Under the pieces are notes generated by a model. The model saw only the letters and a list, made by a program, of their open reading frames with translations. It was not told where the DNA came from and did no database searches. This document shows, piece after piece, positions 1 through 12,328 of a stretch of 12,328 nucleotides of DNA. This DNA is from Promethearchaeota archaeon (GTDB lineage: Archaea > Asgardarchaeota > Lokiarchaeia > Sigyniarchaeales > SOKP01). The position numbers and the translations under genes were made by a program. The stretch is taken from NCBI GenBank assembly GCA_048940645.1, contig JBHLOI010000081.1, forward strand, positions 1 to 12,328, read 5' to 3'. Position 1 is the stretch's first letter. Each line of letters opens with the position of its first letter.

Positions 1-112
1 TAATGCTTGGAACTTTTTCTTTTACTAACTTTAACCACTTTTCACCCTGTTCCTTCCTTCTTTCAACCAGATCAGGATTCTGAAGTCTTGTTGCTAGTAT
101 ATATATCGGCAT
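1..112 (-). CDS. 5' part of a probable GYD-domain protein (runs off the left edge)
   Basis: Not in the ORF track. Translated by hand from ATG at 112: MPIYILATRLQNPDLVERRKEQGEKWLKLVKEKVPSI..., open to the window edge. It resembles the GYD-family N-terminus (MPxYIL-T-[KR]L...W...VKEK-x-P). The diagnostic GYD motif is outside the window. Confidence 0.5.
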   Translation of the reverse strand, partial: MPIYILATRLQNPDLVERRKEQGEKWLKLVKEKVPSI

Positions 113-201
113 AAAGAAATTTATTATAGTTATAAATAAAAGGTTTACCTTTAGGTATTACTTCTGTAAGTAAGGAAATAAATGATTTGCATGAATTATT
201 T

Positions 202-447
202 TCAGAGAAAAATTATTAAAACTACAATCACAATTGTGATAAATGTGACACACCATAACAACCAAAGTAATTCGTCATGTTCTCTTAAATGATTTTTTTT
301 ATCAAGATTTATCTGTTCACCACATTTTGGACAATGTGAGGGTATTTCTCCCCAAAAATAATTCCTAAAAATGCCACGAGTTCGATAGATGCGCGCTCCA
401 CAGTTCTCACATCTAGGTCTGCTTAATACCTTTTTACCTAATCTCAT
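202..447 (-). CDS. Small Zn-ribbon protein with C-terminal transmembrane anchor
   Basis: 81 aa with CENC...CPKC pairs and a terminal hydrophobic run (LLWLLWCVTFITIVIVVLIIFL). Confidence 0.75.
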   Translation of the reverse strand: MRLGKKVLSRPRCENCGARIYRTRGIFRNYFWGEIPSHCPKCGEQINLDKKNHLREHDELLWLLWCVTFITIVIVVLIIFL

Positions 448-864
448 TTTATTTCAAATCTCATTTGTATGGATTCGTCATAATTTACATAAATTAACTG
501 ATATAAAAATATGTTTATACACCGATTATAAAAGGCACTCTAAATGTTTTTTTATAATAGGTATTCGCTCATTTTTTATTCCTTATTTAAAAGTAAAAAT
601 AGGTTATTACAATCTTTTCAACCACTATCAAAAAATGTTAAAATTTTTTGTTATCTTTTTAAATTATTGTCGATTTTGGAGAAGATTTTGTGTTATACAC
701 ACATATTGTATTAGAAAATTTTTCACCTAAAATCAAAAGGTTTAAATAATAGTTCAAACGTTTTTGAAAGATATTCAATAATAATATGAATTTGATCAAA
801 TATGTTCACCGAATTTCTTGAAATAGTAAAATTTTTAAACTATATTGTATTTAATTTAATAAAG

Positions 865-892
865 TTTCAGTGGGATATAACTCCCACTAAAA
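865..892. promoter_or_regulatory. GC-containing inverted repeat upstream of ORF 924 (operator or 5' hairpin)
   Basis: AGTGGGA (869-875) - TATAAC - TCCCACT (882-888), extendable by TTT/AAA after one mismatch. A TATA-like TTTTTAAA lies at about 832-839. Confidence 0.45.
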
Positions 893-923
893 ATATAAAA
901 AAAATTTAGCATGTGAATATAAG

Positions 924-1178
924 ATGGCATTAGAAAAGTTAAAAGTTAGCATGGAAGTTTTAATAAAACCTAAGAAGAAGGTATTTAGGACATATGAGTT
1001 AATTTGTTTGGAGAAACTTAAAGAATTGGGTGTCTGTACAGCAGCAATATGGTCAGCTGCGATGGGATATAATCATAGAAGCTCACTTGCTAAAATTATA
1101 AAAAGGATCGAAAAAAAATATCCTGACAAGTTGAAAATATACTATAATAGGTCACCACGTCAATATGAAGCTCTATAA
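924..1178 (+). CDS. Small basic hypothetical protein, probable winged helix-turn-helix
   Basis: 84 aa, Lys/Arg-rich. The pattern helix (YELICLEKLKELG), helix (TAAIWSAAMG), helix (RSSLAKIIKRIEKK), beta-hairpin (LKIYY...RQYEA) fits a wHTH fold. Confidence 0.65.
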   Translation: MALEKLKVSMEVLIKPKKKVFRTYELICLEKLKELGVCTAAIWSAAMGYNHRSSLAKIIKRIEKKYPDKLKIYYNRSPRQYEAL

Positions 1179-1259
1179 AGTATGAATTTTTTATATTGTC
1201 ACAGAAATCCTGTAAAATAGCATTTACCTAATAAGTAGCATAATAAAGAGGAATTAAAA

Positions 1260-1574
1260 ATGGTAATAAAATGTCCTAAATGCGGAATTGAATATTCTTA
1301 TGGTAGAAATATTTGTCATATATGTGAAGATCATTCCATCTTTTTTGGAACTTTATTCAATGAAGATCGAAGAGAATATCAATGGAATTGTAATTCGAAA
1401 ATCATTTCAAATGTGTCGCATACTAATCCTTTAACGTCAGAGCTCCAATTGAAAAACACAGAGTTAATAATAGAGGAGAAAAATTCTTATGAATGGAATT
1501 GTGATCCTACCTTAAGAGTTATATATATTTCTTTTTTTGATACGGAATTAGGATGGAACCTGGTTTATGAATAG
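1260..1574 (+). CDS. Zn-ribbon hypothetical protein with repeated YxWNC motif
   Basis: 104 aa with N-terminal CPKC-x10-CHIC, then YQWNC and YEWNC. SD-like GAGG at 1248-1251. Ends 29 nt before the next gene. Confidence 0.7.
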   Translation: MVIKCPKCGIEYSYGRNICHICEDHSIFFGTLFNEDRREYQWNCNSKIISNVSHTNPLTSELQLKNTELIIEEKNSYEWNCDPTLRVIYISFFDTELGWNLVYE

Positions 1575-1603
1575 AGTCTAAAATAAAAGAAGTTGAATAA
1601 AGA

Positions 1604-3250
1604 ATGACAAAATTTTCAATGATGACACATCAATCAAGCATAATTGGGTCTAGAACTAGGGTAGAAGATTCTTGCGAATCTGGGCTTTGTCCAATTTGCA
1701 TTGCAGATTGCCCTGTATTTTGTGAAGTTTCAAAATCAGCATTGAGGGGGCGGGAGGTGCTTTATCCGCGGAGAGAATATTTTGGTAATTCTACTGCAGG
1801 AACCCCTAAAGATTTTGGCTTATATTATAGTGATTTTCAAATACAATTTGAGGCTAGAGGGGCACAGGGTATTGAACTTGATGAAGATAAAGCAATTTTT
1901 CCTAATGTTGATTTAACAACCTATTGGGGAAAAATTTTACAAAAATACCCTATTGTTATAGCAGGATTAGGAAGCACTTATGTTGCGAAACGCAACTGGG
2001 AAGGTTTGGCCATGGGTGCAGCTTTAACTGGAGTTAGTATTATTATAGGAGAAAATGTAGTAGGTATGGATATTAATACTAAATTCGCAAATCATGCTGT
2101 TTACCCTAAAGTAATTGATACAGAAGATATGAAATTCCGTGTTAAAACGTTCAGAGAATTTTGGGATGGAGCCCATGGAGATATTATAGTGCAGAAAAAT
2201 GTGGAAGATACAAGATTGGGAGTTTTTGATTATGTTACATCAAAACTGGAAGTAAATGCACTTGAACTTAAATTTGGCCAAGGAGCTAAAGCTATTGGAG
2301 GAGAAGTTAGATTAGAATCTCTTAAAAAAGCACAATTATTGCAAAGGAGAGGATATTTAGTTTTTCCTGATCCCTCCAATCCTGATGTAATCGAACAATG
2401 GAAAGAGGGATTAATCCCTGACTTCGAGAGACACAGTAGGGTCTCACTCGCATCTACAGATGAGATTTTAGAAGAAATAGAAAAAATTCGTTCGAATGGA
2501 GCGAAAAACATCTTTATTAAGACAGGTGCTTATAGGCCCGCTGCGACAGCTTGGATAATAAGATTAGGTGTAGAAGGAAAAGTCGATGGAATGACTTTTG
2601 ATGGAGCAGGAGGTGGAACTGGAATGAGTCCTGTTAGTATGATGAATGAGGGGTCTATACCGACAGTCTATTTAGAAGCATTAGTAGTTGGGTGTCTAGA
2701 TATGATTAAAAAGAAAAATCCTAATATCAGATTACCAACAATAGCAATGGCTGGAGGTATCGCGAATGAGACACAAATATTTAAAGCATTTGCCATTGGA
2801 GCTCCTTATGTTAAATGTATTGCTATGGCAAGAGCTCCAATCACGGCTGCTATGAAAGGAAAATATATTGGAGAAGTTATTAAAAGAAATGAGGCTACTC
2901 ATGCTTTATTAAGGAATTTAGGATTCCCAAAACAAAAAGATCCAAGCACTTTAACTCTAAACGAAGCTTTTGTTGAATACGATAACCTTATTAGATCCTA
3001 CAATAGAGATATTCCAACATCGGCAATTGGAGTTTATACTTATTTTGCTAGTAAACTAGGTACTGGGTTAAGACAATTATTAGCAGGAGTTAGAAAATTT
3101 AATTTAGACTTAATTGCTAGAGATGATATTGCCTATATTTCCAAGCGCGCAGAGGATGTTTGTAAAAACTGGAATTTAGGGATTAATTCACAGGAAAGTA
3201 TAGATTTTGAATTAGTTAAAAAAGAAATATATTCAGGAAATTATGATTAA
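1604..3250 (+). CDS. Stand-alone FMN-binding glutamate synthase family protein (COG0069-type)
   Basis: 548 aa with motifs ELKFGQGAKAIGGE, IKTGAY, DGAGGGTGMSP, AGGI and MARAP of the glutamate-synthase FMN TIM barrel. N-terminal CxxCxxxCxxxC. No amidotransferase domain. Confidence 0.9.
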   Translation: MTKFSMMTHQSSIIGSRTRVEDSCESGLCPICIADCPVFCEVSKSALRGREVLYPRREYFGNSTAGTPKDFGLYYSDFQIQFEARGAQGIELDEDKAIFPNVDLTTYWGKILQKYPIVIAGLGSTYVAKRNWEGLAMGAALTGVSIIIGENVVGMDINTKFANHAVYPKVIDTEDMKFRVKTFREFWDGAHGDIIVQKNVEDTRLGVFDYVTSKLEVNALELKFGQGAKAIGGEVRLESLKKAQLLQRRGYLVFPDPSNPDVIEQWKEGLIPDFERHSRVSLASTDEILEEIEKIRSNGAKNIFIKTGAYRPAATAWIIRLGVEGKVDGMTFDGAGGGTGMSPVSMMNEGSIPTVYLEALVVGCLDMIKKKNPNIRLPTIAMAGGIANETQIFKAFAIGAPYVKCIAMARAPITAAMKGKYIGEVIKRNEATHALLRNLGFPKQKDPSTLTLNEAFVEYDNLIRSYNRDIPTSAIGVYTYFASKLGTGLRQLLAGVRKFNLDLIARDDIAYISKRAEDVCKNWNLGINSQESIDFELVKKEIYSGNYD

Positions 3251-3269
3251 CCTAAATTAAAAAAAGGTT
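3249..3269. terminator. Probable terminator between convergent genes
   Basis: 19-nt gap between convergent stop codons. It contains an A7 run (T7 on the minus strand) within a short AACCT...AGGTT inverted repeat. Confidence 0.35.
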
Positions 3270-5069
3270 TTAATTTATTAATTCTTCTAATTGATCCACA
3301 AAATCTTCATATTGCTTAATCCCAAGCTTCCAGAAATCCGGTTTAGTAACATCTAAACCTACGATTTTACTTAATTCTTCAGTTGATAGGCTACCTCCAG
3401 CACTTAAAAGCCTTTTAAATTTTGGAATAAATTCTTTTCCTCCCGTTTTGTATCTCTGATATAGAGCATAAACAAAAAGTTGAGCATATACATAAGGGTA
3501 ATTATAAAATCGAAAATTGGGGAAATAATAATGAGGTTTCATAGCCCATTCCCAGTCCATCTCCTCGAACCATTCAACAGATTCTCCATATATTTTATCT
3601 CTAGCTGCGCACCAGTATTTTGAGATCGTTTTTCCATCCAATGTCTCTTTATTTTTGATAGCATCATATAAACTTTGCTCAAACCACACACGAGCACTAA
3701 CTTGGAACGCAACTTCTCCTGCCCCGTCTAAAATTTTGGCCAAAATTGCCTTTTTTTCTTCATTAGAATCTGCTTTTAAGAGTAATAAATCAGTAAGTAA
3801 TAGTTCTCCAAAGATAGATGCTGTTTCAGCAATACTAGCACCAGGATGTAAATTAAAAATAGTTTGTTCTTTTGAAGCCATGGAACCATGAATAGCATGA
3901 CCGAATTCATGAGCAAGGGTATATATTTCCCTTAAAGCCCCAGTAAAGGATAGTAATATGTAAGATGTTTTACCATTATACCAAGTATCACAATATCCCC
4001 CATTTTTTTTACCTTTTCTTATAGCAGCATCAATATGATTTCTTTCGTACATATCTTTAACTATACGTTCAAATATATCATCAAATCTTCTATAAGCGTC
4101 TAAAATGAGTTCTTTAGTTTCTTCCCAAGATCTGACTTTATTTGGAGTATTTGGGAGCGGAGCATAAATATCTGCACAATTAAGTTGGGGAACTCCTAAA
4201 ATCTTCGCTTTAAGCTTTAAATATCTTTGAAATACTCCAACATTCTTTCCTATAGCAGTCATTAAATTATCAACGATCTCATGAGTTGTGTCGTTGAAAA
4301 TGAGACTTTGATGCATTGGGTCATCATATTTTCTTCTTTCAGTAATTTTTAGCCAATCATTAAAGATATTCCTTAAAGCAGTTGAGTAGACAATTTCTTC
4401 CTTTCCAAGTGTTCCATAAATCGATTTATTAGCAGATATTCTTGTATTTCTATCTGGATGCGTTAATAGACTATTCGCCTCTCCATATGATAAGGGCTTT
4501 TCTTCTCCCTCAACATTAACAATGTATGCTCTACTATTAAGCCATTCAGATTGTAAATCACTCCAAGCTTTTACTCCAAACTGATCCTTGTCTAAAATAA
4601 GTTGTTCTTCAACTTCTGAAAGTAAGTGAGGCACGTGTCGTTTAAATTTCCTCAAGTATTGCTTATATCCTCCGAGAATTGGATCTTCAATTATGTTCCC
4701 CCTCTCTTTAATTAATTCTCCAATTTCTAAATCAATAAAAGTAATTTGTTTCAAGATCTTAGTTTGAAAATTATCTATCTTATATTTTAATCCTTTAGCT
4801 AGTGGTTCATTTTGATCTCCATCATATAATCTGTCAGCATACAATGTTAGCTCATCAAGATTAGCTATGAATTTTTCATGTTTTTTAATCAATTCAAGTA
4901 AGTCTTTAGCAGAAAAATGAGGTGAGCTGATTTTTCCCTTAAATTTTTTAACAAGTTCATCTGCCATTTTTTCGAGAAAGTTGATCCTTTCTATAATTTT
5001 TGGATCTTTGGTACTTGAAAAAATTTCTGTTAAATCCCAAGCAATATCATTTTTTGACATAGTAATCAT
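3270..5069 (-). CDS. pepF: Oligoendopeptidase F (peptidase family M3B)
   Basis: 599 aa with N-terminal WDL, RKGKKNGGYC, zinc motif TLAHEFGHAIH (HEFGH at 3897-3911), AETASIFGE, PHYY and FYNYPY. Alternative start ATG at 5060. Confidence 0.95.
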   Translation of the reverse strand: MITMSKNDIAWDLTEIFSSTKDPKIIERINFLEKMADELVKKFKGKISSPHFSAKDLLELIKKHEKFIANLDELTLYADRLYDGDQNEPLAKGLKYKIDNFQTKILKQITFIDLEIGELIKERGNIIEDPILGGYKQYLRKFKRHVPHLLSEVEEQLILDKDQFGVKAWSDLQSEWLNSRAYIVNVEGEEKPLSYGEANSLLTHPDRNTRISANKSIYGTLGKEEIVYSTALRNIFNDWLKITERRKYDDPMHQSLIFNDTTHEIVDNLMTAIGKNVGVFQRYLKLKAKILGVPQLNCADIYAPLPNTPNKVRSWEETKELILDAYRRFDDIFERIVKDMYERNHIDAAIRKGKKNGGYCDTWYNGKTSYILLSFTGALREIYTLAHEFGHAIHGSMASKEQTIFNLHPGASIAETASIFGELLLTDLLLLKADSNEEKKAILAKILDGAGEVAFQVSARVWFEQSLYDAIKNKETLDGKTISKYWCAARDKIYGESVEWFEEMDWEWAMKPHYYFPNFRFYNYPYVYAQLFVYALYQRYKTGGKEFIPKFKRLLSAGGSLSTEELSKIVGLDVTKPDFWKLGIKQYEDFVDQLEELIN

Positions 5070-5166
5070 AACGTAATAAATTTGAAAATTAAAAAAATTT
5101 TTCCTTATAGAAATCTTCTCTTGAAAATCAGATGAAAAACAAAATGGAACAATAAGATTCTAAAAA

Positions 5167-6720
5167 TTATTCATATTCTATTGTACTTGGAGGTTTATTT
5201 GAAATATCATAGACAACTCTATTAAATCCTTTAACCTCATTAATAATTCTTGTTCCAATTCTTTCTAACAAGTCCCAATCTAATTTTGCGAAACTTGCTG
5301 TCATTGCATCCACAGATTCTACCGCCCGTATTGAGCATATATATTCATATGTTCGATAATCACCCATTACTCCTACAGTTTTTACAGGAATAAGGACGCA
5401 GAAGATTTGCCAGAGTTTGGCATATAAATCTGCTTTTTCTATCTCCTCCAATAAGATTGAATCGGCATCTTTTAAAATATCTAGTTTATTTTTATCAATT
5501 GGTCCAAGGCATCTTACAGCAAGTCCAGGTCCAGGAAATGGATGCCTATAAACCGTTTCCTTTGATAGACCTAATTTTAGTCCAATTTTCCTAACTTCAT
5601 CTTTATATAAATCTTTCAATGGTTCGATTAATTCTAACTTCATATCATCAGGTAAAGTTACATTATGGTGTGATTTAATTTTTGCTGTCGCTTCACTGGT
5701 TGCAGCAGTTTCTACACGATCAGGATAAATTGTTCCTTGAGCAAGATATTTTATATTTGGAAAATATTTTTCTAATTCTAATGTTTTCTTTTCAAAAATT
5801 TTTATAAATGTATGCCCAATAACACGGCGTTTTTCTTCTGGATTATCAATACCTTTTAATTTTTCTAAAAAAATTCCTTCAGCATTCACAAAATGGAAAT
5901 TTTTGAATCCTAATTGCTCTTTGAAAACAGTTTGTACCTCATTTTCTTCATTTTTCCGTAATAAACCATTATTAACAAAAATACAATGTAATCTATCCCC
6001 TATTGCTTTATGGAGTAAAACTGCTGTTACAGAGGAATCAACTCCACCGCTTAGCCCTAATATTACCCTATCTTCATTTCCTATTTTCTCTTTAATTCTT
6101 TTTATTGATTCTTTAATCCAATTCTTTAATTCCCATTGCTTTTTACAATTAACTATTTTGAATACAAAATTTTCCAATATAATTTGTCCTTTAGGAGTGT
6201 TCTTCACTTCTGGATGGAACTGAACTCCATATATACGTTTATCATGGTTTGCATAAGATGCTATGGGACAAGTTTCTGTTTTAGCTAAAATCTCAAAATT
6301 GGGTGGTAAATTCTTTACTTGATCCCCATGTGACATCCAAACAATTTCGGTTGGATTTAGAGAATCCAATAATAAATTTGGTTTAACAACTTCTAATTTT
6401 GTTTTTCCATATTCTTTTTGTTTTTTAGATATGATATTACCACCCAAATTATAAATAATTAAATGAAATCCATAACAGATTCCTAATATTGGGATTTTAT
6501 TTTTCAGAATATATTGAAAAACATTTTTAGTTAAATTAGGACTATCGCTTTCATAGATTGATCTTGGGCCACCTGAAAAAATAATCGCTTCAGGTTTTAT
6601 TTTCTTTAAAATTTCTAATTTAATACTAAATGGAAAAATTTCAGAATATATCCCTAAATCTCTTATCCTTCTTGCTATTAAGTGACAATATTGCCCGCCA
6701 AAATCTAAAACTAGAATCAT
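5167..6720 (-). CDS. guaA: GMP synthase (glutamine-hydrolysing), fused GATase + ATP-pyrophosphatase
   Basis: 517 aa with LDFGGQY, catalytic GICYG and QFHPE, PP-loop SGGVDS, QGTIYPD, IKSHHNV, HPFPGPGLAVR and C-terminal KPPSTIEYE. Confidence 0.98.
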   Translation of the reverse strand: MILVLDFGGQYCHLIARRIRDLGIYSEIFPFSIKLEILKKIKPEAIIFSGGPRSIYESDSPNLTKNVFQYILKNKIPILGICYGFHLIIYNLGGNIISKKQKEYGKTKLEVVKPNLLLDSLNPTEIVWMSHGDQVKNLPPNFEILAKTETCPIASYANHDKRIYGVQFHPEVKNTPKGQIILENFVFKIVNCKKQWELKNWIKESIKRIKEKIGNEDRVILGLSGGVDSSVTAVLLHKAIGDRLHCIFVNNGLLRKNEENEVQTVFKEQLGFKNFHFVNAEGIFLEKLKGIDNPEEKRRVIGHTFIKIFEKKTLELEKYFPNIKYLAQGTIYPDRVETAATSEATAKIKSHHNVTLPDDMKLELIEPLKDLYKDEVRKIGLKLGLSKETVYRHPFPGPGLAVRCLGPIDKNKLDILKDADSILLEEIEKADLYAKLWQIFCVLIPVKTVGVMGDYRTYEYICSIRAVESVDAMTASFAKLDWDLLERIGTRIINEVKGFNRVVYDISNKPPSTIEYE

Positions 6721-6822
6721 ATTTTTTGAATATTTATCGTTTCTCTAATTATAACAGTGGAATTAAACAAATAAAATTAGTCTTTTTCTATCGTAAAATA
6801 AATTCATCATTTTTTTAAAATA

Positions 6823-8118
6823 TTAGTGGGTAGCGCAAGAAATACATGGATCAAAAGCTCTTATAATTTTTTGAATTTCTTTCTTAACTTTATCTAAATC
6901 CTTTTTTTCATAGAGTTTTCGAGCATAATTACTGATCATATAGTTAATAAGTGGGATATTTATTTCTGTTGCTATAAATAATTTAGCTTCTTCAAGAATA
7001 TTTCTTTTATTAATTCTATAATGATGAATAAGCGATCCTCTAGGGGCTTCCACAACTCCAATACCTTCTCTAGAAATAATTGATTTAAGATTTGGAAGAG
7101 GAATGGTACTTTTTAAAATAGGGTCCTTTAAAACTTTTAATAAATTTTGTGATTCAACATACATTTCAATTAATTTTAAAATGGGGGCATATAGAAGGTT
7201 ATTTCTCCATTCTTTATCAAAAAGACTTAAGTATCCAGAAATATCATCTGATCCATAACTTTCTACAACCTGATTTCGAGAAATTGGTCCAACTAAATAA
7301 TGATTTTTATTATTAAAATCAATACCCCTTATTGTAGGATCTTTATCAAAATAATCTTTATATTCTTCTAACCTAAAGTTCTGATATTTTGCTAACCCAT
7401 TTTTTATGGTTAAAATACCATCATATCTATCATAGGATTTATTATTATTTAATGAAAGGAAATTAACATTTGGGATTATAAAATCCTCTGGTGGTTTAAA
7501 CTTTGAGAATAAATCAATAAAGTTTTTAATAATCCACTCTAAATTACTTAATACTCTTAAAAGGTATTTCTCAACAATAATTATCCTTTTCCGTGATGGG
7601 CTATAAATAACTCCGCCAGGGATAAGTGTAATTGTATGGATTGATCTTCCTCCAAAAAGCTTATCTATATCATTCCCGATTTTAATAATATCATATATTT
7701 GAGAGGTTAATTGTGGATTATATTTTATTAAATCATAAATATCGATAGGTTTTGTATAAATATTAAATATATTCAATAGATCTGGAAAAGATTGGAAAAA
7801 ATAATGCATACTATGTGATTTTAATAATTCCCCTGCCATCAAGAGCCTTCTTACTAGAACAGATTGTTGATTGGCTTTTATATTATACATTTCTTCAATG
7901 CTTTTACAGCTTACTATAGTTTGAGATGCATGACATAATCCACATATTCTAGAAACAATTTTAGGGACATCTGATAACTTTTTACCCAATAAAATATTTT
8001 CAAATCCTCTGAAGGCAAAAATTTCAAATTCCACATTCGAAATCTCATCATTTTGTATATAAATTTTTACATTACCGTGACCCTCAACCCTTGTACACAC
8101 ATCAATAACTTTTTGCAT
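6823..8118 (-). CDS. mvhA: Group 3 (MvhA-like) [NiFe]-hydrogenase large subunit, atypical: L1 His->Gln, no C-terminal extension
   Basis: Motifs TRVEGHG, RGFENIL, L1 RICGLCHASQ, HSMH, GGRSIH, VGPISR, EAPRGSLIHHY and L2 RAFDPCISCATH-TAA. All four Ni/Fe Cys are present. ATG at 8118 is preferred to TTG at 8121 and is preceded by SD-like GGTGA. Assignment to 3c rather than 3b rests on gene context. Confidence 0.92.
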   Translation of the reverse strand: MQKVIDVCTRVEGHGNVKIYIQNDEISNVEFEIFAFRGFENILLGKKLSDVPKIVSRICGLCHASQTIVSCKSIEEMYNIKANQQSVLVRRLLMAGELLKSHSMHYFFQSFPDLLNIFNIYTKPIDIYDLIKYNPQLTSQIYDIIKIGNDIDKLFGGRSIHTITLIPGGVIYSPSRKRIIIVEKYLLRVLSNLEWIIKNFIDLFSKFKPPEDFIIPNVNFLSLNNNKSYDRYDGILTIKNGLAKYQNFRLEEYKDYFDKDPTIRGIDFNNKNHYLVGPISRNQVVESYGSDDISGYLSLFDKEWRNNLLYAPILKLIEMYVESQNLLKVLKDPILKSTIPLPNLKSIISREGIGVVEAPRGSLIHHYRINKRNILEEAKLFIATEINIPLINYMISNYARKLYEKKDLDKVKKEIQKIIRAFDPCISCATH

Positions 8119-8122
8119 CAAA

Positions 8123-8881
8123 TCACCATCGTATTTTTGGTTTCGAGAATCTATAAAAGAGTGCTTTGTTTTTTATTAGATTTTTAGAGAGATTAATAAG
8201 ACTTAAAAAGTTTACCAAATTTGAGGTATAATCCTTAGATATTGGCCCTAAACATCCTTCACATGGTATTCCAAGTTCAATACATATATGATCGCAGCCC
8301 TCCCTAGTTATTGGTCCTAAGCATAAAATTCCATTATTTAAAAAGCAATTTGAATTTTCATCAAGAGCTGCTATCTCATCACCAGTAGGATTTAATTTAT
8401 AAATTGTTTTTTCAAAATGAATATTATTATTTCTTCTTAGAGGGCATGATGAGCATAGATTTTTTTCCGATAATTTTATTTCTTTATTTTCTATTAATCT
8501 TATTAAACAATTTCCTATAAGCTTTAAAGGAGGAGGACAACCAGGTATAATACCATCGATTTGGATAATATCTGATATTGCGCCTGCTTTTTTCTTTTCA
8601 GATAAACTTAAAATTCCCCCAAATGCTGCACAAGTACCTAGAGCATATACTTTTTTTGCATTATTTCTAATATCTTTTAATAATTCAATTTGTGAATCCA
8701 TCGAAATACAACCTTCTATTAAAGCGATATCGCATTCTTCAATTTTATTCTCATCAGAGATAAAGGGAAAGTAAGAAACTTTTACTCTTTCTAAAAACTG
8801 AGGAAATATATCACTTGAGATTAATTTAGAGATACATCCACTACAGGACGTCAGTGATGCGATTAAGATTTTAAGTTTCAA
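8123..8881 (-). CDS. mvhG: [NiFe]-hydrogenase small subunit (MvhG-like)
   Basis: Proximal-cluster motifs CSGC, GTCAAFGG and PGCPP. Medial/distal motifs CSSC, CFL...CLGPITREGC-x3-C-x6-CEGCLGP. TTG start with GGAGG SD at 8891-8895. Overlaps the upstream gene by 11 nt. Confidence 0.92.
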   Translation of the reverse strand: MKLKILIASLTSCSGCISKLISSDIFPQFLERVKVSYFPFISDENKIEECDIALIEGCISMDSQIELLKDIRNNAKKVYALGTCAAFGGILSLSEKKKAGAISDIIQIDGIIPGCPPPLKLIGNCLIRLIENKEIKLSEKNLCSSCPLRRNNNIHFEKTIYKLNPTGDEIAALDENSNCFLNNGILCLGPITREGCDHICIELGIPCEGCLGPISKDYTSNLVNFLSLINLSKNLIKNKALFYRFSKPKIRW

Positions 8882-11417
8882 ATCTAATTTCCTCCGTTAA
8901 TATGTTATAAAATTTATTTATTGTATTTGTAAATTTGGAACCTTCTACAGCATTCAGATTTTTTATAATAATCCTCCTACTTAATCGGGGACTTAATATT
9001 TTCTTTAACAATTTTACTTTTTTCTGAACTTTTTGAATTCCATCGATATATCTGCATGCATCTATTCTACATCCAATTACCATTACACCATCAAATCCAA
9101 ACTCAAAAGATTTAAGGATAAATTCTGTATCAATACGTCCTGTGCATGGAACTTTAATTATAAACACATTTGGATGATAGAATAATTTCTTTAATCCCGC
9201 ATCATCTGCAGCAGCATAGCCACAAGATTTACAGCAGAAAGCAAGAATCATTGGCTTTTTATTAAATTTAGAAAAAATTTCTATCGTTTTAAGTATTTTT
9301 TTGGAAGTATCAATATTCAAATCAATAGCATTTGTAGGACACACACTTACACATGATCCACAGCCTTTACATTTAAACTTATCGATATTTATTTTATCTC
9401 CTCCGATTACTATGGCATTATATGGACAAGATACTACGCATAATCCACATAACCCACACTTTTCTTCATTTATTTTAATTCCTGTAAATTCTGATACTAA
9501 GTAGTCATTTGAAAGAAGAAAGATTATTTCTAAGGCTGTTTGGTTTGTTGTTGAAATTGTAGATTTATAATTTAATGGCCCAAAAATCGTACCAACGCCA
9601 TAAATACCAGATGCTAATGTTTCTCTACTCATAAAACCATTATCATCTAAAGAAAAGTCCATGTATTTTCGAAGAGTTTTTAAGTCTTTGTTGGGAATAT
9701 ACTTAAGGTTTAATACTATCAAATCACTTGGAAATTCAGTACCGTCAGCAACAATATAGTTAATATCTTTATTATACTTAACAGAAATATGATTAGCGTA
9801 AATAAAACTAGAATTAGTTGATCGTAATAAAATCTGATCCTTATCATTTAATTTACTCAAATCATAAAAAACATTAACTTTACATTTACTATTTCTTATT
9901 TTAATATCCTCAATATATTTTTGTGCTAAAATTTCAGAGTAATCTGAGAGTAATTTTGAAGGTCCGACTTCTTGAACAATAGAAACCGAATTAACTGGTT
10001 TATTATCTGATATCCTTAATAGTTTCCCTTCTGTAATACCATCAGAAGATAATATACGCTCAAATTCAGGTGAAGTAATAATATTATTTTGAGGATTATA
10101 ATTATAATCCTTTAAATTCTCACTAAAATCTGCCCCGATAGCTATAACTTTTACACCAACCTTAATTCGAACTTTTTCTGGTTTTTTGTTTAAATTAATT
10201 GCATTATTAATACAAGCTCGTTCACAAATCCTGCAATCGAGACAATCTTCAATATCTTCGTCTTCAATCAAAGGGATATATGGATATGAATTCTGAAAAG
10301 GGATATATATAACTTTTCGAAGTGATAAACCGAAATCGAATTGATTCATTTTCTCCTTACCACAGACATTAATGCATTGTTTACAACCGGTACATTTTTT
10401 TTCATCTACATATCTAGGTTTTTTAATAAATTCAATCGTAAAATTTCCCACTTCTCCTGAGATAGTTTCAATTTCGCTATTTGTAAATATATTGATATTT
10501 TTTTCTTTAACTATTTCTCCAATCAATTCTGAAGTGAAACAAATAGAACAATCACCCATCTCAGAGATACGGTGCCATCTAGCCACTTTGCCTCCCAATG
10601 TTGGTGATTTTTCAATAAGATATACTTTTATTCCTGCTTTTGATAAATTCAGTGCTAAAGTCATACCTGCAATACCACCTCCTATTATTGCACAAGCTTT
10701 CTCAACTTCTACCGTTTTAATTTTAACTTCCTTTTGAAGTTTTACACGCTCAATTCCAGCTTCTATTAATAACTCTGTTTTTCTTAGAATTAGATCTGCA
10801 CTAACTTTTTCAAGATTTGAATCATGAACCCAACAGCATTGCTCCCTTATATTAGCAATTTCTATATTTGTATGTTCAATCACATCTTTAAAAATACGTT
10901 CAAAAATATGTTGGTGGGTTTTAGGAGAACAAGCTGCAATTACTACTTTATTTAGAAAATTTTGTTTTGCCCAAGATGAGATTTTATTTAAATTCTTTTC
11001 TTGACATAAATTATCAAATATCTTGACAGAAACAACATCATTCAACTTTGTTATATACTTCTCTAAGATTTTAATGTTAATAACATTAGAAATTTCAGTA
11101 TTACAATTACAGATTATTACGCCTATACGATTTATTATACTTCCCTTTTTATCCAAATATTCTAATTCCTCACCTGATAAAATGCGTTTGTTTAAACTTA
11201 TTATATTTAATACTCGTCTACCATCTTCTGTTAAAAAATAAGATCTTTTATCTTTACTAATCAATGACCCAAGTTTTTTTAAATGGAAATTTAATTGCCC
11301 CGTTTGGTCTAATCCCAATTTTTCCATTAAATCGGTGTAAGGAATGAATCCCTCTCTCTCTAAAAGTAATAGAATCTTTCTACGAAAAGGATGTGATAAT
11401 ATAGAGTAAATATTCAT
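8871..11417 (-). CDS. Fusion protein: ArsR-like wHTH + degenerate heterodisulfide reductase A (HdrA) + MvhD
   Basis: aa 1-~80 wHTH (LSHPFRRKILLLL...YTDLMEKLG...GQLNFHLKKL...YFLTEDG). HdrA N-domain (RIGVIICNC, AACSP, NIREQCCWVH). FAD Rossmann GGGIAG at aa 246, then DCSIC, an inserted 2x[4Fe-4S] ferredoxin, EFER, and a C-terminal 2x[4Fe-4S] ferredoxin. MvhD from about aa 722 (FCCKSCGY, VPCTGR, DGVMVIGC-x4-CRY). Confidence 0.93.
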   Translation of the reverse strand: MNIYSILSHPFRRKILLLLEREGFIPYTDLMEKLGLDQTGQLNFHLKKLGSLISKDKRSYFLTEDGRRVLNIISLNKRILSGEELEYLDKKGSIINRIGVIICNCNTEISNVINIKILEKYITKLNDVVSVKIFDNLCQEKNLNKISSWAKQNFLNKVVIAACSPKTHQHIFERIFKDVIEHTNIEIANIREQCCWVHDSNLEKVSADLILRKTELLIEAGIERVKLQKEVKIKTVEVEKACAIIGGGIAGMTLALNLSKAGIKVYLIEKSPTLGGKVARWHRISEMGDCSICFTSELIGEIVKEKNINIFTNSEIETISGEVGNFTIEFIKKPRYVDEKKCTGCKQCINVCGKEKMNQFDFGLSLRKVIYIPFQNSYPYIPLIEDEDIEDCLDCRICERACINNAINLNKKPEKVRIKVGVKVIAIGADFSENLKDYNYNPQNNIITSPEFERILSSDGITEGKLLRISDNKPVNSVSIVQEVGPSKLLSDYSEILAQKYIEDIKIRNSKCKVNVFYDLSKLNDKDQILLRSTNSSFIYANHISVKYNKDINYIVADGTEFPSDLIVLNLKYIPNKDLKTLRKYMDFSLDDNGFMSRETLASGIYGVGTIFGPLNYKSTISTTNQTALEIIFLLSNDYLVSEFTGIKINEEKCGLCGLCVVSCPYNAIVIGGDKINIDKFKCKGCGSCVSVCPTNAIDLNIDTSKKILKTIEIFSKFNKKPMILAFCCKSCGYAAADDAGLKKLFYHPNVFIIKVPCTGRIDTEFILKSFEFGFDGVMVIGCRIDACRYIDGIQKVQKKVKLLKKILSPRLSRRIIIKNLNAVEGSKFTNTINKFYNILTEEIRFET

Positions 11418-11762
11418 TTCAAAATCCTCTCTCTTTCGCTTTTATTATATTTTTTTTTTAAATTTTTAAATTTTGATAAATTTATTTTTCTTCATGATAA
11501 TGATTATTATCGAATTATTTAAATCTTTGTGAAATATTGATCATATAATTTATGAGATTCATAACTCACATTATGGATATTAGTCATTTTTCTGTTAATT
11601 TTAGATATAACTAAAAAAATTGTCCTATTAGGATTCTTGATTAAAAGATTTATCAAATTTAAAGAAATTATTCTTGTCAAATTCTTTTTATTTTGGTAAA
11701 ATAGTCATTTACTTAGAAAGTAAATTACTTGTAAATTTAAACTTAAAGAGGTGTATAGCTTA
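11418..11762. promoter_or_regulatory. Divergent promoter region between the wHTH-hdrA-mvhDGA operon and the next gene
   Basis: 345-bp very AT-rich gap. SD-like GAGAGG before ATG 11417 and GAGGTG (11748-11753) before ATG 11763. Contains several palindromes (see findings). Confidence 0.6.
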
Positions 11763-12328
11763 ATGGAAGTTTTGGAATTTAAGCCAATAAGAAACAAAAA
11801 AATCGTAGTGTATATGTCATCTAAAGAGAATGCTAAATATTTCCAAAATACTGATAACTCTAAACTTATAGAATTTTTAAAAAAAAAAAATATTGACTTT
11901 GTGACTGTTGATTTTCAGGTTGATATAAAAGAATTTAGAACAACACCATTTGCTCAAACATTAAATCAACTTGACATACCATATTTTCAATTAGATATTC
12001 CAGATTATGCTATGGGATATCTATATCAGGAAATTATTGAAAAACAACAATTTCAAAATGAATTATTTGAAGAATATGAAAATATGGAGGATAAAGAATC
12101 GTTTAAAGGGCTTAGTTTAAAAAATTGGATAGATATGTTGAGAGAAGAAATTCAGGAAAAAGAAATTTTTCTTAGTTTAAAATTGAGACCTCAATGGATT
12201 GTTAAAAAAATGTTAGATTTAGCATTATCGTACAAGAAAGATAATGTGGCATTTGTTCATTTTGTTCAAGAAGATATCTGTGAAGATATTTGTCCACAAG
12301 TAGTTGAAAATTTAAGAGAATTAAATGT
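11763..12328 (+). CDS. Hypothetical protein, truncated by the right edge
   Basis: Not in the ORF track. Open from ATG 11763 for 188 codons: MEVLEFKPIRNKKIVVYMSS...DFVTVDF...LDIPDYAMGYL...NWIDMLREEI...LRPQWIVKKMLD...AFVHFVQEDICEDICPQVVENLRELN. Strong SD upstream. Confidence 0.85.
   Translation, partial: MEVLEFKPIRNKKIVVYMSSKENAKYFQNTDNSKLIEFLKKKNIDFVTVDFQVDIKEFRTTPFAQTLNQLDIPYFQLDIPDYAMGYLYQEIIEKQQFQNELFEEYENMEDKESFKGLSLKNWIDMLREEIQEKEIFLSLKLRPQWIVKKMLDLALSYKKDNVAFVHFVQEDICEDICPQVVENLRELN

Follow-up and report, generated by a model that had tools for sequence, protein, structure and literature searches.

A winged helix fused to HdrA in a hydrogenase operon of Asgard archaea: probably a sensor that links hydrogen or redox state directly to gene control

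Introduction

The closest described relative of the locus studied here is the group 3c complex MvhAGD-HdrABC (PDB 5ODC, 8RVU and 9SW2; NF040770 for the HdrA2-type HdrA-MvhD fusion). In the solved complexes, the exit from HdrA to HdrBC is served by the cluster HA4, and the N-terminal domain of HdrA is part of an arm that moves, swinging from one redox step to the next (PMC12350162, PMC13580544). Reporting of H2 to transcription is the role of the group 2b sensors HoxBC-HoxJ-HoxA and HupUV-HupT, whose large subunits have Gln instead of His in L1 and lack a C-terminal extension. The Gln 'seems not to be involved in H2 sensing' in HoxC (PMC5665086), and groups 4c, 4e and 4g also include tail-less large subunits (PMC7294309). 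In the literature searched, we found no description of a [NiFe]-type H2 sensor in archaea.

In PutA, RbkR, SurR and MsvR, a DNA-binding domain is coupled directly to an enzyme or a redox centre, and SurR can act as repressor or as activator of hydrogenase-related operons, according to where its site lies. To our knowledge, none of the four uses a hydrogenase or HdrA as input. Syntrophy models of the origin of eukaryotes give a central place to the exchange of H2 between partners. For the culture MK-D1, the only hydrogenase reported is one of group 3c.

A Helarchaeota gene cluster has been published as a membrane 'possible energy-transferring complex' of group 3b (Seitz et al. 2019, PMC6478937; Zhao and Biddle 2021, PMC9723726); the accessible parts of the main text and supplements of these papers mention neither a DNA-binding domain nor an operator. 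Asgard [NiFe] hydrogenases of groups 3e-3l have been named from large-subunit trees, and no regulatory role is given for them in the main text as available (Appler et al., bioRxiv 10.1101/2024.07.04.601786).

Results

The window, a stretch of 12,328 nucleotides from a genome of Lokiarchaeia (Promethearchaeia), contains three ORFs on the minus strand, at 8871-11417 (848 residues), 8123-8881 (252 residues, TTG start) and 6823-8118 (431 residues from an ATG, or 432 if translation starts at TTG 8121). They encode wHTH-HdrA-MvhD, MvhG and MvhA, respectively. The first two overlap by 11 nt (8871-8881) and a 4-nt gap precedes the ATG of the third, which confirms the tightly coupled operon described in the initial annotation. 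The borders given there, guaA downstream and a divergent ORF from 11751, are likewise correct. No hdrB, hdrC or protease gene lies within the window, as also claimed, but the rest of the genome encodes hdrBC, hypDEF, a HycI protease and, apart from the operon, a canonical Mvh-HdrABC; a group 3b hydrogenase operon is found on contig C85. Neither the window nor the genes conserved next to the operon in relatives include a histidine kinase or a response regulator. The locus thus differs from group 2b systems in lacking both, in its group 3 hydrogenase and in having its DNA-binding domain fused to the electron acceptor.

Domain matches and alignment identify the product of 8871-11417 as a fusion of a winged helix, an HdrA without HA4 and MvhD. 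The winged helix is ArsR-like (11178-11417, minus strand): residues 3-73 match DUF7347 (E 3e-12) and, below the curated cut-off, an ArsR/SmtB model (E 2.8e-6), and its predicted structure has the winged-helix layout with a pLDDT of about 80. The model of the full-length protein is of low confidence (pLDDT 59) and shows likeness to HdrA/MvhD only. The recognition helix, TGQLNFHL, is nearly invariant, with T39, G40 and L42-L46 identical in 70/70 orthologues, and is the best conserved of the segments measured (0.91); dN/dS of the domain is 0.05-0.11. Together with recurrence of the fusion in relatives, the matches and model bear out the earlier claim of a DNA-binding domain fused to HdrA. Fold, conserved recognition helix and a palindrome at its own promoter, presumably bound by the protein itself, are shared with ArsR/SmtB-like regulators, and we consider it very likely that wHTH-HdrA-MvhD is a DNA-binding regulator.

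The HdrA core (residues 96-715; 9273-11132, minus strand) keeps the cysteines of the N-terminal cluster, the FAD motif GGGIAG, the C290/C293 pair, the inserted and C-terminal 2x[4Fe-4S] ferredoxin domains and the flavin-side residues E451 and K500. In a gapless alignment reading, K500 corresponds to the Lys five residues past the CC pair of solved HdrA, which we take to be Lys409. By alignment to solved HdrA, the HA4 site is degenerate (9933-9974, minus strand), reading QEVGP...SDYSEI instead of CVGS...CSxxCC, so that all four cysteines are lost; the CC pair at this site is absent in 70 orthologues. Of the initial claim that one output is cut, loss of the high-potential exit therefore stands, but the low-potential ferredoxin clusters are intact and a real electron flux is thus possible. 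The MvhD/FlpD [2Fe-2S] domain follows (residues 724-840; 8898-9260, minus strand), with Cys 729, 732, 758, 783 and 788 invariant.

The MvhG-like small subunit (8123-8881, minus strand) has 12 invariant cysteines for three clusters and an additional Cys58, found in 61/63 sequences. Motifs and tree place the large subunit (6823-8118, minus strand) in group 3. Numbered from TTG 8121, it keeps Glu13, the four Ni cysteines, Arg361 and the final His, whereas Gln67 replaces His at the end of the L1 motif (7921-7950, minus strand; RICGLCHASQ), the position at which HoxC and HupV also have Gln. The L2 motif (6823-6852, minus strand) is followed immediately by the stop codon, the chain ending DPCISCATH without a tail. 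Both oddities had been read correctly at the outset and neither is due to chance, because Gln closes L1 in 69/69 relatives and 66/70 have no tail; tails of 5-11 residues remain in deep branches.

In a large-subunit tree built with Asgard Mvh-context genes and HoxH as references, and with no methanogen MvhA, the operon sequences form one group 3 clade (99/99), separate from the 3c/3d clade (100/99), from 3b and from the 2b sensors. The Gln and missing tail are therefore convergent with HoxC/HupV, in agreement with the initial proposal of convergence from group 3 parts. The clade is probably one of the Asgard groups 3e-3l, as far as these are described in the available text. Beta and gamma subunit genes of a group 3b sulfhydrogenase are absent from the operon. 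Subunit families and NiFe, Fe-S and FAD motifs are common to the operon and MvhAGD-HdrABC. Unlike the latter, the operon has an N-terminal winged helix and its own candidate operator, lacks hdrBC and the HA4 ligands, and encodes a large subunit outside 3c/3d with a Gln and no tail.

The operon recurs in the best 80 GTDB loci, as well as in the Asgard archaea Jordarchaeia and Borrarchaeum. All of these 80 loci have the wHTH-HdrA fusion, a few of them clipped by contig ends and one (L121) split into two ORFs; another, L120, is the published Helarchaeota contig NODE_147_length_7209, which carries the same three-gene cluster. On every contig of sufficient length, the regulator is followed by the hydrogenase genes, except in G033, where a shortened wHTH-HdrA gene lies far from mvhGA. 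Recognition helix and all cofactor ligands other than HA4 are invariant across orthologues, and dN/dS is mostly 0.05-0.2, with a highest value of 0.34 where HA4 used to be, indicating purifying selection. An assembly artefact or decaying paralogue is ruled out by this recurrence and low dN/dS; an architecture unique to this assembly or under relaxed selection had been named at the outset as grounds for abandoning the idea. Several relatives use weak non-ATG starts, suggesting low expression.

The four oddities of the initial annotation all occur in this locus but are not one package across the family. The suggested co-occurrence of the fusion with the Gln and missing tail, seen in the counts above, breaks down in Jordarchaeia, which have the winged helix yet keep L1 His and tail. 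Borrarchaeum also has the winged helix and keeps all four HA4 cysteines, the only relatives in the family to retain these ligands. The sensor-like traits are therefore late additions, the Gln and tail loss being limited to the Lokiarchaeia branch. By sequence comparison, the winged-helix fusion is the oldest trait, and HA4 loss, the His-to-Gln change and tail loss are all later.

A 20-bp palindrome, TTGAYAA-N6-TTRTCAA, is present at the operon promoter in 72/77 assessable loci, as against 42/3167 upstream windows (1.3%) for ordinary promoters of this genome. It was found in 43/63 training sequences versus 4.8 in shuffles, and the training windows did not include 16 of the 72 motif-bearing loci, nor the sites in Jordarchaeia, which score 17.9-22.9 bits; Borrarchaeum has weak sites only. 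The window contains a candidate tandem operator at 11473-11513 (11473-11492 and 11494-11513, 21-bp period), which begins 2 bp downstream of the putative TATA-like box TTTAAATA of the operon (11516-11523, minus strand; position conserved in relatives), a repressor position. A candidate distal operator with a partial site (11637-11680; 11637-11656 and 11661-11680, 24-bp period) lies directly upstream of the TATA-like box of the divergent gene (about 11685-11691), in what appears to be an activator-like or BRE-overlapping position.

Only two intergenic regions of this genome pass a filter for strong or double sites, namely the operon/div region and an frhB/Sec-hdrA divergon on contig C77, and both divergons have the same two site geometries. 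In three other genomes (G007, G087 and G103), the sole exact consensus is at the regulator operon promoter. In 17 genomes without the regulator, the homologous regions lack the palindrome, and no site above 11 bits occurs near homologues of hdrA, frhB, mtd or div in regulator-less genomes. G250, in which the large subunit is a fragment and div is decayed, has no site. This co-occurrence suggests that the palindrome is the operator of wHTH-HdrA-MvhD, though relatedness of the genomes means that the counts overstate independence, and clustering of regulon genes near the regulator makes part of the co-loss a matter of linkage. A large genome-wide regulon was rejected and a small one is indicated, since intergenic single-site counts at high thresholds are not above those in shuffles.

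Besides the regulator operon, the promoters that carry the palindrome belong to an MtdA-like operon, to an hdrA with selenocysteine and to an frhB-like gene, the last often heading the regulator operon in relatives. The candidate MtdA-like target operon begins with div (11751-12328, plus strand), continues on contig C118 and has the order div, div2, MtdA-like dehydrogenase, NfnA-like, FrhB-NfnB-like and cdc48. The Div protein has no family or fold match; its model has a pLDDT of 84, and structure comparison was uninformative. The hdrA beside the C77 sites appears split, a reading we rejected as an in-frame TGA, standing where a Cys is expected, makes up the first break; the gene most likely encodes a selenoprotein.

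Discussion

The best explanation, which we somewhat favour on these comparisons, is a soluble sensor-regulator complex in which a hydrogenase docks on wHTH-HdrA-MvhD and an HdrA without HA4 acts as a redox switch of DNA binding. The dedicated group 3 hydrogenase would dock on the MvhD domain, and H2 would reduce the chain NiFe, MvhG, MvhD and FAD, as judged from known Mvh-Hdr structures. With HA4 absent, the flavin would pass no electrons to HdrBC, and its state would therefore track H2 pressure against the ferredoxin pool. Because the winged helix is fused to exactly the mobile-arm domain, the swing of this arm could set the spacing of the two winged helices in an HdrA dimer and so switch binding to the palindrome. 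Bound regulator would act as a repressor of its own operon, which frhB often leads, and probably as an activator of the divergent mtd/nfn and Sec-hdrA operons. Electrons would thereby be redirected among F420, NAD(P)H, ferredoxin and C1-methanopterin. We guess that it is the H2-reduced form that binds DNA. Taken as a whole, the complex probably senses hydrogen or redox state directly and controls genes accordingly, in a role analogous to that of the group 2b sensors, and we lean slightly towards H2, acting through the hydrogenase, as the signal. The fuller proposal, a kinase-free one-component H2 sensor in which a hydrogenase drives the arm of a bifurcation scaffold to switch a fused DNA-binding domain, old in Asgard (three classes) and with HoxC-like traits convergent in Lokiarchaeia, has about an even chance of being right.

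Retention of the catalytic Glu and Arg, the Ni cysteines, the FAD residues and every ferredoxin cluster would also fit a trigger enzyme like PutA, that is, a working metabolic enzyme passing electrons from H2 to ferredoxin or to partner flavoproteins such as the FrhB-like protein and, in addition, controlling its own operon and those nearby. The signal would then be general redox state, cofactor loading or partner binding and not H2 as such. The frequent frhB-like leading gene, the HA4 kept in Borrarchaeum and a small local regulon resembling autoregulation of one redox island agree with it. However, both a complete canonical Mvh-HdrABC and a hydrogenase of group 3b are already encoded in the genome, Lokiarchaeia lost HA4 and gained two sensor-like traits, and the weak starts of several relatives suggest low expression; we regard the trigger enzyme as unlikely, if still a serious contender. 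A purely metabolic complex, possibly membrane-linked as in the proposal available for the Helarchaeales orthologue (PMC6478937), with a structural or vestigial winged helix and the palindrome of another transcription factor, is improbable. The genome does encode further DUF7347-like winged-helix proteins and binding to the palindrome is a prediction, but conservation peaks in the recognition helix and the motif accompanies the regulator across two classes, missing where it is missing. A membrane-bound complex was rejected because no 19-residue window exceeds a hydropathy of 1.74 here or in the Helarchaeales proteins, and the tree separates the clade from 3b. Sensing of something other than redox through the hydrogenase, such as the supply of Fe-S, nickel or selenium, the state of maturation or clusters damaged by O2, is very improbable: the whole conserved electron chain would be needless for a metal sensor, and a genome scan showed no palindrome at hyp, selenium or metal-uptake genes as identified by sequence. 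In its favour are the ArsR-like domain, the selenoprotein HdrA among the candidate targets, the possibility that a tail-less large subunit reports Ni loading, and the separation of regulator and hydrogenase in G033.

Several observations point against the H2-sensor reading. The Gln is reportedly dispensable for H2 sensing in HoxC; in Jordarchaeia, regulator and operator go together with a large subunit whose His and tail are ordinary; Borrarchaeum combines intact HA4 with weak sites; and the G033 regulator is shortened and far from mvhGA.

The initial annotation knew of no description of such a system. The regulatory reading was indeed absent from the literature searched, most subscription journals being outside its coverage, but the gene cluster itself had appeared under another reading, as the accessible text shows (PMC6478937). 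If the sensor reading is true, an electron-bifurcating machine has been reused as a transcription switch. A candidate sensor, operator and targets make it testable in vitro whether Asgard archaea respond to the level of H2 and which genes they would switch. In genome-based accounts of Asgard metabolism, the clade should not count as a metabolic 3b or 3c hydrogenase. Within the family, members with intact HA4, with His and tail intact, with Gln and a short tail, and with Gln and no tail all occur, and these intermediate states outline a path from enzyme to sensor.

Anatomy of the probable regulator operon

The three-gene operon lies on the minus strand and encodes wHTH-HdrA-MvhD (8871-11417), MvhG (8123-8881), and MvhA (6823-8118). 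Re-reading the window sequence recovered the three reading frames and their spacing as described in the initial annotation, together with its four oddities: the wHTH fusion, loss of HA4 (the HdrA [4Fe-4S] site on the route to HdrBC), glutamine in the L1 Ni-binding motif, and absence of a C-terminal tail. The 848-residue protein joins a winged helix (DUF7347, ArsR-like), HdrA, and MvhD in a single chain. Its HA4 ligands are substituted. Across 70 orthologues, variation is absent or nearly absent at every other cluster ligand, the FAD motif, the C290/C293 pair, and the flavin-side Glu451 and Lys500. The large subunit retains Glu13, four Ni cysteines, Arg361, and the final histidine, carries Gln67, and terminates at L2.

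Two extra cysteines are conserved. Cys9 of the large subunit (8095-8097), close to the catalytic Glu, occurs in 64/64 Lokiarchaeia and is Val or Leu elsewhere, and Cys58 of the small subunit (8708-8710), in the EG motif by the proximal cluster, occurs in 61 of 63 small subunits; redox tuning or a disulfide is possible. The small subunit often seems to start at TTG/GTG (window 8881), and the regulator gene at ATA or ACG (upstream regions of loci L055, L056, L060, L097, and L100), weak codons that suggest low translation.

Distribution and phylogeny

A close large-subunit orthologue is present in 18 of the 24 genomes of the window's genus, and none of comparable score was found in family f2. Homologues carry the label Promethearchaeota. 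Among the best 80 GTDB loci, all 80 have the wHTH-HdrA fusion, followed by mvhG and then mvhA wherever the contig permits; L1 is Gln in 69/69 and the tail is missing in 66/70. dN/dS is 0.05-0.2 in most parts and ~0.3 across the old HA4 region. On sequence grounds, the operon is real and conserved, and probably constitutes a regulatory system.

Jordarchaeia/Freyarchaeia and Borrarchaeum also carry this operon. Borrarchaeum has the wHTH with all four HA4 cysteines, L1 His, and the tail; Jordarchaeia have the wHTH with one HA4 cysteine, His, and the tail; Sigynarchaeum and Hel_GB_B have Gln with a short tail; and the window's family combines Gln with a missing tail. Thus, the four oddities coincide in the window's operon, as initially proposed, but not across the family. 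This series, ordered on a midpoint-rooted tree whose deep forks are modestly supported (84/54, 86/84), indicates that the fusion is a shared old feature, whereas the HoxC-like traits (Gln and tail loss) are late. The wHTH-linked large subunits all group together in one clade (99/99) inside group 3, apart from 3b, 3c/3d, and HoxC/HupV, which bears out the proposed group 3 origin of the hydrogenase parts.

Some loci are unusual. In Borrarchaeum and relatives (L182-L185), Lys replaces Arg in L1 of the large subunit and the final His of its L2 is missing, HdrA keeps HA4, and fwdD/fwdB-like genes lie upstream. In the single-contig genome G033 (L140:8015-9937, L049), the wHTH-HdrA frame stops at 640 residues, distant from mvhG/mvhA. 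Genome G026 (L141, L142) encodes highly divergent wHTH-HdrA-MvhD, MvhG (379 residues), and MvhA (493 residues), the last on a long branch with His as the final L1 residue and L2 ending Gln-stop.

A candidate operator

A gapped-palindrome search recovered TTGA-N12-TCAA in 25 of 64 non-redundant regions upstream of the fusion, versus 0.8 in shuffled sequence, and the refined 20-bp matrix TTGAYAA-N6-TTRTCAA matched 43/63 (4.8 shuffled). In most of the regions missed, an frhB-like gene occupies the head of the operon and the sites are found upstream of that gene. Including frhB-headed operons, a site is found at 72 of 77 assessable operon promoters, versus 42/3167 upstream windows in the window's genome; at two further promoters, sites lie slightly farther out than counted. 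Sites in Jordarchaeia, which are outside the matrix training set, score 17.9-22.9 bits. Sigynarchaeum has a GAYAA-N6-TTGTC core with a GC-rich spacer, and Borrarchaeum weak matches only.

Only two intergenic regions in the window's genome pass a strong or double-site filter: the regulator/div region and an frhB-like/Sec-hdrA divergon on contig C77, which appears to lie a few kb from the window's operon via contig C118. Relatives have further sites in front of the div-div2-mtd operon and of an HdrD-like/HdrA-like operon. Across 17 regulator-less family members, the surroundings of hdrA, frhB, mtd, and div homologues showed no site above 11 bits, and the MtdA-like gene was found in only 4. Genome G250 has a 75-residue large-subunit fragment, a decayed div, and no site. 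G022, at first an apparent exception, proved to have a contig that breaks off within the regulator gene. These co-occurrence counts are supportive rather than independent tests, given the kinship of the genomes and the chance that some loci stop short of the true promoter.

Relative to TATA-like boxes predicted from sequence, the first site at the regulator and frhB promoters begins 2-4 bp downstream of the box and the second 21 bp further, a placement expected of a repressor. The div and Sec-hdrA promoters each pair a strong site with a partial one at 24-bp spacing, and the pair stops a few bases short of the box on its upstream side. This placement resembles that of an activator, but by overlapping the BRE it could also act in repression.

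Candidate targets

The divergent operon encodes two paralogous Asgard proteins without known family, div and div2 (window 11751-12328; L032:1237-2622), and an MtdA-like NAD(P)-dependent methylene-H4MPT dehydrogenase (E 6e-32 to MtdA), to which div2 is often fused. The predicted fold of div is confident (an alpha/beta core with a long helical hairpin), and structural comparison gave no clear match. In the window's lineage, the operon also has an NfnA-like gene, an FrhB-NfnB-like gene, and cdc48. The gene content points to a candidate regulon concerned with F420, NAD(P)H, ferredoxin, and C1 carriers. On C77, the HdrA gene behind an operator pair (L131:3013-5047) contains in-frame TGA codons that likely encode selenocysteine. 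The close relative G019 (L139) has seemingly lost both this gene and its site by deletion but retains the frhB site.

Possible mechanism and alternatives

In solved Mvh-Hdr complexes, the high-potential electron leaves FAD and reaches HdrB through HA4, and MvhAGD with the HdrA N- and C-terminal domains forms a mobile arm that adopts distinct states on a dimeric core (PMC12350162, PMC13580544). By analogy, the wHTH would be attached to the mobile arm of an HdrA dimer. Because the exit to HdrBC is lost, the chain should adopt a redox state that tracks H2 relative to ferredoxin, and the spacing of the wHTH domains could be governed by the position of the arm.

Judged from sequence, wHTH-HdrA-MvhD is very probably a DNA-binding regulator, and we somewhat favor sensing of H2 through its dedicated hydrogenase. 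The L1 Gln is characteristic of bacterial H2 sensors; it and tail loss are only hints, because Gln is seemingly dispensable for sensing (PMC5665086) and tail-less large subunits are also found in group 4 enzymes (PMC7294309). A catalytically active trigger enzyme is a less probable reading that still carries some weight. It is improbable that the protein has no regulatory role, and slightly more so that it is a regulator answering another signal.

The system falls outside both Mvh-Hdr and the group 2b sensors. No account of its regulatory wiring turned up in the literature searched, in keeping with the novelty first claimed, but the gene cluster itself had been published: passages of Seitz et al. 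2019 (PMC6478937) on Helarchaeota suggest that it may be a membrane energy-transferring complex, and those of Zhao and Biddle 2021 (PMC9723726) class its large subunit there as group 3b. The cluster passages of both papers leave a DNA-binding domain unmentioned. Asgard groups 3e-3l were named by Appler et al. (bioRxiv 10.1101/2024.07.04.601786), with no function given where they are named.

Other genes of the window and genome

The remaining window genes encode a zinc-ribbon protein with a hydrophobic tail (202-447), an 84-residue frame resembling a small winged helix with no family match (924-1178), a zinc-ribbon-like frame (1260-1574), a glutamate-synthase-like FMN protein (1604-3250), an M3 oligoendopeptidase (3270-5069), and guaA (5167-6720), none a conserved neighbor of the operon. 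Over a dozen HdrA-like and MvhD-like paralogues occur in the genome, most of them lacking the operator. A separate canonical mvh/hdr set is also present, with MvhG, MvhA, a Sec-containing VhuU-like peptide, HdrABC, and MvhD; HypDEF, the HycI protease, and a group 3b operon are likewise encoded. In the split canonical Mvh (L133:9147-12136, contig C94), MvhA and the short VhuU-like peptide, with TGA in its L2 motif, are followed by hdrC and hdrB.

Follow-up and report, generated by a model that had tools for sequence, protein, structure and literature searches.

In the MvhAGD-HdrABC complexes of methanogens, the [4Fe-4S] cluster HA4 of HdrA takes over the high-potential electron of FAD and relays it in the direction of HdrB (PMC12350162, PMC13580544, PMC13518236), and HdrA's inserted ferredoxin domain (HA5/HA6) is the low-potential exit. 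The [NiFe] hydrogenases of group 3c (Mvh) are characterized by the large-subunit motifs ICGxCxxxH (L1) and DPCxxCxxH (L2) (PMC6085437). Regulatory, H2-sensing hydrogenases are recognized by two hallmarks: the His of L1 is replaced by Gln, and the large subunit lacks a C-terminal extension (PMC5665086, PMC8159394). Asgard metabolic models and hydrogen-based scenarios of eukaryote origin routinely treat 'MvhADG-HdrABC' as a hydrogenase that depends on H2 and bifurcates or confurcates electrons (PMC7015854, PMC11291895).

We analyzed a stretch of 12,328 nucleotides (the window) from a Promethearchaeota archaeon, which encodes an HdrA homolog, HdrA*, fused to an N-terminal winged helix (wHTH) and to a C-terminal MvhD domain. 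Judging from the sequence, the HA4 cluster is very probably absent from this protein and the branch to HdrBC cut. A literature search returned no description of a wHTH-HdrA fusion or of an Asgard H2 sensor. We know of no earlier hydrogenase-based H2 sensor in archaea; the complex described here would be the first, if its reading as a sensor is true.

Domain layout and operon context

In Pfam, the fusion protein matches DUF7347/HTH, the FAD Rossmann fold, Fer4 and FlpD, and its wHTH is matched by both DUF7347 and HTH_24. The phmmer alignment assigns residues 96-713 to solved HdrA and residues 721-840 to MvhD. Among the features that define HdrA, the FAD-binding GxGxxG in a thioredoxin-reductase fold and the N-terminal, inserted and C-terminal Fe-S domains are all present, and the HA4 motif CxGSRx(n)CSxxCC of the thioredoxin-reductase domain is missing. 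The coordinates of all features are collected in Table 1.

Table 1. Coordinates of the locus features in the window, with the evidence or context for each.
Feature	Position	Strand	Evidence or context
wHTH-HdrA*-MvhD fusion gene, 848 aa (P0001)	8871..11417	-	ORF and translation, Pfam, phmmer alignment
N-terminal ArsR-type winged helix, residues 1-80, recognition helix TGQLNFHLKKL	11178..11417	-	Pfam DUF7347, 1.5e-10
HdrA N-terminal domain, 4 invariant Cys (C103, C105, C138, C163)	10728..11129	-	Alignment, Cys census
FAD Rossmann GGGIAG (residues 246-251) to invariant Cys pair DCSIC (C290, C293)	10539..10682	-	Pfam, alignment, Cys census
Inserted ferredoxin domain, 8/8 Cys invariant	10182..10412	-	Alignment, Cys census
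EFER motif, E453 = E356 of M. thermolithotrophicus HdrA (PMC12054007)	10056..10067	-	MAFFT alignments
Former HA4 [4Fe-4S] site, residues 482-501	9915..9974	-	phmmer and MAFFT alignments, family census
C-terminal ferredoxin domain, 8/8 Cys retained	9273..9482	-	Alignment, Cys census
Fused MvhD domain, [2Fe-2S] Cys C729, C732, C758, C783, C788	8874..9272	-	FlpD 7e-34, alignment to 5odc_D MvhD
MvhG-like small subunit, 252 aa, 11-nt overlap with hdrA* stop	8123..8881	-	ORF, Pfam, alignment
MvhA-like [NiFe] large subunit, 432 aa, L1 RICGLCHASQ at 7921-7950, C-terminus DPCISCATH	6823..8121	-	ORF, motif alignment
'up192' conserved neighbour, divergently transcribed, cut by contig end	11751..12326	+	No Pfam match
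Candidate promoter palindrome TTGATTA-N6-TTATCAA	11637..11656		Between hdrA* and divergent gene; one mismatch to family consensus

The wHTH-HdrA-MvhD fusion gene always forms an operon of three genes with those for MvhG and MvhA. The MvhG-like subunit retains its cluster cysteines and has a deletion of about 35 residues relative to 5odc_E. Elsewhere, an N-terminal part paralogous to up192 is fused to an MtdB-like (Mpt_N plus Rossmann) dehydrogenase, and this X-Mpt_N-Rossmann gene is a conserved neighbour, encoded in the same operon in families f14 and f9 and divergently in f1 and f21. No HdrB or HdrC gene (a CCG-domain or HdrC gene) adjoins the operon in 29 loci, and about 25 CCG-domain genes are encoded elsewhere in the same genome. 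Because relatives that have HA4 are likewise without adjacent hdrBC, synteny says little about the use of HdrBC. We also considered whether this operon could be the sole hydrogenase reported for the cultured, H2-producing MK-D1, and rejected the idea: the genes of that enzyme are MvhA-HdrB-HdrC-MvhG, which is a different set, and the physiology of MK-D1 is therefore not transferable.

The former HA4 site and its history

The initial annotation had read all four HA4 cysteines as replaced between Q482 and K500 (codon 482 at 9974-9972, codon 500 at 9920-9918, minus strand). The coordinates and the reading frame are correct, and alignments by two programs bear the replacement out. In phmmer alignments to solved HdrA (8rvu, 5odc; E-values 1e-99 to 1e-95), the canonical segment 'ihCvgSRdeqigkpyCsrvCC' pairs with 'vqEvgp..skllsdySeila', and MAFFT alignment with canonical and wHTH-bearing relatives places E483 (9969-9971), L490 (9948-9950), S494 (9936-9938) and E495 (9933-9935) at the former cysteine positions. 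By domain logic, the motif lost from the thioredoxin-reductase domain is presumably the one named HA4.

The remaining cofactor sites are kept, as had also been annotated. These are GGGIAG, EFER, the flavin-proximal Lys (K500 in MAFFT, 9918-9920) and the cysteines of the other clusters, namely four in the N-terminal domain, eight each in the inserted and C-terminal ferredoxin domains, and the MvhD set, which are 99-100% conserved in a census of 120 homologues. The eight invariant cysteines of the inserted ferredoxin domain fit an enzyme that works with ferredoxin no less than they fit a sensor. The role of the cysteine pair that follows the Rossmann motif is treated for methanogen enzymes in PMC13580544 and PMC13518236. 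At flavin N5, M. thermolithotrophicus HdrA has the Lys/Glu pair K409/E356, to which K500/E453 corresponds, invariant or nearly so. This pair has been proposed to mark bifurcating HdrA (PMC12054007), and the flavin may still bifurcate to some other acceptor, which counts against a sensor. An AF2 model of the core, built on a diverse alignment, has a pLDDT of 90, and its superposition on solved HdrA gives a TM of 0.88 (8rvy_A/7bkd_A), with the beta-loop-alpha-beta at the former HA4 site persisting in the model; a model of the whole protein from the shallow family alignment reached a pLDDT of only 63 and was not used.

Several other changes that had been annotated together with the missing cysteines have to be kept apart from them. 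The loop is indeed shorter, and KTFPT does read RISEM, but the short loop, the RISEM-like segment and the deletion at HPKL are all present in wHTH relatives that have the four cysteines; they predate the loss of the cluster and do not belong to it. The thioredoxin-reductase-like half had been called eroded, which is true of its motifs (DIR is gone, HPKL has an 8-residue deletion and GPKDI has become GPLNY) but not in the sense of decay, omega being 0.13-0.22.

The proposed domain-wise analysis of dN/dS gave omega values of 0.06-0.22 across all domains, which indicates purifying selection in each of them (0.22 for the former HA4 segment, 0.13 for the following subdomain and 0.14 for the wHTH). 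Column identity in the former HA4 segment and the following subdomain is 0.55-0.73, compared with 0.8-0.9 elsewhere in the protein; the wHTH, at 0.86, is second in conservation, with only the FAD Rossmann segment higher. The suggestion of targeted removal rather than random decay is upheld by these results, as only the HA4 ligands are gone, the others are invariant, every domain is under purifying selection, the core is predicted to fold as HdrA and the loss is fixed in the clade.

HA4 is lost in 120 of the 120 closest cluster representatives. The motif is retained in about 15 HdrA paralogues of the same genome and in all 223 aligned HdrA modules from 149 other clusters, which belong to other lineages. 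Given a loss that is fixed in the former and absent from the latter two sets, chance is excluded as the source of the four replacements. The wHTH clade is monophyletic. The HA4-less families are f21, f3 and f1, and the wHTH-bearing proteins with HA4 are those of the Asgard families f14, f9 and f18, a Bathyarchaeia cluster (P0126) and two further clusters, at 37-49% identity to the HdrA* protein. Since these distant wHTH clades keep the four cysteines, the wHTH fusion came earlier and the loss of HA4 later, and the loss marks one clade of wHTH-HdrA-MvhD proteins, in which it is derived and fixed. Retention of the cluster in wHTH orthologues, which had been named in advance as evidence against the annotation, is thus real for the distant clades; it tells when the cluster was lost, and neither refutes the loss nor gives HdrA* its cluster back.

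Hydrogenase subunit, promoter and possible roles of the complex

In MvhA, the L1 His is replaced by Gln, L2 is intact and there is no C-terminal extension. The protein therefore deviates from group 3c at L1 while having the L2 motif and the MvhG and MvhD partners of that group, and it carries both large-subunit hallmarks of the regulatory H2-sensing hydrogenases (group 2b). It does not belong to group 2 by descent, its best solved relatives being group 3 enzymes (7t2r_D, 5odc_F), and neither the window nor any of 29 loci contains a kinase gene, such as coupling to a HoxJ/HupT histidine kinase would require. Across the families, the change of L1 His to Gln is seen in f3, L039 and f1, followed by the loss of the C-terminal extension in f1. 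These sensor-like traits arise only within the HA4-less lineage, and the MvhA of wHTH relatives with HA4 retains both the L1 His and the C-terminal tail. MvhA also diverges faster than HdrA, by 13-23 identity points in HA4-less pairs versus 0-10 in most pairs with HA4, reaching 16 in the pair f14-f18. Against a sensor, the L1 Gln of the Ralstonia enzyme was reported to be unnecessary for H2 sensing (PMC5665086), and in at least one genome of the family (G049, 99% complete) the sole PF00374 large subunit is of this [NiFe] type, which is odd for a pure sensor.

In the family, the palindrome upstream of hdrA* follows the consensus TTGAYAA-N6-TTRTCAA. Of 38 upstream regions of orthologues, 18 carry a perfect copy, with about 4e-5 expected per region; a first exact 6-mer search of 12 loci had given a weak signal only, and the 38 regions are the wider set. 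A half-site lies about 62 nt upstream of the hdrA* start codon (about 11473-11479), and the half-site is also found upstream in f14 and f9, which have HA4. Winged-helix matches together with a conserved upstream palindrome point to an ArsR/SmtB-type wHTH that is predicted to bind DNA. This putative binding would be independent of the HA4 loss, because the wHTH and the half-site also occur in clades with HA4. A genome-wide search of this genome gave 22 near-matches to the palindrome, where about 20 are expected by chance, and no perfect copy, so no regulon can be named; like the mismatch in the window's copy, this speaks against a gene switch.

Electrons of the flavin would reach HdrC and HdrB through HA4 only, and its absence would preclude heterodisulfide reduction via HdrBC. 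With no HdrBC route from the flavin, there would be no classical bifurcation from H2 to disulfide and ferredoxin, which on logical grounds makes such bifurcation unlikely in an HA4-less complex. What remains would be a two-terminal wire running from the [NiFe] site through the MvhG clusters, the MvhD [2Fe-2S] cluster and FAD to the clusters of the C-terminal and inserted ferredoxin domains, which face ferredoxin. In the absence of a high-potential drain, the flavin and clusters may come to the redox state that H2 and the ferredoxin pool impose. HdrA's N-terminal domain, part of a mobile arm in the methanogen enzymes, bears the wHTH here and could signal this state to the palindrome in its own promoter. 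The complex would then be mainly a one-component H2/redox gene switch, with slow H2:ferredoxin turnover at most, and we give an even chance to sensing and regulation being its main role. For the living Asgard clades we tentatively propose the succession of wHTH fusion, HA4 loss, replacement of L1 His by Gln and loss of the maturation tail, with HA4 loss as the first step from a bifurcating Mvh-Hdr enzyme to a transcription factor, complete in itself, that senses H2 and redox state and no longer has a catalytic outlet; in our judgement this scenario falls just short of an even chance.

The same components might instead form a catalytic, non-bifurcating hydrogenase, a plain ferredoxin:H+ oxidoreductase that evolves H2 from reduced ferredoxin or takes it up, with FAD as a mere relay and a wHTH that only autoregulates the operon. 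We consider this rather unlikely. It would agree with the invariance of the whole chain of cofactors between the [NiFe] site and the clusters of the ferredoxin domains, with a tightly coupled operon under strong purifying selection, with the near-complete genome that has no other PF00374 large subunit, and with the need of Asgard physiology for ferredoxin re-oxidation through H2 formation (PMC7015854). However, a plain one-electron wire needs no flavin with a K/E pair, the H2 of MK-D1 comes from a different hydrogenase, and MvhA evolves unusually fast relative to HdrA, which is the opposite of what is expected for a high-flux catalytic subunit. The L1 Gln and the missing extension are the signature of a sensor, although extension-less large subunits also occur in some catalytic enzymes of the Ech/Coo type, which favours an oxidoreductase. 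Alternatively, the complex may still bifurcate through a new high-potential outlet, which might be the C290/C293 pair passing electrons to a thiol/disulfide, or else a substrate that binds at the flavin itself, or a partner protein that docks, for instance the MtdB-like dehydrogenase encoded next to the operon. The retained K500/E453 (PMC12054007), the invariance of the DCxxC pair, for which a redox-active disulfide role has been proposed (PMC13518236), and the conservation of the X-Mpt_N-Rossmann gene would all fit such an outlet, but the cysteine pair and the neighbour occur just as much in relatives with HA4, so that they hardly look like substitutes for it, the remodelled second subdomain has no dinucleotide-binding GxGxxG, and the sensor-like changes of MvhA would be left unexplained; we regard it as improbable. 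A reversion of that subdomain to an NAD(P)H site was rejected as well, there being no glycine-rich dinucleotide motif.

It is very improbable that the cluster has been re-ligated at a displaced position by C194, C195, C242 and C512, or bypassed by an HdrC that docks and is reached directly. These extra cysteines are common in the f1 clade (99%, 78%, 92% and 97%, respectively), but C194 is also found in canonical HdrA and in proteins with HA4, C512 is also found in f18, which has HA4, C195 is Ala/Val in 22% of sequences and C242 sits in the first Rossmann strand. From this distribution it follows that they did not arise together with the loss of HA4. As for a bypass, the gap between FAD and the first HdrC cluster in the geometry of 5ODC would, with HA4 gone, presumably be too wide for electron tunnelling. 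That the gene is decaying towards a pseudogene has a negligible probability: conservation is lowest in the former HA4 segment and the subdomain after it, which would suit decay, but more than 100 clusters at the species level have an unbroken reading frame, the omega values of these two segments are low and the remaining ligands are invariant, by which decay is refuted.

If the Loki-type hydrogenase-linked HdrA indeed cannot feed HdrBC, then it would be wrong to count this gene set among the heterodisulfide-coupled bifurcases. The series of orthologues with and without HA4 is a natural experiment on the contribution of the high-potential branch to flavin-based bifurcation. Were the complex a sensor, its one-component design would be unlike the bacterial, kinase-coupled one.

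Comparison with known systems

With the MvhAGD-HdrABC complexes of methanogens (5ODC, 8RVU/8RVY, 7BKB, 9SW2) the locus shares the MvhA/G hydrogenase, MvhD, and the FAD motif, K/E pair, N-domain cluster and inserted and C-terminal ferredoxin domains of HdrA, in keeping with the TM of the core fit. It differs from them in having no HA4 and no adjacent HdrBC, in the fusion of MvhD to HdrA, in the added N-terminal wHTH, and in an MvhA with L1 Gln and no C-terminal extension. The HdrA2 or 'type Ia' HdrA-MvhD fusions (Methanosarcina acetivorans HdrA2B2C2; PMC12054007) are similar in that HdrA is fused C-terminally to MvhD, whereas they keep the four HA4 cysteines, work with HdrBC and have neither a wHTH nor a dedicated hydrogenase operon. 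The nearest relatives without a wHTH (P0129, P0131, P0139) have this HdrA2-like HdrA-MvhD architecture.

HoxBC-HoxJ of Cupriavidus necator (group 2b) resembles the locus in the L1 Gln, the lack of a C-terminal extension and the use of a hydrogenase as signal input, which is proposed for the present complex. It is bacterial, not archaeal, and belongs to another hydrogenase group, the relatives here being of group 3; its output consists of a histidine kinase and a response regulator, while here it would be a wHTH fused to a flavoprotein. The minimal sHdrA of Hyphomicrobium denitrificans (6TJR), which is regarded as non-bifurcating, likewise has FAD in a thioredoxin-reductase fold (Foldseek TMt 0.79). 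It is a mirror image of HdrA*, since it keeps only the cluster of the thioredoxin-reductase domain and is devoid of the others, which HdrA* keeps while lacking that one. The wHTH-HdrA-MvhD proteins with HA4 (f14, f9, f18, P0126) share with HdrA* the wHTH fusion, the three-gene operon, the short loop, the RISEM-like segment and the HPKL deletion; they differ in keeping the four cysteines and, in most cases, GPK (f18 reads GPA), and in an MvhA that has the L1 His and the C-terminal tail.

Loss of the HA4 cluster

The initial annotation held that the hdrA* product (P0001) has lost all four cysteines of one [4Fe-4S] site in its thioredoxin-reductase domain, and our alignments agree with that description residue for residue. 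In HMMER, the methanogen segment hCvgSRdeqigkpyCsrvCC pairs with qEvgp--skllsdySeila of P0001. Multiple alignments with canonical HdrA and closer relatives place E483, L490, S494 and E495 at the four Cys ligand positions, K500 at the Lys next to the flavin (M. thermolithotrophicus K409), and E453, within EFER, at E356 of the same species. All other cofactor ligands are kept at 99-100% in 120 homologues: the N-domain Cys (four), the Cys of the DCxxC pair and of MvhD, and eight Cys per ferredoxin domain. Members of f1, the family of P0001, also carry conserved cysteines not found together in relatives that keep the site: C194 (99%), C195 (78%), C242 (92%) and C512 (97%).

According to recent structural studies, the high-potential electron of the reduced flavin reaches HdrC/HdrB through HA4, whereas the low-potential one moves first to HA3 and from there to HA5/HA6 in the inserted ferredoxin domain (PMC12350162, PMC13580544, PMC13518236). 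HA4 is accordingly the static cluster, which lies five residues upstream of the flavin Lys. We take this name to belong to the CxGSR..CSxxCC motif. When HA4 is absent, no wire connects the flavin to HdrC; it is very probable that the cluster has been lost and the HdrBC branch cut, and we infer that heterodisulfide-type bifurcation is absent in the HA4-less complex.

Fixation, rarity and timing of the loss

The loss is fixed in 120 of the 120 closest 90%-identity clusters, which public records label as Loki, Thor, Hod, Hermod or Odin MAGs. The domain-wise dN/dS comparison proposed earlier, pooled from five non-overlapping close pairs, gave an overall value of 0.13, with 0.22 in the former HA4 segment and 0.13 in the subdomain after it. 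In a predicted core model from a diverse alignment (pLDDT 90.4) the beta-loop-alpha-beta at the site is retained, and the model has a TM of 0.88 to solved HdrA (8rvy_A, 7bkd_A). Fixation, low dN/dS and the intact predicted fold exclude a decaying gene, and the earlier view of loss rather than random decay is borne out.

All of the approximately 15 other HdrA paralogues of the source genome carry CxGSR..CSxxCC. In a library of 1.8 billion proteins, the 149 nearest cluster representatives at 50% identity contain 223 HdrA modules aligning across the motif, and the Cys set is kept in 223/223 (215 at standard positions, 8 with a shifted CC..GC arrangement). The loss was seen in just two other lineages, the unrelated HdrA clusters P0269 and P0270 (about 630 residues, with neither the winged helix, wHTH, nor MvhD), in which all HA4 Cys are gone and the other clusters and the Lys are retained. 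The loss is thus rare but recurrent.

The initial annotation would have given up the loss if wHTH-bearing orthologues retained the cluster. Such wHTH-HdrA-MvhD proteins do exist, at 34-49% identity and with all four Cys, in Asgard families f14, f9 and f18, in the P0126 cluster from Bathyarchaeia and in two further clusters; they date the loss rather than overturn it. When the motif columns are left out of the tree and HdrA-MvhD fusions lacking the wHTH serve as its root, the wHTH clade is monophyletic (SH-aLRT 100), and the HA4-less f21, f3, locus L039, cluster P0278 and f1 all fall in one sub-clade that also contains HA4-bearing f18. Because branching around f18, f21 and P0278 is ambiguous, the HA4 state requires one to two changes. 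Stray single cysteines at the former motif (SSCY, TICD, CLCG, CQQD) look like ligands that drifted off once the cluster had been given up. Together, the four-Cys relatives, the tree and these leftovers indicate that cluster loss came after the wHTH fusion and also after the shortening of the inter-Cys loop, the RISEM-type change and the HPKL deletion. The flanking changes noted earlier are all present: KTFPT to RISEM, an 8-residue HPKL deletion, GPKDI to GPLNY and loss of DIR.

Operon and promoter

The source genome is a 3.83 Mb Asgard MAG (Promethearchaeota, Loki-type), and the window is its contig C31. The hdrA*, MvhG-like and MvhA-like genes form a closely packed trio on the minus strand; beyond it lie guaA, an M3 peptidase and a glutamate-synthase-like gene.

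Coordinates of features in the window and in P0001
Feature	Position	Strand	Remarks
hdrA* fusion	8871-11417	-	848 residues; wHTH + HdrA + MvhD
ArsR-type winged helix	P0001 residues 1-75		Pfam DUF7347
Full-length HdrA part	P0001 residues 96-713		E 1e-99 vs solved HdrA chains
MvhD part	P0001 residues 721-840
Extra f1 cysteines	about 10836-10832, 10694-10692, 9884-9882		C194/C195, C242, C512
MvhG-like small subunit	8123-8881	-
MvhA-like [NiFe] large subunit	6823-8121	-
L1 motif of MvhA	7921-7950		RICGLCHASQ, ending in Gln
C-terminus of MvhA	6823-6852		stop right after mature C-terminal His
Conserved neighbour	11751-12326		no Pfam family; divergent from hdrA*
Palindrome TTGATTA-N6-TTATCAA	11637-11656		divergent promoter; one mismatch to consensus
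Palindrome half-site	about 11473-11479		~62 nt upstream of hdrA* start

All 29 loci, drawn from six families, share the same three-gene operon, and none of these has an adjoining HdrB/C gene. HA4-bearing operons likewise lack one, so synteny by itself is no proof that the complex works independently of HdrBC. At other loci (L126:1834-3516; L121:4728-6422) a paralogous N-terminal part of the conserved neighbour is fused to an MtdB-like dehydrogenase (Mpt_N + NAD(P) Rossmann, ~560 aa); this fusion gene lies downstream within the operon in HA4-bearing f14/f9 and is divergent in f1/f21.

The wHTH is among the best conserved portions of the protein. A 20-bp palindrome, TTGAYAA-N6-TTRTCAA, occurs upstream of f1, f21 and f3 operons, perfect in 18/38 regions and often at about -216, with additional half-sites at fixed offsets. 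It shows no genome-wide enrichment in the source genome, so no regulon can be named.

Similarity between the window (6823-11417) and a related locus (L029:8001-12598) is mosaic: 75% identity for HdrA*, 89% for MvhG and 86% for MvhA. HdrA* is here the less conserved, the opposite of all other pairs, which suggests that recombination may have occurred within the operon. The MvhG-like subunit (P0002) lacks, at residues ~95-100, a stretch of ~35 residues present in 5odc_E between two conserved halves, and its cluster Cys are kept.

Hydrogenase changes and possible function

Families f14, f9 and f18 keep the HA4 Cys, the His of motif L1 and the C-terminal tail of MvhA. HA4-less f21 retains this His and the tail, f3 and L039 have Gln and a tail, and f1, including the window, has Gln and no tail, ending as the mature DPCxSCATH. 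Both changes thus occur only in HA4-less clades, after HA4 loss. In HA4-less pairs the divergence of MvhA outpaces that of HdrA by 13-23 identity points, compared with 0-10 in most HA4-bearing pairs and up to 16 for f14-f18, in a small sample of related pairs.

H2-sensing regulatory hydrogenases are marked in sequence by two features, Gln in place of the L1 His and the lack of the extension (PMC5665086, PMC8159394). The function we favour, with about an even chance of being correct, is that the complex would act as a redox/H2 gene switch that evolved from an enzyme once capable of bifurcation. Ranked second, and rather unlikely, is a plain hydrogenase that couples to ferredoxin and does not bifurcate. 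Retention of the K/E pair and invariance of the Cys pair leave room for a bifurcase that has gained a different high-potential outlet, which we nevertheless consider improbable; a re-ligated cluster is the least probable of the live options, a very slim prospect, given that the four extra f1 cysteines did not appear together with HA4 loss.

Several HdrA paralogues of the source genome and adjoining MvhD genes contain in-frame TGA codons (C77:3035-4948, C13:3419-5371, C107:9976-11862, C70:190-2067), most likely encoding selenocysteine, an amino acid already reported in HdrA of Asgard archaea.

Besides that of the window, the source genome encodes two [NiFe] large subunits, one of which keeps the L1 His (RICGICPIPH) and belongs to a cluster of MvhG, MvhA and a CCG-domain HdrB-like gene (C94:40826-44970). 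This second cluster resembles the single hydrogenase reported for the cultured MK-D1, MvhA-HdrB-HdrC-MvhG.

Follow-up and report, generated by a model that had tools for sequence, protein, structure and literature searches.

The locus analysed here raises the question whether an enzyme complex in an Asgard archaeon carries a DNA-binding head of its own, and what such a head would do there. Hydrogen exchange is central to ideas on the physiology of Asgard archaea and on a syntrophic origin of the eukaryotes. To our knowledge, no mechanism by which Asgard archaea sense H2 or redox state has been described, and the only established H2 sensor that we know of acts via a kinase cascade. The window (the whole stretch of DNA that was analysed, 12,328 nucleotides in length) encodes a flavoprotein with an additional N-terminal winged helix next to the subunits of a [NiFe] hydrogenase, and from its sequence and the sequences of its relatives it appears that this enzyme complex probably regulates genes directly.

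Architecture of the fused protein

The first gene of an operon on the minus strand (8871–11417) encodes this wHTH-HdrA-MvhD protein (P0001) as an uninterrupted open reading frame of 848 amino acids. The initial annotation had described an in-frame fusion of an ArsR-like winged helix to HdrA-MvhD, which is borne out by the single open reading frame with its stop-free junction as well as by Pfam, AF2 and Foldseek. The winged helix covers residues 1–80 (11178–11417, minus strand; Pfam DUF7347, AF2, Foldseek and conservation), with the recognition helix at residues 39–52 (11262–11303, minus strand) and the wing at residues 53–62 (11232–11261, minus strand). It is followed, exactly as described at the outset, by a flexible linker of residues 81–96 (SGEELEYLDKKGSIIN; 11130–11177, minus strand) and directly thereafter by the HdrA start motif RIGVIICNC, which the translation places at residues 97–105. 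The HdrA N-terminal Fe-S domain (approximately residues 97–230; 10728–11129, minus strand) contains the invariant cysteines C103, C105, C138 and C163. The C-terminal MvhD (FlpD) domain comprises residues 721–848 (8874–9257, minus strand; Pfam and PDB alignment), and its cysteines C729, C732, C758, C783 and C788 are invariant in the ortholog alignment.

In profile searches, Pfam DUF7347 (PF24038) matched residues 3–73 with an E-value of 1.5e-10 and 41.6 bits against a cut-off of 27.6 (46.8 bits in a whole-genome profile scan), and FlpD/MvhD (PF02662) matched residues 724–840 with 116.9 bits; further Pfam matches were a weak HTH_24 as well as ferredoxin and FAD motifs. The best NCBIfam match was HdrA2 (NF040770), which covers residues 97–841 and reached 551.7 bits, far below its cut-off of 1100. 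The NCBIfam HdrA models yielded 337–381 bits against cut-offs of 1300–1400, and HTH_metalloreg (ArsR/SmtB, NF033788) reached 26.7 bits on residues 2–52, which is below its cut-off of 55. Of the hallmarks of HdrA, the FAD-binding TrxR fold was found, as were the three Fe-S domains (N-terminal, inserted and C-terminal). As the solved HdrA chains in a PDB sequence search start to align only at residue 96/97, and the MvhD chains cover residues 721–840, the first 96 residues are extra.

Since a Foldseek search with the full-length model returned HdrA and flavoenzyme matches alone, the head was folded separately (AF2 pLDDT 87). The winged-helix elements in the AF2 model are helices at residues 10–22, 27–33, 39–52 and 64–81 and a hairpin at residues 53–62, with pLDDT values of about 86–97. 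The top Foldseek matches of the head in the PDB were YodB, CadC, NolR (including a DNA complex), BigR, ArsR, HlyU and QsrR bound to DNA (TM 0.6–0.69), all of which are dimeric DNA-binding regulators of the ArsR, HxlR or MarR types. A two-copy complex prediction for residues 1–96 reached a score of 0.26 against a mark of 0.42, which speaks neither for nor against a dimer of the heads. Residues 1–96 do not contain a single Cys, which leaves no site for sensing metals or redox state via thiols.

The N-terminal domain of HdrA had been described at the outset as mobile during catalysis, and it is indeed part of a "mobile arm" in solved complexes (PMC13580544). The further idea that a redox-driven movement of this domain repositions the two heads of a dimer did not fare as well. 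The linker is predicted to be disordered (AF2 pLDDT below 50 for residues 84–93) and its sequence varies in the alignment of orthologs, and a rigid mechanical transmission through these 16 residues is therefore disfavoured.

Conservation of the fusion

The relatives in which the fusion was to be looked for do carry it: a contiguous, collinear match to residues 1–240 was found in about 118 of 400 genomes of the Asgard phylum, belonging to at least nine families, and Bathyarchaeia also carry the fusion, together with the same three-gene operon. The same length and architecture recur in more than 100 clusters at 90% identity. In 20 distant orthologs (36–63% identity) the collinearity extends from residue 1 to about residue 845. 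Of these, 19 have a resolved 5′ end, and 18 of them carry an ATG, GTG or TTG exactly at the N-terminus of the winged helix, the codon in the remaining one being no listed start. The proteins begin with a conserved pattern, M-[DN]-[IVL]-Y..L.HP.R, residues 1–30 are kept as protein down to 34% identity, and winged helix and enzyme body show equal rates of divergence. When standalone or split close homologs of the winged helix were sought, only fragments at contig ends came up. Across the aligned orthologs, the fusion proves to be ancient and under purifying selection.

It appears highly improbable that no fused protein is made at all, be it due to an assembly chimera, a misjoined gene or an internal start at M31 or at the TTG codon of L88. 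While some database entries are 815–819 amino acids long and begin at the equivalent of M31, and the in-frame TTG (nucleotides 11154–11156) has an SD-like GGTGAGGAA 10 nt upstream, the identical architecture is present in more than 100 independent assemblies, single-contig genomes included. In addition, the conservation of residues 1–30 and of a start codon at position 1 speaks against an internal start, as does a GGAGG-like motif just upstream of the annotated ATG. Judging from the independent assemblies, the fusion is not a chimera.

In 22 diverse sequences, H9, R12, T39, G40, N43, H45, K47, K48, K55 and Y60 are conserved to 77–100%. The mean net charge of the head is +4.6, and its best-conserved polar positions are exposed residues of the recognition helix and the wing. 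These properties bear on the main alternative to a DNA-binding role, according to which the winged helix is a docking or assembly module for another protein (for example the Sec-HdrA, the FrhB-like protein or a polyferredoxin), does not bind DNA, and leaves the palindrome described below to some other regulator. Winged helices are commonly used for interactions in proteins of Asgard archaea and eukaryotes, and the head belongs to the mobile arm, which is where partners dock. A precedent is the MvhD-like adaptor BamF of the class II benzoyl-CoA reductase, an HdrA-like bifurcating complex, in which a winged helix-turn-helix on the MvhD-like module serves as the protein interface with BamI, although it occupies another place in the chain and has other partners than the head described here (bioRxiv 10.64898/2026.04.10.717634). 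A docking function is nevertheless considered unlikely, as the structural neighbours of the head are all DNA-binding regulators, as the polar positions that are best conserved on this net positive domain are the exposed basic and polar ones of the recognition helix and the wing, and as the head is placed on a disordered tether and not packed against the body.

Hydrogenase partners and features lost in the Loki-type subclade

The end of the hdrA gene overlaps by 11 nt with an mvhG-like small subunit gene (Oxidored_q6; 8123–8881, minus strand), next to which lies an mvhA-like gene for a [NiFe] large subunit (6823–8121, minus strand). The MvhA-like protein has the L1 motif RICGLCHASQ, ends with DPCISCATH, lacks the C-terminal extension and has its nearest solved relatives in 7t2r_D (NiFe-Hyd large subunit) and 5odc_F (MvhA). 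We take the [4Fe-4S] cluster of the CxGSR..YCSxxCC motif in the TrxR domain to be HA4, the exit towards HdrBC. All four cysteines of this motif are replaced in the window protein (9918–9974, minus strand) and lost throughout the Loki-type subclade, as seen in the alignment to 8rvu and 5odc and in a comparison of clades, whereas the deep fused lineages have kept them. Likewise, Gln replaces His in L1 of the MvhA-like proteins of the Loki-type subclade, including that of the window, and the deep fused lineages retain His. As these deep lineages keep both the cluster and the L1 His, the fusion took place on a seemingly complete enzyme, and a drift towards mainly sensory duties may have followed in the Loki-type subclade.

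The MvhAGD-HdrABC complex of methanogens (PDB 5ODC, 8RVU, 7BKB, 9SW2) resembles the encoded proteins in several respects. The HdrA body aligns with residues 96/97–713 (E-values 1e-94 to 6e-99), MvhD with residues 721–840 and the MvhA-like protein with 5odc_F, and the FAD motif, the cysteines of the N-terminal cluster, both ferredoxin domains and the Cys pair C290/C293 are shared. In contrast to the methanogenic complex, the window protein has the extra winged helix, its MvhD is fused to HdrA, no hdrBC genes lie in or near its operon, the four cysteines of the TrxR cluster are lost, and its MvhA-like partner has the L1 Gln and no C-terminal extension. For the HdrA-MvhD fusion as such, the initial annotation had named QmoB as an example, and the precedent relied on here is HdrA2 of Methanosarcina acetivorans HdrA2B2C2 (NF040770; PMC5296606). 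It has the same order of the fused parts but no winged helix, has HdrB2C2 as partners and is not encoded together with MvhGA. The window and 24 fused loci that were inspected yielded neither HdrB nor HdrC, and the hdrBC genes of the window's genome adjoin other HdrA paralogs.

A comparison of the neighbourhoods revealed no conserved gene for a separate regulator or DNA-binding protein in the cluster, and no kinase gene is present in it. A divergent gene on the plus strand (11751–12326), which is cut by the contig end and could not be assigned to a family, is a possible co-regulated target. In relatives, the gene stands at the head of an operon that also encodes an Mtd-like (Mpt_N) protein and redox proteins resembling FrhB/GltD.

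A palindrome in the promoter regions

The motif TGAYAA-N6-TTRTCA was scored over its 12 defined positions. In the window, a proximal candidate operator with an 11/12 match (11495–11512) lies at −95 to −78 from the ATG, with a TATA-like ATTTAAATAATT directly before it on the gene strand. A weaker third candidate site (11474–11491; 10/12) is located 21 bp downstream of the proximal one, and a distal candidate operator (11638–11655; 11/12) lies 143 bp from the proximal one and approximately 96–108 nt upstream of the divergent gene. With 0.40 such sites expected, and two of them reached in 13 of 200 shuffles, the two 11/12 sites of the window are only weakly significant when taken alone.

The genome to which the window belongs contains three perfect sites in 3.8 Mb, two of which (C77:2648 and C77:2817) lie in the promoter region of a divergent frhB-like/Sec-hdrA pair. 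By synteny with a 94%-identical relative, this region is situated about 6.5 kb past the contig end. The third perfect site (C54:44524) lies between unrelated genes and was treated as a chance occurrence. As a genome-wide scan allowing one mismatch yielded 112 sites against 93 for the control, and thus no enrichment, single 11/12 sites outside the cluster are regarded as noise. The palindrome is absent from the promoters of the other HdrA paralogs in this genome. Four other DUF7347 proteins encoded there differ in their recognition helices, and the palindrome is absent upstream of their genes as well.

A survey of cis-elements covered 72.9 kb of sequence upstream of the gene in 49 orthologous loci, with the reversed pattern as control. 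It yielded 27 perfect sites against none in the control and 58 sites with at least 11/12 matches against two, counts that refer to mutually related loci from which the motif itself had been derived. Within 300 nt upstream, a spacer of N6 gave 18 perfect sites, whereas the other spacers from 2 to 10 gave 0–1 each (shuffle mean 0.015). The palindrome was seen in families f1, f6, f19, f21 and f31. Sites often occur in pairs 138–169 bp apart, plus a weaker site 21 bp off, and this 21-bp spacing is repeated in several orthologous loci. In 13 loci the site lies directly behind ATTTATATA. In two genomes (G189 and G260) the frhB-like gene directly precedes the wHTH-hdrA gene, and the shared promoter region contains two perfect sites in G189 and one perfect site and one 11/12 site in G260. 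On the comparison of these loci, a rare, spacing-specific palindrome travels with the gene cluster. The TATA-like boxes that precede it read ATTTATATA or TTTAAATA.

Genomes with and without the fusion also differ in the ratio of sites to control. Within the same genus this ratio was 24:14 with the fusion and 6:19 without it (Fisher p 0.004), and within family f19 it was 13:1 and 10:11, respectively (p 0.01), the genomes being non-independent in both tests. As the excess in fusion genomes consists mostly of sites at the cluster itself, it does not prove the identity of the binder. The 372-nt upstream region of the bathyarchaeial fused loci contains no palindrome, and in the fused loci of families f4 and f28 and in some of those of f5, f6 and f31 only other, non-matching inverted repeats were found. 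The recognition helix is similar in fused loci without the palindrome, and its residue 41 (Q, L, K, R or I) does not covary with variants of the half-site. The several fused lineages without a palindrome would fit a docking module, but the lack of any other conserved regulator gene in the cluster argues against a different protein being served by the palindrome.

Two further groups of sites were set aside. In two fusion-bearing genomes, most of the additional perfect sites fall inside coding regions and look like chance. MetVF was considered as a target due to a perfect site about 100 nt upstream of metV-metF in one genome (G261), but the promoter of the ortholog in the window's genome matches only at 10 of 12 positions.

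Possible function of the fused protein

With slightly more confidence than doubt, the fused protein is regarded here as an enzyme-borne autoregulator, that is, as a PutA-like "trigger enzyme" which senses H2 or redox state. The winged helix would be tethered by the flexible linker to the mobile-arm domain of an HdrA that works with MvhG and MvhA, and the two heads of the presumably dimeric HdrA would bind TGAYAA-N6-TTRTCA. The presence of the palindrome in the operon promoters lends indirect support to such a DNA-binding role of the head. The palindrome may be read as often lying directly behind a TATA-like box, which is the position where archaeal repressors block the recruitment of RNA polymerase. 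From the palindrome, the complex would autoregulate its own operon and also act on the divergent one and on the frhB-like/Sec-hdrA pair nearby. The affinity for DNA would follow the redox or conformational state of Mvh-HdrA, and thereby H2 or the redox state of ferredoxin. The tethered heads could become more or less available or bind with altered avidity, which would resemble the release of the operator upon FAD reduction in PutA. The linker, which is modelled as disordered, gives no structural support to this coupling of the enzyme state to DNA binding.

This last point bears on another explanation, in which the head binds DNA as a constitutive autoregulator or tether for dosage feedback, in response to neither H2 nor redox state, and the enzyme has a purely catalytic role. 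A disordered linker offers allostery no route, autorepression is the default for ArsR-type proteins, and all catalytic features are kept in the deep fused lineages. It appears quite unlikely all the same: the fusion of a repressor to a redox enzyme without a signal brings no obvious benefit, the loss of the HdrBC-directed cluster and the L1 His in the Loki-type subclade after the fusion fits a shift to sensing, and PutA, a known trigger enzyme, uses the redox state of its flavin.

If the fused protein is a signal-responsive trigger enzyme, a more far-reaching version is conceivable, which we put forward tentatively. The complex of the fused protein with MvhG and MvhA would be a self-contained DNA-binding sensor of H2 or redox state, in which the [NiFe] hydrogenase passes electrons to the flavoprotein and the state of the latter sets whether its heads occupy operators that follow the TATA boxes of a small regulon for redox and one-carbon functions. 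The enzyme of the Loki-type subclade would have become a dedicated sensor, with the HdrBC-directed cluster lost and the L1 His changed to Gln. If true, this would be a route of H2 sensing that needs neither a kinase nor a separate regulator, in that lineage of archaea which stands nearest to the eukaryotes. A hydrogenase-flavoprotein complex with its own DNA-binding head would represent a new wiring of H2- or redox-dependent gene control as well as a rare archaeal trigger enzyme. TGAYAA-N6-TTRTCA as a candidate operator and a defined domain of 96 residues are the output of this analysis.

Comparison with known regulators and sensors

PutA of Escherichia coli and Salmonella is a flavoenzyme with an N-terminal DNA-binding domain, which represses its own divergent operon and is released from DNA by FAD reduction. 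It is the closest functional analogy to the window protein, which is known here from sequence and model, and the two are non-homologous: the head of PutA is a ribbon-helix-helix, its enzyme domains are unrelated, and it switches by associating with the membrane. The regulatory [NiFe] hydrogenases HoxBC/HupUV, together with HoxJ-HoxA, are examples of a hydrogenase acting as H2 sensor, and their large subunit is reported to have a Gln in L1 and no C-terminal extension. These group 2b enzymes signal via a histidine kinase and a response regulator, whereas in the window the DNA-binding domain lies within the complex itself. With 7t2r_D and MvhA as its closest solved relatives and no kinase in its cluster, the MvhA-like protein falls outside group 2b, and the similarity is restricted to the L1 Gln and the missing extension.

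The fold of the head is the same as that of CadC (1u2w), NolR (4omy/4omz), BigR (3pqj), YodB (5hs9) and QsrR (4hqe). ArsR/SmtB- and HxlR-type repressors bind palindromic operators as dimers and have the signature HP.R..IL..L ... HLk.L in common with the head; the sequence similarity to ArsR/SmtB proteins is, however, weak (1y0u, E-value 0.067), and, unlike them, the head is fused to an enzyme of 750 amino acids. HdrR of Methanosarcina barkeri is a winged-helix activator of hdrBCA which acts via a palindromic promoter site (PMC11218639), but it is a standalone regulator and not part of an enzyme.

The initial annotation had recognised no precedent for a DNA-binding domain on HdrA, and literature searches agreed with this, as they gave neither a description of a wHTH-HdrA fusion nor a paper mentioning DUF7347. 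In public records, the full-length protein is named "hydrogenase iron-sulfur subunit" and its N-terminal fragments "ArsR family transcriptional regulator", and this split naming hides the fusion in the current annotation.

Architecture of the fused protein

Translation of the window yielded a single uninterrupted open reading frame of 848 aa (8871-11417, minus strand). It comprises a head (residues 1-80; 11178-11417, minus strand), a linker (residues 81-96, SGEELEYLDKKGSIIN) and the motif RIGVIICNC from residue 97 onwards, so that the initial annotation had correctly described a head running through a linker into HdrA without a stop. The gene, wHTH-hdrA, is the first of an operon; minus-strand genes for an MvhG-like small subunit (8123-8881; 11-nt overlap with wHTH-hdrA) and an MvhA-like large subunit (6823-8121) follow. 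Residues 3-73 match DUF7347 (PF24038), an ArsR-like archaeal winged helix, above the Pfam cut-off, alongside FAD-Rossmann and ferredoxin motifs and FlpD/MvhD at residues 724-840. The top NCBIfam model was HdrA2 (HdrA-MvhD fusion; residues 97-841) with 551.7 bits, far under the equivalog cut-off of 1100, and an ArsR/SmtB model matched weakly in the first 100 residues. As the HdrA chains of solved structures (8RVU, 5ODC, 7BKB) align from residue 96/97 and MvhD chains cover residues 721-840, residues 1-96 represent an added segment.

AlphaFold2, run on a 50-sequence alignment (mean pLDDT 87.7), modeled a confident winged helix with helices at residues 10-22, 27-33 and 64-81, a recognition helix at 39-52 and a hairpin at 53-62; the pLDDT was 87.3 for the head folded by itself and below 50 for linker residues 84-93. 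In Foldseek, the top PDB matches of the head (TM 0.6-0.69) were without exception dimeric regulators that bind DNA and belong to the ArsR, HxlR and MarR kinds, namely YodB, CadC, NolR (including a DNA complex), BigR, ArsR, HlyU and QsrR-DNA. Together with the DUF7347 match, these results agree with the archaeal winged helix that had been proposed on HdrA-MvhD and make the head a winged helix of the DUF7347/ArsR-like kind. Across 22 diverse sequences its mean net charge is +4.6, and the most conserved non-hydrophobic positions lie at the start of helix 1 (H9, P10, R12), in the recognition helix (T39, G40, N43, H45, K47, K48) and in the wing (K55, Y60). That such a winged helix serves as a protein-docking module has a precedent in BamF of BCRII, but is considered unlikely here. 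With no Cys in residues 1-96, the head is no ArsR-type thiol or metal sensor.

Distribution and descent of the fusion

A contiguous match to residues 1-240 was found in about 118 of 400 genomes of the same phylum, in at least nine families and at identities down to 38%. At 90% identity, over 100 clusters have equal length and contain PF24038, being labeled Promethearchaeota or Loki-, Hod-, Thor-, Hermod- or Odinarchaeota. The wHTH and HdrA combination, for which the initial annotation had suggested a search, thus occurs across Asgard families and also in Bathyarchaeia, and an assembly chimera, which it had considered, is ruled out by this recurrence of the sequence. Twenty distant orthologs (36-63% identity) are collinear from the first residue to about residue 845. 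Where the 5′ end was resolved, ATG, GTG or TTG stands exactly at the N-terminus M-[DN]-[IVL]-Y..L.HP.R in 18 of 19, next to which an artefact or an internal start as the explanation of the fusion appears very improbable. Within the linker there is an in-frame TTG (L88) with the Shine-Dalgarno-like GGTGAGGAA 10 nt before it (together 11154-11175, minus strand); speculatively, it might give a headless HdrA-MvhD alongside the full-length protein.

A search of 1.8 billion representatives (50% identity) returned about six clusters with the head and no more, all other HdrA-MvhD matches beginning at query residues 96-100. One fused cluster is from Bathyarchaeia and has the identical three-gene operon. 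In these bathyarchaeial loci (L067-L072) the operon is preceded by a gene set of the NuoE/NuoF/HoxU-like kind that includes a fused small-subunit/ferredoxin protein, and this neighborhood points to a connection with an NAD(P)-coupled hydrogenase module. The occurrence is patchy, as the 400-genome survey includes several complete congeneric genomes without an ortholog. Head and enzyme body diverge at an equal rate, and no standalone close homolog of the head was found; short matches were contig-end fragments only, annotated by NCBI as 'ArsR family transcriptional regulator, partial'. The genome of the window encodes giant HdrA fusions in addition to about nine HdrA paralogs of full length, with the head on this paralog only. 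Several contain an in-frame TGA, which in the paralogs on contigs C77, C13, C107 and C70 probably encodes selenocysteine, HdrA and MvhD/FrhD being established selenoproteins in Asgard archaea (PMC11227280).

A candidate operator upstream of the fused gene

Reading of the ortholog upstream regions revealed a recurring palindrome, TGAYAA-N6-TTRTCA, which was defined and counted on one and the same set of 49 related loci. Within 300 nt upstream, the N6 spacer gave 18 perfect sites and 46 sites with at least 11 of 12 matching positions, as against 0-1 perfect sites for each other spacer from 2 to 10, none perfect and one at 11/12 or better for the reversed pattern, no N6 site in the coding-sequence control and a mean of 0.015 perfect sites in composition-preserving shuffles. 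Within 1500 nt (72.9 kb in total) there were 27 perfect and 58 near-perfect sites versus 0 and 2 for the control, and 38 of the 49 loci had at least one. These belong to families f1, f6, f21, f19 and f31 and reach down to 38% protein identity; upstream regions of several fused lineages lack the palindrome, as do those of the bathyarchaeial loci. Sites are frequently paired, with 138-169 bp between members, and the proximal site often has a weaker one at a distance of two helical turns (21 bp).

The window contains a proximal (11495-11512) and a distal (11638-11655) 11/12 site 143 bp apart and a weaker 10/12 site (11474-11491); the two 11/12 sites alone are weakly significant (0.40 expected; at least two in 13 of 200 shuffles). 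Between them lies a 23-nt imperfect inverted repeat (11533-11581; 74% complementary), which includes TGATCATATAATTTATGA, a 10/12 match 43 bp from the proximal site. The proximal site immediately follows ATTTATATA in 13 loci and ATTTAAATAATT in the window. If this box is a TATA box, the operator would lie between it and the transcription start, where archaeal repressors block polymerase recruitment.

The whole 3.8-Mb genome has three perfect sites versus four for the control. Two of the three are located 169 bp apart on contig C77, in the promoter region shared by divergent genes for an FrhB-like protein and for an HdrA paralog with TGA (selenocysteine; C77:2574-5047, L064); promoters of the genome's other HdrA paralogs contain none. 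Synteny with a 94%-identical relative (G238:C33) places C77 and the window's contig in one neighborhood, about 6.5 kb apart. The gap between window position 12328 and C77:1 holds, in the relative, two unknown proteins, an Mtd-like (Mpt_N) protein, an AAA ATPase, a DHODB-type Fe-S/NAD protein and a 928-aa FrhB-GltD-like fusion. In two further genomes (G189, G260) the frhB-like gene immediately precedes wHTH-hdrA, which explains loci with sites about 1.1-1.5 kb upstream: G189 has two perfect sites between the frhB-like gene and Sec-hdrA, and the short contig of G260 has one perfect and one 11/12 site just upstream of the frhB-like gene.

State of the enzyme

All HdrA Fe-S motifs are present except for the TrxR-domain cluster CxGSR..YCSxxCC, which reads VQEVGPS..DYSEILAQKY here. 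Judged by motif position, the lost cluster would be HA4, the carrier of the high-potential electron to HdrB (PMC13580544). Both hdrB and hdrC are absent from the window and from 24 further fused loci; the hdrBC pairs of this genome adjoin other HdrA paralogs, and the closest unfused relatives lie within Fdh/HdrBC-type clusters. The body thus differs from HdrA in its HdrBC-directed cluster, its HdrBC partnership and its equivalog scores and is, by sequence, a divergent HdrA-MvhD protein of the HdrA2-like kind.

The MvhA-like L1 motif reads RICGLCHASQ, with Gln for the L1 His (RICGIC...H in 5ODC and 7T2R), and the protein terminates at DPCISCATH (mature C-terminal His) without an extension, which is 0-13 residues long across the fused clade; solved chains run about 25 residues further. 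The Gln is limited to a Loki-type subclade (f1, f4, f6), with L1 His in f19, f21 and f31, and the four Cys of the TrxR-domain cluster are retained in the deep-branching fused lineages f19, f31 and f28. As the His-retaining f19, f31 and f21 have the head, and f19 and f21 the palindrome, the fusion and its candidate operator predate the loss of the Cys cluster and L1 His, and the oddities of the enzyme do not all coincide across the fused clade.

A possible enzyme-borne autoregulator

The conserved cluster codes for redox proteins only and includes no separate regulator gene. The four other DUF7347 proteins of the genome have different recognition helices and no palindrome upstream. Three of them (C20:14796-15293, C20:17594-18088, C69:33232-34080; 164, 165 and 282 aa) are joined to predicted membrane segments and the remaining one (C52:2785-4722) is part of a 645-aa protein of unknown type; both C20 genes have another hdrCBA-mvhD cluster less than 10 kb away. 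Within the same genus, fusion-bearing genomes had 24 sites versus 14 for the control and fusion-lacking genomes 6 versus 19 (Fisher p = 0.004); in f19 the counts were 13 versus 1 and 10 versus 11 (p = 0.01). As the genomes are related and the excess consists mostly of the cluster's own sites, this test ties the presence of the element to that of the cluster and does not identify the binder.

The architecture, its conservation and the cis-element are directly supported, whereas DNA binding, use of a dimer, the signal and the sign of regulation are our inferences. HdrA, presumably as a dimer, would bind the palindrome with its heads at its own operon, the divergent operon from 11751 and the frhB-like/Sec-hdrA pair, with an occupancy that would follow the Mvh-HdrA module's redox or conformational state. 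Such an enzyme-borne autoregulator of the PutA type is our favored reading, held with moderate confidence; a constitutive autoregulator without a signal appears unlikely, slightly more so than the docking role. The HdrA N-terminal domain, rightly described earlier as mobile, is counted with the C-terminal domain and MvhAGD in the 'mobile arm' (PMC13580544). The model does not back the further proposal that arm movement repositions the two heads, since the tether is disordered and variable; a changed availability or avidity of the heads is more plausible than rigid transmission.

Sequences of the fused protein are already in public databases, and our literature search found no description of a DNA-binding domain on HdrA. 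PutA is the nearest analog by function. HoxBC-HoxJ-HoxA, the nearest H2 sensor, signals through a kinase cascade, and HdrR of Methanosarcina barkeri, a winged-helix regulator of hdr genes, is a separate protein. On balance, the fused protein would be classed as a trigger enzyme or one-component regulator, provided that its head binds DNA.

In a relative, a metV-metF operon for methylene-tetrahydrofolate reductase has one perfect palindrome (G261:C2:51531-51548, L081) about 100 nt ahead of it; the window's genome has only a 10/12 match in the orthologous promoter (C58:18549). A second metV-metF pair of this genome adjoins hdrC and hdrB homologs (C58:29288-32379), which we take to be an HdrCBA-MetVF-type arrangement as in acetogens.
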